Made by a program: the position numbers and the translations under genes | Assembly: GCA_000004985.1 (NCBI GenBank) | Contig: GG738877.1 | Direction: 5' to 3' (one strand) | Length of the DNA: 64,000 bases | Origin: Naegleria gruberi | Lineage: Eukaryota | The notes under the pieces: generated by a model | Databases searched by the model: none | What the model was told of the DNA's origin: nothing | What the model saw: the letters and a program-made list of their open reading frames with translations, nothing else | In this document: piece by piece, positions 1-64,000 of the stretch | Position numbering within the stretch: position 1 is the stretch's first letter | Layout of the letters: each line of letters opens with the position of its first letter

Positions 1-333
1 CAAACCCAAACCCAAAGGCAAACCCAAACCCAAACCCAAACCCAAACCCAAACCCAAACCCAAACCCAAACCCAAACCCAAACCCAAACCCAAACCCAAA
101 CCCAAACCCAAACCCAAACCCAAACCCAAATCCAAACCCAAACCCAAACCCAAACCCAAACCCAAACCCAAACCCAAACCCAAACCCAAACCCAAACCCA
201 AACCCAAACCCAAACCCAAACCCAAACCCAAACCCAAACCCAAACCCAAACCCAAACCCAAACCCAAACCCAAACCCAAACCCAAACCCAAACCCAAACC
301 CAAACCCAAACCCAAACCCAAACCCAAACCCAG
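1..333. repeat. Terminal telomeric repeat array (CCCAAA)n, G-strand TTTGGG, with a single variant at ~131
   Basis: Perfect 6-nt periodicity read directly from the sequence. The C-rich strand is on top at the left end, the orientation expected for a left chromosome terminus. Confidence 0.9.
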
Positions 334-699
334 AACTAAAAATAGAATTCTTCTAAACCCAACCTTCAAACCCTAGCCCAAAATTATAAACTTATTCAAA
401 TATCATTAAATTTTATATCATTCGATTGTAAATGATGAGTAGAACAACATGGTATATTTAGTTTTTCAATTTATAAAATATTAACTTTGTAAATAATGTC
501 AGATTAAAATTTGTAAAATGAAACTATAGGAAGAATGATAATTTCAAAATCCTTTAATGAGATTATATAGTCTATATCATCGTTAACAACATTCATAATC
601 ACTTTCATATAAAATTTCAAAAGTTCATGTTGGTAGGTATAAAAGTATCAAGTGAAAAGGGAAGATGTGAGGTAAAAGAGGTCAACAATAACTTTTGAG

Positions 700-1060
700 T
701 TTCTCATCAAAACATATTGAATCCTGACATCAAAATGTTCCATTTGATGAGTAAACATCGAATATCAAATTTATTTTAACTTTAATATTTAAAGATTTCT
801 TCCCTCAATCACACATGGTCTACTTTGATGAAAAGGATGAAACCAACATGATGTAGATGATATATAATGATATAGAATTCAATTTCATATCATAAAAATC
901 AGAAATGGTACCATGGGAAGGTAAATGTTGATATTTTATGATTGACTTTAGAGAAAGACAAGTCACACCAACTCTATCAAATATATCACTTCAATCAACA
1001 AAATATATATGAAAATGCTCCACTCGATGAGTAGAGATAGAATATTAAGTTTATTTTCAC
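700..1060. repeat. Subtelomeric ~50-bp element present in at least two copies (~712-762 and ~997-1060, ~80% identical) with a recurring GATGAGTA core (also near 434, 2517, 3250)
   Basis: Direct comparison: caaaatgttccatttgatgagtaaacatcgaatatcaaatttattttaac versus gaaaatgctccactcgatgagtagagatagaatattaagtttattttcac. Confidence 0.5.
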
Positions 1061-1801
1061 NNNNNNNNNNNNNNNNNNNNNNNNNNNNNNNNNNNNNNNN
1101 NNNNNNNNNNNNNNNNNNNNNNNNNNNNNNNNNNNNNNNNNNNNNNNNNNNNNNNNNNNNNNNNNNNNNNNNNNNNNNNNNNNNNNNNNNNNNNNNNNNN
1201 NNNNNNNNNNNNNNNNNNNNNNNNNNNNNNNNNNNNNNNNNNNNNNNNNNNNNNNNNNNNNNNNNNNNNNNNNNNNNNNNNNNNNNNNNNNNNNNNNNNN
1301 NNNNNNNNNNNNNNNNNNNNNNNNNNNNNNNNNNNNNNNNNNNNNNNNNNNNNNNNNNNNNNNNNNNNNNNNNNNNNNNNNNNNNNNNNNNNNNNNNNNN
1401 NNNNNNNNNNNNNNNNNNNNNNNNNNNNNNNNNNNNNNNNNNNNNNNNNNNNNNNNNNNNNNNNNNNNNNNNNNNNNNNNNNNNNNNNNNNNNNNNNNNN
1501 NNNNNNNNNNNNNNNNNNNNNNNNNNNNNNNNNNNNNNNNNNNNNNNNNNNNNNNNNNNNNNNNNNNNNNNNNNNNNNNNNNNNNNNNNNNNNNNNNNNN
1601 NNNNNNNNNNNNNNNNNNNNNNNNNNNNNNNNNNNNNNNNNNNNNNNNNNNNNNNNNNNNNNNNNNNNNNNNNNNNNNNNNNNNNNNNNNNNNNNNNNNN
1701 NNNNNNNNNNNNNNNNNNNNNNNNNNNNNNNNNNNNNNNNNNNNNNNNNNNNNNNNNNNNNNNNNNNNNNNNNNNNNNNNNNNNNNNNNNNNNNNNNNNN
1801 N
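1061..1801. other. Assembly gap (run of N, 741 nt)
   Basis: Continuous N characters. The ORFs reported across 963-2289 are artefacts of the N run and the hexamer repeat. Confidence 0.97.
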
Positions 1802-2236
1802 GCCCAAACCCAAACCCAAACCCAAACCCAAACCCAGGCCCAAACCCAAACCCAAACCCAAACCCAAACCCAAACCCAAACCCAAACCCAAACCCAAACC
1901 CAAACCCAAACCCAAACCCAAACCCAAACCCAAACCCAAACCCAAACCCAAACCCAAACCCAAACCCAAACCCAAACCCAAACCCAAACCCAAACCCAAA
2001 CCCAAACCCAAACCCAAACCCAAACCCAAACCCAAACCCAAACCCAAACCCAAACCCAAACCCAAACCAAAACCCAAACCCAAACCCAACCCAAACCCAA
2101 ACCCAAACCCAAACCCAAACCCAAACCCAAACCCAAACCCAACCCAAACCCAAACCCAAACCCAAACCCAAACCCAAACCCAAACCCAAACCCAACCCCC
2201 AAACCCAAACCCAAACCCAAACCCAAACCCAAACCC
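1802..2236. repeat. Second, internal (CCCAAA)n telomere-like array with degenerate variants (cccagg at ~1835, aaaacc at ~2066, cccaac at ~2086 and ~2140, ccccc at ~2196)
   Basis: Same hexamer in the same orientation as the terminal array. It lies immediately after the N gap and is followed by unique AT-rich sequence. Confidence 0.85.
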
Positions 2237-2966
2237 CTTGGTATTATGGCAATATTTCTATTGAGTATTGACATTGCAACATTTCCCAAATTGGTAATAT
2301 AGAAAATAAAATCATGATATCAATTATTTGTCGATAAAATGAATAGATATACGATATTATCAAATAAAATATATAGGTCCTTATTGAAAGTGTTTACCTG
2401 GTAAATAGTGAGCGTAACTTCCCCTACTTTCATCCTAATTGATTATCTCCCTATATATATGATAGATTTCAATTATTTCAATTACATATCATAATACATG
2501 ATAATTAGACATGTATCAATGAGTGGAATTAAGTCATGTAAGATATTCATCCTTCAATTACCAATATTGTCATTTTCACACAAGTTGACTTCCTACAGTC
2601 TGAATATGGATCCAGTCATGTCGATTTCAATTTTATATGATTATACTTGATATTTACTACAATATTTATGTGTTTGATTGAATGTTATAGTGTTTCCATA
2701 GTATGGCTCAATATCTTGGTCAATTAAGGTAGAATGAGTACAGTATACTAAGGATATCAAATATTATACTTCCAACAGTTCTACAAGGTAGATATCATCA
2801 TTATACATCATATATATGAGATTGATGATGATTGTAATAACATTCATATTATAGTACAATAAATGTTGAAAAGTTAATTTTTAGACAAGTTGTAATTTAT
2901 TACATATACCGATGCAACATGATTAATTCATAATATCATCTATTCATCTATATATCTACAATATGG

Positions 2967-3016
2967 NNNNNNNNNNNNNNNNNNNNNNNNNNNNNNNNNN
3001 NNNNNNNNNNNNNNNN
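2967..3016. other. Assembly gap (50 N)
   Basis: Run of N. Confidence 0.97.
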
Positions 3017-3587
3017 TTGAATATTGATCATTGAATTGGTGAATAATCACTCTCTTGATAATGTTACTTATTCATATTGCATGCAAATCAACCTGATTCA
3101 ATCTACAAAGGTTGGTAGTTGCACCACTTCGTGGCGAAACTACCCATCCACGATCAATCAACATTAGATTCACTTCCATTCAACTCAATTTGACCGTTAT
3201 AATCAATAAATCAATGAAATGTTCCTTTATTAGCAATACCAACACAATCCAATGAGTAGATTCACGTCCCAAACATTTGACTTCTCAAAGTCCATATTTC
3301 AAAAGTTGATACTGACCTGACCTTTATATATCTATCAATATAAGAAATGAAAACATCAAATTTACATCATTAATAGATTATAAGAAATATAATCAATGAT
3401 ATGAATCTTCACTAAGTAATCTCTTAAATAACCCAAATAAATCAACTCTGAATCCTAACCAAACCCAACCGCTTTTGATTACGATCAAAAAGAAGAACAA
3501 ACCCAAGAAATTAAACAAGGAGCAAGAAAGAAATACCAAAAAGAAATTGTTGTTATAGGAACACCAATTGTAAAGCTTTTAGAAGAG

Positions 3588-4469
3588 ATGAAGCGTAATG
3601 TAACCTGTTTAAATGATTGTTACCCAACTCAATCCTTTATCTATGTATTCCTTATTGGTAATGGAAGTATTTATTTGAAAGATTCTGATTTTGCAACTTC
3701 AAAAATGAATCTGTTGGTCTTTGGAAAGACTAAGAATATGATTGAGTTTGAACAAATAAGAGCAAGTATGAATGACAGATGGGAATGTGTACATTTATGG
3801 TTAATTGGTCCAGATAACAGCAGCAATAGTATTGAGCTTGTTAGGGAGATACTAATAGGAAAGTATTCAAGTAGATTTATTGATGAAACTGAGTTGAATT
3901 TCGCCGGTCTAAACAGAGTTCTTCCTGACCAGGAAAAGTTATTAGTCCCTTCAGATATGCTCGATGACTTTATCTATAAGAAGCAACATTTCATTGATTG
4001 GACAACCAAAACTCTATTCAAGTCTGCTTATGAAAGAGGAGAAAAAGTCTTGAGACCATCATTTTCTAGTGATGTTAACTTGGTTTTACATTCAATCTAC
4101 TCTGTCGTGTATGAATACTTAGATCTTTTAAGCGATGAAGATGATACTGTTTTATTTATACGTCCAGAAAATACTGAATTAGTATTGGAGGAAATGGATT
4201 TGCTAAACGGTTTTGAGTCTACCAGCAATAAGGATCACAGCACATTAGGGTACAACATTATTGTGAGAGAAAGATTTCCTGATGACGATATGATTGAAGT
4301 CAATGTAAACAGCCCAACAACAATCATGTATATTTTCAGATACGATGAAAAGGAAAGTAACGAAACCTTTGACATTGTTAAAAAAGTGGAAATATTTGGA
4401 GAGCCAACTTGGGCAATCGGCATTAGAAAAAAGGTTATCATGACAAATACTCTGATTTTTAAACAATAA
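3588..4469 (+). CDS. Hypothetical protein. The frame stays open upstream to ~3459 without an ATG, so the 5' end is probably an unseen upstream exon
   Basis: 293-aa ORF with coding-like composition. The upstream in-frame extension (...KEIVVIGTPIVKLLEEM...) reads like coding sequence. Confidence 0.4.
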   Translation: MKRNVTCLNDCYPTQSFIYVFLIGNGSIYLKDSDFATSKMNLLVFGKTKNMIEFEQIRASMNDRWECVHLWLIGPDNSSNSIELVREILIGKYSSRFIDETELNFAGLNRVLPDQEKLLVPSDMLDDFIYKKQHFIDWTTKTLFKSAYERGEKVLRPSFSSDVNLVLHSIYSVVYEYLDLLSDEDDTVLFIRPENTELVLEEMDLLNGFESTSNKDHSTLGYNIIVRERFPDDDMIEVNVNSPTTIMYIFRYDEKESNETFDIVKKVEIFGEPTWAIGIRKKVIMTNTLIFKQ

Positions 4470-5381
4470 TTCCATATTCAATAACGTGGGCAATAATGGT
4501 GGGTATTGAAATTAATGAATTAATGTATTCCTGTTATTAAACAGGAAAAATTGATACTCTTCAATAAAAATAGTTTTCTTAACACAATACAACAACACTA
4601 GCACAAATTCTTGCTTAGGTAATTGATTTGACGCAACAACACTCTGGAGTTTGACTTGTTTTTGAATCCATTCTGCAATTGTTCGTTGGTTGAATTGACA
4701 CCCTAAACATGGTGCAATCAATCCATAAACTAATCTTGTTAAGAAAGAGGGTTATATATTAGTTCGTTCTCAAGAATCAGTGAGGGATGAGAGGATGCAA
4801 AATCTTACTGTAATGTTCTATATTTCTATAAGGAGAATTAATCTTGCCACCATCAAGCATACAAATTAAAAAGCCATTGTAGAGAGAATAAAGTAAGCAA
4901 TTCACCATTTTCAGGTGAGGGACAAAGTATCAGCCTATGATCCAATCAAAAAAGTATCAAACAAACCATTCGTAGTTGCATCAAGTTCATACTAGCCAAG
5001 TACCAGCAACAATCACACAATCCGCAATCTCCCCAACTGTTATCCTGTGCTTACTTTCTGATATTCGATCATGAACTCCTGCGAGTTATCCACATCATCA
5101 GTACTGAGCTTTTGAAACAGCTATTGTTGTTGCGTAGTGAATCTACTGTAATACAATGAGTGCGTTAGAAAGAGGATAAGCTGATGAAAGGGCCATATTT
5201 TACTCCAACTCTAACACAAATAAGGTACAGTAAGTAACTGTAATTAGGAACAGTCCATTTTGAAAACTTTCAATGAAAAATTCATTCTGGCATAATGCCT
5301 TAAAAGAAACTAGCCCTTGTTTCACGGAATTATTCATAGTGGCATCCTCATCCACCACACAGTAACTTATCTTCTAGAAAA

Positions 5382-7985
5382 GTGTCTCACACAAGCAAAA
5401 AGAAAAAAATGGCCCAAGTGACACCTCTAGAAGTGGATGAAGTTTACGATGAAGAAGATAATTTTCTACAGGAACAAACTGTGAAGAGCTCGACCAATTG
5501 TTGTTGCTCCATCAACACAGTACTGGTAGCCATGACATCTTTAATAATCCTATTCTGTGTTTTGGTATTATCGGCTGTGTGGGTCTCAGCATTCAGTGTC
5601 CAAGTTGAGGAATTGAGTAATACGGTGAGACAAGAACACTTCGACAATATGTATTCAGCCACAACAGACTATTTGAAAACCATGTTGATAATGACAGAGT
5701 CTGTGAAATCGCAATTGTACACTGGATTTGATTTTAAGAATCAAACTCTCATAGCAGATCACACCTTTAGATTGTACAAGATGGAACGAAAGAATTTGGG
5801 AGATTGGGCACATGCCATGTTTGTTGGTTCTTCTATGGGTGATGCCTTTGGTATTTCCAGTTACAAAAACAATCCAATGTACATGAATATTACATATGGT
5901 CAAAATCAATTATATTGGTTATGTTTAAATTGGCAAAAGTTGGATTATTGCAAGAAAAACTCAACAACTCCAACAATGACTTTAGCTCCATTCAAGAATA
6001 TTCAAATTCTATACAATGCAGCAGCTTCAAATCCAGGTGGTTTTGCGTTTAGTCCTTCATTTATTGATTCAACCCATCCTTCATTGGTTTTGTTTGGTTG
6101 TGTGTCATCTTTTACACAAGGTTACATACCTCCAGGTAAAACCTTTAGTAATTATGTTTCTGTCTTGTTTGGTTCTGCAGAAATTACCAGTTTTCTAGTG
6201 GAAGCTTCATCCTCAATTCCAGGAAGTGTCACTTTTATCATTGAAAGAAACACAACGTACCTGCTCTCAACAGATAATCCTGCAAAGGCAACTGTGAAAT
6301 TCACCAATGGTACGAGTATCAGATATACAGTTAACAATTATGGTGGAAAGGTGTCAGAGATTGGAACTGAAGTAGCTAATCAACTGGGTTCTAAATTTGA
6401 TTCATTACCGTGTAACAATTACACTACACTTATTGTAAAGGGTACATACACCAGTGTCAAGAGACTTTGTACAAGTGAAGGAATTGATTGGTAAGTAGTT
6501 GAATTGAAATATTTCTCAATATTATTTAACACTAAACTTTCAGGGTATTCGTATTGAGTGTACCACAATGGAATTACATTGGATCTATGCTTATTGCCAT
6601 TATCGGTGCAATCGTTGCGTCTGTAATTATCATCTTTTTGGGAATAATCATTGCAGTCTTCTTCTCCTTCAAAATTGTAAAACCATTTAAAAACTTGATA
6701 GCTGCTTTCCAAAATGTATCGAATATGGAATTGGATGATTTGAAATTATACAAGACTTTGTTCTCTGAGGTCAAAACTCTGCAAACTCATTTCGTTGGAA
6801 TGGTTGACAAGATTAAACTTTACAGACAATTCATTCCACCTCATTTGTTAAGTAAATTGGATGATAATGAAGATATAGTACAAGAATCAGCTTCTCAAAT
6901 ATCTGTCAAGAAGGAAGAACCAAAGAGTTTCGCCCACTCCAATAGTGAAACTAAGGTTGACATGTCCAGTAGATCAATAACAACTCCAACAACAAATTCG
7001 AAACTCGATGTCAAGAAACAATTATCTGCCAAGAATATGTTCTCGTTGCACCTTGAGAAGAAACCCATTTCAGTCATTGGTGTCTGTATGCAAGGCATTA
7101 ATAGATGGTTCGTTGATCTAGCTCCTGAAGTGAGTGTTGATTTACTCGGTGGTTTATATGATCAGATTATGCAAATTTCCAAACCAAGTAATGGACAAGC
7201 ATGGAAATTTGAAAATGAAACTTTACTGATAACATTCAATGCATCTACCAATCAAAATGCTCACGAACTCAAATCCATTCAAACTGCATACACTCTATCG
7301 ACAAAACTAAAGGATTATACAAAGGTGAAACTCTTGAAGAATAATGCCTTTGCAGATCAACAAGAATTAACAGTTGACTTTTCTACAAAGATTGCAATTG
7401 CAACACAAGAGTGTCTATGTGGTAATATTGGTACTAAACAAGCAATGAGCTTTTCAATTCAAGGATCCATTCAGCAAAACATTGAAATGTTATTAGAAAC
7501 TGCTATTAGACTTGATATTTCAATTTTATTTGCATCTGAATTGAAATCAAAGGTCGATACCAAATATCAATTTAGATACATTGAAACTAAACAATTACTA
7601 GCCGACAATGTATTTACAGTTCCAGACAGATACAAACAATCGAATATTTTCAAAGAAGATTCATTGTACGAATTGGGTCTTTGTAATCAAGTGAACATGG
7701 ATGGTAAGTATTACAAAATACGTGTGAATAATATTTTAACACCTCTCTCTCAAAACTTTAGAATGGATGTATGAATTGGAAGAAAAGGAAAAGAAAGACA
7801 AGTGGAAGTTTTACAATCAAGCATGTGAATACTATTTCGATAAGGAGTATGATACAGCACTTGAAAGAATTGATGAATATTTGAAAAACTCTGCTAATAG
7901 CACTGATTTGGCAGCTCACAATTTGAGATCAGTGATAATGGATTTACAAGGGAATGCAAATTTCAAACTCAAATCTGTCAAATAA
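5382..7985 (+). CDS. Receptor-type (single-pass, HAMP/signalling-helix) adenylate/guanylate cyclase-like protein with a degenerate cyclase-homology domain. Exons 5382..6490, 6544..7703, 7762..7985
   Basis: N-terminal TM, ~300-aa extracellular region and a second TM (MLIAIIGAIVASVIIIFLGIIIAVFF). The pre-cyclase signalling helix is LKLYKTLFSEVKTLQTHFVGMVDKIKLYRQFIPPHLL, and the CHD-like region is ISVIGVCMQG...ETLLITFNAS...KIAIATQECLCGNIGTK. The metal-binding Asp positions are substituted. Introns gtaagtag..tttcag (6491-6543) and gtaagtatt..ctttag (7704-7761) join the three ORFs in frame. Confidence 0.6.
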
Positions 7986-8095
7986 TTGATTCACATTCAA
8001 ACTCCTAAATGTACATTACCAATTTTTCAACATGATTAAAATCAATAAACTTGTATATATTTCAATCTTTCTTTATTAATTTGCTAAATCAATTC

Positions 8096-10144
8096 TTATA
8101 GAGTTATTTTGAAAACTTCAATTTCCTCAACTCTGAACTGGTGACTTCCAGCCAAATAACTTTCAGTTTGTTCATTTCTTTCTTGGAATCCTTTTGGCAA
8201 TTCAAAAGCTATACCAAAATTGGATTTTGAATTGTAGTTTAAATTGCAATCACTTGAAATTGTAAAATCATGACCTGGTTTGAGTAACATAACACCAAAG
8301 GTTGGTAATAAACCTTCTTGTAAAACGGTAGCATTCCGCAATGTAAAGGAACTTCTCTTGAATTTATGAAATTGTGCTCCTGATTCCTTTACAAATTTGA
8401 AAATAAATGCTGAACTATCTTCCACAACTTCTCTTTGTTTAGGAGATTTCCATGATTTTGAAGTAAAACCACCGAATATTTGATTGTGCTCTGCCGATTT
8501 GATAATTGTCAAAGTTGCACCTTGGTTATCACACTTTGAATGAAAGTCAATTGCTTTAAAACCATCCCTTGATCCTCTGTATAATAATTGTGGAACTAAT
8601 TGAGTGCCAGTATTCGAATACAATTCTTTTGAAATGGTGTCTGAATTCGTATCATCATAATAAATTTCATTAATAATATTAGATATCAAAGTGAAAGGAA
8701 TGAAACCCTTAATATTTGTGAAAACATTACTTGTTCCTTTTAAGGAAGTTAAAAGTTGAAATTCAACTTGTTCAAAACTACTTCCTTTAAAAGAAGATAA
8801 ATCTGTCACTTCTCTCAAATCTGCATTCTTGATAGTACAATTATTGAATACATTACCATTCATCAAATTTACATTTTCCAAGTTGCAATCTCTAATATTT
8901 GAACCAGTGAAATCACAAGATTTCATAAAACTGTTTGAAAAATTACAACCACTCAATTCACAATTTTGAAAATTGGTGTTTGATAAAGTGCAATGATTGA
9001 AATCACACCCTTTCAGATTACTTCCTTGAAATTGTGTCAAATTCAAATCCATTCCACTGAAATCATATCCACAAAATTCAGTCCCACGTAGATTGGAATA
9101 TTGAAGTAAATTCTTTCGAAGGTGTTGAATGCCAAATTGTTGACATGAACCAGCAAGCAATAGTTTAAATTTAACATCAATGCTCTTTTCCACAATTCCA
9201 AACTTTAGCCAATTAAGGATTGAATAAAATACAGTTAAATCACAATCAATGAAATAAATTGGGGCATCGAATTTTGAATTAAAAGATGTTTGATAACATG
9301 GATATTCACCTGTGAACATTTTCTTGAATACATTGTCAGATTCTCTGTCATTATGAATGAAATCTCCCAATGCAACTGTAATGACAGTTCCTCTGACATT
9401 TAAGTGAATTGGTTTGTTGCAATTTTCCAATTTCTCTCTAGTATAAACTTGGTTCGCAAAGTTTTTCTCTTTCAATTCCAATTGTTGAGTCAATATTTCA
9501 TTTCTTTGATTCCATTCTTGAAGCAACGTTTCTTTCTTTTCATTGAAACCACTTGTAATTTCCTCAACAAGTTTTTTGGTATCATTAGTCAACTTTTGAT
9601 TCAATTCTTCATATTTCCTTTCCAACTCATCTGATTTTTCTTGATAATCTTGTTGTAAACTCTTGAGTTTTTCTTGATAATCACCCTCAAGTTTCCTCTT
9701 TAATTCATCTGCCTCAAAATACGCCTCCAGAAAGGAGCAATACTTTTCCTGGTGGATTTTCAATTCTCCCCTCAAGACTACATTCTTACACATTCGACAT
9801 TGAACTTCCAATTTGTCCAACATGTTTTTAATACTCTTCACACTTGAACAATTCTTCTTGAAATCTTCACCTCTACAAATTGGACAATCATGAACATTTT
9901 CAACACAGGTGGAACAGAAGGTGCTGCCACAAGATCCGTGTGAGGTTGGATCGATAAAGGGAAGAAAACAAATGGGACAAATTAATTCTTCATCAATGTT
10001 CTTGTCGATGTATATGTATTGTGGATCTAGAGAAGAGGAGGAATCAGTATTCTCTGCACTTAAAGTGCTTTCATTATGCACTTGAGAATTGACTTTCATG
10101 TATTGCAACGAGATTGTTTTTTTTCCATAATTATTTGTTTCCAA
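8096..10144 (-). CDS. Multidomain RING finger - TRAF-type zinc finger/coiled coil - BTB/POZ (KCTD/T1-type) - pentapeptide-repeat - TLDc protein (KCTD9-like core)
   Basis: CPICFLPF...CPICR RING motif. The BTB region NVRGTVITVALGDF...YFIDCDLTVFYSILNWLKFG is present. Pentapeptide repeats (CDFNHCTLSNTNFQNCELSGCNFSNS...) follow. The C-terminal TLDc signature is LLYRGSRDGFKAIDFHSKCDNQGATLTIIKSAEHNQIFGGFTSKSW. Confidence 0.75.
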   Translation of the reverse strand: METNNYGKKTISLQYMKVNSQVHNESTLSAENTDSSSSLDPQYIYIDKNIDEELICPICFLPFIDPTSHGSCGSTFCSTCVENVHDCPICRGEDFKKNCSSVKSIKNMLDKLEVQCRMCKNVVLRGELKIHQEKYCSFLEAYFEADELKRKLEGDYQEKLKSLQQDYQEKSDELERKYEELNQKLTNDTKKLVEEITSGFNEKKETLLQEWNQRNEILTQQLELKEKNFANQVYTREKLENCNKPIHLNVRGTVITVALGDFIHNDRESDNVFKKMFTGEYPCYQTSFNSKFDAPIYFIDCDLTVFYSILNWLKFGIVEKSIDVKFKLLLAGSCQQFGIQHLRKNLLQYSNLRGTEFCGYDFSGMDLNLTQFQGSNLKGCDFNHCTLSNTNFQNCELSGCNFSNSFMKSCDFTGSNIRDCNLENVNLMNGNVFNNCTIKNADLREVTDLSSFKGSSFEQVEFQLLTSLKGTSNVFTNIKGFIPFTLISNIINEIYYDDTNSDTISKELYSNTGTQLVPQLLYRGSRDGFKAIDFHSKCDNQGATLTIIKSAEHNQIFGGFTSKSWKSPKQREVVEDSSAFIFKFVKESGAQFHKFKRSSFTLRNATVLQEGLLPTFGVMLLKPGHDFTISSDCNLNYNSKSNFGIAFELPKGFQERNEQTESYLAGSHQFRVEEIEVFKITL

Positions 10145-10291
10145 ACTTGGGAGATTCCTTCTTTAGAAAGTAGTTACATACAATCAGTTGTTTAAGATTT
10201 TAATTTAGACTAAATTCCAGTATTTCTTTTTGGGAAAGGGTTAATAAACCTTAAATTACTGCTCCAAATTCAAAGAGAGAGAAATAACAAT

Positions 10292-11837
10292 TTATTTCCG
10301 TACATTATTAAAATCATAAAGGGAAGAGGGTGGTGTTTGCTGATTATCAGCTCTACGAGGCATTAACCTCTTTCGGGACAAACCACTTCCTCCTCTAGAA
10401 GACCCCCGAGGAGCTTCCTTAGAATTGACAGTGGACTTGTCCACACTAGAGTTTACTCCTGGTTTATACCTTGAGTAAGAGAACAGCTTTGCTCCATTGG
10501 CTGTACCAGCAGGAGGAGGATTACCAGGAGATCGTGTTGAAGCATTATTATATACTGGTTGTTGAGGTTGTTGAATAGGGTAGGGAGGATAGGATTTTAC
10601 GCCCTGATATTGTACATTCAAGGTAGGGCCTTTGTTTCCTGTTAGAGGTGATGAATCTTCAGTATTACTATTATTATTACTATTTGTTTGTTCTATTGAA
10701 AATAAGGAAAACAAGATTAAAATCAATACTTACTCTTTCCAGATTGAACTCTACTATTAATGTTATACTTGAGAGGTATTGGAGCTGAAATTCCAACTTG
10801 GAAGAAGGGATATTGAAGAGCTTGACTAGCTGTTGGCCTTTTCATTGGATCATAACTCAACAAATCAGTCATTAGCTGAATGGCTTCTTGACTTGCATTT
10901 TGAATGATGGATTCCAAAGGTGTAGGAACGAATTGAGGGAATTTCATTCCCATACTAGCAGCTAATTTAAGTCCTTCTTCCCATGTATCCCTAGTGGGTG
11001 TGCCTAGAACTGAGCAAATTTTGAAAATTTCATCAGGTTCACTTCTACCAGGGAAGAGTGGCCTAAATGTGTACAACTCTGCCATAATAACACCTACTGC
11101 CCACATGTCTATTGGTGAGTTGTAGTTTTGTGATTTCATAAGAACCTCAGGTGCTCTGTACCATCTAGTAGAAACATACTCGGTAAATGGTGGTCTGGAT
11201 CGTGTTTCCTTAGCAAGACCAAAGTCAGCAATCTTTACAGTATCTCTATGAACAAGAAGATTTTCAGGTTTCATATCACGATGAAAGTATCCAGTTTTGT
11301 GCATGTAAGCCAAGCCCTGCAGGACTTGATAAATAATATTTCTAATCTTGGATTCTGAAAACAATTTGTCTCTGTCTTTCATCACTTGATAGAGGTTGGC
11401 CTCCATATATTCAAAGACAAAATACAATTCCTGATTTTCTCTAATGACTTCTTTCAATTTAATAATATTCGGATGGTTAAGTTTTCTCAATGTCTAAAAA
11501 GATCAAATTTAAAATCTTCCAAAGAGTTGAAACAAACCTGTACTTCTTTTAATTTGATACATTCTTCCCAACTGGAGTATGTTCGCTTAATCTTCTTAAT
11601 GGCAACCTATTATTTTGTTATTATTATTGTTGTTGTTGAATATTAAATATTGTGATGATGAAAGAGAAGGGAAAATATTGAGGTGAAGCGGAGGATGTAT
11701 TCAATATTATCAAATAATTAATTGATGATGGAAATAAATATTGTACATACCACTTCTCCAGTCTCTTTATTAACTGCCCTAACAACGCTTCCGTAGGCAC
11801 CTGCTCCAATCAACTGGTTCAACTTGAATCTATTCAT
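10292..11837 (-). CDS. CMGC serine/threonine kinase of the MOK/MAK/ICK (RCK) type with a TEY activation-loop motif. Exons on the minus strand are 11751..11837, 11538..11606, 10734..11493 and 10292..10692
   Basis: Exon 1 is [29 protein letters not shown] (Gly loop) with a GTATGT donor. Exon 2 is [23 protein letters not shown]. Exon 3 carries [15 protein letters not shown] and [14 protein letters not shown]. Exon 4 is an N/P-rich tail. All junctions keep the frame and have GT..AG boundaries. Confidence 0.75.
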
Positions 11838-12112
11838 TGTAGGCAGGAGGAAACAAGCGATGTAGTTGCGTAATTTTTTTTATTGTAGTTTTAGAAAATA
11901 TAAGGTGTAACCGAATAAGCGGGAAAATGACCCTTCTAAACGTTAAGAAGTTCAACAAAATTCGTCTAATAACAGGTACTTTTGGGAGATATTAATAAAA
12001 GAAATGAAAACATATTGGAAAACATCAATGAACAATATCACTTCAACTACTTTTTCCTTATCTATTTCACCACAGTAAAAATAGCAAACAAAATAAATTA
12101 CAAAATTGAATT

Positions 12113-14326
12113 TTACTTCTTGCTACTTTGCTTTGGAGATGGGGAGGAGGTGGCAGGTTTTGGAACTCTGTTCAACTTGCTTTCAAGCTTTTTATAGTAT
12201 GGAGCATTCTTAATGATTGGAAGGTATGGTTTAACATTATTGTTAAATCTTGCGAATTGATTGGCATCTGAGATGGAAATTGCTGTTTGAACAACATAGT
12301 TACCGAATGAGTCTTGTAAGAGGGCTGAGAGATTTCTATCTTCAAGAACTTCCTCAATCATGGTATTCTTGACATTTTCATTACCAATTCTGAGACACTT
12401 TTCAATAACGTTGGAACTGAACTTGTTGATAGACAATGAAGCAATACTACCATAAAATCTAGCAATAATCTTTTCATTAATGGAATCATCACCAAGATCA
12501 AGTACATATTGAACAACATAGTTACCAAATGGGTTTTGAATAAGTGTATGAGCATTGGCAATAACCTCCTTAATAAGCATCATTCTTTGTGATTCAGCGG
12601 CATGATCAATACATCTTTGCAAGACACAACATCCGTGTTTGTGAGTAGCAACTTCAACACATCTACCAGCAACAGCATTGTAAATAAATTGCTTATTTTC
12701 TGGAATTAATTGTTGAAGGCAACGTTGAATAACGTGGTTGCCATTCAAATCCTTAATAAGAGGAACAACAGAATCCTTGAGAGCTTCAATAATTTCTCCA
12801 ATTTGGTCTTGAGTGGTGAGACATTCAATCAACTTTTGAACAGCTCTGGTACCATGCATATTCATGGAAATATTGATGAGATCCTTAGAGACTGCTCTAA
12901 TAATGAGAGTCTTATGTTCATTGGTACAATGTTCTACCAATTTTTGACACAAATAATTTCCGAATGGATCTGTCATTAATTCAACAATATGATCATAAAT
13001 TTCATCAAATACCATTTGCAATCCTTGTTCACCATCAGTAATCTTCTTTTGGAGGAATCTACATCCATATTGATCCTTTGCTAATTTATAAACCTTTCCG
13101 ACAGCATCAGTCATTGAGCTTAATTTACCAAAAGCAGACTTCTTTGAACTCTTTTCGTCATCATCAGAGGTATCAACCTTTTCCTTCTTTTTCTTTCCTT
13201 CCTTCTTCTTGTTGGAAATTGTTGGAGTGGAGGCACCTGATGAAGAGTCAGAAGTTGGAGAACTTGAACCACTATTAGCTTGTTCCACAACATTATTTGA
13301 AGCAACAATGGTTTTAGCACTAGTGTTATTAACTGGAACTCCCATATTACTAGCAACAATGGTGTTGAAAGCAATAGGAGGAGAAGCAACCTCTTGCTTT
13401 TGTGGACTGACTGGTAAATGATTTGGAGGTATAACTTGATTGAAATTTCCTCCTGTTGGCATTGGTGTTGGTTTTTGAATAAAACCAGTAGTAGGATTAT
13501 GTTGTTGAATCAATTGTTGTTGTTGTTGCATAATTTGTTGTCCGTAGAATTCTAATTGTTGTTGTTGTCTGGATAGAGCTTCTTCCAATTGCTTATTTTG
13601 AAGATATAAACGTTGTTGTTCTAGAGTAGGAAGTTGTTGTTGTGCTTGTGGTGGGTAATGTTGCTGCATATGTTGTTGCATCATGTTTTGATTGTCCATT
13701 CCTGGAGGAAAACCTTGTTGTTGTTGCATTGCCCAAGCATTCTCCATACCATAAGCATTTTGATAATTATTTGGCATCATTTGTTGATAAGGATACATGT
13801 TTGGAGCTGTTGATGAAGAAACACCCATATTCATACCATTAGGAGGACCATACATATTTCCTTTTGGTTTTCCGAACATTTCATATGGTGAGAGAAATAA
13901 TGGATTAGCTTCAATTGGAGTAGGTAAGCTATCCTTGTTTGAATAGGAATTATAAAAGTTAGCATAATCAGATTCACAACGAATATCTCCAAACAAGTGT
14001 GAATAACGTGATTGGGTAGCAAATATATTGTTAGTGTCCAATTCCATAGCAGGAGGAGCACTAATAGCTCTCTGAATAGATAAACCAAAATATTCATTAT
14101 TATTTGGTGTGGTATTACGTTTAATTTCACTTCCAATTGGTGCCTGGTTTCTAGATGGAGATGATTGTACATTGGATGAACCCCATCCTACAGCTTGTTC
14201 ATTATTGTTGTACAAGTTATTGCTTGGTGTGGAATGAAATGGGTCATTGTTGGTGTTATTGGAAATGATGGATTGAAGAGTTCTGACTGTGTTATTCAGT
14301 CCGTTATTGTTGGTAGTAGATGACAT
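12113..14326 (-). CDS. Pumilio-family (PUF) RNA-binding protein with a long N/Q-rich N-terminal region and eight C-terminal PUF repeats
   Basis: Repeated FGNYVVQ / HGCRFLQKKI / NHVIQRCL / HGCCVLQRCI motifs. The likely start is MSSTTNNN at 14326. Confidence 0.85.
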   Translation of the reverse strand: MSSTTNNNGLNNTVRTLQSIISNNTNNDPFHSTPSNNLYNNNEQAVGWGSSNVQSSPSRNQAPIGSEIKRNTTPNNNEYFGLSIQRAISAPPAMELDTNNIFATQSRYSHLFGDIRCESDYANFYNSYSNKDSLPTPIEANPLFLSPYEMFGKPKGNMYGPPNGMNMGVSSSTAPNMYPYQQMMPNNYQNAYGMENAWAMQQQQGFPPGMDNQNMMQQHMQQHYPPQAQQQLPTLEQQRLYLQNKQLEEALSRQQQQLEFYGQQIMQQQQQLIQQHNPTTGFIQKPTPMPTGGNFNQVIPPNHLPVSPQKQEVASPPIAFNTIVASNMGVPVNNTSAKTIVASNNVVEQANSGSSSPTSDSSSGASTPTISNKKKEGKKKKEKVDTSDDDEKSSKKSAFGKLSSMTDAVGKVYKLAKDQYGCRFLQKKITDGEQGLQMVFDEIYDHIVELMTDPFGNYLCQKLVEHCTNEHKTLIIRAVSKDLINISMNMHGTRAVQKLIECLTTQDQIGEIIEALKDSVVPLIKDLNGNHVIQRCLQQLIPENKQFIYNAVAGRCVEVATHKHGCCVLQRCIDHAAESQRMMLIKEVIANAHTLIQNPFGNYVVQYVLDLGDDSINEKIIARFYGSIASLSINKFSSNVIEKCLRIGNENVKNTMIEEVLEDRNLSALLQDSFGNYVVQTAISISDANQFARFNNNVKPYLPIIKNAPYYKKLESKLNRVPKPATSSPSPKQSSKK

Positions 14327-15343
14327 TTTACAGAAATTATCTTCGTTTGATGATGATGATAATAATACTAAAAGCACAGAATATTAACAAATAATAATAA
14401 TACTACTAATAGTACAAGAGTTTTGAAATTAATAATATAATAATAATAATAATAACAGTGAGAGATAATCTAGAAGGCTTTCGGGCAATAGAATTTGAAA
14501 AATTACTACAATCTATTGGTACTACTAGTTATGAAACAAAATTTTCTATATAATCTACAATTCTTGTACAAAGGAATTAATTCCTCTATTGTTATTATTA
14601 TGAAATAATAGATAACAATACACAAAGATGATGACAACAAGATAACAACTATTTCTCCTAAAATATACTATGAAGAAATATATAGCTATATAGTATTCAA
14701 TAACAATAACTTTTCCGTTCTTCTATCAGATATATACGGAGTAAAGTTAGTTTTTCTCAAATGAATTCTACCTTGTCGTCGCCGAGCAACAATAATAAAG
14801 TTGCGAGATAAAGAATTTGGTGGTGGTAGTGGTGGTGAAAAGAGAGAGACAAACACACAAATCGTCGTCAGTCAACAAACGCAATCGCCAGCAGCAGTAA
14901 TTTCTCAACTCGTGTTTTTTTTATCAACAAACTATGAAGTCAACAAGCAACCAACACACACAAATCTTCATCAAATGAATACCGATGGAGAGAAGCAGTG
15001 ATTGTCATACCGATATGATAGGAATATTTACTGTTGCATTGGTAGTGTTCAAGAGACAACAAGCCACATTTTACAAAGACAATATAGCATTTTGGCCGAC
15101 CATTGAGAATGAGAGGAAATGGTGGTCATACATGATTTTGCATGATTTTTGGATGTAATTTGGTGGATACTTAGTTACAATGACAATTTGAATTGGGTAT
15201 TGGGTGTTAATAGTGCGATTTAGGGAAGAACCATTCGTGGGGAATCTATAAAAAAAATCTACAATGTTTCTCAATTCTTCTTATATCAAATTCAATGTTG
15301 CATTACACACCATTAATTTTTATTGTAAACACAAATCAAAAAA

Positions 15344-17200
15344 ATGTTGCAACAACAACTCAATCAGACGAACCATTGCACTGTAGTGTTGCATCTAGAT
15401 TTGTACTTTTCATCCAATTTACTCTCCACTAAAATACAATCCATTCCTCTCCGATATAAATATGACTTGATCATGAAACCAATTTTGAAATATTACAATT
15501 CCGATAATGATGATTATGATTATGATGATGATTTCGATATTAACGATCCAATTTGCCTCCTTCAAGGACTTTTATTAAAAATTGATGTTATTCGAGATAA
15601 AAGGTATATTTACGATCAAATAATAGAGTACAAATGGGTTGCTTGTAGTTTTAGAGAGGATTTTGGGTTATTGAACGATAGAGATTTGGCCATGAAACAT
15701 GCAAGTATTGGCATTATTGTTGAGGAATTTAACAATGACAGAGAAATTGTAATGAATGCTGTGAAAGAAACAGGAAATGGACTTTCGTATGCTTCAGAAG
15801 AATTGAGGAATGATTTTGAATTTGTGAGTGAATTGTTGGAACATGTTAATGTTTTGAATGAGGCATCAGAGGAATTGAGAGATAATAAGGAACTTGTAAT
15901 GTCACTTGTAAAACATTGTGGAGAGGCTCTTGAATATGCTTCTGATCGATTGAGAAATGATTTTGATGTTGTGTTGGCAGCTGTCAAACAAAATGGACGA
16001 GCTCTCGCATTCACAACAATAGAACTACGGAGCAATAAGGAAATTATATTGGCAGCTTTGCAATCATTTTCGCATGCATGTAAAATTGCAATATTGGACT
16101 CATTTACAAATGATAGAGATTTTATGTTTAAAGTATCTTTAGAGGATGTGTATATACTAAGGAAAGCATCTCAAGAAATTAGAAACGATAGAGAAATATT
16201 CCTCAATGCAGTTAAAATTTCTCCATACATATTCAGGGATACTTCAGATGAATTGAGGAATGATAGAGAACTAGCCATCTTGGCAATACAATCGGAGCCA
16301 TCAATGTTAGAATATGCATCAGATAATTTGAAAGATGATGAGGAAATTGTTGCATTGGCACTTTCTTCTGATGGACGTGCAATTAGACATGTATCAGACA
16401 GATTAAGAAATGATGTTGAATTTCTTCAGAAAATATTCCATAGTAGTAAGAGTGGGACAATATTGAAATATATTCCAGAAATACTCAAAAGTGATAGAGA
16501 TATCGTATTGGAATCTGTTAAACGTGATGGATACAATTTGGAACATGCCTCAAATGAACTGAAACTTGATAGAGAAATAGTATGGGAAGCAGTGAAATCA
16601 GCAACCACAGCTATACAATTTGTACCTCAAGAATTATTAAGAGAAGCCTTTATTCATGCACTTCAATTCCGTGGTGAACATTGGGACTATGATTTTTTCG
16701 AATTTGCACCTCCTGAATTCAAGAACGACAGAGAAATAGCATTAACATATGTCAAATATCATCAACGAGCACTATCCCATTTAAGCAATCAGTTTAGAGC
16801 TGATAGAGAAATAGTGTTGGAAGCTGTAAAACATTTTGGACCAAACGTACTTGAATTGGTAGATGCTCAATTCAAAAACGATATTGAAATAGTCAACTTG
16901 GCAAGAAGTAAAGGAGCTCTTACAAAATTATCAATTGAAGACCATTCAAACAGAGAAAAAGTTCTTCAAGCTTTCAAAGATGAAATAGACATTGAATATC
17001 TTACAACCTCTTTGAAGAATGACAGAGAGATTGCCATTGGATGTGTAAAGCAAAATGGATTTTGGTTACAGTATTTACCTTACAAATTTAGAAGTGATAG
17101 AGAAATAGTATTACTTTCATTTAGAGATACTAAAAGTTTAAATCACATGTCTTTGAAGTTGAGAAATGATAAGGAAATTTTAGAAAAATCGAAAAGGTGA
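15344..17200 (+). CDS. DUF4116-type tandem-repeat protein (~24-aa repeats, xELRNDREIVLxAVKQNGxALxYAS). The alternative start MKPILKYY is at 15473
   Basis: More than 15 consecutive repeats with an invariant (L/F)RNDRE(I/L) core are read directly in the ORF. Confidence 0.7.
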   Translation: MLQQQLNQTNHCTVVLHLDLYFSSNLLSTKIQSIPLRYKYDLIMKPILKYYNSDNDDYDYDDDFDINDPICLLQGLLLKIDVIRDKRYIYDQIIEYKWVACSFREDFGLLNDRDLAMKHASIGIIVEEFNNDREIVMNAVKETGNGLSYASEELRNDFEFVSELLEHVNVLNEASEELRDNKELVMSLVKHCGEALEYASDRLRNDFDVVLAAVKQNGRALAFTTIELRSNKEIILAALQSFSHACKIAILDSFTNDRDFMFKVSLEDVYILRKASQEIRNDREIFLNAVKISPYIFRDTSDELRNDRELAILAIQSEPSMLEYASDNLKDDEEIVALALSSDGRAIRHVSDRLRNDVEFLQKIFHSSKSGTILKYIPEILKSDRDIVLESVKRDGYNLEHASNELKLDREIVWEAVKSATTAIQFVPQELLREAFIHALQFRGEHWDYDFFEFAPPEFKNDREIALTYVKYHQRALSHLSNQFRADREIVLEAVKHFGPNVLELVDAQFKNDIEIVNLARSKGALTKLSIEDHSNREKVLQAFKDEIDIEYLTTSLKNDREIAIGCVKQNGFWLQYLPYKFRSDREIVLLSFRDTKSLNHMSLKLRNDKEILEKSKR

Positions 17201-17584
17201 ACTATCTGATCTCAATGGGCATGAAATGTCAACGAGATTTAAATCATCGTTAAAAACGAGGAAGAAATCTTGTCCGGTTTGTTGGAAATTATTGGTGTTG
17301 ATTAAATGGTTTCATTAGATTGAAGTCATTTATTGAAAAGAGGTCTATAATAATCCATCTAGTTATCTTTTGATGGTAAATTTGACAGAATTCATGCAGA
17401 TTTGGTTTCCACTTTTGTAAATCCTTTCTTTGAATGGTGCAAAAGTGAGGAATAAAAGATTGAATGATGAACACTCTCGTGAACGTAAATCACCTCACGT
17501 ACTGTGGTGATGTGACACCGACAAGTTCCTTCTACAATTTCATTCTCATCTGAAGATTTGAAATTGCAAAATGTATTAAACAGC

Positions 17585-19132
17585 TCAAGTATAAGAGGAT
17601 AATAGAGGCAATCTATAAACCTTTGAAACAGAGATCAAATAAAATGGATCCATTCCTACCTTTGCCAAAAGTGGTTTGAGAGCATTAAGCTTTACTCTAT
17701 CAATAACTTCACCAACTTGTTTTCTTCCAAACATGCTTGCCTTATTATCCAAAAATACCACCAACTTGTTATATGATGCCAGTAATTCTCCTTTAACTGA
17801 GAGATACTCAGGTGAGGCAAGAGCAGCTGCCCTGTTGCCTTTGTAAATCTTCTTTTCAATAGCTCTGAACTTGACCTTCTTGTAATGGAATCTACGAGTA
17901 ACTGTATCCATGAGTAGATCCACCAATTGCTCATCAAAGCCCTCTTCATCATTCTTTGAAGAACTTGATTTAATAACCGAAGCTCTGCTAGCATATCTGA
18001 GAGTGGAGAGGGTCTCACTTGCATTCTTCTCAACTGGACTGCAAGTAGCTACCATAATAGTTTTGGCTCGACCACCAAGAGTTGATTGAAGCATATTAGT
18101 CAGTACTGAATCTCTGAAAGGAACGTGAGCTTTTTTGATCCTTTCTTTAGCTTCATTCTTGTCCTTAAGTTTGGAAACTTGTTCAGAGAGTTCGGCCAAT
18201 TTGTTAATTACTCGTCCTAAATGAAGTAAACTGGTATTAATTGCAGTTCCTTCATCTCGTTCATCTTTACATTTGGCAATTTGACCTGTCTTTTCACTAC
18301 CAGCCAAGTCAACAAGATTGATTTGAGATTTGATAATTGTAGCATGATTTTCATCTGGTTGAAACTCTAAAGAAATTGTAAAGACTGCATGAGATCTTGA
18401 AGAGACATCATTCATGGCTGTTGCTCGAGTACTTCTATTGGAAAATCCACTGGTAATCAGTTTTCTAGCATCCTTCCAATTTTTAACATGTTTGTAACCA
18501 ATATTAGAGTGATAGTCGTAATATTGTCGATTCTTGGATCTGACCAACAAGTCACAAACCTTCTCATTATAAATCTCTACAAATCTACAAGAAACATGAA
18601 AATAGGAATACCTCCTCACAGATGTAAATATTTCCTTAACAACTCTTGGAATGATACCATGTTGTGAAAAGTCAGAATCTATAAATTCATGAATCGTATA
18701 AATTAAATCGTATGGCAAGATAAAGAAGAGTGGTTTCAGTGCCTCAAATAGCATTCCCTTAATTGCAGAAGGTTTATCAGAAGCTTCTTCCAATGCAGCA
18801 TAGAGATCTTCACCAAGCATTGTGTGAGTTTTACCACTCGATGTTTGTCCATATGCAAATAAACAACAATTGATACCACTCACTGCATTCTCCACAATGA
18901 TCTTTCCCAAATCATGATAAATTACCGATTGTGGAGTGTTTCCACCATAGACATGATCAAATTTAAATTCATCAACCACATGTTTGGTTCTATTATCAAT
19001 TGTTTTGGTAGCTCTCTTCACTTGGAGAGTATGTTCATCCTTTCTGATGGTGACAACCTTTTGTTTCTTCAATCCGACCATTTCCTCATATTTAGGTGGT
19101 CGAATTCTCACAGCAACTGTGATTGGTTCCAT
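17585..19132 (-). CDS. Kinesin-like motor protein (N-terminal motor domain). The C-terminal end is uncertain
   Basis: P-loop GQTSSGKTHTM, switch motifs SSRSHAVF and LVDLAGSE, and HVPFRDSVLT. Confidence 0.85.
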   Translation of the reverse strand: MEPITVAVRIRPPKYEEMVGLKKQKVVTIRKDEHTLQVKRATKTIDNRTKHVVDEFKFDHVYGGNTPQSVIYHDLGKIIVENAVSGINCCLFAYGQTSSGKTHTMLGEDLYAALEEASDKPSAIKGMLFEALKPLFFILPYDLIYTIHEFIDSDFSQHGIIPRVVKEIFTSVRRYSYFHVSCRFVEIYNEKVCDLLVRSKNRQYYDYHSNIGYKHVKNWKDARKLITSGFSNRSTRATAMNDVSSRSHAVFTISLEFQPDENHATIIKSQINLVDLAGSEKTGQIAKCKDERDEGTAINTSLLHLGRVINKLAELSEQVSKLKDKNEAKERIKKAHVPFRDSVLTNMLQSTLGGRAKTIMVATCSPVEKNASETLSTLRYASRASVIKSSSSKNDEEGFDEQLVDLLMDTVTRRFHYKKVKFRAIEKKIYKGNRAAALASPEYLSVKGELLASYNKLVVFLDNKASMFGRKQVGEVIDRVKLNALKPLLAKVGMDPFYLISVSKVYRLPLLSSYT

Positions 19133-19993
19133 GTTAATTATTTCGCTTCTAGTACTTTTTCAATATGTTCTTATTAATATTTGTGAATGATGATGAATAA
19201 ATTCACCTTAGTCAGATAATAATATTATATGATACTTTTAAAAGTGTATTACAAGCAAGTACTATTGTAGGTACTTTCTTTTTGATATGATTTTGATAAT
19301 ATTATATTATTAGCGTGATTATTGCATCATCACAGATTATTTAATATGTTACACAATTTGAGTGTGTTAGAAGACGGAACATTTTTCGTTATGGCGGTTG
19401 GAAAGGGTTTGTTGTTATACAGCTACTGGTTGTTCCTCTCTGATACAAAGTTTCATCTCTTTTTGAATGTTACTTCAGCATTGAATATTGAATGTATTCA
19501 ATGGCTAAGACATAATATTGTATTATTTAAATATTTTTTTAAAATAATATTTAAAGATTTTTTAAAATAGCAAAAAAATTAGCCGCTCAACTGCTGGTGA
19601 TCACTTCATTGTCCATAATCATCATGATTTAACAATTATTAAATAATTAAATAATTAATTCGAATAACAATCAATTCATCATAATATCAACATGTAAAAT
19701 CTCTGCTCATTACCACCTCCGACTCCGATCCTTTTAAATGCTTCAAACATGATGATTGAAGACACATTCATTGAATTAATAATTTCTTGGTGTTTCTTGT
19801 TCTCCAATAACAACAAATCATCAACAACAACAACAACACTTGTGTTGGGTATAACAATTAATTGATCCTTTGCAAAAAGGTACCCCAACCGTAAACAACT
19901 TCAACAACAACACTTCAGGAGAATTTACTGGTAATACAAAACAACAAGGAAGCAAAGAGAGAGGAAGAATCACTTTGAAAAAAAACAAACAAA

Positions 19994-21256
19994 ATGTCCG
20001 ACGAAATTGAAGAAATTCCAAACTCATCAGCTCAAGCTATTACTACTGCTATTACCAGCAATGAGGGAAATTCTGGTAGTTGTGCTGGCTCAAGAGTTAG
20101 GGTTTGTGTTACGGGTGCGACTGGATTTATTGCCTCTCATCTTGTTTATCAATTGTTGTTGAAGGGATATATTGTTCATGGTACTGTACGTTCAATGCCA
20201 AAGGGAAGAGATGAATTGTACAAGGCCTTGTTAGCCTATGATCAATCACAAGAAGGGAAGAAACAATTATCGGAGGAAATTTTGCAGGAAAATTTAATTT
20301 GCTTTGAATCTGACTTGTTGAAGGAAGGAAGTTTTGCTGAGGCCATCAAGGGATGCCAATTCGTTCAACATACTGCCTCTCCTTTCAAGATTACTGTCAA
20401 GGATCCTCAATTGGATTTAGTTGATCCTGCTGTTAAGGGAACAAGAAATGTCTTGGGAGAATGTATCAAGTTGAGAGAATCTCAATCCAATGAAGATCCA
20501 AATAGATTACAGAGAATTATTCTCACTTCTTCAATTGCATCTATTGTTGATACACCACTTCCAGATAAGATTTACAATGAAGGTGATTGGAATGAAGTAT
20601 CTAATTTGAACAAGAATCCATACTTTTTCTCTAAGGTTATGGCTGAAAAGGCTGCTTGGAGTTTAATGAAGGAAGCTGAAGAAAAACATGGAAAGGGATT
20701 TTTAGAGTTGGTCACAATTTGTCCAGCTGCTGTTATTGGAAAGCCAATATTTGAAAAGCAAGTTAATACTAGTCACGAATCAATTATTATGCTTGCTAAT
20801 GGTGGGTTCCCTGCATTATTTGCTATTGGATTTGTTTTTGTGGATGTAAAGGATGTTGGTCTAGCTCATCTCTTGGCCATGGAATATCAAAAGGATGATA
20901 GAACTAGATTTACTCCATCCAACATGGAACGATACATTGTATGTTGTGATGAATCGACAACAATGAAACAATTAGTCGATATTCTCAGAGAACAATTCCC
21001 TAATCCTCCACACAAATGGGTCAAGAATTTACCATCTCGTTCAATGGAAGGTAAATTTGGGTGTGCCATTGCCAAGATGGGTTCAATCTTTCAACCTAAG
21101 GGTGTTCGTGACTATATGCAAAGTAATCTAGGAAAACCATTATATTTCAGCAATAAGAAAATTAAGGATGCTTTCGGAATGACATTTGTGGATACCAAAA
21201 CTCAAGTTAAGGAATCTACAGAATATTTACTCACCATTGGTCAAATCAAACAATAA
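19994..21256 (+). CDS. NAD(P)-dependent epimerase/dehydratase-family reductase (cinnamoyl-CoA/dihydroflavonol reductase-like)
   Basis: Rossmann motif VTGATGFIASHLVYQLLLKGYIVHGTVRS and extended SDR-like layout. Confidence 0.8.
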   Translation: MSDEIEEIPNSSAQAITTAITSNEGNSGSCAGSRVRVCVTGATGFIASHLVYQLLLKGYIVHGTVRSMPKGRDELYKALLAYDQSQEGKKQLSEEILQENLICFESDLLKEGSFAEAIKGCQFVQHTASPFKITVKDPQLDLVDPAVKGTRNVLGECIKLRESQSNEDPNRLQRIILTSSIASIVDTPLPDKIYNEGDWNEVSNLNKNPYFFSKVMAEKAAWSLMKEAEEKHGKGFLELVTICPAAVIGKPIFEKQVNTSHESIIMLANGGFPALFAIGFVFVDVKDVGLAHLLAMEYQKDDRTRFTPSNMERYIVCCDESTTMKQLVDILREQFPNPPHKWVKNLPSRSMEGKFGCAIAKMGSIFQPKGVRDYMQSNLGKPLYFSNKKIKDAFGMTFVDTKTQVKESTEYLLTIGQIKQ

Positions 21257-21764
21257 AACTACTTGATGGAAGTAACTTGATATTTCATCACATTACAATT
21301 ATTGGTGTGAATGTGTGATTTGCATCACTGATGAAATCAAGTCATCTCTAACAGTATGTTGGATGCAATTTAATGTTCACAAGATTCAACAACTTGGTAA
21401 TTACTGAAAGACCTTTCCAAATGCAACAATTAAATTCTCTTGTCAACTCGATAGCTCCTCTTAAATATTGTAATCATGTTGAATTATGCCAAACATCCAC
21501 GCAATAAATGCTCAAATTAGTTCACCTCCTTATTTATGCGACAATAACGTTGGTTGACTGAAAATCTATTCAGCAGCTGTCATCTTTTGGTGAGGTTCGG
21601 TATGTCTAACAAATCAGTAACTCATCTAAACTCTGGGGTTTTAATCGGTCTTTCTAGCCAAAAATCACCAAGATCCAAAATACATTCCTGGCAAGACTTG
21701 CGAATTCGGGAGAAATCAACCTAAACCAACCTACACCTTCCACCTGTAAAACACTCCATAACCT

Positions 21765-23321
21765 TTGCACAAAACATTTAAAAAACCCTCGAGAAGAATC
21801 ACCAAACCACAACATCAAAAAATGACTCAAGATAATTCCACACAACAACCAACTCAGATTCGTATAGTTTCTCCAACCACGATGACGAGTCCAACCACAC
21901 TCACTTCTCAAACTTCTCAAGACCCATTCTTCGAGTCATCTGGTAGTCCAACCCTTCCAAAGAAGAATTCCATGTCTGGTAAACGATCTGTAGTTTCCAA
22001 GTCCAACCCATCCTCAACAAAAACTCCACTTTCGTCCTCAATCACAAAATTCTACAATCGTGCATGTAAAATTCACACCTGTTGTGGTATTATGGAATTT
22101 AACTGTCTCAAGTTGACAAGCATGTTAGCATTAGCCGTCAGCTTGACTGCCTTTACATTTCTCATAGTTATCATTGCACTTAACTATTCAGTTGTTACTG
22201 ACATTAGTTCGAGAATTGGCGTGCTTCAAACTGATGCAACTTACTATAGAGAAATGATGAAAATGGCAAGTAGAATTGCAGCTGACAGTGAATACAACAG
22301 AACTATTGCTTTAGAATATGTTGATATCTATCAAAATTGTTTTGATAATTATTACAAATCTATTAATTCACTTTATATAGTTGTGCCATCAGAAGTTATT
22401 CCATACATTAGAATGAATATCAGTAGAGAGGAGACCATGTCGAGAAGAGCTGTAAAGTCAGAGCTTGCTGCTCTTGAGCTTGTCAAAACTTTCAATTATT
22501 CTGGCGCAAAGTTTATTCTAGATTCGGATAATTACAATTATTTACTGACAGGTTATTCTAGTGAAGTTCAACCAGTTTTGGACTATGCACAGGCTGTGAG
22601 TGATGGATATGCTAATGCTGACCTTGCTGTCACTACTACTTCTCTAGTTGTCATTGCAGTTTCAATGGCAATTGTCATTCCTATCATGATTGTTTTCGTT
22701 TGTCTTTCAGTGACAAAAGACACCTCAAAGGAAAAGCAATTACGACAAGTAAGAAAATATCTCTTAATAGATACCATCAATGATTCAGTTCTCTGTGAAA
22801 AATTCAAAGAATTTTGTAAACTCGAAAGAAGCGAAGAAAATTTTGCAGTTTTGGAAAAAATTAACGATTACAAAAAATTATGTCAGAGAAGTTTTGATAT
22901 TCAAGTAGTTCTGTATGATAATGATGAGTTGAGTGGTTCAGATATGGTTTCTGATACGACTACCTCCAGTAACGAAACAACAGATTCGAAAAAGAAAAAG
23001 AATAAGAAAGGTTTCACCGAAAAGGATTTATTCGAAATTGAAAAGAAAAAGTTTGAGTTGGCATTCGAAGTGTTTACTGATTATTTAGATGTCAGAGGTG
23101 ATCATTCGATTAATATTAATAAGAATTTGGCAGATAAGGTGAAACAGTTTTTGGATTTCTTTGCAAAGGGAGAAAACGAAAGTTTACCTGAAAGTTTATT
23201 CGATGCTATTGAAACTGATGTTAGTATTCTAATGATGGATACTCATCATAGATTCAAAGCCATGATTGAAATTCAAATTAAAGAAAAGAAGAAGGTACTT
23301 TCGAATAGAAAAAGAAAATAA
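21765..23321 (+). CDS. Two-TM membrane protein with a C-terminal RGS (regulator of G-protein signalling) domain. The start may be the MTQDN Met at ~21822
   Basis: Hydrophobic segments MLALAVSLTAFTFLIVIIAL and LVVIAVSMAIVIPIMIVFVCL. The RGS signature is FKEFCKLERSEENFAVLEKINDYKKL ... KKFELAFEVFTDYL. Confidence 0.6.
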   Translation: MHKTFKKPSRRITKPQHQKMTQDNSTQQPTQIRIVSPTTMTSPTTLTSQTSQDPFFESSGSPTLPKKNSMSGKRSVVSKSNPSSTKTPLSSSITKFYNRACKIHTCCGIMEFNCLKLTSMLALAVSLTAFTFLIVIIALNYSVVTDISSRIGVLQTDATYYREMMKMASRIAADSEYNRTIALEYVDIYQNCFDNYYKSINSLYIVVPSEVIPYIRMNISREETMSRRAVKSELAALELVKTFNYSGAKFILDSDNYNYLLTGYSSEVQPVLDYAQAVSDGYANADLAVTTTSLVVIAVSMAIVIPIMIVFVCLSVTKDTSKEKQLRQVRKYLLIDTINDSVLCEKFKEFCKLERSEENFAVLEKINDYKKLCQRSFDIQVVLYDNDELSGSDMVSDTTTSSNETTDSKKKKNKKGFTEKDLFEIEKKKFELAFEVFTDYLDVRGDHSININKNLADKVKQFLDFFAKGENESLPESLFDAIETDVSILMMDTHHRFKAMIEIQIKEKKKVLSNRKRK

Positions 23322-24146
23322 ATAGTTTCTTCCTCGAGTAAAGTTTAGTATCGTTATCATTTGTAACAGTTATTGGAAATAGTTGTTTGACATAGCTAAT
23401 TTCAACAAGAACTTTCCCAAGAACAACAATTGGAATCCAATCACTATCCAAACCATCAAAAATCCCAAATTTGACATTCAATCTCATTTTCTAACAGGTT
23501 TGTCCTTCACCTTCTTTCCTATATCAAAATCCCAGTGTACTCGATATCCCAACACGAGAACTTTTTATCTTCTGCATGTGGATGAGATTATTGGGAGTGA
23601 AGGCAATTAAGATTTTCGTTTATATTGAGTGAGTGGTATAGAATGGATTGAAAAAGTTTTCATGTTTAATCCTAAATGGTTGGAGGATTGGAATAGGCAA
23701 GGAAATGGATTGATTCTCAAGCACTGAATAGCTTTCGTATTTACCATTTCACATATTGTAAACATTCAAATATTAAACTTCTAACTGTAGTTCATCTTCC
23801 ACAACAAGTAACATTGCATTAAAAGTAAACTGTCCATCACTTTATTTCCGTTATGCATTTCTCTCATCAATCAACCTTCAACACATCAAAAATAAATCAA
23901 AAGCCAAAAAAAAAAAGAAAGACAAAGCAAACCTTGTCTCTCAGCATTCTGCCACATTCGTTTTTACAAAAAGGAAAAACACGTCACTGAAAAACAAAAG
24001 ATTTTTCATTCTGCTACTACTACAGTTCTAAACGTCTATATATAGTTCCTAGTTCAATCCCACATTACAGTTTACCTTATTTAATCTTCAAATTGAAACT
24101 CTAAAATCTCCTTCAATCTGATTAATTAACAACAATTTAAAAAAAA

Positions 24147-26161
24147 ATGACTTCAAAACTCTTAGAAGAAAGATATCGTGAAGCACTCAGAGAATTGTCC
24201 GTCTCCTCCCGAGACAATATGATGTGTGTTGATTGTATGAGCAAGAAGAAGACCTCCTTCATTGTTCTCCAATTTCAAAGTTATATTTGTGAGATGTGTG
24301 CCGATGTACATCGAACATATGGTCATCGTGGAGTAAAACAAATTGGATTATCCAATGTTACTAAAGAAGAGGTTGAAGAGATGAGACAAGGTGGTAATCA
24401 AAAGGTTAAAGCCGCTTGGTATGGTGGAAATTATGATCAAATTGTTCGTCCAAATCCTGAAACATGTGCCTCCGATAAGGAATTTAAAGAAAAGGCTAAA
24501 GAACACATCAAGAAGGTTTATATTCAAAGACTTTATAAGACTGGTGGTGGTTCTACTCCTGGAAATGTTGGTAATTCCAATACAACCACTACTACTAATA
24601 CAAATCAACAATCTTCGACTCCTATCGGATCAAATAATAATAATCAACAAATGCCATACAATAACGTTCAATACAATAATGGAGGCATTGATACTAGAAC
24701 AAGAGGTGCTAGTTTGAATACTACACAATATGCTAATTTGAAGACAACCAATTCAGCTTCAATTATTCAATCATCAAATATTAGTGGTTGGTTGGTAATG
24801 GTAATGGTGGTGGTAACAAGAATAATGATTTGATTTCATTTGGTGGAAGTGATTCTCAACCTGTACAATCTGTGATGAGTAGTTTTAATCAACCACCAAA
24901 GCAACAACCACAACAACAACAACCAATGATGAATCAACAACCACCACAACAACAATATGGTCAACCACAAATGATGAATCAACCACAATATGGTAATAAC
25001 AATAATTATCCACCAAATAATAATTATAATAATAATTACAATAATAACTTTAATCAAGGAATGTCATATGGAAACAATCAAATGATGAATAATAATGGTG
25101 GTTATGGTGGTTATAACAATAATAACATGATGAATCAACAACAACCAATGATGAACAATGGTTATAACAATAATTATGGATACAACAATAATGGCATGAT
25201 GAATCAACAACAACCAATGATGAACAACAATAATGGTATGATGAATCAAAATTATGGTTATGGTCAACAACCACAACAATATAACAACATGAACAATAAC
25301 TATAATAACAATATGGGTTATGGTCAACCACAAGGAATGCAATACGGAAACAACAATCAACAACCAATGATGAATAACAGTAGACCACAAATTTCCTCTC
25401 CACCACAAACTCCACCTGTTAATAATAATAATAACAACAACTATGGAATGACACCAACCAATGTAAATATTAGTCCAAGACAACCATCCCAACCATCCAT
25501 GCCTATCAATCCTATGGGATACAATAATCAATATGGTACTCCAATGACTCCAAGTCAACCACCTCAATCTACTATTACTCCTGTCAATCCATACGTTGGC
25601 ACTTCACCAAGAAGTAATAACATTCCAACTCCACCTCCAACCAATCTTAATGTTGTTTCTCCATCAAGAAGTGCAAGCATGCCTCCAAAGTCAACTCCTC
25701 CATCATTTGGTTCAACAAGTACCATTAATCAACCTCCTACTTCTGTTCCACCAAGACAACCATCCCAACCAGTTAGAACTCCATCAATGGCTTCATCAAC
25801 AATATCAGTTCCAAGAAAAGAGGGTAATAATGATAGTTTGTCAAACCAATTCAACAACATGTCTCTTTCATCATCAACCAAGCCAGTCACCACTTCAACA
25901 GTTCCAAAGAGTACTCCACCATCTACTGCTACCACTTCCACTTCCACAACAGGTCAAAAGCCACCTGTAGGAGTTACTAGTGGTGCTGGTCTTCTTGTTG
26001 GTTCAACTAAAAAGATTGATTCTTCAGAATTTGAAAAGGCAACCACAACTGGTGTACATATGGACGATCTTCGTGGTAATGCCAGTAAGGACAATACTAA
26101 ATTCAAGGAAATCAATCCAAACAGAGTCATTCCATTGAAGCAAACTACTGAATGGCAATAA
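24147..26161 (+). CDS. ArfGAP-domain protein of the AGFG/HRB type with a very long N/Q/M/P-rich (prion-like, FG-nucleoporin-like) tail. It is encoded by two overlapping ORFs (24147..24833 and 24788..26161) offset by -1
   Basis: The ArfGAP zinc finger is CVDCMSKKKTSFIVLQFQSYICEMCADVHRTYGHRGVKQIGLSNVTKEEVEEMRQGGNQKVKAAW. The second ORF continues the N/Q-rich composition. No GT..AG intron fits the junction. Confidence 0.6.
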
Positions 26162-26206
26162 TTGAGATGTGTAAATAATTAAACCACCCAACAATTGTTT
26201 TATTTA

Positions 26207-28171
26207 TTAATCCAAATCAGTAATATATGTTTGTTTAGGAATCACACAAATGCCATTCTTTTCCAACAATACTTCCTCATCTTGCTTGTAATACTCAACA
26301 AACATTTCCACAATATTCTGAGCTCGCAAAGTATTGAAGGTATCACTAGTGATGTGAACTTGATTTGGTTTTCCAGTTGCCTCAATCAATTGAGTAGTGG
26401 CCACTTCAGGACCAAACAAATCATAAGTTCTCTTTGTCTTTCCAACCACTGCTGCAAAAACTTGATTATTATTTGATGTGTGAATTCCAATTCTGACCTG
26501 AATGCTTCCACACTCAATGTCCTTCTTCTTTTCCATCACTGATTTCAATTCCTTGATCATTAATATACCTGCCTTAACACAGTGATCAGCATGTGTCAAA
26601 CCATTCGAACTGTCAATGATGGTTGGCACTTGAGGTCCCCTCTTCTTTTCCTTATATAATCCACTACCAACAAAGTAACAATCTCCAATGGTTTTAATCT
26701 TTTCCAATCCTTCAACTTGTTTTCCATAGACAATATCATCGAATGCAGAGAAGATTTCATGCAAGAGTTTCACAATTTCTGATGGAGGTTTTCCATTAGA
26801 AAGTGCAGTAAATCCAACGATATCACAATACATGAGTGAACATGTTGGAATGGTATCGAATACAGTTTGACCCATTGTTAAACGTTGTACAACATTTTTT
26901 GGAAAGATCTTTTCAGTAATCTTGTTCATTTGTTCTTCTTTTGTGACCATTTGTTTGGCATCACGAATGAAAGCAACAAAGGACGAAACTGAGGTTAATG
27001 GATCGATTATTTCAGAAACTCTGAGCTCAATTCGAACAGATTTACCACTCTTATTGACTGCTTTGAGTGCACGTACTTGATCTACGACTCGTTTCAGATA
27101 GCCATCATGAAGATTTCTAATTTTGGAAGGTACCAACATTTTGATATTCTTACCAACAATTTCTTTTCTCTGATATTGAAATGTTGTGGTAGATGCCTTA
27201 TTGAATATCAAAACAGTTCCCTTATCATTAATTCCAATAATTGGAACAACCGAAAGGTCAGTAATTGTTTCGGCAAATTGAATCGAAGCAAGTTTTTGAG
27301 CATCTTCTTGGGATTGCTTCATTGGTTGCATATACATGGCAAAGTGAATTTGATTTAGCTTATTAAGGACTACCAAATTCGTCTTCATTTGAAAAATTCG
27401 TTTTTCTGTCACTGATTTTCCTGTCAATTGTCGAGATTTCTTTAATTCATCACGTCTCTTTTGTTTTTCTTCCGGAGTGATCAGAGAAATTGGTAGAATC
27501 ACATTCGCCACATTATTCAGTGCTTGAATTTGTGGATTATTTTCAAAAGTTTCTTCATCCATTCCAATATAATTTTCAATTAAACTTCGAACATCCATTG
27601 TCGATTCTGCTGACAGCACCTCACTCAAATATTCACCCATAATTGAGAAGGTAAATAATCCAAATAAATCTTCAGCTTCTCTATTTAAATATTCGATTGT
27701 CAAATTCGAATCGAATATTAATATTGGAAATCCACATGTATAAAGTTGATTCACTAGCACATTCAATTCCAAATAATCTTCTACTCTTGTACTTGGATAC
27801 AAATCTTCAAAATCCTGACCTTCCATCCCAGAAGAAGCTGACGAAGTTGACTGAGTGAAAGATGACATTGAGCTACGCATTGATTGTTCACTTGCTAAAG
27901 ATTCTTTAGTTCTGGATCTTTGAAGATTTCCAACAAATCGTGAACTAATACCTCTATTTAATTGATTTCTGGATTTTCTATGTAAATTTGACATTGAGGA
28001 ACGATTAGAATCACTGATTACTGACATGTTGTCATCACTTGATTTCTTTTCGTATGACATTCGAAGTTGAGCAAGTGGAGGATTAGGAGTTAGAAGAGTG
28101 GGGGATGATAGTTTGCTGGCATCTTCCTCTGGTTCTGGTAGATCTTTATGTTTGAGAAAACGTTTAATCAT
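26207..28171 (-). CDS. Class III nucleotidyl (adenylate/guanylate) cyclase with a PAS-like domain
   Basis: The cyclase catalytic core has both metal-binding Asp residues: YCDIVGFTALS, KTIGDCYFVGSGL, RIGIHTSNNNQVFAAVVG, YDLFGPEV. An upstream PAS-like segment is VPIIGINDKGTVLIFNKASTTTFQYQRKEIVGKNIKMLVPSKIRNLHDGYLKRV. Confidence 0.8.
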   Translation of the reverse strand: MIKRFLKHKDLPEPEEDASKLSSPTLLTPNPPLAQLRMSYEKKSSDDNMSVISDSNRSSMSNLHRKSRNQLNRGISSRFVGNLQRSRTKESLASEQSMRSSMSSFTQSTSSASSGMEGQDFEDLYPSTRVEDYLELNVLVNQLYTCGFPILIFDSNLTIEYLNREAEDLFGLFTFSIMGEYLSEVLSAESTMDVRSLIENYIGMDEETFENNPQIQALNNVANVILPISLITPEEKQKRRDELKKSRQLTGKSVTEKRIFQMKTNLVVLNKLNQIHFAMYMQPMKQSQEDAQKLASIQFAETITDLSVVPIIGINDKGTVLIFNKASTTTFQYQRKEIVGKNIKMLVPSKIRNLHDGYLKRVVDQVRALKAVNKSGKSVRIELRVSEIIDPLTSVSSFVAFIRDAKQMVTKEEQMNKITEKIFPKNVVQRLTMGQTVFDTIPTCSLMYCDIVGFTALSNGKPPSEIVKLLHEIFSAFDDIVYGKQVEGLEKIKTIGDCYFVGSGLYKEKKRGPQVPTIIDSSNGLTHADHCVKAGILMIKELKSVMEKKKDIECGSIQVRIGIHTSNNNQVFAAVVGKTKRTYDLFGPEVATTQLIEATGKPNQVHITSDTFNTLRAQNIVEMFVEYYKQDEEVLLEKNGICVIPKQTYITDLD

Positions 28172-28889
28172 TTTGCTGTCAAAAGTCTAAATTGTTTGAT
28201 GGTTTTTTATTTAATTATTAAAACAGAATCAAAACGATCTACCGATTAAGCAGAGAGGTACCCTCTTCAGAATAAAATTCTACTGTAATGTACATTTTGA
28301 CATTCGGTGATGTACTTTTGACAGGAATTAACTTTGAGAAACTGAGATAAAAACAGGACTAGATAGAATCTTTATCAAATCTGCTTTTGAAGAGATAATC
28401 AAGTCAAATCTTTGGATATTGGTATTTATTATGATTTTTGGTTCTCAGAATAGAAAGTTAAGTTTCTAAAAGTTTCGAATAAATCTCCCTAATTTTTTTC
28501 AAAGAGTTTAATTTCAATACCAAGATCTTAAAAACCACTTCTTTGGTCTAATTCAACATGGTCGTAGGTGCATCTTGTCTCTTATTTCAACAACATTATA
28601 AATTACCGAAAATAGTAAATATGCAATCATCTCTAACTGGATCAAGTAAAAAACCCTTTTAGTAATCGAACATTTCAAACCTATTACAATGTTTCGATTC
28701 CTGTCAAAAGTATTCAATTAACATCAAAATAATCCTCAAGCAACAAACTTCCTTATAAACACATTAATTGACAAATATGCAAAAAGAAAAGATAATAAGG
28801 AAGTTTTTCCTTAATAACCGTTTTTGAACTTAGCGAACTGAAAAAAAACGAACCGCCAAAATAATTTACGGTAATTTTTAAAATAAAAA

Positions 28890-31275
28890 ATGTTAGAACA
28901 TTCCACCATCACGGCCTTGTCAGTGCTTTCAGGTATTTTGAGTGAGGAGGGTTCTGCTGATGATGGAACGCTTAAAAAGCAGAGGGTTGATGTTTTGTTT
29001 TTTGGTCACTTGGATGGAATTATTACTGCTATTTTTCATAATAATACAGTGATGAATGAGGCTTATTTGTATGAGGAGAGGAGTTATGATGTTTGGTGTG
29101 GAAGGATGCATTCGGAGGAGATTTGTGGAATTGTTGGAGTGCCTGGAGAGAATACGTTTGTTTCGTGGAGTAAGCATGAGATTAAAAGTGGACTATTCAA
29201 TGATTCAAGGGAAGGTGAAGTTTGTTTAAAGTTGGACATGTCGCACCATGTAAAGGGATTTTCAATAGCAACAGTTCTGGTTGTTGAGAGGAATATTCAT
29301 ATATTTACAAAGAATGGAAGAGTGTTGGAGATTGGTTTGGACACAGGGGATTTAGTGAAACAGTACGAATTGGTAGTGAATACTGCCTTATGTGTGGAGC
29401 AAGTATTGATCATGGGAGGAAGTATTGATGAGTATTACATTCTTTGGGAAGGAAATAGAATTTCCAAGCACAATAACCATGGAGGAGGGAAATTCTCTCA
29501 GGTAAAATTTGAGGGAGGAGGCAAAATTTCAGAAATAGATATTAGTTCGGATCAACAGACAATGATTGCTACTGTCTGTAAGGGAGATGAACGTAAAGTT
29601 TGTGTGTTTGATATTTCCAAATTGATTTCATCAAACATTATTGACAATATCAAAATGTATTCCACTGTCAATACTAAAACTGATACAGGAGTTGAAGTGA
29701 ATGGTACGTTGTTTCTTAAAACTTGCCTTTATCATTTCAACATTCTCAGACATTGTAGGAATACATTGTTGTGAAAATCAAAATTACTGTTTTGCTTACT
29801 CGAGTGGCATTTCATGGTTCTCTACTCATCAAAACAGTTACTCCAAACTCTTATTATTAGTAATGAAGAGAGTTTTCAAAATTAATGATCAAAAATTATT
29901 AAGGATGAAGTGGAGTACGGACGGAACTTGTTGCTTTATTGTTGGAGATCATGGCTCTATTATTGCCTTCTACACAGATCCGCATCAGCCAGAATTCACT
30001 CTTGCTTCTGCTGATTGCATTCAGTTCCCAATACACAAAAAGTTCCAAGAACAAAAATTGCAATTATCGGCCTTTTGTGATTCTGAAGAATTTTCAGATA
30101 TTGATATCATTACACAGAACTATGCAGATAACAACTCAGAACTAAATGTGAAAGACAGTCTCCTAACTACATCTAGTTTTGATATCTTTCAATTAGGCAA
30201 GAATGACAAATCAGTTGCCAGGTATATCTTTGGCCACGAAGATGGAACATTTTCTTTATTCTCAAAGGAAACTCCTAGTGGCCCTTGTAAACCATTGTGT
30301 ACATTCCAACCAATACACAGCTCTAAGATACAAGGATTTTTGAAAGTTTCAGAAAATAGATACCTTTCATGGACAAAAAAGGAGATTTTCATCTCTGACC
30401 AATTGTTCAAAGTGGTAAAGGATTTGTCCATTCACATTAAGGGTGAGACAGTTGTTGCCTTAGAATTTTATGGAACGAATGTTTACATTGTAACCCACAT
30501 GTCAAAATTGAAAATTGTAGAATTGAGATCAGATTTCAAATTTGTCAAGTGTAAGGAGATTTCTCTGGTCACAGAGGGGCTATCAGGATTAACTGTGAAA
30601 ACATGCCAAATTTTAGTGAACTCAACCAAAATAGAATTGTTGATTTTGTGGAATAGTGAAAAGGATTACTCTTTCAGAACTTTCCAAAACACACCAAACA
30701 GAATTCAAAACCTCGATGCTCCAATTAATGTGAGTCTTTCAAACAAAATTACCGAGCTTGGAAAATTGGACAAGTTCCTCTATGTAAAATATTCAGGAGA
30801 AATTGATTATACATTTTTATCAATTTCTTCCATTCCTGATTCGTTGGTGAAAGGGCCAGAATTTCCAAAGGTACCAGACGCTTCCTATCAGTATACACTC
30901 TATCATCATGTACAATCTGGAAAGAACTATGGATTGACCAGTGATAAGTTCTACTCTCTATTTGATGCTATTCGTCTTGAGATTACCATTCACGATGTGA
31001 GGCGAACCTTTAAAGGATTTAATGAAAGATTTGTATCCCTTAGGTGGTGCCAGAATGTTGAAAGTCCAGCAGTGTACATTCTATGTAGTGGTGGAACAGT
31101 TCTTGTTTTTGATCTATCAAAAGATGAACTGCATGCTCCAAACTTACAGCACTGCAAACCTCTCAGAATCAGATGTGATGAAATCACTAAGAAAATACCT
31201 CTTAACAAATCAATACGAGTTCCAAAAACTAATTCTGTACCAAGAATCAACTTGTCCTCACCAATTAAAAAGTAA
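28890..31275 (+). CDS. Large uncharacterised protein (~790 aa, probably beta-propeller-rich). Exons 28890..29703 and 29750..31275
   Basis: Two long ORFs are joined in frame by a 46-nt intron (gtacgtt..tctcag). I recognised no diagnostic motif. Confidence 0.5.
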
Positions 31276-31352
31276 TTAGAAATATTTATTGTAAACATAA
31301 TGGATGATGAACTTGTGAACACAAGAAGAACTGTTCCAATAAACCAAAAAAA

Positions 31353-32682
31353 ATGTCTCAACAACCATCCTCTTCCACAACCTCCAACAAAAAACCAGAA
31401 ATTCCTCTCGTCTCCCAAGTCATTGAAATTGGAGATGTTGATCAAGATATTACTCCCCTCTCTTCCATGATCATCTCTGATCAGTTATTTGGTGATGATG
31501 AAAACATTGATTCCGAAACGAGTGATGATCATCAGCCTACAACAAAGCCCTCAATATTTGCCTTTACAAATGTTCCTGAATATGAAATTGATTTGGATAA
31601 ACCAGCATCGGAGAGATGGAAGGCTATTATTGAAGATTATAAAGATAAATTTCCTGCATTGATTGCCTTTTTGGAGGAGGAAATGGATGGAGTGCTGGGA
31701 GGTGGATGGAAAGCTACGTTTGCCAAAACTTTTCTGAATATGTTGTTTAATGTTTTTACAAATTCTGGAGCTGTTTATTATTCACAAGAATTGAAAGCTG
31801 TGGCTGAACAGGCTAATTTGCCACTTGGATTATTTGCTTTTATGCAATTGAGTTATGAATTGTTTGCTTGTTGTACTAGTATTGTAAAGGAGAATAGTGA
31901 TGGATTTCCGTAAGTATTAGTTTTTTTTACAAGGTGAAATTAACAATATCAGAATTCATGTGAGAACTATGGATTGGTCAATGGATTTTCTCAAATCTTA
32001 TACAGTTCAATTGAATTTCAAAAAGAATGGAACTACTCTTTTCAAGGCATCAAGTTGGGCTGGATATTTGGGAGTTTTGACAGGATGTAGACCTGGAGCA
32101 TTTTCAGTCTCTATTAATTTTAGAAGTACTGATGATGGACATTTTGGAAAGAATATTCTCAAGAGTATTACCAGAGGATGGCCAATTTCATTCTTAGTTA
32201 GAGAAACACTGACAGATTGTGCAACATTTTCACATGCTGTACAAATTTTGAAGAATAGCAAATTGATTGCTCCAGTTTATATTACTATAGCTGGTGCTAA
32301 TAAGGGAGAAGGTGCTATCATTACTAGAAATAGAGAAACATTCAGCTCTGATGCCTACCTCCTCAAATTGAGTGATTTGGATCAAGATAATGAAACTTCC
32401 AAAATGTACTATTTAAAGGAATCAAAAGCATTGATACAGACCAATGCAGAATGGTGGAAGAGTTTGGAGGAAATTAAGAAAAATTGTAACATATTGTTCA
32501 GTAGTCAGAGATTGAAAAAGGCCAATAGTTTACTGAAACGAATGCCAAAAGATCAGACAACCATTGAAAAGATGACTGGACTTTTCACGCCACAGAATCA
32601 TCCATTATTGAATGAGACTACTATTTATATTTGTGCTATGAATCCCTCTAATGGTGATTATGCCACCATTCTTGTAAATTAA
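31353..32682 (+). CDS. Acid ceramidase / N-acylethanolamine acid amidase family (Ntn hydrolase). Exons 31353..31909 and 31953..32682
   Basis: Strong similarity to ASAH1 around the autoproteolytic site: LSYELFACCTSIVKENSDGFP | IHVRTMDWSMDF, then YTVQLNFKKNGTTLFKASSWAGYLGVLTGCRPGAFSVSINFR. The intron gtaagtattag..atatcag sits at phase 2. Confidence 0.8.
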
Positions 32683-32720
32683 TAACAGCATGCAATACGT
32701 ATTGTATGATTATAATCTGA

Positions 32721-33758
32721 TTAGAAATACTTATGCCGAGTTAGAATTTTTACTTCTCTCAGTCGTGGTAAACTCTTTAAACAATCAATATCTTCAATAT
32801 TCAGTGAATTTTCACTTAAATCCAATAACTCTAAGTTAACTAATTTGGTCAGATAGTGAACTGCATCATCACTAATATGCATATAACTATTTACCAAATT
32901 CAATATTCTCAAATTCTGCATTTCAGAAATTACCTTCACGCCTTCATTGTCAATTAAATTTCCACTCAGCTCTAATTCAATCAATTTGTTCAAGTTTGTT
33001 AAATTTGAAACAGATCCAATCAAACAACAAGATGCATGCAAATGCGTCAAGTTAGACAATTTGCAAATATTACTGAATCCATCATCATGAATATGATTTC
33101 GACTAATATTCAGTTTCGTTAGAGTTTCAATTCGAGAAAGAGATTCACAACCATTCTCACCAATGTCATTATTCTCAACTAGCAAAATTTTCAAATTCTT
33201 CAATTCGGAGAGGTAGACACAAGCATCATCTTGTAAATCATTATTGGAAAGATTCAATTCCATTATTGATTGACAGTTTCGAATATTTTCACATCCAGAT
33301 CTTCCAACAAAATTACCATTCAAATTCAAATAGGTCAATTGAGTGAAATTTCCAATCCAAAGTGCATTTTCAAAGTCAGATTGAGTAATAGATAGCATTT
33401 CTAAATTAGTGAACTTGGAAATGTGCTCAAAACATTCTTTCAGGCAAAAAAACAAATTCAAACTCTTCAATCTTTGAAAATCTGTACAATATTTTACAAA
33501 AATTCCCAAAGATGAATTATCAGTCGAGCTAAATCCAACAATATTCAATAATCGTTGACTCTGACAATATTTTGCAAAACTTTGACAGTTCTTTTTCACA
33601 TCAATAATTAATTTACAATCGGCTGAAATTTGCAACCAATTTTTGCAAACGAGTGAACATTTGGTGATTATAAAATTACATTCCAAATATTTAGCAAATA
33701 TTTCATCACGTAATAATTCAACGGGTAGCTGTAAAATAGTACCGCACCTATCAGACAT
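32721..33758 (-). CDS. F-box/LRR-repeat protein (RNI-like leucine-rich repeats)
   Basis: N-terminal F-box-like LQLPVELLRDEIFAKYLECNFIITKCSLVCKNWLQI. It is followed by more than 8 LRRs (LNLSNNDLQDD..., LDLSENSLNIEDI...). Confidence 0.7.
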   Translation of the reverse strand: MSDRCGTILQLPVELLRDEIFAKYLECNFIITKCSLVCKNWLQISADCKLIIDVKKNCQSFAKYCQSQRLLNIVGFSSTDNSSLGIFVKYCTDFQRLKSLNLFFCLKECFEHISKFTNLEMLSITQSDFENALWIGNFTQLTYLNLNGNFVGRSGCENIRNCQSIMELNLSNNDLQDDACVYLSELKNLKILLVENNDIGENGCESLSRIETLTKLNISRNHIHDDGFSNICKLSNLTHLHASCCLIGSVSNLTNLNKLIELELSGNLIDNEGVKVISEMQNLRILNLVNSYMHISDDAVHYLTKLVNLELLDLSENSLNIEDIDCLKSLPRLREVKILTRHKYF

Positions 33759-34091
33759 TTTTTTCGGAATAATATTGAAAGTAAAACCTCTAGATTTGGT
33801 TAAATTGCCTTAGTTTAATTTTCGAATTTAAATCAATGAATAGTGAAACAGGAAAATGTGTGATCCATTTTATTCAATTCCTGCTTCAAACAGCTCTGTA
33901 TGTTAAGGAACTAGTCATGCATTTCTTTTATTGGAAAAAAATGAAGTCAAAACTGTGGAATCTTTCTCCATCAATATGATAGATAAAAGAGAGATATTTT
34001 AGAAAAAGATGCCCTTACATGTCTAGTTTATGCTGTTAAATAATAAAAGTTTAACTATACGTGGTTTAAGCAAAAATGTATTTCTATCAGA

Positions 34092-34162
34092 TGCGTCGAC
34101 CGGGAATTGAACCCGGGTCACGGCGATGGCAACGCCGTATTCTACCACTAAACCATCGACGC
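34092..34162 (-). tRNA. tRNA-Gly (anticodon GCC)
   Basis: The reverse complement GCGTCGATGGTTTAGTGGTAGAATACGGCGTTGCCATCGCCGTGACCCGGGTTCAATTCCCGGTCGACGCA folds as a cloverleaf. The anticodon loop is TTGCCAT and the T-loop is GGTTCAATTCC. Confidence 0.9.
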
Positions 34163-34360
34163 TTCTGGTTTAACAGAATGTAACCTTAATTCGTAACTAA
34201 AATAACAGAAAATTGTAAGAATAATGGTGAAAGATATTGATCCACATAGAGAATCATGAAAGAAGATTTGATGGAGCAAAACTGTAATTTTTAAAAAAGC
34301 AGATGTTAAATATTGGAGTTTGTTCTAATTCCATCCATTTTGTGTTAATACAATAAAAAA

Positions 34361-35260
34361 ATGGCAGCACAACAACAATTTTCTTATGGAGTGTGGTCCC
34401 TGATATTTTCCATGTTGGAACCTTTTGATAAGAGATCTAATGAAGAGAATTTAATAATGGAAAATATTAAGAGTTGGACTTGTTGTAGGAGCCGATCAAG
34501 ATCAATTCATGATGGTTTGAAATATGGAATAACAAGATTGGATTTGTCGGGATGTGTTTCTTTGCCGAGGAAAAAGATGGTTGCTCGTGCAATTAATCAA
34601 ATTGTGAATGCTAATTCCGTTACTAGTAATGGAGTAATGATAAAGACTTATGAGAGATGCTCATGGAATGATGAAGCCTTGATCAATAGTAGTGATTTGC
34701 TTAGGATGGAATTAGAGAGACAGGACAAGATTTGTGAATTATTGGTAAAATATTTAATTGAAAACTTTGCTTGTTTGACAGAATTGAACTTGAATGGTTT
34801 GCATCGATTAAGACAAGATCAATTGGAGAGTATTAGTTTTAATGAACTAAAAAGTCTATCAATTAGCCATTGTAGAAATGTGAAACAATTAAATCTAGAC
34901 AAATTTGGAAAATTGGAAAGGATTTCAATTCATGTATCACAAATTGAGTTGAGAATTAACTTGTTGGAGCAGATTGCAAACAAAGAGAATGAAAACTCTG
35001 AGAGAATTCCAGAGCTTGTTGTTGATGATGAAGGAGGATATGAGGTGATTATTAGAAATTGGTTGAGTCAAGCAACAATTCCCATCCATATATATATTGA
35101 TTATTCTTACAGGACAATTGATTTGGAACGAGTGTGCGAACGTTCAAGGGATGTTAGTATGATTAAACTTATATTCGCAGGAAAGGCATTGGAAAACGAA
35201 AGGTACTTGGTGGATTACAGCATTACCAAGGGCACAACCTTGCATTATGTTAAACCTTGA
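34361..35260 (+). CDS. Leucine-rich-repeat protein with a C-terminal ubiquitin-like domain (possible F-box-like N-terminus)
   Basis: LRR segments (LTELNLNGLHRLRQDQLESISFNELKSLSISHCRNVKQLNLDKFGKLERISIH). The C-terminal UBL IKLIFAGKALENERYLVDYSITKGTTLHYV resembles ubiquitin [29 protein letters not shown]. Confidence 0.55.
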   Translation: MAAQQQFSYGVWSLIFSMLEPFDKRSNEENLIMENIKSWTCCRSRSRSIHDGLKYGITRLDLSGCVSLPRKKMVARAINQIVNANSVTSNGVMIKTYERCSWNDEALINSSDLLRMELERQDKICELLVKYLIENFACLTELNLNGLHRLRQDQLESISFNELKSLSISHCRNVKQLNLDKFGKLERISIHVSQIELRINLLEQIANKENENSERIPELVVDDEGGYEVIIRNWLSQATIPIHIYIDYSYRTIDLERVCERSRDVSMIKLIFAGKALENERYLVDYSITKGTTLHYVKP

Positions 35261-35456
35261 ATACTTTAAATATCTTTAAAAGAATTCCAAATTAAATTTG
35301 AAATATTAAAATTATTATTAAATTCATCAAATAAAGATTTCCAAATTGAACCTTCCACACTTGATTTTATCATGACTTTTCACAGATAATATTATTAGTA
35401 TTACTAATTATAATTTAATATCATTTCTTCATTGTTATTTAATTGATTCATTCATT

Positions 35457-35672
35457 CTAATTTTCATTTGAATCTTCTACTTCTTCAGCACCTTCGGAAT
35501 TATCATCATCAAATTCCTCTTCAGAATCATCATATTCCGAAGTTAAATATTTTTCTTCCCACTTTTTGAAAAGTTCTTGATTGGTGGCTAGCAATTCCAA
35601 CATTTCTTCAATAGAGAGTGCTGGTTGGCTCATCACATATTCCTCCGTGAGTGGTTGTTTGGAATTTTGCAT
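35457..35672 (-). CDS. Small acidic hypothetical protein (71 aa). It may be an exon of a larger gene
   Basis: ORF only, with an E/D-rich tail. Confidence 0.25.
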   Translation of the reverse strand: MQNSKQPLTEEYVMSQPALSIEEMLELLATNQELFKKWEEKYLTSEYDDSEEEFDDDNSEGAEEVEDSNEN

Positions 35673-35888
35673 TTTTTTTTGAATTTTAAAGTTTCAATTA
35701 ATTGTTGAAGAATTTCTAATGCGGAATCTCAATAAGAAAGTTCTTCTTTAGAAACTATTTATTGTATTAATGTGTCATCATGAGTAAGATTTCGATAACT
35801 TAACATTGTAACAGTGAACTTTCTAAAAATAAAGGTCAAAAAAAATACTCAACTTAATTGTATTTGCAGAGATTGAACAGTTTACAAA

Positions 35889-36350
35889 ATGATGCAAATT
35901 TTTATTAAAACTCTCACAGGCAAGACAATTACTTTGCAAGTAGAGTCAATCAACCAAACAATAGAAAATATCAAATCCAAAGTTCAAGACAAGGAAGGAA
36001 TTTTAACAGATTACAAACTCTTCTTTGCAGGTCAACCAGTACATGATGGAATGCTAACAGATTACAATATTCAGAATGATTCAACTCTGCATTTAGTGTC
36101 AGGATTGAGAGGTGGTGTTCAAATACTTGTCAAGACATTGACTGGTAAAATTCTCACTTTGGAGGTTGAATCGAATGACACTATTGGAAATGTTAAATTA
36201 AAGATTCAAGATAAGGAAAATATTCCACCAGATCAACAACGAATTATATTTGCTGGTAAGGAATTGCAGGATGGAATCACCTTGTTGGATTCTAATGTTA
36301 TTCAAAAAGATTCCAATCTTCATTTGATTGTTAAGGCTAAAGGTGGCTAA
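35889..36350 (+). CDS. Tandem di-ubiquitin-like protein: two divergent ubiquitin folds (each ~76 aa). The first ends LRGG and the second ends KGG immediately before the stop
   Basis: Unit 1 is [48 protein letters not shown]...[12 protein letters not shown]. Unit 2 is [77 protein letters not shown]. Confidence 0.8.
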
Positions 36351-36465
36351 CAGTGTTCTAATTAAATTAATCATTGAATGAAAATGCAATTTATATCCAT
36401 GTTGCTGAAACTGGCTTTTTTTCGGTATAGTTTTTATTTAAATATCAGAAATTAAGGATTTCAAC

Positions 36466-36585
36466 GGCTACGGCCATATCACGATGAATGCACCTCATCC
36501 CGTCCGATTTGAGAAGTTAAGCATCGTAGAGCCACATCAGTACTGAGGTTGGAGACAACTTGGGAACCTGTGGTGCTGTAGTCTT
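36466..36585 (+). rRNA. 5S ribosomal RNA gene (copy 1)
   Basis: GGCTACGGCCATATCACG...CCCGTCCGATTTGAGAAGTTAAGC...GTACTGAGGTTGGAGAC...CTTGGGAA...GTGCTGTAGTC followed by TTTT. The 5'/3' ends pair to form helix I. Confidence 0.9.
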
Positions 36586-36699
36586 TTATTTCTTTTTATA
36601 TTTTTGCAGATTTTACACTTGTTTGATATCAACAATATTGGAAGCTTGTTTTTATTGGTTTTTCAATATTGATTCATTAAGTACTGCCATTTTACAAAA

Positions 36700-37232
36700 T
36701 TAGAAAGCATTAATCAACTTTTTAGCTTCAGAATCAGCAGATGGACTTTGTCTTTCATTAGCAACCTTCATAATAAGAGTCAAATTGCAATCCAAAGTGA
36801 CAACCAAATCAGTACCATTAACCTTGTAAGAATATCCAAGGAAACCAGAAGATTCCTTACTATCAGCATTGTGGACAACTCTGAAAATCAATTTTTCCAA
36901 TCCCATGAAAGCGTCCTTACAATCAGGATCCTTGATGAAAACCTTGGCAATTTCACTCATCTCAATCTTGGACTTTCAGTTAAGAATTTGATGCAATTAT
37001 TCAACAAGGTATCTTCAGCAAATCTATCACCATACTTGTATTTGGTTTCAGTTGGCAATGCAGCAAGAGAAGCCCAATCCAACAAGATGATCATCTTTGA
37101 ATTGACTTGTTGAAGATTCTTAGTAGCAGGAACAATACGATTGTTGAATAATTCACGAACCACCTTCTTGAATGCCAAACCACTTCCACACATGTTTTCA
37201 TTGAATAATTCTTCGTGAGTTTGTTGAGTCAT
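36700..37232 (-). CDS. Hypothetical small protein encoded by two abutting ORFs (36957..37232 and 36700..36960) offset by -1. Function unknown
   Basis: Both ORFs have coding-like composition. The junction is AGATGAGTG (stop overlapping ATG). The short A3 run upstream could hide a 1-nt deletion. Confidence 0.35.
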
Positions 37233-38695
37233 TTTGATATAAAGCTTGTTGAGGAGTTTTCAGATACAATTCAATATTGAATATTGTTTTTTTGTTTTGT
37301 CTTTATCATAAAGAATGGTCAATTTGAATTTATAGTAATTTTTACTGAGTAAGATTACAATATTTACAATGGAGTTTAATAGAGTTCAATGGTTTTCTGA
37401 GAATTGAATTGGTTTAACATTTGTGGAACAACCTTATTGAGAAGTCAGTAAGAGGAATGGTAACACCTCAGTATCATCTAACTATCGAATAGAACTCAAC
37501 AACAACAATTGGATATGGAAAAGGGAGGATATTAGTTTCCAATGTTCTCATTTAACCCTCTTGATCGTGTTGCTTAAAATAATTAGTTGGAAACTCATTG
37601 TAACTTTTGGAACTACAAAAACGAAAAAAACAACATGGACATGTTAACATGCTTTCATGCAACATGCAAGAATGCAAGTTGTGCTATCAAAGCTAATAGG
37701 AACCCAAAATATTCATTTCAAATAGGATTTTATTTCATTATAGAACAAATTACAACTATTGCTTATATGAGGATGAACAACTTGCACATTATTACAAAAC
37801 CTGAATACAGTGTTACGGAGGAATGTTATCGAAAGGGAACGATTCTGTTGAATATGACAATTTATTTGATTCGGAGGTATTCCATTAGATCAACAGAATT
37901 AAATATATTTACAGTGAATGTCTAGGTTGTACAAAATTTGGAGTTGATTGATTTATCTAAAAGATTACCATTATTTGATATTGATACATCTAATATTATA
38001 AATGGAACTAGACATTGATTATCATCTTGCAAATTTAAATGGTAAAGAAATTTCAGTGAAAAGATCTTCGAAAAATTCAATTGAAAAGAGCTAAACAACA
38101 ATCAGCCACCACTAAGAAGATTACCAAATCGAAAAAGATGTAAATTAACTTGTAACTAATTACGTAGTAAATTGTAAATGTTTTGAAATAGATGAAGTTT
38201 CAATTTAGAATTGATCAGAATATGAGAAACCAAAATTTGCATCAAACAATTCAACATGGCAAAAGTTCAATAAATACTAGGTTGATCAACCATATCTATT
38301 TCTTCAAACAAAACCTGAACCAACAAGATTCTGTCTTCGTTGCCTTCACTGTTCATACAGTCAAAGACTGTAGCGGGACAGTCGCCATATTCCTGGCAGG
38401 CTTCCTGTCGTATCTAATTAATTGAATTTCTATTGACATTGCTTCCAAGTAGCGATCTAGTAGAATTCGACTCTACATTACACAACTTAAAGGCAGTTAT
38501 AAATATGGTTACTAAAGTTCAAAGTGTTAGATCATTAAGTAATCATCTTGGATGGTTGGAAATAATGCCCCAAGTGTTAAAGTTATTGATAACAATAAGG
38601 ATGAACAAAATGGTTCTTTCATCCACCCTCGCTTCTATGTTCGAGAAAGCTCACTCATCTTAATAGATTAAATATCGTAAATTAAGGTGATGAAT

Positions 38696-38815
38696 GGCTA
38701 CGGCCATATCACGATGAATGCACCTCATCCCGTCCGATTTGAGAAGTTAAGCATCGTCGAGCCACATCAGTACTGAGGTTGGAGACAACTTGGGAACCTG
38801 TGGTGCTGTAGTCTT
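38696..38815 (+). rRNA. 5S ribosomal RNA gene (copy 2)
   Basis: Identical to copy 1 except for one position (A/C). It shares the upstream AAATTAAGG motif and the downstream T-run. Confidence 0.9.
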
Positions 38816-38963
38816 TTTATTTAGCTTTTTATAAGGATAATTCATTTGCTACCTGTTCAATTTTTGATCTTTTCAAACTTTTATTCAAGTACCACAACAC
38901 CATGCATCCAAGGTAATACAGAATCGCTCCACATATACAACCTCTTATCCAATTCTCTCGAAA

Positions 38964-39160
38964 ACATCTTTCTCGGCCAATTGGCTTTGATCGAGTGTAG
39001 TATCTGTTCTTTTCAGTTTAATAGCTGAAAGCAGCCCACGGGTTGCAATTACTATTAACTCAATTTTTTGTAGGGTCCAGAGTTGTGCTTGATTGCACAC
39101 TTTGGTTGGTTTCAATCAGACATTGCACTGTCCGTCAGAATTGGAGCTATCCCACTCTAT
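38964..39160 (+). ncRNA. U2 spliceosomal snRNA
   Basis: ATCTTTCTCGGCCAATTGGCTTTGATCGAGTGTAGTATCTGTTCTTTTCAGTTTAATAGCTGAAAG matches the conserved U2 5' end. It contains the GUGUAGUA branch-point-binding sequence, stem IIa and the Sm site AATTTTTTG (~39063), followed by two 3' stem-loops. The 3' end is approximate. Confidence 0.75.
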
Positions 39161-39862
39161 TGAAAAGTGAAAAATTACAAGAGTATTTATTGACTTTACA
39201 TAGTAAGACGACCATTAGTTTAATTGGACGAAAACCGTTGTCTTGTTGGAAATATTGATGAGAGCAAAGACATGTTTTTTCTCTTCCAGGAGAGAGAAAA
39301 TATATAGAATTGATATCTGGTCAAGCCAGCAATTACTTTCTTTCCGTTGTTTGTTTCGAGTAAAAGGTTGAGATACAGTAGTACTTGTTGTTGTAAGAGC
39401 ACCTTGTTGTTGATGAGATGATAGGAATAATGAAACAGAAATGAACAAAGGTTGGAACCAAAGCCTTCCTAGGAAGGTATCGATAGCGTTGCCATTTTTT
39501 ATTAAATTTAAATTAAATTAAAAACCATTTTAAATATCTAACGGTTTGCTTCTTCCCTTCATCACAATAAGAAAATGACTTGAACACAAATGTTATATTA
39601 TTCACTTTTAATACCACTGTATAGTGATACCAAACACAATAGTCTTAACGGAGAGATGACATCAACACCTCGCTGCTGAATTTTTCGATCCACTCTTGAA
39701 AATTTCCTCTTATCCGTGGAAAATCCTCTTCCATCTTTCTCTGGAAACAACAACCTATCATCAATACTATTAAACTATTATTACGTTTGACAATTAACTA
39801 AAAAACAACACATCATAATAACATATAATTATTATTATTTTACATCTAAATCTAGGAACATT

Positions 39863-42544
39863 ATGCTGCTAACAAACTCTACATCAACAACAATGAATTC
39901 ATCATCAATAACAACTTCATCAATTAGAGCCAATGATAAGGATGGCTTACTTTCTCGTGTTCTGGTCTTTCAAACTTCCACAAACATGAGTGGAAAGAAC
40001 AAGTATTGGCAATTTTGCATCATTTCCCAACACGATCACGACGATGATAATTCTTCTTCATCTTCTGATGAATCAACATCAAGTAATACAACAACAGCAT
40101 CAACAGACACTAACAATAATTTATTCTCCTCCTCCACTACCACAACAGCAACTATATACTATCTTCAATCTAGGCACGGTATTACTACCAAAGACTCACA
40201 CTCTGGTAAAATTCATACAAGTGGAGGAGCTTGTTATCAGAAAGCCTTTTCAAGTGAATTACAAGCACAGAAGGAACTCTTGTTAAGAATTCACTCTAAA
40301 CTCACTGATGGTTATGTGTGGATTTCAAATAGAAAGAAGAGAAAGTTTCCAATAGAAGAATTAACTCAACAAGTGAATGATAAACTTCAAGAACAATACG
40401 ACAAGTTTAAGAATATGTTTTCCAATAAGAAGAAGAATTCAAATAGTTTACCTAGGGTGGCTTCTCCACAAAGATTTACTAACATGGTCATTAGAAGAAT
40501 GGGATTGAGTCCTAGTAGAAACATTCCTTCTCTCAAGACAAGAATTGATAAGAAAAAGAGAAAGCAAATGGATAAATCCTTCAATAGAGAACAATTACTC
40601 AAGTTGGCTGAATTGTCTTCTTCATCATCATCGGAAGAGGAAGAAGAAGATAAAAGACCAAGAACTGTTGCCAATAAGAGAAAAAGAAACAAACAACAAA
40701 AGAGAAAGTACAAATCTGCTTCATCTTCATCAGAAGAAAATCTTTTGTCTGAAGATGAAATTACTCCAAGAATTAGAACATCCAAACAAGTTAAAAAGAA
40801 GAGGAAACCAACAGTATCTAGTCCTGCTTCTAATAATTCTACAAGTGTTGCTCCAACTAGATTATCATTTGGTAATATGAATGAAAATGATTCAGATTCA
40901 GATTCTGAACATGGTGATAATGATGATGGTTTATCTGGATTTGAAAGAATTTCTACACCTGAAAGGTTTAGATCTTTTGATAGAGTTCACTCACCTGGAA
41001 TGGTTTCTGAAATGGACTCTGATTATGAGAATAGATCATTTAGTGCTTCTCCAATGATTAATAATCATCGTAATAACGATCAAGATGATGATAGTTTCTT
41101 GTTGGGTGGAGGTGGAGCTGATTTTATGGATTCATCACCATTTGATTATTCAAGTATTCCAACAGTTGAGTCATCTAGTACAATTTCCAAATTGGAAGAA
41201 AAGATTAAAAAGTTGAATGAGAATCTTTCAAAGGAAAGTGAAAGAGCTAACATGCTTTCTCTTGAGAAGAATTATTTAGAAAATCAATTGAAGGAACAAC
41301 AAGAATTAGCTTGTCAACAAAAACTCTCACATGACAAGTTGGTTGAAGAACTCTCACAACAATTACAACAAATTTCTAATGATCAATTAGAAGATACCAA
41401 GAAATTCCTTGCCAGAGAAGAGGAATTTAAAATAAGAGAGGAAGTATTGTATAATAGAGAACAACAAGTCTCATCTAGGGAATATTTATTGAACGAGATG
41501 GAAATCAAATTACAACAAGAACAAGAAAAGTTGACAAGACAATTAGAAGAATTGTCTTTCCAAAAAACTAATATCGAAACTATGGAAAAGGAATTGAATG
41601 AAAGAAGTCAACAAGTATTGCAATCTGAAAAGGATCTCCAAAATAGAATTGAGCAACACAACTTGACAAAAGACGAGGAAACCAACAAGTTGAATCAAAT
41701 GGAGCAAGATTTTTACGAAACCATGCAAAGATTAGAACAGGAAGTTCAAAATAAGTGGTCAGAATTTGAAACTTTGAGAAATAATTTTGAACTCGATATG
41801 GAAAGAAGAAATCAAGAAATTTCTCAACTTGATCTCGAATTGGAACAAAAGAGGGTAAGAGTAGAAGCTGATTTAGAAAGTGTCAAACAATCATTTGAAC
41901 AAGAAAAGAAACACCACCTCTATAATATTGAAACAAGACAATTACAATTGAATTCTCTCGATGAATCTATCAATGAAAAACTTGCTGATTTGGAACTGAG
42001 ACAAGCTTCTTTCACAACAGAAAAGGAGTCCTTCCAAGCTTTGATCAAACAACGTGAACAAGAATTGAATGAAAAGCAAGGTCAACAAGAACTTCAAGCT
42101 CAACATTTGAAATTTTTAAAGTACCAATTAGATACAAGAGAAAAATCATTTGAAGAAGCTTCTACACAGTTTAACGCAATCAGGTTAGAGACTGAAAATT
42201 CTCTCAAATTGAAATCAGACACTCTTCACAATCATTTACAAGAACTCTCAGAAAGAGAAAAGTCATTTGAAGTTTCTCTTGCCAAATTCGAAAAGGAAAA
42301 GTCACAATTCTATGAAATTATCAAGAAGAAAACAATCATGGAAAATCAATGTAAAATTTTGGCTCAACAATTGAATGAAAAACAAGTGGAATTCCAACAT
42401 GCTCTCTCTGAATGGATGGCATCAACCTCCTCTCAAGATGAATACTCAATCATGGCAACTGATGAGGAAACTTCTATAATTTCCTCTGCTCCAATTCCTT
42501 CCTATATGGCCAATGATGATACAGATAATAGCCAATATTTTTAA
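39863..42544 (+). CDS. WGR-like domain plus long coiled-coil protein, with a K/R/S-rich middle region
   Basis: The N-terminal KYWQFCIISQHD...IYYLQSRHGITTKDSHSGKIHTSGGACYQKAFSSELQAQKELLLRIHSKLTDGYVW fits the WGR pattern. The C-terminal ~450 aa are heptad-rich (EEKIKKLNENLSKESERANMLSLEKNYLENQLKEQQEL...). Confidence 0.55.
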   Translation: MLLTNSTSTTMNSSSITTSSIRANDKDGLLSRVLVFQTSTNMSGKNKYWQFCIISQHDHDDDNSSSSSDESTSSNTTTASTDTNNNLFSSSTTTTATIYYLQSRHGITTKDSHSGKIHTSGGACYQKAFSSELQAQKELLLRIHSKLTDGYVWISNRKKRKFPIEELTQQVNDKLQEQYDKFKNMFSNKKKNSNSLPRVASPQRFTNMVIRRMGLSPSRNIPSLKTRIDKKKRKQMDKSFNREQLLKLAELSSSSSSEEEEEDKRPRTVANKRKRNKQQKRKYKSASSSSEENLLSEDEITPRIRTSKQVKKKRKPTVSSPASNNSTSVAPTRLSFGNMNENDSDSDSEHGDNDDGLSGFERISTPERFRSFDRVHSPGMVSEMDSDYENRSFSASPMINNHRNNDQDDDSFLLGGGGADFMDSSPFDYSSIPTVESSSTISKLEEKIKKLNENLSKESERANMLSLEKNYLENQLKEQQELACQQKLSHDKLVEELSQQLQQISNDQLEDTKKFLAREEEFKIREEVLYNREQQVSSREYLLNEMEIKLQQEQEKLTRQLEELSFQKTNIETMEKELNERSQQVLQSEKDLQNRIEQHNLTKDEETNKLNQMEQDFYETMQRLEQEVQNKWSEFETLRNNFELDMERRNQEISQLDLELEQKRVRVEADLESVKQSFEQEKKHHLYNIETRQLQLNSLDESINEKLADLELRQASFTTEKESFQALIKQREQELNEKQGQQELQAQHLKFLKYQLDTREKSFEEASTQFNAIRLETENSLKLKSDTLHNHLQELSEREKSFEVSLAKFEKEKSQFYEIIKKKTIMENQCKILAQQLNEKQVEFQHALSEWMASTSSQDEYSIMATDEETSIISSAPIPSYMANDDTDNSQYF

Positions 42545-42590
42545 ATAAAATCATAAATTCACAAAGATCTGTATCCTTTTCTATTAAGGA

Positions 42591-43868
42591 ATGAACTCTT
42601 CTTGGTCTGGAAAGAGTTTTAAAAAAAAAGCAAAAATGAGGAACAATCTTAATCCATCCGTAACGACAATCTTAATGTTGCTCATGGTCATGATGATAAA
42701 GTTAGCCGAGGCAACAACCCCTATTTTTGAACCATCCATTGACACAACACCTCGAAATCTTGCTCCGAATACACCAATATTGTACAATTTTGAGGGTTGG
42801 AATTTTAATATTCAATTTTCAACACTCCCTGATTCGATAGTGAGTGGCAGTCTCAAGATGAGTGCTGCCGATGTGCCAATCACACATACCATCCCATCTT
42901 TTAATAAGAAAATGGAAGAGGTGTTCTTCTTTACTTTGGATTTAACTCAGACAACCCTTAACTATCCACCAAACACTCCCGAAGAGGAAAAGGCAAGAAT
43001 GAGAGCAACCAGAACTGCAATGGAGGTTGTTTTTACTACTTCTGTTCCTTCTCCATTCATGTATGATCCCTACTCTTATAAAATGTTGAGATATGATGAG
43101 GCAACAAATGCATTTTCAGAACCTGTTGATGCTTTAAAGATTGATTTGGATTATTCCTTCTCTATTAATGAAGCTTTTGGAAAGAAGATTATCTTTGGAT
43201 TGTTTGTTTTTAAATCACCACTAGATGTTCAGTTTGGAAAGAAGATTGCCATATACTATCCAAGCTATTTGCAGTTTTCGTATGATGATTACTTGATGGG
43301 ATACCTTTTTCCAAAGGCAAATTATTTCACACCATCAAATCCTTCAATGCTTACAGTCAATCAAGTGAAGCAAAAGTATGAAAAATTGGGAACATCTAGA
43401 GTTTTACTTTCTCGTATCTCAGTCACAATTACAAAGAATCCATTACAATTTGAGGAAGCAACTTTTCAAGCTTTGTCTTTCAAGAATGAAAATGTAAAGA
43501 ATGTTGTTGGAGACAGTTACAGAATCGATCTCAATTCATTGACATGTATCTTCCTATCAGGTAATCAAGAATTAATGGCAAGAAAAGTATCCTTTGAAAA
43601 CAATGTTTTGACTTGTGATGTGAATCCATTATTAGCAGGAGATCATGAAGTTTTAATTGTTGCCAATAATGCAAATCCACCAGAACCGATGAACAGAGGT
43701 GTAGGAAGTGTGGTTCTTGGTTTGTTTATTTCTGTGGTTGCAATTGTTTCACTCGTTGTTTTGGGTATTGGTGTTTTCATGTTCATTAAAAGAAGTAAAA
43801 TGTCAAGAGGATTACTGTCAAGCTCACAAGCTGCTCCAACCTCAGCTTATTATTCAACTGATATTTAA
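42591..43868 (+). CDS. Type I membrane glycoprotein-like protein with an N-terminal signal peptide and a C-terminal TM. Function unknown
   Basis: The N-terminal hydrophobic segment TILMLLMVMMIKLAEA follows a Met at ~42636. The C-terminal TM is VVLGLFISVVAIVSLVVLGIGVFMFI, followed by a short cytoplasmic tail. Confidence 0.5.
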   Translation: MNSSWSGKSFKKKAKMRNNLNPSVTTILMLLMVMMIKLAEATTPIFEPSIDTTPRNLAPNTPILYNFEGWNFNIQFSTLPDSIVSGSLKMSAADVPITHTIPSFNKKMEEVFFFTLDLTQTTLNYPPNTPEEEKARMRATRTAMEVVFTTSVPSPFMYDPYSYKMLRYDEATNAFSEPVDALKIDLDYSFSINEAFGKKIIFGLFVFKSPLDVQFGKKIAIYYPSYLQFSYDDYLMGYLFPKANYFTPSNPSMLTVNQVKQKYEKLGTSRVLLSRISVTITKNPLQFEEATFQALSFKNENVKNVVGDSYRIDLNSLTCIFLSGNQELMARKVSFENNVLTCDVNPLLAGDHEVLIVANNANPPEPMNRGVGSVVLGLFISVVAIVSLVVLGIGVFMFIKRSKMSRGLLSSSQAAPTSAYYSTDI

Positions 43869-43978
43869 CAATATTGCATTAGGACCAAGCAAAATCAAAC
43901 TTTCTAATAACCAAAACTAAACACAACAAAATTGAAATGAAATTAAATTTACAAAAAATCATTTAAAATTAAAAAAAA

Positions 43979-45617
43979 ATGTCACAACACTCACTCACCG
44001 ATCAACACGGATTGACCAACCCACCAGCTAATATTCCGCAATCAACCAATTCACTTCCATCCTCATCATCAAATGTTATTAGAAATTTCATCGGTGGTCA
44101 ATTCATCAATGAAGAATATATTAATGAATGGATTGTTAATAAAAATCCAGCAACTAACGAAGTAATTTCGTACGTTCCTTGTTCGAAAGAAGAAACCATT
44201 CAAAAGGCTGTGGATGCATCTGTTCAATGTTGGAAATCAAAATCATGGAGAGGATTATCGGAGGAAGACCGTGCTAAATATTTGGATTTAATTGCTGATC
44301 AAATTGAAAAGAGAATTGATGAATTTGCATTGGCAGAAAGTAGGGATACTGGTAAACCAATTACATTGGCAAAGAATATGGATGTTGCTAGAGCAGTTTC
44401 GAATTTTAGATTCTTTGCTCAAGCTGTTCGTCAACAGTCAACCAAAGCCCATTTAATGTCAAACAAGACAATTAATTATACAACTAGAAGACCTGCTGGT
44501 ATTGTTGGTATTATTGTTCCTTGGAATTTGCCAATTTACTTGTTGAGTTGGAAAGTAGCTCCTGCTTTGGCTTGTGGTAATTGTGTTATTGCAAAGAGTT
44601 CAGAATTGACACCAATGACAGCTCATTTGCTGGCTGAAGTTATTGAACAAGTTAAATTGCCAAGTGGTGCATTCAATTTAGTTCATGGTTATGGAAAGGA
44701 TTGTGGTAGTGCCATTGTTGCTCATCCAAAGATTAATGTCATTACTTTCACTGGTGGTACTGCCACTGGAAGAGTTGTTTCTCAAATGGCAGCCAAACAT
44801 TTCAAGAAGGTTAGTTTGGAATTGGGAGGAAAGAATCCAATGGTTGTTTTTGGAGGTATGTTCATTCCCTTTCTCAATATTTATTCTATTATTATTATTG
44901 ATGTGGAATTATATGAATTTGAAAATTATTTTGAATTATTGAAAAGATTATGACGTTACAAAGGCAGCAGAACTTGCAGCAAGATCAGGTTTCTTAAATC
45001 AAGGACAGATTTGCTTGTGTACCTCTCGTATCATTGTTCACGAATCTATTCATGATGAATTTGTTGAAAAGTTAAAACAACTCCTTGAAAAGAATACCAA
45101 GATTGGAAATCCACTCGAGAATACTACCACTTTTGGAACTCAAATCTCAGAAGAACATTTAATCAAAATTGATTATTATGCTCAATTGGCAAAACTTGAG
45201 GGAGGAACCATTGTTACTGGAGGTAAGAGGGCTGAATTACAAGATGAATCAGTCAAGAATGGCGCCTTCTATACACCAACAATTATTACTGGACTCGATT
45301 TTAAGAGTAGAACTGCCACTGAAGAAATCTTTGGACCTGTTGTAACTGTACACAAATTCTCAACTGAGGAACAAGCTTTGGAAATGGCCAATCATGTAGA
45401 ATATGGGTTGTGTGCTGTTGTTCTCACAAATAATTTATCAATTGGCCATCGTTTTAGTGATGAATTGGAATCAGGAATTGTTTGGGTCAATACATGGCTT
45501 TTAAGAGATTTGAGAACTCCATTTGGTGGTATGAAACAATCAGGAGTTGGACGTGAAGGAGGTGACTATAGTTTGGAATTTTACAGTGAGGATAAGAATA
45601 TCTGTATCAATTTGTAA
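43979..45617 (+). CDS. Aldehyde dehydrogenase, ALDH8A1-like (2-aminomuconate semialdehyde / retinal dehydrogenase subfamily). Exons 43979..44856 and 44947..45617
   Basis: Near-colinear match to ALDH8A1: FRFFAQAV, VGIIVPWNLPIYLLSWKVAPALACGNCVIAKSSELTPMTA, LELGGKNP, NQGQICLCTSRIIVHES, EEIFGPV, GIVWVNTWLLRDLRTPFGGMKQSGVGREGG. An intron (gtatgttc..ttgaaaag) sits at phase 1. Confidence 0.85.
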
Positions 45618-46387
45618 TACAGTCAAGCCATCTCATTAAAAAATCAATTCACATTATTTACTTGCATTTGCTTTTTGTAAAACAAGATTATCTGACCTTC
45701 CTATCAAGTGATAACGCTACAATAAAAATATCATTATTCTAAATCCCCAATCAGCCAGTAAAGGTATTATTTGGTTAGTGCTCACATTTTCTTAACCCAA
45801 TAGTTTTTATCCTCCTGGGGGATTTTCTCTCTTCACACTCAATTTCTAATCCATCTCAACTAGAGATGAAGAAAAGAGACTTTCACATTCACTCAACTCT
45901 TATCGTGTAACCCTCAAAATTTTCCGCCTCAACTTTCTATTGTGGTTCCAAAAAACTAAAAAATCAAAAAAAATTCTCAAACTCTATCGGAAGAATAACA
46001 TCTTATTGTTTCGGGTTTTTGAAGAATTGTGTGTTGGTTGATTGATAATTTATTGTGTTTATTGGGATGAGACCAATTGAGCAGCTGCATAGATCTTGGT
46101 TTATGCTTCTTCGGAGGCTTTATTTGACGTACAATGTTGGATTGTGTGCCTTTTTGGTGTTGTTGGAGGGTTTGTCGTTTGGAGTGCAATTGTACTATGT
46201 ATTCCACTTTGTAGATACAATGGTAGGTTGCTAGAATCTTTCTATTATAATCATCACAATAACTTTATATTAATTGAAAAAATTAATGATCACGATCAAA
46301 AACATGATTAATATATGAACAATTTATTGAAATTAGAAAGCTTATCCATATGTGGAGAGAATTTGTATACAGTTTGCAGTGATTGGC

Positions 46388-49148
46388 ATGTTGGGAGTTT
46401 CATGTTTCGTCTTTTCTCTGATTATTGCCAAGTGTTTGCAGTTCATTAGAATGTACGTACACACTAATTTTAATATCAAAGTGTCTAATCCTTTCATACA
46501 GAGTGTGGTCGAAAGAGCAATATTTGCACATTACAAAGAAATTTAGAACATTTATTCAATCTTTACCATATTTAGGACATGGTTCAACACCTCGTTGGAT
46601 TGATATTGTTTTTCAAGCATTACTGATTTTAGTTTTGGAAATTGTGCCACTATTGGTTGGATTAATGACATTCTTTTTCAATCCTAGAGAGGGATCTGGA
46701 TTTTTATCAAATATGAGTGAATCATTCCAAACTTTTATCACTTCTGGATTTGTAATTAGTTTCTTCTTCATATTGATGTGGTGGATTGGAAGTTTGATTG
46801 AAAATTGGAAGAGATTAATCATGTTTTTAGGAGGAAAAAAGGCATTCTTTGAACGTCTCAGAACTATGGAATACAAGAGAAAGAAATTGAGCGATTCATC
46901 GAATGGAACAACTAGCAATTATGGAACTGTTAATCCAACAGAGAGTGAAAAATTGATTGCCAAATCTAGAGATAGAGCAACAAGTTCTGCCTCGATTGTT
47001 GACATTGAAGATGATAACATGGCCATCGTTTCAACAATAGGAGAAGAGGAAACTGTAAATCCACCAATTTATCAAGAGCTTCCAAATTCTGTTCCAGAGA
47101 GTGAGGATTTTGTTGATTTGGCTGGACATCAAGTAGATGAGAAGGTCTATGAAATTGAAAAGGAGAGAAATGTTTGGGTTCTTGTAACTTGGTACTGTTG
47201 CTTGGCAGGCATTAGTTTCCCAACATTGACAGCCCTCTACTACAAAATCAGAAAGTGCTTTAAACCTAAATTAGAAGATCCTGAAAACAAACACAAGAGA
47301 AAGAAGAATATCAAAATGTCCTTTGTGTGGTTTCTTATAGTTTTGGGTTTAATGATAGCTATTGTTGCCCTCTTGGGACTGTTCCATGTTGGAGATGTTC
47401 TCTTGATTGTCTCTGTTATTGTTGTTTGTATGATTGTGAATACTATTGTTGAGAGATACTTTTTCATTCCTCCACATCAACCTTCAAAAGAAAGATTACT
47501 CTGTAGTTGGAACTATAACGAAGATAGAAAGAAGAATGGTATACTCAGTTGGATCTTGTCAAGAATTGACAAGTATATCACATTTGTTGAAGAGGTTTTC
47601 TATCACAGTCCATATGTTATTTTTAAGGCTGCCAAGACTCTCCTCTTCTTGTTTACCATTGTGATTGCCATCTGTATCACCTTCAAATTTACAGAGACTT
47701 ATCTGACATTCTTCCTTCCTTGGACTTTTTGTTTGATTTTATTCATTTTACAAATTTTGAGATTCAACTTGAACAAGTGGTGGGATAAGGTTTTATCTTT
47801 GGTCAGAAGATCAGCAATTACAAGTGAACAATCTTCAGAAAATGAGGGAGCTACTCTATTTGATATTGAGGAAGTTGAAATCAAGACACCAACAATTCCA
47901 AATAGCAATTCTAGTAAGAGATTATCGACATTCACTGAGAGTACTCTAAAAAACAGATCCAAATATTATAGAAAGAACTTACCTCCTCACTATCACTGTG
48001 AACACGAGCATACCTTCTTTAGATATTTCACAGTAATTTATTTCCAACTTTCCATATTGATTACACTCTTTTTATTGATTGGTTTTACATTCTATTTCAT
48101 TGGGTGGATTTCTGGAGTTTGCTTAATTGTTCTACTCATTATGATTTCTTTCGTATTGTTCATGAGAGTTGATATTGATGCTGCAGATGCATTATTTGCC
48201 TGTTTGATGACTTTTATGTTCTTGTTGGGAGCTATTTTCATCTTGGGTAGTTTGAATGCTCAAGCCAATGACGAGTTGTATTGGAGTAGAATTGGTGAAC
48301 AGTACAATGTCACTACTCCTAGATTTGATATTTGTGATAATCGTTGGCATGGATACAGCCCTGTTGATTATGCCTTGTTCAGTGCTTTGGCTTATGAGGT
48401 AGACCCTTACTTTTCACATGATTTGGAAACTTGGTTCCCTGAATGCAAAGGTGGAAATTGTCAAGTTTTGAGAAGAGAAAATACTACCATTAACTTTTTC
48501 GATTTGTACATTCCATCTAAGAATTTATCAATCATTTCAGTTCGAGGAACTATAATTCCAAAGGATATTGTTCAAGATTTCGATGTATGGAAGGAGGCAG
48601 GTTTGCTTCAAATTGCATCTGTTATTGGACCATTTGCTGTTTGGCCAAAATCTCTCTTGACAAGCTTGGTCTGGTACATTTCACAAATTGAAAAGTTGAC
48701 CATGGTTCCTCGTTCTAATGTTACAAGTCTTGACGATTCCAGATATTATTATCAAATATTGGATGATTACGTAGCCCAATCAAAACTGAAGAGGCAAGTA
48801 ATTCTTACTGGACACAGCTTGGGTGGTGGGTTGGCCAAGATTGTAGGTTCAAGAAACATGGTGCAAGCTGTGACTTTCTCTGGACCTGGAGTTTTATTGA
48901 GCAGACAAAAATTCTCAATCACTGAGGAAAATATTGACAGATATTGTGTCAGTGTGAAACCAGCCAATGATATGGTACCACAAATCGATATGGATGGTGG
49001 TTTAGTTCAACACATTGAATGCAATGGTAACATTGTAACATGTCACAGTATAGTCCACACAACAAGAAAATTAATATCCAGTTGTGGTGACTATCCTCTC
49101 AATAGATGGATTGATTCTTACGCGAACATTACAACAACACCACAATAA
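46388..49148 (+). CDS. Multi-pass membrane protein with a C-terminal class-3 (fungal/DAGL-type) lipase domain. Exons 46388..46452 and 46502..49148
   Basis: At least 8 hydrophobic helices are followed by the lipase_3 motif VILTGHSLGGGLAKIVGS. A short first exon (MLGVSCFVFSLIIAKCLQFIR) is joined through intron gtacgtacac..catacag into the long ORF frame. Confidence 0.65.
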
Positions 49149-49358
49149 CATTTATTAAAAATCGAGTTTCTTAATATAAATTCAATCAATTATAGTTACT
49201 GACCTCATGATAAATTATTAGATGTCTGAAAAAGGTTCTATATAATACAACTTCAATTTCCAAATGTTCTCCCTGAAAGAAACTGTTCGAACATACAATA
49301 ATAAATGTTAGGAAAATAATACAAAAATAAAATATGCAATTTGGGAAGTAAATCTCTG

Positions 49359-50414
49359 TTATTGTTTCTTAAATACAGTAATAATTGAATCCAGAGCATT
49401 CTTGAATGTATTACTAGTAATGGATGTAGCTCCTTCAATTTCTTGTTCTCCAATTTGAAGACTTGTCACTTTCTGATCAGTACTGGTGGAAATAAAATAG
49501 AATAAACAAGCAGCTGCAACTGTTGATGGACTTTTTCCAGAGAGCAGATCAGATTGAATGGCCTTGTCAACCAAATCCTTAATCTTTGAAATGGCACTAG
49601 GTGGAAGATGTAATTTCTTACAGAAATCCTCAACAAATGCTTGAGGCGAATTGTAATCCTTAGTCTTGATGAGCTCCTTAGTTTTTGGATTCTTCTGAAT
49701 GATTGAAACCCATTTTGATATTTCCTCCTTTGAAACATGTAAAATCACACAAAACTCCTTCAATGTCTTACCAATCCCCTCAGATTTGAGTCCACAGAAT
49801 AAGCAAGCTGCTAAACATTGATTCCTCGTCTTGTTATTGAACGTTCTCCTATTTTCAGAATAAATTTCTTTGAGTAATTCCTTAATTTTAAATGTATATC
49901 TACTCTCCAATTTGAATTGATCCACAACAATTGATGTAACCTGTTTGAAAATTTCAGAGAGGAATTCATTTTCAATATTCATCTTTCCTAGTTTAATCAA
50001 TTTAGAAGAATCTGGTTTAATTCTAGTTCCTAGCACTCTAGATTCATTAATTATCAATACATCCTCATTCTCTTCTAAGGTTGAATTTCCTACACGAGAA
50101 TTACTTGGTTTATCCTCATCAAAATCTCTCCAATCATTATTTTCAAAGTCTATCAATCGACTAATCACGCAGCCACACTTGGTACATACGAAATTACCTT
50201 CCGATCTATCCTCCAGAATATGTTCATTAGTGGAGCATGTTTTGCAATACATTGGATTGAACATGATATGATTGGCGAACATTAAATTGATTTTTGTTTG
50301 ATAATTTGCATTTTCGAGTGGTTTGGGAAGCCGAACACCTGATGCTCGGGTTGGTGATTGTTTTCGTGGTGGTGGTGGCAATGATGAGGAAGTGGACGTT
50401 GTTGGTTGAGACAT
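49359..50414 (-). CDS. Transcription initiation factor IIB
   Basis: Zn ribbon CKTCSTNEHILEDRSEGNFVCTKCGCV. The linker NDWRDFDEDKPSNSRVG resembles human SEWRTFSNDKATKDPSRVG. Two cyclin-fold repeats (NQCLAACLFCGLKSEGIGKTLKEFC... and GKSPSTVAAACLFYFIS) follow. Confidence 0.85.
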   Translation of the reverse strand: MSQPTTSTSSSLPPPPRKQSPTRASGVRLPKPLENANYQTKINLMFANHIMFNPMYCKTCSTNEHILEDRSEGNFVCTKCGCVISRLIDFENNDWRDFDEDKPSNSRVGNSTLEENEDVLIINESRVLGTRIKPDSSKLIKLGKMNIENEFLSEIFKQVTSIVVDQFKLESRYTFKIKELLKEIYSENRRTFNNKTRNQCLAACLFCGLKSEGIGKTLKEFCVILHVSKEEISKWVSIIQKNPKTKELIKTKDYNSPQAFVEDFCKKLHLPPSAISKIKDLVDKAIQSDLLSGKSPSTVAAACLFYFISTSTDQKVTSLQIGEQEIEGATSITSNTFKNALDSIITVFKKQ

Positions 50415-50643
50415 TTTTTTGATTGATTTTTCTTTTAAAACTTATTTTATTGTAAACTCGGTAAACTTCATTAATTTCATTCATTTCACCAACCAATAGA
50501 ATAGTTTGGCGGTTGGTAAAATTATGAATGAGATTTTGTGTAGAATCTCAATATTATTTTGATATCATTGGATATATTTTGATTTGTGAGTTTTTGTAAA
50601 CTCGAATAAATTAATTTCTATGTACAATTTTACAGCTGTAAAA

Positions 50644-51555
50644 TCAGAATCTGAAAACAGTTCTCCTCTTATTATTGATTGGAACCTTTTCATAAACAAC
50701 TCGGGTAGTTCTACTTCCATCTGGATTGATTTGAGTGATAATCTTTTTCACAGTTTGATATTCCTGCTGCTCTGAATCATCTTCATTATTCGAAGTAATG
50801 GCATTATAAAAATCACCAATTGTACTGAAAAGATTGGAAAAGAATCCACCCTCTGAGTCCTTTTGTTTGGCTGGTTCTTGTGTTTTCCTTGAAGATGCTC
50901 TTCTCTTTTGATTTTTCCTTCTACTATTCGATTCAAAATGAAAACCAAAAGGTGGAGCATCATCCTCATCATCATCTCCAAAGAATGAAAAGAATGGATT
51001 GTGGCCCTGTCCTTGAGATCGGAAATGATGTTTAAAGAATTGTGGAAAATCTTCAAAAGGATCATTATCATCACCTCCTCCTCCAAATGAAAAGTGGAAT
51101 GATCCACTCTCTTGATCATGTCCATGATGTTGATGATGTTCGAATGGATCAAATCCTCCTCTATCATACTGTCTTCGTTTATCCTCATTAGAAAGTGTTT
51201 CATAGGCTTCCAATATTTTCATATATTGCTGTTGAAGAGTTTTTTGCTCTGTCTGTGGTTTGTTTCTTGCTTTATCTGGATGATATGCCATTGATAATCT
51301 ATTTAATAATAATAAATAGCACACATGATGATGATGATGAATTGATAAAGAACATTAATCTACTTACTTTCTATATGCCTTTTTAATTTCCTGTTGAGAG
51401 GCCTTCTCGGAAACTCCCAAAGTCTTGTAATATCCCTTCGGATCTCTTGCTTCCACCATCAAAATAAGTGCCATGCTTGTTGTCATCATCAACAACAAGA
51501 GCAAGAACACTGTAAAGTTGTTCTTGTTGTGACTTCCTTTCCGAATCATCATCAA
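50644..51555 (-). CDS. DnaJ/Hsp40 with an N-terminal signal peptide (ER-lumenal, ERdj4/DNAJB9-like). Exons 51368..51555 and 50644..51298
   Basis: Exon 1 is a signal peptide plus DPKGYYKTLGVSEKASQQEIKKAYRK. A gtaagtag intron follows. Exon 2 is LSMAYHPDKARNKPQ...ILEAYETLSNEDKRRQYD plus a G/F/D-rich tail. Confidence 0.8.
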
Positions 51556-51768
51556 AATTTAAATAAAATTGCGTGATGAAAATTGAGTTGCAATTTTTTT
51601 TTAATTTGTAAACACGTGTTTTGCTTTGCCGCTTAAATTCGGAATCAACTCTAGAATAAAGTGATTGCAAGAGCTATTAAGGCTAGATGCAACTTCCTCG
51701 TTCAAGAGTTTCGAAAATAGAATGAAATTTTTGCTTCATATTGCTAATATTTTCAAAATGGATAAGAT

Positions 51769-51840
51769 TCCCGTGTAGTCCAATGGCTAGGATACCTGGC
51801 TTTCACCCAGGAGGTCCGGGTTCAATTCCCGGCATGGGAG
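51769..51840 (+). tRNA. tRNA-Glu (anticodon TTC)
   Basis: TCCCGTGTAGTCCAATGGCTAGGATACCTGGCTTTCACCCAGGAGGTCCGGGTTCAATTCCCGGCATGGGAG. The anticodon loop is CTTTCAC and the arms are canonical. Confidence 0.9.
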
Positions 51841-52170
51841 AATTGTTTTTATGTTTGCCCAAACCAATATTGACAAGACCAAAGTCATCTCTCTTTCATA
51901 TTTGGCTTTTTTAATCAATTTTTCTATTCAATAGAAAAAAAAATCAAAGAACCTTTTATTTACGAAGTTCCTTCTTGTTCGTGCATTTTACTTTTTCTTT
52001 AGGCTGTTGTAGTTTCATCATAAAATCCTCATCATCATCGCCTCGGCAAAGAAAACTATTAGAATAGATTCGGAATGATATCGTTTACTCCTACAGGTAT
52101 TTTGGGTAGGTTCTTCTACTAGTATTATCATCATCATCATTGTTTTCATCATCAATAATTATTATTATTT

Positions 52171-54249
52171 TTGCATACTATTCGAAATATGATATTAATT
52201 TATAATAATACTATAATGATGATCATAATAATAATAATAATAATAGGATTGAAGGATCTGGGTGCCCGAATAGAGAAAGATGCCAAATCACCTGGATTTC
52301 TATCACCTCGAGGAATGGCAAGTCCAGCCACTGATGTTTCGCCCAAAACGCCAAGACGAGGTACCATTCTACAACAAAATGAAAATGGAGAACCTATTCG
52401 AATGTTTGAAGTGGATGATTATGAATTACAATTTGTGGAAATGATGGAAGTTCCAGAGAGTAGAGATTTATTTCTCACCCATTTACAATCTTTTTCAATT
52501 CCTGAAGTTATTTCATTCCTAAAGGATATGTGGAAATATAAAGAAAAGAGGAAGAATATTTACAATGGAACAACTATGAAAATTGAACATTCAACAAGTG
52601 TAGAAAATTTACAAAGTAGTTTTGCATCAACGTTTTCATTACAGAGAAAAACAGTTACTGAATTACACAAATTAGCTCAAGATATGATTGGATTGTATAT
52701 TGAAAATGATGCTCGTCTTCAACTTAATATTTCATCAGAGGTGTCATCCTTGTTATTGAAAAGATGGGGAGCTATCAATCATATTAAGAATACAGTGGAA
52801 GTTAAACAGTCATCATTTGCCAAGAGTGCAAAATCGTTTTTTAATAGTGAAAGCAATGAAAGTGACATGTTTTCAATTGATCTGGATACCATTAAACTTC
52901 CTAGTACAACAACTACTACAATGGCAAGTTCGGTTGGAACTTCATACACATCAAGTAATAACAATCCACTTACAAACACCATCGTTGCCGGTTCACTTGA
53001 TATGGATACGATTTTGGACGAAACAGTGACAGATAAAATGGAGAGATCCTCCTCTGTACACAGTATGAGCACGCCCAATTTAGATGAAGATTCTGGGTTT
53101 TTTGTCAAGTGTTTGGCACATGCACTCCCGAATCAAATTCAAGAAACTGTATTGAAATTATGTCAATTGTTTGACAGTGTAGAATTTTATGTATATAATG
53201 ATCTAGCTTTGGAGCACTTTCCAAAGTTTAAAAAGAGTAAGGAAGTGAAAAATTTTCTTCTTCAGAAAGGAGAAGAATTCACAAAGAAAATCTCAATCAA
53301 CATGAAACTAGGTTATGAACTAGATATCAGATATAAGGCAAAGGATTTCGTAAATCCATTGATTACCGATAAGGATATTTACTTTACAATCATGCTCTGC
53401 ACAGATGCCTATAAGAGTGAATGGCAATTATTAGGTGAAAAGGTAATTGAAGAAAAATATCTGAAAACTTCCTATCAGGCATACATTTCCAATCAAAAGT
53501 TTTTACTTGGTGAGGAAAATTCAAATTCCAATATGAAATTGGCCAAGATTGACATTCAATTACCATTTCCTGTCGATGAAGCATACAAAGTGGCACTGGA
53601 TAGAAAGTAAGTTTTCCCTGAAATTATTTCATTAATCCCCAATAGAGCTAAATTGAAATGTGACCCAATCACTCTTGGTGATTTTGATACATACAAGGTT
53701 GATGATTTGGATGTGAAACGACCACTATCTATTGCCTTCTCTAGTGAAAGTTATAACATTGGAAAATTGTACAAGACAAGAGAGGCAACCTTTGTTCAGA
53801 CTCTTGTTTTTGATAGAAAAACCAATTGCTATATCAATATTGCCAAGACGGCTGAATTTGAGGAAAAGAAAAAGTCCAAAGATAAGATACCAGTTGACTT
53901 ACTCTATGCCTACATGTTTAAGCATAGTGGACCAAACAAGTGCACTCTGACCTATATTTATTTTGGAGATTTAAAACTCTCACTGGATACAGATATGTTT
54001 TTCAAACGATTTATCAAGGATAGAGCCAAAGCATTGAGCAAGGGATTCTCCAAGATACTAGCCGAAAGAACCAGTTACGGAAATCACTCATGGAATGAGA
54101 GTGTTGATGATGTTTTCTGTCTGCAGGAATGCTTAGAAAAGAATATGAAAGCCTATCCACAAAGATCATGGTTCGACGAGTATAATGCCTACCTGGAAAG
54201 AAGCAAGACAATGGAAAGAGCCAATTCCAAACAAAATTTGAATAATTAA
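52171..54249 (+). CDS. RGS-domain protein (one clear RGS domain plus a second RGS-like region). Exons 52171..53606 and 53646..54249. The true start is uncertain (possible micro-exon ATG at ~52076 or an internal Met at ~52315)
   Basis: RGS signature SRDLFLTHLQSFSIPEVISFLKDMWKYKEK ... LAQDMIGLYIENDARLQLNISSEV. The intron gtaagttttcc..ccccaatag joins the ORFs in frame. The region upstream of 52250 is AT-rich and intron-like. Confidence 0.55.
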
Positions 54250-54435
54250 TTGGAAAATAAGAATTCTTTGAAAGAAAATCTAACTTGGACTAACTGAAGA
54301 ATAATTGCTCTCACTTTGTTAATTACCAAATGTATATTTGGCACACAAACACACCACAAGCACATTCAATAAACAAACAATACGTCATCAATCAAAAACT
54401 GAATTCCAATCACAAAAGAAGAATTAAAAAAAAAA

Positions 54436-55308
54436 ATGACTGAATCATCACTGCAACACCAACTTTACCAACATTGCATTAAAAATCTTGATCGGGAATG
54501 TGCACCACTAATAACCATCGAATCATGTGGAGAGTATTTAAAATTTTTCCAAAACAATTGTGATACTGCCTATCTATTCCTAGTGACTTATCCTTCCGAA
54601 ATTGCCACAAAAACAGGAATGAAATTTTATTTGGCAAAGAGAATTCTTGAGGATGCCTCGTTGAACTTGATTGTTTGTCAAGGGAGAGTGGATTTATTGT
54701 TAAAATTAATGCATGAAACTGGATTGAATTATGAATTTTCCTATCAGTGTCTATTGGAATTTAAATGGAATTTTCCTGAAGCAAAAGCCAAAGTTGTGAA
54801 AATGAAGAATAATGGTGAGATACCACCTCGAGGTTTTCTCAATTATCAACCACCACAACAGGCAATCAATGTTTCAGTACCAAATAGTTCAGTACAAGTG
54901 CCAACAATGATCAGTCAACAACCTAATATTCCACACCAACAAGCCATTAATCCACAATCCCCTCCTCAGTTTGTGCAAATAATTCAATCCAATACCTCAC
55001 CTTTTCAAAGTGTAAAGCAAGAAACAAATGAAAGAACTTTCACTTCAAATACAAGCTTACACACTTTGGATGTTAAAAGTGAAGCTGAGAGTTCTACACA
55101 ATCCACAACTTCAAAGCAATGCCAATATCCTGGCTGTACAAATGAAATTGAAAAGAGTAGAAAGAAATACTGTGCTGAACATGGTGCTAAACCATTAAAA
55201 AAGGAAAGTATGAGTGTGGACTTTGTAAAATGTCAACACGCTGGTTGCACCAATCCAATAGCCAAGTATAGAAAAAAATATTGTGAACTACATGGAAATA
55301 AAAAATAA
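54436..55308 (+). CDS. Protein with TAP-C/UBA-like domain(s) and two C-terminal CxYPGCTNxIxKxRKKYCxxHG zinc-knuckle-like motifs
   Basis: KLMHETGLNYEFSYQCLLEFKWNFPEAKAKVVKMKNNGEIPPRGF resembles the NXF1 TAP-C region (...[37 protein letters not shown]). The duplicated motifs are CQYPGCTNEIEKSRKKYCAEHG and CQHAGCTNPIAKYRKKYCELHG. Confidence 0.5.
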   Translation: MTESSLQHQLYQHCIKNLDRECAPLITIESCGEYLKFFQNNCDTAYLFLVTYPSEIATKTGMKFYLAKRILEDASLNLIVCQGRVDLLLKLMHETGLNYEFSYQCLLEFKWNFPEAKAKVVKMKNNGEIPPRGFLNYQPPQQAINVSVPNSSVQVPTMISQQPNIPHQQAINPQSPPQFVQIIQSNTSPFQSVKQETNERTFTSNTSLHTLDVKSEAESSTQSTTSKQCQYPGCTNEIEKSRKKYCAEHGAKPLKKESMSVDFVKCQHAGCTNPIAKYRKKYCELHGNKK

Positions 55309-55348
55309 TTTTATTATCCTTACATCTAAATAATATATAGAAACAAAC

Positions 55349-57619
55349 CTATCTTCTAATATCGTCCATTTCTCCGCTACTGTTAGAAATATTGTCAGAA
55401 TGTCTATAAGCACCTGCTTCTCTTGGCATATACGGATCTCTTCCATTGAGCATTCCTTGATGGTGGTGGTGATGCATCATCATGTAAGGTTGATCATAAT
55501 AGGGAGGTATTGGAGGTGGATAGAAAGATGATGTTGATGGCATTGGTTGACCAGGTAATGGTTGCATATATCTTTCATCAATATGTGGTTGGTGATGGTG
55601 ATGTAAAGGATGACCAGTAGGATACATAGAAATGTGTGAAGAAGGAACATCAACAGGACCAAAGAAACCATTAGGTTGCATTGGTCCATTAGTTGGAGAA
55701 TGATCATAGTATGGTTGCATTCCTCTTCTTGATGTTCCTGATTTATCATACGGAGTATATCTGTAACTTGGTGGCGTATGACCAGACTTTCTAGAACCGT
55801 TGTTGGATGGAACTATTGGTTGGCTATTAGGAATTGGTGCTTGTCTGGTTGATGTTTCTGTTGGAGGCATACCTCTATGAGGAGGAACTCTTCTTGTCAT
55901 GTCCATTTCACGTTCTCTTTGTTTTGTGAAACTGAAACTTCCTTTTGGCATGGCTCTTCTAACATCATGAGCAGCAAATTCCTTACATAAAACTCCAGAA
56001 TGGAAATCATCCAAAACTTTGGTGGCACTATCTTCACTTGTATAGGTAATAAAAGCAAATGGTGTTCTTCTATTGAGAATTAATTGCAAGTCCTCAATAG
56101 TACCATGTTTGGAGAAGTAGTCATGAACAGCCTGTTTAGTAACTTGAGGTTGTAAACCACCAACAAAAATTCTGCGCTTCTTATCAAAAGAAGAAATGGT
56201 ATCCTTCTTAATAGTTGGTGAATTGTTGGAAGAGGCTGATGAGCTATTACCAGACCTTGATAAGTCTGTGGAGCTGGCTCCATAAATCATGTCAGATTGT
56301 GTATCTGAGTTGTGAATATTGTTAGTGAATAATCTTTCATCATCAACCATTCTTGAGGAAGAAGAAATGGTTGAGGCGTGTGTTGGTATATCAACACTAT
56401 CAATTTTACATCCTTGAGATTGGGCAACTTGGCAATCAATTCTGTGGTTTCCAATCATGAATGGATGTTCTTTATGGTATGATAGAACCTTCTTGGCAAT
56501 ACTTTCATCAGAGAAGGTAACAAAGCCAAATCCTCTCGATCTGCCATCCCACTTTTTCATAATGACACAGTGTGAAATTGGTCCATAGTTATTTGGTGAA
56601 CGAGAGAAGAAATCAATGAGCTCTTGTTCTGATGTAGTTTCCTTCAGCCCTCCAACGAAAATTCTTCTGTTAATAAACGAAGGATTATCTGGAGCATCAC
56701 GAGACAAAAGATTACAACCACTACTTGGGCTGTCAGCAAAGTCTTGCATCATATTGGAGGAGGATGAGGAAGAATTAGAAAGGGAGGATGGTGTCATTAG
56801 ATTGGTTGGTGTGTTACTATTGCTACCACCACCATTGCTTGAGGTGTTGCTTGGTATGCGAATTCTTGGAAGACGAGGCAAAACAGTGTTGGAGGTAATT
56901 TGCTTAACAGAGTCAGTTGAAAGTTCTGTTGGGGAAGAGCTACCCTTCTTTCCATTGGAAGTATTGACCTCGCCATGATGTTTACTGTTATTTACTGTTT
57001 GGTGGTGCGATGGTGTGGAAGAAGAAGAGGAACGGGTAGATTGTTGGACATTGGAAACAGATGAGCTATTACCAGAAGACAAAGGCTGTGCAGTAGAAGA
57101 TGTATTGGCAACAATAGTGGACGAACGAATATTGGACGTTGAAGTAGTTACAACAGAGAGAATATTTCTGAAAGAGTCTGTTGCACCTGGTGGTGGTGTT
57201 TGTTGATCGTCCTTCTTGAAAGCTACTTGTTGTTGGGAAGAAGTAGCACAAGAGGTGGTAGTTGCTGCACTCAAGTGGGTTGGAGAAATATCATTTGAAT
57301 GTTTAGCGTTCATCCTCTTGAATTGATGGTAAAAGTGAAGAGGGTCGTTCACAAGTATTGACTTGTCGATAACTGTTGGTGAGTTATCATTGTTGGAGGA
57401 GGAAACAGAGGTGGAGTTTGTAGTAGTAGCGACTGTTGAGAGCGCAGAACTAGTTGGTGAGTGGAGAGAGGAGGAAGAATTGGAATGTGTGAATGTAGCA
57501 GCATCATGAGCAACAACAGTTGATGGTTGGGAATGGCCTAGAGGAGGTGTATTGGTAGTGGTATTATTTGGTTTTGTACAATTGTGAATGAGAGAATAGT
57601 GGGAGGAGAGTTTTTTCAT
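55349..57619 (-). CDS. Two-RRM RNA-binding protein (hnRNP/Musashi/DAZAP1-like) with S/T-rich N-terminal and P/Y/H/M-rich C-terminal low-complexity regions. The likely start is MKKLSSHY at 57619
   Basis: RRM1 is RRIFVGGLKETTSEQELIDFFS...RGFGFVTFSDESIAKKV. RRM2 is RRIFVGGLQPQVTKQAVHDYFSKHGTIEDL...FAFITYTSEDSATKVL. Confidence 0.8.
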   Translation of the reverse strand: MKKLSSHYSLIHNCTKPNNTTTNTPPLGHSQPSTVVAHDAATFTHSNSSSSLHSPTSSALSTVATTTNSTSVSSSNNDNSPTVIDKSILVNDPLHFYHQFKRMNAKHSNDISPTHLSAATTTSCATSSQQQVAFKKDDQQTPPPGATDSFRNILSVVTTSTSNIRSSTIVANTSSTAQPLSSGNSSSVSNVQQSTRSSSSSTPSHHQTVNNSKHHGEVNTSNGKKGSSSPTELSTDSVKQITSNTVLPRLPRIRIPSNTSSNGGGSNSNTPTNLMTPSSLSNSSSSSSNMMQDFADSPSSGCNLLSRDAPDNPSFINRRIFVGGLKETTSEQELIDFFSRSPNNYGPISHCVIMKKWDGRSRGFGFVTFSDESIAKKVLSYHKEHPFMIGNHRIDCQVAQSQGCKIDSVDIPTHASTISSSSRMVDDERLFTNNIHNSDTQSDMIYGASSTDLSRSGNSSSASSNNSPTIKKDTISSFDKKRRIFVGGLQPQVTKQAVHDYFSKHGTIEDLQLILNRRTPFAFITYTSEDSATKVLDDFHSGVLCKEFAAHDVRRAMPKGSFSFTKQREREMDMTRRVPPHRGMPPTETSTRQAPIPNSQPIVPSNNGSRKSGHTPPSYRYTPYDKSGTSRRGMQPYYDHSPTNGPMQPNGFFGPVDVPSSHISMYPTGHPLHHHHQPHIDERYMQPLPGQPMPSTSSFYPPPIPPYYDQPYMMMHHHHHQGMLNGRDPYMPREAGAYRHSDNISNSSGEMDDIRR

Positions 57620-58520
57620 TGTGGTGGTGGTAAATGTGTTAAAAGGAAAGTGTTGAGAGCAATATAAAAATCTATCAATGTGAAATTTCACAGTAGTGGA
57701 GGTTGGATTATAGTAGTGCAAATATATAATTTAGCAGCTATCTAGCAAGAGGTGAATGGTGAGTGGAAAGAGGCGTATCTAATCAATAGAAAGAGAAAAT
57801 GGAGGAAAATAACGTTGTTTACACAAGTCAAGATTCAATATATGATTTTACAAAAATTACTATTAAGCTGATGATGAATAGTCCTTTGATGATTATTCAA
57901 TAATCTACACTACAAGTAGGTTATTACAGATGATTAATTCGCACTTGTTACTATTACTACTCTACTAGTATTATGAGTGATAAACAATGACGAACAAACG
58001 ACAACCAACAACAACAACAATATGAAACAAAAACAGCAGCAACAATCTAGAAGCGCGTTTCTACGAACAACAAAAATGTTTCAGCAGCAAGCAGCGGCGG
58101 TGATGATGATGATGGTGTTGTACAGCAGGACCAAGAGTGTCGTCGTACACGCGAATGTTGGTGATGGTTGGTGGTTTGTTGATATTTTTTTGTGTGATGA
58201 TGAAATGAATTTATTCGGGCTTGGGTTTTTTGTGAGGGTGTTGTTGGAGAGTTGTTTGTTGAGGCGGTCGTTGTCGTTGTACACAACCACAAGAACTGGA
58301 AGGGTAAATGTGTGGTGTTCTTTCTTTTGAGTTGTTGTGGTTTTGGACTTATTGGGGTGTTGAGGAAAATGTAGTGGTAAGTGGTTCAAATATAAATTGT
58401 TTTTTATTGATAATTATATGTAATTTCCAATGGGTTGTTCAGGAAAAAAAAGAGGTTCCTTAGGCATGTAAAGAGGTAAAGAGCCTTAATATGAAAAGAA
58501 TAACAAAGAATTAAAAGAAG

Positions 58521-58591
58521 GGGACCAGTGGGAATCGAACCCACGGCCTCTCGCACCCAAAGCGAGAATCATACCACTAGACCATGGTCCC
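58521..58591 (-). tRNA. tRNA-Pro (anticodon TGG)
   Basis: The reverse complement is GGGACCATGGTCTAGTGGTATGATTCTCGCTTTGGGTGCGAGAGGCCGTGGGTTCGATTCCCACTGGTCCC. The anticodon loop is TTTGGGT. Confidence 0.9.
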
Positions 58592-58804
58592 TTACATGAA
58601 AATCAATCATATTGAAAATTGTTGCCTGTAGTTTGGTTGTGTAATCTGTTTCCATTTAAGGGATATGTTTCTACCACTTGCTGTAGAGACCCTTATATAT
58701 ATTCAATTTCTGTAACTTTGAAATTTTGTCATCTTTGAACTTTGAACATTAACATCTACCAATCATCCAAGTCAACCACTAGATTTGATTCAAATTAAAA
58801 AAAA

Positions 58805-59071
58805 ATGATCATTCCTCCACCTCCTTTCCAAGTGCCACCTCCACCAATTAACATTTCACCCAGCACTACTTCTTCCTCAACCACCACAACACCTCTTCCG
58901 CCACCACCTCCTCCTCAACTTCCTTCTTCATCCATTGCTGATCAACGAAAGAAAAAGAAGAGATTTAAATTAGTTCCACCTAGTGATAATCAGGTGCCAC
59001 TTTCTAATCCTTCCATTCCTAAACCTCCATTGCATAGTTGTGCCAATAATGTTTTACTAGTCCAACTTTAG
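58805..59071 (+). CDS. Proline-rich ORF (88 aa). It is possibly the 5' exon of the downstream kelch-like gene or a separate small gene
   Basis: PPPP tracts. ORF only. Confidence 0.25.
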   Translation: MIIPPPPFQVPPPPINISPSTTSSSTTTTPLPPPPPPQLPSSSIADQRKKKKRFKLVPPSDNQVPLSNPSIPKPPLHSCANNVLLVQL

Positions 59072-60035
59072 TTTCGTTTGGTGGATCAAGTTTCGAATTG
59101 GGATATCAAAAGACTTTGTTAATGCTTGATTTGGATCCTGCCACAAAGTATTCACAAGATGGAGGATTAGACACTAGTTTTGAATTTGATTGGAAACCAA
59201 TTCAAACAGAGAATAATCAAGTGTTTGATGAAAGTAATTTTACTTGCATGTTTGGGAATATAATCTATTCGAAACGTAATCAAGCAATTTATGTATTTGG
59301 GAGAGGATGGTCTAAACCATGGATCGCTGAATTGAGCTTGAAAACACTCAAATGGAAAAAGAAAGATGTCTCAATTAATCATGTCTTTCCATCTGTGAAA
59401 TATGCAGTTTCCCAAGACAGTGAAAACTTTTTATTATGTATGGAAGGTGATTATTACAATAATCCACCAAAATTATCCATGTTCAAGTTTAGTGAGCTGG
59501 AAAGGATTTTCTCAAAGCAGGAGAAGGAGGAATTACTATTAGGAGATAGATCCTGTTTCACTTTGAATGGCAATTTTCAAGCAAGAATGACAGCTCCATT
59601 GTCAAATGAAAACAAGACAGTTATTTTTGGTTGATTTTGGATTTTAACTCGGAGAAAATTATATCTAACTGCCCTTATATTGGTGAACCAGTATATCCAT
59701 GTGCTACTGAGTTGATGAATGATTCAAACTCAAAGTGTGTTCTCATTTCGAGTGGAGATAAGTATTTCAACTTTAATGTGGATAAGAGAACACCAAAATC
59801 ATTGAGATATTCCAAATCAGCTATTGAAATGAATTACCACAAGTTGTTTGTTCCATATTTGGCATATTTCAAAACAAGAAGAGGTGAAAATCAAGTAGTT
59901 CACATTATTAATAATGATATTCTCTTAATTTTGAAATTGGATAACATTGTTCCGACCTATGCATTCAATAACAAGTTGACAGAAGCTCATTTTAGTGATG
60001 TCATTGTCGAATGTAATGCCACCACCAATCACTAA
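59050..60035 (+). pseudogene. Kelch/beta-propeller-like gene split into two ORFs (59098..59634 and 59631..60035) by a -1 frame offset at a T5 run. It is either a pseudogene or a 1-nt assembly error
   Basis: Both halves have kelch-like blades (IYVFGRGW..., VVHIINNDILLIL). Frames switch at gttatttttggttga, and adding one T restores ...TVIFWLILDFNSEK.... Confidence 0.45.
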
Positions 60036-60094
60036 TCAAAACAATTACCTTAACTCTTTTTAAAAGAAAATGAATTTCAGTAAATCTTTTATTT

Positions 60095-61336
60095 CTAGAA
60101 ATACATTCCTGATTTGCAATTATTCTGATGAATAGTCTTCATCACGGTAATCGATTGATCTGAGCTATTTTCACACTTGGTGCACAAATTGACCATTCTG
60201 CAAAATTTACATTTAGCACAATTTTCAACAATTTCATTACACAAGAGACATTCATCATGAGCTTGATTCTTTCTATCATCAGTAAAGAAACTGTCATATT
60301 CACTCCTTTTTTCAATGACAACTTTCAATAATTCTTGAATGTCTGAATTGACAACAATTTCTCTTGCTTTTGGAAAAACTTGAAGTCCTTGAAAATAACC
60401 TTCAGCATTAGGATGACGGAAATAGAATAAATTCTGTCTCCAATACTCTCCCATTCTATATTTGAAATTATAGAATGGATCCTTCTTAATACTTTCAAAT
60501 TTTGTAAAGTATTGAGTGAGTTTTCCCTTCATCTCACCAGAACTGCAGACCTCATGAGGTTTCCTACCTGAGAATGATGAAGCATGAGTTGGGTCGGCTC
60601 TCATTTCCATCAAATATTCAACAATCTCAGGAAATCCTGAATAGGCAGCATAGTACAATGGAGAGGCACTTCTGTAATTTTGCATATCAATGAAAATCTT
60701 CTTTTCTTCCAATAGATACTTGACCATTTCAAAATTTCCACTTCTGGATGCATAATGTAAGAAGGATTCTCCATGATGATCACAAACTAAACTGATATCC
60801 TCATTGAATGTATCGAGAATTTCCCTCACTTGGGCATTATCCTTTTCTTCCAGTAATTGAAAAACTTTCATAAATTTCTCATGATTTTCTTTACCAATTT
60901 GTGCTTTTTCTTTAAATTCTCTAAATATTTCAACATTCTTTGTAAGAATTGAAGAATCTGTCGAGTTGCCCATTAACAACAATTCTGCCTTTTCACAATT
61001 TTCAATCACTTTTGAGTACTCGTTAACTCTGATAGCTGCTCTAACTAATCTCAATAGTGACTTGACATTTTCTTTATCAATTTCCAATGAATTTTGTGCA
61101 TCTGGAACAGCATTATAAAAACTACCCATCAAATAATAAACATGTGATCGATTATTATACAGATCAACTAGAATCTTATTCTTTTGATCTGAATCAACTT
61201 GTGTTGCTTTCTTGAGTGTTTTTAAACCTTTGGTGTAGAGGGAAATGACTTGTGGGAGATTGGTGCCGATTTTCAAGAGTTGATTTCCTTCTTCTTTGAA
61301 TTCGAGAGCTGTTTGAAGCGCATTTGATGTTGACAT
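60095..61336 (-). CDS. TPR - ankyrin-repeat - MYND zinc finger protein (ANKMY2-like)
   Basis: Ankyrin repeats GESFLHYASRSGNFEMVKYLLE and ASPLYYAAYSGFPEIVEYLME. The C-terminal Cys-rich motif is CLLCNEIVENCAKCKFCRMVNLCTKCEN...HQNNC. Confidence 0.75.
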   Translation of the reverse strand: MSTSNALQTALEFKEEGNQLLKIGTNLPQVISLYTKGLKTLKKATQVDSDQKNKILVDLYNNRSHVYYLMGSFYNAVPDAQNSLEIDKENVKSLLRLVRAAIRVNEYSKVIENCEKAELLLMGNSTDSSILTKNVEIFREFKEKAQIGKENHEKFMKVFQLLEEKDNAQVREILDTFNEDISLVCDHHGESFLHYASRSGNFEMVKYLLEEKKIFIDMQNYRSASPLYYAAYSGFPEIVEYLMEMRADPTHASSFSGRKPHEVCSSGEMKGKLTQYFTKFESIKKDPFYNFKYRMGEYWRQNLFYFRHPNAEGYFQGLQVFPKAREIVVNSDIQELLKVVIEKRSEYDSFFTDDRKNQAHDECLLCNEIVENCAKCKFCRMVNLCTKCENSSDQSITVMKTIHQNNCKSGMYF

Positions 61337-61488
61337 TTTTTTTTAATTGTAAGATATTTAAAATTTTGTAATATTATTATGATTCCGATGTTGTAATAAA
61401 TGGAGTCTGTCTTACAAATAGAAATTGCAATGGTAGACTGCAATTCTGAACTTTAAGTAGACAAGAGTCAAATTTGATAAAAAATGAG

Positions 61489-61558
61489 TGGAGATGCGGG
61501 GTATCGATCCCCGTACCTCTTCCATGCTAAAGAAGCGCTCTATGTGAGCTACATCCCC
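61489..61558 (-). tRNA. tRNA-Ala (anticodon AGC)
   Basis: The reverse complement is GGGGATGTAGCTCACATAGAGCGCTTCTTTAGCATGGAAGAGGTACGGGGATCGATACCCCGCATCTCCA. It carries the G3:U70 identity pair and the anticodon loop TTAGCAT. Confidence 0.9.
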
Positions 61559-61679
61559 TTACATTCATAGTGAAACCTAATTATGTTTTATTAGTTTCCA
61601 ACAATGTTAGGGAACTATGCAAAGACTAAAACTCCATTGTTCCAGTTTAGTCAAACCATAAAAAAATATTCACACAACA

Positions 61680-63452
61680 ATGGAAGACGATTTTGCTGTT
61701 GTGATTGTTCATCTTGATCAAACACCAAAAAGCTCGCTTCTTCTCTCTCGATATCGAGAAAGATTTTTGGATGTGAAATACATGTCAATTCTTGCAAAAG
61801 CTATTCGAAACTCACAATCAGAACGCAATATTTATATGTCAATGGATAAGAAATGGAAATTTGATTTATTCATGATGAGAAAATTCTTGGAATGTAAACC
61901 ATCAAATTTGGAGAAACCAAACGATTTTCAATACGAAAAGAAACAAATTATTGAAAATTGTGATTATTTGAAACAAGTTGGTTGGTTGCGCAGTGTTGAT
62001 AAAGAAACAATGCTTGAATGTTCTAAGAAAATGGAAATTCATGATGTACTTTCGTGTTGTCGTCAAGATTTTTTAAGAGATAGAGAGTTTCTAATAGCTA
62101 TTCTAAAGAATGCGAAACTCTCTTCGAATAGATATCAGTGTTTCTATTCATTATTTAAAGATTCTAATTGGTGTATGGACAGAGAAATTCTTGAGTTACT
62201 GGCTAGTAAATATGGATATGTGCCACATGTCAATAATTTGGAAAAGGATTTTGAATTAGGTGTGATGGCTGCAAAAAGTGGACAACGAATCCATTCAAAT
62301 TTTTCATATTTACCAGATAATTGGAAAGAAACAAGAGAATCAATATTAATGGCTTTTGAAATTGATCCAGAATGTCTTGAGCTAATTTCAAAATCTTTTA
62401 GAAAAGATAAAGAACTCATGATGCAAATAATTCAAAGTGAAAAAGGAATTCCACAAAAAATTGCAAAACATTTGGATGAATCATTGCTAAAAGTGAGAGA
62501 ATTTGCAATTTATGCCTTGACCCATGATTCATCGATTGAATATCTTGTGAAAATTCTGAAATTGGATAAGGAAATGTTGAAAATTATTGCAAAGAGGGAT
62601 GCATATCATTTTCCAACGAATCATTCTTATAGAAATGATAGAGAATTAATGATTGAAATGCTCAAATGTGGAGTTTCATATGAAAAGTTTGACGAATCTC
62701 TTCAAGATATGCAAATTGTAAAAGAATCATTGATTTATATGAGATTTCCAGTTTCCTTTTCATTTATCAAATTGGAATTGAGAAAAGATAGAGAATTAAC
62801 CAAGATGGCTCTAGAAATTAATCCACACATATTCAGATACATTTATTTTGAATTCAAATCTGATTTAGAAATAGCTCTATTGGCCATCAGAAAACTGCCA
62901 AACAATCTTCAATTTATGACTACAGCTTTCAAAAAGAATCCTGAAATTATATTACCAGTACTTGAGCTAGATCCTCTCACTCTACAATATGTCGATCCTT
63001 CCATTGAAAATTATCACGAACTTGTAATGAATTGTGCGAAAAGAGATCCCGCAACATTTCGATTTGTCAAGGAACAAGATCCATTCCTTCCTCAAATTCT
63101 TTCAATTGTACCCCAGTGTTTTCACTGTATTCATGCAGATGTTCATGGAAGAGAGAGATTTAAATATTTGGAATTTACTTTACAGTATGATGTTTCAGTG
63201 AGTAGATTTTATTCATCTTATGAAGTTGCACCCTTTTTTTCAAAGTATCCTGAGATTCTTCTCTACTTGTCCTATGTTCCAATAGAACATTATGACGATT
63301 ATATTGGGGAAGATCAACTCGAATTCATTTTCAAAAGAGGAGATTTGAGAATTACACACACTAAAAAATTGATGAATAGAGAGCTCATGTTGAAAATATT
63401 CCATGATTATTCAATTGGTGATTTACAGATACGTCCGACTATTAAAAGATAA
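61680..63452 (+). CDS. DUF4116-type tandem-repeat protein (paralogue of 15344..17200)
   Basis: Repeats with an (F/L)R(K/N)D(K/R)EL core, e.g. FRKDKELMMQIIQ, LRKDRELTKMALEINPHIF, YRNDRELMIEMLK. Confidence 0.7.
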   Translation: MEDDFAVVIVHLDQTPKSSLLLSRYRERFLDVKYMSILAKAIRNSQSERNIYMSMDKKWKFDLFMMRKFLECKPSNLEKPNDFQYEKKQIIENCDYLKQVGWLRSVDKETMLECSKKMEIHDVLSCCRQDFLRDREFLIAILKNAKLSSNRYQCFYSLFKDSNWCMDREILELLASKYGYVPHVNNLEKDFELGVMAAKSGQRIHSNFSYLPDNWKETRESILMAFEIDPECLELISKSFRKDKELMMQIIQSEKGIPQKIAKHLDESLLKVREFAIYALTHDSSIEYLVKILKLDKEMLKIIAKRDAYHFPTNHSYRNDRELMIEMLKCGVSYEKFDESLQDMQIVKESLIYMRFPVSFSFIKLELRKDRELTKMALEINPHIFRYIYFEFKSDLEIALLAIRKLPNNLQFMTTAFKKNPEIILPVLELDPLTLQYVDPSIENYHELVMNCAKRDPATFRFVKEQDPFLPQILSIVPQCFHCIHADVHGRERFKYLEFTLQYDVSVSRFYSSYEVAPFFSKYPEILLYLSYVPIEHYDDYIGEDQLEFIFKRGDLRITHTKKLMNRELMLKIFHDYSIGDLQIRPTIKR

Positions 63453-63689
63453 TTGTCTTGTACATTATCATCCCCTTACATTCATGATGAAAATATTCCT
63501 TATATCACTCAAGGAAAACAAATTGATAGTGAGTTTTAATTTCTGAATCCTTAAAAGAAAGAATTGGAATTTACATAATATGATTGGGGACTTAGTACTC
63601 TCTCAATATTTCAACTTTAGCCACTGTAACTGATGTGGTTCCTGCCAAATCAATATTGAGATTGTAACTTTGATATCCTCTGTTCAAAT

Positions 63690-64000
63690 TTATTCATAAA
63701 TGAATAATTGTTCAGAGTATTGATCAGTAACATATAATTCTCCAGTTTCATAATTGATACAAACATCTGAAACACATCTAAATGAACTATTAGTAATTGA
63801 ATCCATAAAATTTCCACTTTCCAAATCGAGAATAGAAATTGTGCATTCTCCACTATCAGCAATCAATAATCTATTCCCCAGTTTGTCATAGAAAATTCCC
63901 AGTGGATTATACATGATCATTGAATCACCTAAACATTGATCCACTACCATTTGTCCAACTTGATTTTCCAATCTCTTAACACAATGTCCTGCAAATTGAC
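63690..64000 (-). CDS. NHL-repeat (six-bladed beta-propeller) protein, C-terminal part only. The ORF stays open to the window edge
   Basis: Blade-like segments PLGIFYDKLGNRLLIADSG and TGELYVTDQYSEQLFIYE. The reading frame continues upstream beyond 64000. Confidence 0.5.
   Translation of the reverse strand, partial: QFAGHCVKRLENQVGQMVVDQCLGDSMIMYNPLGIFYDKLGNRLLIADSGECTISILDLESGNFMDSITNSSFRCVSDVCINYETGELYVTDQYSEQLFIYE

Follow-up and report, generated by a model that had tools for sequence, protein, structure and literature searches.

A di-ubiquitin-like gene of Naegleria gruberi probably encodes a ubiquitin variant specific to its lineage and not a relative of FAT10 or ISG15

Introduction

What is encoded by a protist gene whose product consists of two divergent ubiquitin units joined head to tail and ends in an exposed Gly-Gly: a two-domain modifier of the FAT10/ISG15 kind, ordinary ubiquitin, or a precursor from which a ubiquitin-like protein (UBL) is released? 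A gene of this type is present in the 64,000-nucleotide stretch of Naegleria gruberi DNA analysed here (contig GG738877.1; the window). Ubiquitin is almost invariant in eukaryotes because the repeats of polyubiquitin genes are homogenised and strongly selected, and ubiquitin copies that lie outside that regime yet remain under selection are raw material for new ubiquitin-like modifiers.

The first-pass annotation of this DNA interpreted the gene as a modifier in the style of FAT10 and ISG15. To our knowledge, FAT10 is restricted to vertebrates. According to a review, the protozoa surveyed to date lack both proteins (PMC7600729). The analysis described here indicates that the gene is probably a lineage-specific variant of ubiquitin rather than a relative of either of them; it falls in a known class, that of ubiquitin-derived variants and tandem UBL genes, and was itself previously uncharacterised.

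The gene and its reading frame

The open reading frame (ORF; Table 1) comprises 153 codons followed by TAA, and its 153-aa product contains two ubiquitin units head to tail, the first running from MMQIF to SGLRGG and the second from VQILV to IVKAKGG, with the stop codon immediately after the last glycine. All 153 residues (153/153) are identical to those of a public N. gruberi 'predicted protein' (XP_002675499, also NAEGRDRAFT_60736 and UniProt D2VJV4), whose gene model has the same start and the same stop. In Pfam, the whole protein matches the ubiquitin-family domain PF00240 twice (E = 1.4e-34), and each unit is also recognised alone, unit 1 with E = 7.3e-14 and 51.7 bits and unit 2 with E = 1.1e-21 and 76.8 bits (cut-off 25.4), so that the two matches are far beyond chance. 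The ORF, the Pfam matches and the gene model agree on the two tandem folds described by the first-pass annotation, and the ends that it gave to the units, LRGG for the first and KAKGG directly at the stop for the second, are those seen in the sequence. This di-ubiquitin ORF is a real Naegleria gene of uncharacterised function; no paper naming it was found when the literature was searched by gene identifier and by the ENA project of its relative (described below).

The frame is closed 5' of the ATG by an in-frame TGA (Table 1), so that no coding exon can lie upstream in this frame; such an exon, joined through an acceptor-like 'tttgcag' motif, had been considered as a candidate and was ruled out by this codon. 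A genetic code of the ciliate type, with TAA read as Gln, was also ruled out, since the organism is N. gruberi, which implies the standard code, and the annotated protein stops at the same GG. Continuation of the ORF beyond the GG was checked as well: the stop after the GG is found both in the relative and in the public model, and the conserved stop, together with the pattern of divergence in the flank and the public gene model, is evidence against an ORF that runs on.

Table 1. Features of the di-ubiquitin-like gene in the window
Feature	Coordinates	Strand	Basis
Di-ubiquitin-like gene, complete ORF	35889..36350	+	ORF list, Pfam, public gene model
Unit 1, residues 1-76	35889..36116	+	Pfam, alignment to ubiquitin
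Internal LRGG, residues 73-76, candidate cleavage site, abutting V77	36105..36116	+	sequence, relative, AlphaFold
Unit 2, residues 77-153	36117..36347	+	Pfam, alignment to ubiquitin
Tail KAKGG and stop (TAA at 36348-36350)	36333..36350	+	sequence, ENA relative
Upstream in-frame TGA, 3' of the conserved tttgcag motif	35874..35876	+	read from sequence; flank kept in relative

Two divergent units derived from ubiquitin

Aligned to ubiquitin, unit 1 is identical at 51 of 74 positions (69%, or 67% over ubiquitin's 76 positions) and unit 2 at 54 of 76 (71%), while identity between the two units is 57%. The first-pass annotation had put the ubiquitin positions conserved in unit 1 at about 55%, which is too low, and it had placed unit 2 nearer to ubiquitin than unit 1, which is right in its direction, although the margin is only slight. 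Identity of both units to human NEDD8 and Arabidopsis RUB1 is 41-49%, and to the single domains of ISG15 and FAT10 it is 18-32% (in both cases against reference sequences). When each unit alone was compared with all PDB sequences, solely ubiquitin and polyubiquitin were found among the best 60 matches listed. In these per-unit comparisons ubiquitin is clearly closer than NEDD8, ISG15 or FAT10, confirming a derivation from ubiquitin. The N. fowleri 'polyubiquitin' of PDB entry 5VIX was considered as a possible orthologue and ruled out, because its per-domain scores (about 91 and 104 bits) equal those of human and yeast ubiquitin; judged by these scores, 5VIX stands for the canonical Naegleria ubiquitin.

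In ubiquitin numbering, unit 1 retains F4, K6, L8, K11, T12, T14, K27, K29, K33, H68, V70 and L73-R74-G75-G76, carries the substitutions I44F, K48Q, K63N, R42K, E51H, L71S and R72G, and has gained one residue near position 20 and lost Q40 and R54. Unit 2 retains seven of the seven lysines together with L8, R42, I44 and H68 (V70 is replaced by I), carries F4L, T12I, R54I, S57L and Y59S, and has one extra residue after N60. Its tail, V71-K72-A73-K74-G75-G76, departs from that of ubiquitin by R72K, L73A and R74K and keeps the GG. At position 72, a residue of E1 selectivity that is Ala in NEDD8, unit 1 has G and unit 2 has K. No linker separates the units (SGLRGG is followed directly by VQILV), and unit 2 opens with V and not with M.

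With the polyubiquitin genes (UBI4, UBB and UBC) the Naegleria gene shares ubiquitin-family units joined head to tail without a linker, an LRGG at the boundary and its best matches in sequence and in structure, as would be expected if it were an ordinary polyubiquitin gene supplying ubiquitin. However, it differs from them in having two units only, which are unhomogenised, and in lacking the extra C-terminal residue. The identities of the units to ubiquitin and to each other also speak against this reading, as do the loss of K48 and K63 from unit 1, the VKAKGG tail of unit 2, and 5VIX, which matches each unit no better than human or yeast ubiquitin does. An ordinary polyubiquitin gene is excluded by these features of the sequence, and the first-pass annotation, which had reserved that name for units more than 95% identical to ubiquitin, was correct in setting the gene apart from it.

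The AlphaFold2 model of the 153-aa protein (mean pLDDT 80, pTM 0.49) contains two beta-grasp domains, with a beta-beta-alpha-beta-beta...beta pattern in each half, and pLDDT falls below 50 at residues 73-75 of the junction and at residues 151-153 of the tail. No interface between the two domains is predicted with confidence, and the model suggests that they behave like beads on a string. In a Foldseek comparison with the PDB, the top matches were M1-linked linear chains of two, three and four ubiquitins (E about 1e-20, 66-69% identity, TM up to 0.72), and 33 linear di- and poly-ubiquitin and ubiquitin-derived chains led the ranking (E from 1e-14 to 1e-21, 54-69% identity). ISG15, FAT10 and the tandem UBL of OASL followed from rank 34 onwards (E about 1e-11, 21-23% identity, TM about 0.46), a FAT10 chain (7pyv_C) being found at rank 36 with E = 8.5e-12, 22% identity and a TM of 0.45.

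FAT10 (UBD) resembles the Naegleria protein in its two tandem ubiquitin folds, its size of about 150-165 aa and a C-terminal GG that is free at translation, and ISG15 resembles it in being a two-domain UBL modifier with the conjugation tail on its C-terminal domain. On the other hand, there is no homology to FAT10 beyond the generic UBL fold, identity to ISG15 is 21-32%, the Naegleria tail is IVKAKGG and not LRLRGG, and the Naegleria junction carries an LRGG. In FAT10 the domains are connected by a linker without GG, and activation uses UBA6; ISG15, whose hinge lacks GG, is synthesised in most species with a C-terminal extension, which is then removed. The internal GG has been lost in both. 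By its sequence and predicted structure, the Naegleria gene is ubiquitin-derived and is no relative of FAT10, ISG15 or NEDD8; the FAT10/ISG15 style proposed by the first-pass annotation is not supported, given the low identity of the domains, the rank of their structures behind di-ubiquitin and the intact internal LRGG.

It could still be that the whole 153-aa protein is activated through KAKGG and attached uncleaved, as a two-domain tag analogous, and not homologous, to FAT10 and ISG15, a reading that we consider rather unlikely. It would be in keeping with the C-terminal GG, which is free without any extension as in FAT10, a protein that is mature when translated (PMC7600729), but the low identity to ISG15 and FAT10 and the position of their structures far below di-ubiquitin count against it. 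The selection acting on the two units and the anatomy of the junction, described below, also bear on this reading.

A gene confined to the Naegleria gruberi group

When the 153-aa protein was used unmasked as the query, the homologue search returned about 8000 polyubiquitins, whose multiple repeats score above any true orthologue, and the self-match alone was informative. In a second search, every 5-residue word common to polyubiquitin matches was masked, leaving 64 specific words, and among 5.8 billion proteins two matches were obtained: the N. gruberi protein itself and one ENA metagenome protein (P0121, 154 aa), encoded on a 644-nt contig (L001) from sample ERZ929261. This contig aligns to the window on either side of the gene, and the alignment takes in the beginning of the 5S rRNA gene downstream, which indicates that its source is a Naegleria that is closely related. 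The masked-word search of the 5.8 billion proteins, made at the level of annotated proteins, gave no match from N. fowleri or N. lovaniensis, and an attempt to reach an N. fowleri orthologue by synteny, through the upstream neighbour of 299 aa, led to none, this neighbour being without homologue. Rare words common to some polyubiquitin matches were also considered as a mark of specific relatives and were rejected as scattered single-substitution coincidences.

In JGI metagenomes, a scan with a degenerate DNA pattern for HLIVKAKGG revealed no specific relative; its sole match (Ga0209123_1002381, contig L002, 8244-8269) lies inside a long bacterial repeat-protein ORF unrelated to ubiquitin and was discarded as due to chance. 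A scan of viral contigs gave just generic single ubiquitin units, with identities of at most 72%, and thus nothing that points to an origin from giant viruses. As far as annotated proteins go, the gene appears to be confined to the N. gruberi group, and the best reading is that of a young, lineage-restricted gene derived from polyubiquitin.

Asymmetric selection on the two units

The environmental relative allows the selection on each unit to be compared, in one pair of sequences (window against L001) with few substitutions. In this pair unit 2 is the same at 77 of 77 residues, with no nonsynonymous and two synonymous changes (dN = 0, dS = 0.041), whereas unit 1 has accumulated 11 nonsynonymous and three synonymous changes (dN = dS = 0.064, dN/dS = 1.0) and one in-frame codon indel at R54; the nonsynonymous contrast between the units is significant (Fisher p = 4e-4). 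Divergence is 0.9% in unit 2 but reaches about 10% immediately 3' of the stop, where 11 of the 115 positions of the flank differ. With a neutral divergence of 0.04-0.1, estimated from dS or from the flank, about nine or more replacements would be expected at the approximately 181 nonsynonymous sites of unit 2, and none is found, which argues for strong purifying selection on this unit.

When the changes in unit 1 were polarised with ubiquitin as the outgroup, five were assigned to the N. gruberi branch and three to that of the ENA relative, and three were left unpolarised. They concentrate around positions 44-54, and there are no replacements at residues 7-20 or in the final 11 residues, LRGG included, where codons 71 and 72 have synonymous changes only. 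Both strains have an intact frame, with the two GG motifs and the stop right after the GG preserved, and the sole indel is in frame; the claim that the protein is made with an exposed C-terminal Gly-Gly and no extension is therefore upheld by a stop that is kept in a second strain. In this comparison unit 2 appears to be the selected part, and unit 1 seems to drift at a dN/dS of about 1.

These data also bear on whether the gene is a decaying or non-conjugated duplicate, that is, a polyubiquitin-derived near-pseudogene or a non-covalent UBL (for example, a decoy for ubiquitin receptors or deubiquitinases), which we regard as unlikely. The neutral rate of unit 1 would suit such a duplicate, and so would the presence of the gene in only N. 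gruberi and a single, nearly identical environmental relative, the changes in the tail (positions 71-74), which may be incompatible with an E1, and a degenerate ubiquitin fragment in the upstream neighbour, which suggests local turnover of ubiquitin-derived sequence. However, the lack of replacements in unit 2 is incompatible with a pseudogene, and decay would not have been expected to spare the frame, both GG motifs and the stop in both strains, with an indel that is in frame.

A putative cleavable precursor

The explanation that we tentatively place first is that the gene encodes a lineage-restricted precursor that would be cleaved after LRGG, with unit 2 released as a conjugatable variant of ubiquitin and unit 1 serving as its leader; this stays somewhat short of being probable. 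In this scheme, a polyubiquitin-type repeat in the N. gruberi group would have departed from the concerted evolution of ubiquitin and would now be translated as a 153-aa head-to-tail dimer. A ubiquitin-specific protease (USP) or another deubiquitinase would most likely cut after G76 of the internal LRGG, between this motif and the V that follows it, releasing unit 2 as a 77-residue conjugatable variant whose GG would need no further trimming. Unit 1 would be mainly a leader able to fold and to be recognised by the protease, the rest of its surface being free to drift, and unit 2 would be the functional part, with the L8/I44/H68 patch, R42 and the seven lysines kept, the 54-60 loop remodelled and the tail new.

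The junction is complete, has no linker, is predicted to be disordered and is conserved in the relative even though unit 1 drifts, which favours the precursor model, since this is the layout of polyubiquitin and of the ubiquitin-NEDD8 precursors. The same intact, disordered LRGG is at odds with attachment of the uncleaved protein. Ubiquitin residues 4, 12, 14 and 72 have been reported to determine recognition by USP2 and USP21 (PMC5442100), and three of the four are kept in unit 1 (F4, T12 and T14, position 72 being G), which again is not what a tag that escapes cleavage would predict. Positions 51 and 72 of ubiquitin have also been shown to matter for the cleavage of a ubiquitin-NEDD8 fusion by USP2 (PMC3215745), and unit 1, with G72, S71 and H51, could therefore be processed poorly at the junction. 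This would favour an uncleaved two-domain tag, as S71 and G72 and the lack of E51 could blunt USP cutting (PMC3215745); a conserved C-terminal domain beside a variable N-terminal one would also be expected if the distal domain alone contacted E1 and E2. On the other hand, a dN/dS of about 1 and an indel would be unexpected in a functional N-terminal domain and suit a dispensable leader better. A cleavable precursor, which the first-pass annotation had named as its alternative, fits the anatomy of the gene better than the FAT10/ISG15 analogy does, the cleavage itself being a prediction from sequence.

A precursor of similar layout is known from Chlamydomonas (CrRUB1) and from many plants (AtRUB1), in which ubiquitin and NEDD8 are made head to tail as a 'bi-ubiquitin' of 153 aa and the specific product is the C-terminal UBL (PMC3215745). 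Like these, the Naegleria protein has 153 aa and an N-terminal unit of ubiquitin type, ending in RGG, joined to a distinct C-terminal UBL. The N-terminal unit of CrRUB1 is 97% identical to ubiquitin (PMC3215745), compared with 69% for unit 1, and unit 2 is not a NEDD8, to which it is 41-48% identical, with K72 in place of A72 and L4 in place of K4.

With its I44 patch, R42 and lysines all retained, unit 2 could enter a ubiquitin-type conjugation pathway. An exposed C-terminal GG, flexible here in the model, is a prerequisite for activation by an E1 and for isopeptide attachment to targets. Its altered F4/T12 surface and its tail at positions 71-74 are expected to change its handling by E1 and by deubiquitinases. 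From what is generally known of the recognition of ubiquitin by Uba1, R54I, L73A and K72 in unit 2 could weaken activation by E1. No E1, E2 or deubiquitinase domain was found in the ORFs of at least 200 aa of the window; eukaryotic genes are not expected to cluster, and this result is uninformative. A further reading, which we hold to be improbable, is that unit 2, with or without unit 1, is a covalent modifier specific to Naegleria, that is, a recent ubiquitin paralogue with its own E1/E2 preference, conferred by the altered tail (V71, K72, A73 and K74) and the F4/T12 surface, and resistant to generic deubiquitinases. If this were true, the gene would be a young natural case of a new ubiquitin-like conjugation channel splitting from ubiquitin.

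A precedent for variants from a ubiquitin repeat outside the canonical set is the human UBBP4, a diverged polyubiquitin-like locus whose ubiquitin variants become attached to particular targets, with outcomes other than degradation (PMC7066184). In UBBP4 and its product UbKEKS, as in the Naegleria gene, a ubiquitin-derived repeat gene encodes variant units that keep the GG, although UbKEKS is only four positions away from ubiquitin whereas the Naegleria units differ at 22-25 positions, in addition to indels, including in the tail. What the Naegleria gene adds is a constrained unit 2, with a non-canonical KAKGG tail, beside a unit 1 that appears to drift. If unit 2 is conjugated, this free-living protist would offer a tractable model for the birth of a modifier, and 'GG-remnant' ubiquitinomes could conceal variant modifiers, as has been argued for human UbKEKS; if it is not, the gene would be another diverged polyubiquitin-like gene of a kind found in many protist and plant genomes.

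Genomic neighbourhood

The gene immediately upstream (NAEGRDRAFT_50147, 34361-35260, + strand) encodes a protein of 299 aa with no homologue among 5.8 billion proteins. Its last 30 or so residues (35165-35251) are 62% identical to residues 42-70 of ubiquitin and end in LHYVKP without GG, and the first half of the ubiquitin fold is not detectable; judging from this alignment, the C-terminus looks like a captured or decayed ubiquitin fragment. Between this gene and the di-ubiquitin gene there is an ORF of 71 aa on the minus strand (35457-35672), which has a very acidic C-terminus (…SEYDDSEEEFDDDNSEGAEEVEDSNEN) and no Pfam match. Downstream, a minus-strand gene (36700-37232) is divided into two abutting ORFs of 91 and 86 aa in different frames, which meet at ESPRLR followed by a stop and at IEMSEIAK, neither of them with a Pfam match; an assembly error could account for the split, as could a frameshift or a very short intron. 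At 963-2289, four mutually overlapping ORFs of 364-420 aa occupy both strands, that on the plus strand having no Pfam match, an arrangement that points to repetitive or low-complexity sequence and not to four genes.

The window is also rich in small-RNA genes. A first 5S rRNA gene (36466-36584, +) begins 115 nt 3' of the di-ubiquitin stop on the same strand, an arrangement kept in the contig of the relative, and is followed by a further 5S rRNA gene (38696-38814, +) and a U2 snRNA gene (38964-39154, +). In addition, there are three tRNA genes, for Gly-GCC (34092-34162, -), Glu-TTC (51768-51841, +) and Pro-TGG (58520-58591, -).

What the first reader, a model, noticed from the sequence alone, without database searches (positions are those of the whole stretch)
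36466..39160. A linked 5S rRNA - 5S rRNA - U2 snRNA cluster interspersed with a protein gene; 5S genes are dispersed rather than arrayed
Two 5S genes (36466-36585 and 38696-38815) differ by a single nucleotide and lie 2.1 kb apart on the same strand. Both are preceded by the same AAATTAAGG element about 12-20 nt upstream and followed by T4-5. Only 150 nt downstream of the second copy is a U2 snRNA gene, which the ORF track cannot see. A small minus-strand protein gene sits between the 5S copies. 5S-snRNA/SL-RNA linkage is known in a few lineages, but U2-5S linkage is uncommon. The shared upstream element may be a local promoter or duplication scar.
Basis: seen in the sequence. Interest (0 to 1): 0.55.

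Follow-up and report, generated by a model that had tools for sequence, protein, structure and literature searches.

The report
Naegleria 5S gene pair beside U2
Two ordinary copies of the amoeba Naegleria gruberi's scattered 5S ribosomal RNA genes sit next to a genuine U2 spliceosomal RNA gene; the 5S copies were already catalogued, and nothing shows that the adjacency to U2 is more than a local coincidence.

Summary
Rfam finds 5S rRNA at 36466-36584 and 38696-38814 (106.5 and 105.4 bits, threshold 38) and U2 snRNA at 38964-39154 (123.6 bits, threshold 46), all on the + strand. The window is Naegleria gruberi scaffold_33:1-64000. Both 5S genes appear, at coordinates matching to within 3 nt, in Table S1 of Feng et al. 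2012 (279 putative 5S genes). My analysis of that table shows a dispersed family: 117 scaffolds, 207 singletons, 30 pairs, 4 triplets, and only one gap under 1 kb. This 2,230-nt pair is typical. The shared flank is a 20-nt two-part element, TTAAATATC-NN-AAATTAAGG, at -28..-9. Its AAATT core recurs upstream of a 5S gene at an unrelated N. lovaniensis locus, and AATTAAGG also precedes the tRNA-Gly gene here. This favours an upstream Pol III promoter over a duplication scar. U2 is most likely a separate unit: T5 runs lie between it and the 5S gene, T4 and T6 runs lie inside it, and no T run follows it. I could not test whether U2 and 5S are adjacent elsewhere in the genome. The locus around the nearest downstream gene's best N. 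fowleri homologue has neither RNA. Tandem 5S-U2 linkage is already known in Diplonema, oysters and sole. Interest is low to moderate.

The parts
36438..36457 (+). Two-part upstream element of 5S copy 1. TTAAATATC (TATA-like) lies at -28..-20 and AAATTAAGG at -17..-9.
   Evidence: identical in both halves to the element upstream of copy 2, and found nowhere else in the window within 3 mismatches.
36466..36584 (+). 5S rRNA gene, copy 1. It is a minor variant with A at nt 63 (36528).
   Evidence: RF00001, 106.5 bits against a threshold of 38. It is row R33502 (scaffold_33 36469-36585) of Table S1 in PMC3369914. Box A (AGTTAAGC, nt 50-57) and a box C-like stretch (nt 80-97) were read directly from the sequence.
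36584..36605 (+). Pol III terminator region of copy 1: T4 at 36584-36587, then T5 at 36593-36597 and T5 at 36601-36605.
36703..37232 (-). Frameshifted copy of a multi-copy N. gruberi 'predicted protein' family with no Pfam domain. It converges on 5S copy 1.
   Evidence: One search finds the paralogues P0001-P0008. In one search, residues 1-90 of intact P0001 align in frame -3 and residues 93-178 in frame -2, with 4 nt missing at 36961-36962. Searches find no Pfam family.
38668..38687 (+). Two-part upstream element of 5S copy 2: TTAAATATC-GT-AAATTAAGG.
38696..38814 (+). 5S rRNA gene, copy 2. It falls in the modal similarity class and has C at nt 63 (38758).
   Evidence: 105.4 bits. It is row R33784 (scaffold_33 38699-38815). 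The environmental Naegleria copy in L007 and the N. lovaniensis copy also have C at this position.
38814..38830 (+). Pol III terminator of copy 2: T5 at 38814-38818 and T5 at 38826-38830. These separate it from U2.
38933..38937 (+). ATATA, about 30 nt upstream of the probable U2 5' end (A at 38966). It is a candidate TATA-like promoter element of the U2 gene, and this is inference only.
   Evidence: Read from the sequence. The 5S two-part element is absent from this spacer.
38964..39154 (+). U2 snRNA gene. The branch-point recognition GUAGUA lies at 38997-39002 and the Sm site AAUUUUUUG at about 39062-39070. Stem-loops I, IIa, IIb, III and IV are present.
   Evidence: RF00004, 123.6 bits against a threshold of 46, full-length alignment. 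MFE -57.3 kcal/mol, z = -3.0, with the expected hairpins; internal T4 (39010-39013) and T6 (39064-39069).
34092..34191 (-). tRNA-Gly(GCC) gene at 34092-34162, with AATTAAGG at -29..-22 (34184-34191). It is the nearest other Pol III gene, 2.3 kb upstream of 5S copy 1.

Best explanation
This is a stretch of Naegleria gruberi nuclear DNA (scaffold_33, about 35 kb from a chromosome end). It carries three independent small-RNA transcription units. The two 5S genes are ordinary members of the species' dispersed 5S family of about 279 copies. That family occurs mostly as single genes, with a minority in loose pairs or triplets 1-5 kb apart among unrelated genes. Each 5S gene is most likely transcribed by RNA polymerase III from an internal control region (box A at nt 50-57 and a box C-like stretch at nt 80-97), helped by a short upstream promoter. 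That promoter has a TATA-like TTAAATATC at -28..-20 and AAATTAAGG at -17..-9. Transcription stops at the T4-T5 runs directly after the gene. The U2 gene 149 nt downstream is a separate unit with its own promoter in the spacer. It is probably Pol II-type, because Pol III would stop at the T5 runs before it and at the T4 and T6 runs inside it. The adjacency of 5S and U2 is best read as a by-product of scattering hundreds of 5S genes through the short intergenic spaces of a gene-dense genome, not as a co-regulated or repeated 5S-U2 unit. Shown here: the gene identities, the organism, the dispersal and the conservation of the flanking element. Inferred: which polymerase transcribes what, and that the adjacency has no function.
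For: Identity of the RNAs: scores two to three times the thresholds; U2 fold.

Functional constraint on the 5S gene: the N. lovaniensis 5S differs from the N. gruberi one by two compensatory base-pair changes, CCAC/GUGG to CUGC/GCAG.

Organism and prior record: one search hits N. gruberi proteins at 90-100% identity. Searches show rows for scaffold_33 at 36469-36585 and 38699-38815, matching the window coordinates. Searches show terminal (CCCAAA)n, which is the reported candidate N. gruberi telomere repeat TTTGGG.

Dispersal:
- 279 genes lie on 117 scaffolds, and the median same-scaffold gap is 33.9 kb.
- Only 1 of 162 same-scaffold gaps is under 1 kb.
- At a 6-kb linkage cut-off there are 207 singletons, 30 pairs and 4 triplets.
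- 22% of genes have a neighbour within 5 kb, against 6.6% expected at random.
- The 2,230-nt gap in this window is the 12th smallest.

Environmental relatives and N. lovaniensis also carry single 5S genes embedded in unique sequence.

Promoter reading:
- Similarity between the two copies stops at -28 and just past the T run.
- It consists of two perfect 9-mers separated and followed by diverged bases, rather than uniform decay.
- GAAATTGGG and ATGAAT recur at the same distance upstream of the N. lovaniensis 5S gene at an unrelated locus.
- An environmental Naegleria copy has AAATTATAGAATTAAC at the same place.
- AATTAAGG also lies 22-29 nt upstream of tRNA-Gly. Three of its 8 occurrences in the window are sense-oriented just upstream of Pol III genes.
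- Feng et al. independently reported an internal control region and a TATA box for N. gruberi 5S genes.

Separate U2 unit: T runs as, no T run after U2, and no 5S-type element upstream of U2.

No repeat unit containing both genes: one search finds only the 150-nt 5S repeat.

No conservation: the N. fowleri locus (10 kb each side) and the N. lovaniensis locus around the best homologue of the gene downstream of U2 contain no 5S, U2 or tRNA.
Against: A U2 gene lying within 150 nt of one of 279 5S genes in 41 Mb has a naive probability of about 0.2% (0.05% for same strand and downstream). Pure coincidence is therefore not comfortable unless U2 is multi-copy or small-RNA genes share preferred sites. 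I could not count U2 genes or examine other U2 loci.

The promoter inference rests on four Naegleria-type upstream sequences. One is interrupted by an assembly gap at -30..-21, and the genome is AT-rich, so short AT-rich matches are cheap.

The two copies in the window are not independent if they arose by local duplication.

Polymerase assignment is inferred from T runs only.

The negative synteny result is weak. P0009 is only 28% identical, and the neighbouring genes differ between species.
Confidence: 0.7

Rival explanations
1. The 5S-U2 adjacency is a real, recurrent or inherited linkage. It could be a relic of a discobid 5S-U2(-SL RNA) unit like the one in Diplonema papillatum. Alternatively, 5S genes may preferentially settle next to other small-RNA genes (U2, tRNA) because of shared chromatin or an insertion preference.
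For: The naive chance of such proximity is about 0.05-0.2% per U2 gene. A tRNA-Gly gene lies 2.3 kb upstream, so four small-RNA genes fall within 5.1 kb. Diplonema, also in Discoba, has SL RNA-5S-U2 tandem repeats. 5S genes are known to associate with other multigene families.
Against: There is no repeated unit: only 150 nt around each 5S gene is duplicated. Fifteen other 5S loci of Naegleria and Naegleria-like organisms show no U2; these are 14 metagenome loci, of which only L007 is Naegleria-type, plus the N. lovaniensis locus L019. The homologous neighbourhood in N. fowleri has neither gene. Valach et al. state that the Diplonema unit seems to be absent even in other diplonemids, which argues against deep ancestry.
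Confidence: 0.15
2. The shared 28 nt upstream of the two 5S genes is a duplication scar. One copy arose from the other, or both from a common source, by DNA-level duplication of a roughly 150-nt segment, and the flank has no promoter role.
For: The similarity is a single contiguous 150-nt block at 95% identity. The two copies are neighbours, and loose pairs are over-represented genome-wide (22% against 6.6%), which suggests local duplication.
Against: The mismatches are clustered: two perfect 9-mers, with 7 of the 10 remaining positions different. The AAATT core and the -6..-1 ATGAAT recur upstream of a 5S gene in another species at an unrelated locus. AATTAAGG also precedes tRNA-Gly. A TATA box upstream of N. 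gruberi 5S genes was reported independently. Duplication and promoter function are also not mutually exclusive.
Confidence: 0.12
3. U2 is transcribed by Pol III and depends on the upstream 5S gene's internal promoter. This would be analogous to trypanosomatid U-snRNA genes, which use the A and B boxes of a companion tRNA gene (recalled from my own knowledge of Nakaar et al. and Fantoni et al., 1994; not checked here).
For: Naegleria belongs to Discoba, as trypanosomatids do. The companion gene lies about 150 nt upstream. An ATATA lies at about -30 of U2.
Against: T4 and T6 runs inside U2 and the lack of a T run at its 3' end are incompatible with efficient Pol III transcription, given that the adjacent 5S genes terminate at T4-T5. 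The 5S gene has the same orientation as U2, not the divergent orientation of the trypanosomatid system. The Sm site is canonical.
Confidence: 0.03

Closest known systems
The N. gruberi 5S rRNA gene family as catalogued by Feng et al. 2012 (PLoS One 7:e36878, PMC3369914, Table S1)
   Same: These are the same genes: scaffold_33 36469-36585 and 38699-38815 are two of the 279 entries. That paper also reports an internal control region, an upstream TATA box, T-run terminators, no linkage to the rDNA unit and no detectable TFIIIA.
   Different: The paper scores N. gruberi as 'tandem arrangement: Y', whereas its own coordinates show a dispersed family with loose pairs. It mentions neither the neighbouring U2 gene nor the AAATTAAGG block.
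The Diplonema papillatum SL RNA-5S rRNA-U2 snRNA tandem repeat (Valach et al. 2023, PMC10161547)
   Same: 5S and U2 genes are immediate neighbours in a member of Discoba.
   Different: In Diplonema the genes form a head-to-tail repeat unit, up to 27 in a row, with 163 U2 copies and an SL RNA gene. Here there is a single U2, no SL RNA and no repeat unit, and the 5S copies are separated by unrelated sequence.
Tandem 5S rDNA-U2 snDNA arrays in animals: Crassostrea oysters (Cross & Rebordinos 2005) and Solea senegalensis 5S-U1-U2-U5 (both as cited in PMC3464664)
   Same: Physical linkage of 5S and U2 genes, which are transcribed by different polymerases.
   Different: Those are long tandem arrays evolving in concert. 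This is one adjacency within a dispersed family.
Dispersed 5S genes with an upstream TATA-like element in fungi (Neurospora crassa, Schizosaccharomyces pombe) and the -28 TATA of plant 5S genes.
   Same: Scattered single 5S genes whose only shared flank is a short AT-rich element about 25-30 nt upstream, together with an internal control region and a T-run terminator.
   Different: The second block, AAATTAAGG at -17..-9, has no described counterpart that I know of. TFIIIA was reported as undetectable in N. gruberi.

Membership tests
5S rRNA (Rfam RF00001) | Covariance-model score at or above the gathering threshold over the full model. | tested here: met
   106.5 and 105.4 bits against 38, model positions 1-120.
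5S rRNA (Rfam RF00001) | Helices maintained by compensatory change between species. | tested here: met
   between N. gruberi and N. lovaniensis, CCAC/GUGG becomes CUGC/GCAG (two double changes), and a closing G-U becomes G-C.
Pol III type-1 (5S) gene | Internal control region (box A, box C) and a T-run terminator. | tested here: met
   AGTTAAGC at nt 50-57 fits the box A consensus quoted in PMC3369914. Nt 80-97, GAGGTTGGAGACAACTTG, fits the box C consensus with 2 mismatches (read). T4/T5 runs are shown.
Pol III type-1 (5S) gene | Dependence on TFIIIA. | not testable with these tools
   Feng et al. report that BLAST finds no TFIIIA in N. gruberi. TFIIIA is poorly conserved, so this is not proof of absence.
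U2 snRNA (Rfam RF00004) | Covariance-model score at or above the gathering threshold over the full model. | tested here: met
   123.6 bits against 46, model positions 1-192.
U2 snRNA (Rfam RF00004) | Branch-point recognition sequence GUAGUA, a single-stranded Sm site, and stem-loops I, IIa, IIb, III and IV. | tested here: met
   GTAGTA lies at 38997-39002 and AATTTTTTG at about 39062-39070. The hairpins appear in the alignment and the fold.
U2 snRNA (Rfam RF00004) | Expressed, capped and assembled into an snRNP. | not testable with these tools
   No RNA data were available.
5S-linked multigene repeat unit (Diplonema, oyster and sole type) | 5S and U2 contained in one unit that is repeated head to tail. 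| tested here: not met
   only the 150-nt 5S segment is repeated; one U2 in 64 kb. The sequence between the 5S copies is an unrelated gene.
5S-linked multigene repeat unit (Diplonema, oyster and sole type) | The association recurs at most copies in the genome. | not testable with these tools
   The N. gruberi assembly could not be reached. Collection scans with Naegleria-type U2 patterns found nothing. Fifteen other Naegleria or Naegleria-like 5S loci lack U2.
Dispersed 5S gene family | Copies lie on many chromosomes or scaffolds, separated by unrelated sequence, with no arrays. | tested here: met
   on the coordinates: 117 scaffolds, median gap 33.9 kb, and 1 of 162 gaps under 1 kb.

The most novel reading that the evidence does not exclude
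AATTAAGG (core AAATT) may be a previously undescribed, Naegleria-wide upstream promoter element for Pol III genes. It is present upstream of the 5S genes and of at least one tRNA gene. It could recruit TFIIIB directly and help explain how 5S genes are transcribed in a lineage where no TFIIIA has been found. In addition, or alternatively, small-RNA genes transcribed by different polymerases (5S, tRNA, U2) may co-locate non-randomly in this genome.
Probability: 0.2. Interest if true: 0.45.

Novelty: new member of a known kind. Interest (0 to 1): 0.22.

Why it matters
As it stands, the finding mainly improves annotation. It places a U2 gene, and the exact promoter-proximal sequence of two already listed 5S genes, on N. 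gruberi scaffold_33.

It also corrects a published summary. The N. gruberi 5S genes are dispersed with loose pairs, not tandemly arrayed.

If the short upstream element proves general, it would give a concrete handle on Pol III promoter architecture in Heterolobosea, a deep-branching lineage reported to lack TFIIIA.

If U2-5S adjacency proved recurrent, it would add a non-tandem case to the list of 5S linkages used to argue about how 5S genes move around genomes.

Tried and rejected
1. Fetching other N. gruberi scaffolds through exact-protein look-ups failed. The N. gruberi assembly is not in the gene-position index (P0001-P0003 and a protein from the window). Genome-wide U2 counting was therefore impossible.

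2. A Naegleria-type U2 pattern found nothing in metagenome contigs. A shorter U2 pattern found nothing in viral contigs or in bacterial and archaeal genome contigs. A 27-nt 5S pattern found nothing in genome or viral contigs.

3. The second metagenome scan used a 23-nt 5S pattern and gave 14 loci. Only L007 is Naegleria-type. The VFQM, VFQO, VAPL and LLBY contigs carry 5S genes about 75% identical, from unidentified organisms. I used them only as a loose comparison. Seven of the nine VFQM/VFQO contigs with readable upstream sequence have a TATA-like box at -31..-23 (read).

4. I used the last protein search on a six-frame 'pseudo-protein' of U2 and 5S, to catch gene models that run over these RNAs. 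It gave one hit, a 5S locus in N. lovaniensis, and no U2 locus.

5. I first considered an intron or programmed frameshift in the gene between the 5S copies. I rejected this in favour of a 4-nt deletion relative to intact paralogues.

6. My initial guess of a budding yeast, and then of a dictyostelid, was rejected on the Pfam content (PAS-cyclase, DUF4116) and on the protein hits.

7. A retroposition origin for the 5S copies is unlikely. There is no A-rich tail or evident target-site duplication, and the similarity includes 28 nt upstream of the transcription start.

8. A permissive Rfam scan of 33000-41000 found no further RNA genes. ORFs in 37300-38690 have no Pfam match.

9. The sigma-70 promoter and terminator scan is irrelevant to a eukaryote and was ignored.
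Full report
**1. The observation**

A scan of the whole window against Rfam at curated thresholds returns six RNAs.
- 5S rRNA lies at 36466-36584 (106.5 bits) and at 38696-38814 (105.4 bits). The threshold is 38.
- U2 snRNA lies at 38964-39154 (123.6 bits, threshold 46, full-length alignment).
- Three tRNA genes are present: Gly-GCC at 34092-34162 (-), Glu-TTC at 51769-51840 (+) and Pro-TGG at 58520-58591 (-). One search confirms these.

The two 5S copies differ only at 5S nt 63, with A at 36528 and C at 38758. They lie 2,230 nt apart on the same strand. U2 begins 149 nt after the second copy.

U2 has the branch-point recognition GUAGUA (38997-39002). It also has a canonical Sm site, AAUUUUUUG, and the expected hairpins (alignment). 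In one search the fold has an MFE of -57.3 kcal/mol and z = -3.0.

A permissive Rfam scan of 33000-41000 adds nothing.

**2. Organism and prior record**

Several results identify the organism.
- The window is 33% GC and gene-dense, with long ORFs in the standard code.
- Pfam shows a PAS-adenylate cyclase and a protein with 13 DUF4116 repeats.
- The gene between the 5S copies hits only Naegleria gruberi 'predicted proteins', at 90-100% identity, plus two environmental sequences.

Feng et al. 2012 (PMC3369914) list 279 putative N. gruberi 5S genes. Two rows of their Table S1 read scaffold_33 36469-36585 and scaffold_33 38699-38815. These match the window coordinates. The window is therefore scaffold_33:1-64000 of the JGI assembly, and both 5S genes are already catalogued.

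Consistent with this, the window starts with (CCCAAA)n. This is the complement of TTTGGG, the candidate N. gruberi telomere repeat (PMC3622300).

The N. gruberi genome was also included in the 2008 computational snRNA screen (PMC2396436). I found no paper in the held library that mentions the 5S-U2 adjacency.

**3. Dispersed or arrayed?**

I parsed the published coordinates.
- The 279 entries lie on 117 scaffolds.
- Among 162 same-scaffold neighbour gaps, the minimum is 462 nt and the median is 33.9 kb. Only one gap is under 1 kb.
- At a 6-kb linkage cut-off there are 207 singletons, 30 pairs and 4 triplets.
- 22% of genes have a neighbour within 5 kb. The expectation for random placement on 41 Mb is 6.6%.

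The family is dispersed, with an excess of loose pairs. The pair in this window is a typical example; its gap is the 12th smallest. 'Tandem arrangement: Y' in Table 1 of Feng et al. is not borne out by their own table.

Copy 2 falls in the modal similarity class of that table (161 of 279 rows, by my count). Copy 1 falls in a class one mismatch lower. This agrees with C at nt 63 being the common state, as it is in the environmental copy L007 and in N. lovaniensis.

Relatives look similar.
- A metagenome scan with a 23-nt 5S pattern gave 14 contigs, each with a single 5S gene and no U2 or tRNA. Only L007 is Naegleria-type.
- A 20.9-kb N. lovaniensis locus has one 5S gene among protein genes.
- That N. 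lovaniensis copy differs from the N. gruberi gene by two compensatory base-pair changes, so both are under structural constraint.

**4. The shared flank**

The repeat around the two genes is 150 nt at 95% identity, spanning 36438-36587 and 38668-38817. Alignment with 80-nt flanks shows that similarity stops at -28 upstream and just after the T run downstream.

Within -28..-1 the matches are not evenly spread. TTAAATATC (-28..-20) and AAATTAAGG (-17..-9) are both perfect, while 7 of the other 10 positions differ. The 20-nt element occurs only at these two places in the window, even allowing three mismatches.

Three independent comparisons bear on its function.
- The N. lovaniensis 5S gene sits at an unrelated locus. 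It has TTGAAATTGGGTAAATGAAT at -20..-1, against CGTAAATTAAGGTGATGAAT in copy 2. Its -30..-21 is an assembly gap.
- The environmental Naegleria copy L007 has GAAATTATAGAATTAAC over the same interval.
- AATTAAGG also lies 22-29 nt upstream of the tRNA-Gly gene. Three of its eight occurrences in the window are sense-oriented just upstream of Pol III genes.

Feng et al. also reported a TATA box and an internal control region for these genes. Box A (AGTTAAGC, nt 50-57) and a box C-like stretch (nt 80-97) can be read in the sequence.

I therefore favour an upstream Pol III promoter element over a mere duplication scar. The sample is small and AT-rich, and the AATTAAGG observation is post hoc.

**5. 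How U2 relates to the 5S gene**

- Between 5S copy 2 and U2 there are T5 runs at 38814-38818 and 38826-38830, with further T4-T5 runs beyond.
- U2 itself contains T4 (39010-39013) and T6 (39064-39069, in the Sm site).
- No T run follows U2's 3' end.

The neighbouring 5S genes evidently terminate at T4-T5. Pol III would therefore neither read through into U2 nor complete it. U2 is most likely an independent Pol II-type snRNA gene with its own promoter in the 149-nt spacer. An ATATA lies at about -30 of its probable start, but nothing could be compared with it. The 5S upstream element is absent from this spacer. A trypanosomatid-style dependence on a companion Pol III gene is therefore unlikely.

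**6. Is the adjacency meaningful?**

Naively, a given point falls within 150 nt of one of 279 5S genes in 41 Mb with a probability of about 0.2%. Chance is therefore not a comfortable explanation unless U2 is multi-copy or small-RNA genes share preferred sites. A tRNA gene lies 2.3 kb upstream as well.

Against a structured linkage:
- No repeat unit contains both genes.
- None of 15 other Naegleria or Naegleria-like 5S loci has a U2.
- The loci around the best N. fowleri and N. lovaniensis homologues of the gene just downstream of U2 contain no 5S, U2 or tRNA. This last test is weak, because identity is only 28-36% and gene order is not conserved.

The decisive test is a scan of the whole assembly for U2 and its neighbours, and I could not run it.

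**7. Comparison with known cases**

5S genes are known to associate with other multigene families, including snRNA genes.
- 5S-U2 tandem arrays are described in Crassostrea oysters.
- 5S-U1-U2-U5 arrays are described in Solea senegalensis.
- Within Discoba, Diplonema papillatum has an SL RNA-5S-U2 tandem repeat, which its authors call exceptional.

The present case shares only the adjacency. It fails the defining feature of those systems, a repeated unit. It is best filed as a further, non-tandem instance of a known kind of linkage within an already catalogued dispersed 5S family.

**8. The intervening gene**

The minus-strand gene at 36703-37232 belongs to a family with at least six N. gruberi paralogues and no Pfam domain.

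Relative to the intact paralogue P0001, this copy lacks 4 nt at 36961-36962. Residues 1-90 align in frame -3 and residues 93-178 in frame -2. The JGI model P0003 hides this behind a 50-nt 'intron'. The copy is either a young pseudogene or carries an assembly error.

The two environmental homologues (L001, L002) have no 5S gene next to them. The family is therefore not systematically 5S-linked.

**9. Verdict**

The finding is real and correctly read, but largely ordinary. It consists of two catalogued members of a dispersed 5S family, a bona fide U2 gene next door, and a short upstream element that is probably the 5S upstream promoter. The open points are whether U2-5S proximity recurs and whether AATTAAGG is a general Pol III upstream element in Naegleria. 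Both could be settled by simple whole-genome scans.

Noticed in passing
window 1-332 and 1803-2236 (N gap 1061-1801): There are two tracts of (CCCAAA)n, of about 55 and 72 units, in the same orientation and separated by 0.7 kb of unique sequence and a run of N. TTTGGG is the reported candidate N. gruberi telomere repeat, so the scaffold starts at a chromosome end. Two tracts across a gap suggest that two telomere-bearing contigs were scaffolded together. The ORFs listed at 963-2289 are artefacts of the N run.
   Followed up: partly
window 34184-34191 (-), upstream of tRNA-Gly 34092-34162: AATTAAGG is the core of the 5S upstream element. It also lies 22-29 nt upstream of the tRNA-Gly gene. Three of its 8 occurrences in the window (4.1 expected) are sense-oriented just upstream of Pol III genes. 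It is absent upstream of tRNA-Glu, tRNA-Pro and U2.
   Followed up: partly
window 36703-37232 (-), frameshift at 36961-36962: The gene between the 5S copies lacks 4 nt relative to its intact paralogue P0001. The public model P0003 masks this with a 50-nt intron. P0002 and P0008 look like similarly patched models of near-identical paralogues on other scaffolds. This is a multi-copy, Naegleria-specific family of unknown function, with several decayed copies.
   Followed up: partly
L019 10001-10933 (N. lovaniensis PYSW02000026.1), with a 5S gene at 10102-10220 (-): The annotated N. lovaniensis Kelch-domain protein C9374_006095 (P0011) includes a 5S rRNA gene on the opposite strand within its first coding stretch. 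This is almost certainly a gene-model error. A 10-N assembly gap lies at -30..-21 of that 5S gene.
   Followed up: yes
L003-L006, L008-L012, L014, L015 (metagenome contigs VFQM010... and VFQO010...): An unidentified eukaryote in these metagenomes has single, dispersed 5S genes about 75% identical to the Naegleria 5S. Seven of the nine with readable upstream sequence have a TATA-like box (ACTATWWA or TACAWAWA) at -31..-23. Most have a pyrimidine run just before +1. I did not identify the organism.
   Followed up: no
PMC3369914, Table 1 against Table S1: The paper scores N. gruberi 5S genes as tandemly arranged. Its own coordinate table has only one neighbour gap under 1 kb among 162, and 207 of 241 clusters are single genes. 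About 16 of the 279 entries are short (80-112 nt), low-similarity fragments.
   Followed up: yes
window 37233-38667: About 1.4 kb between the start of the paralogue gene and the second 5S gene has no ORF with a Pfam match and no Rfam hit. Its content is unexplained. It may be promoter sequence or a decayed gene.
   Followed up: partly
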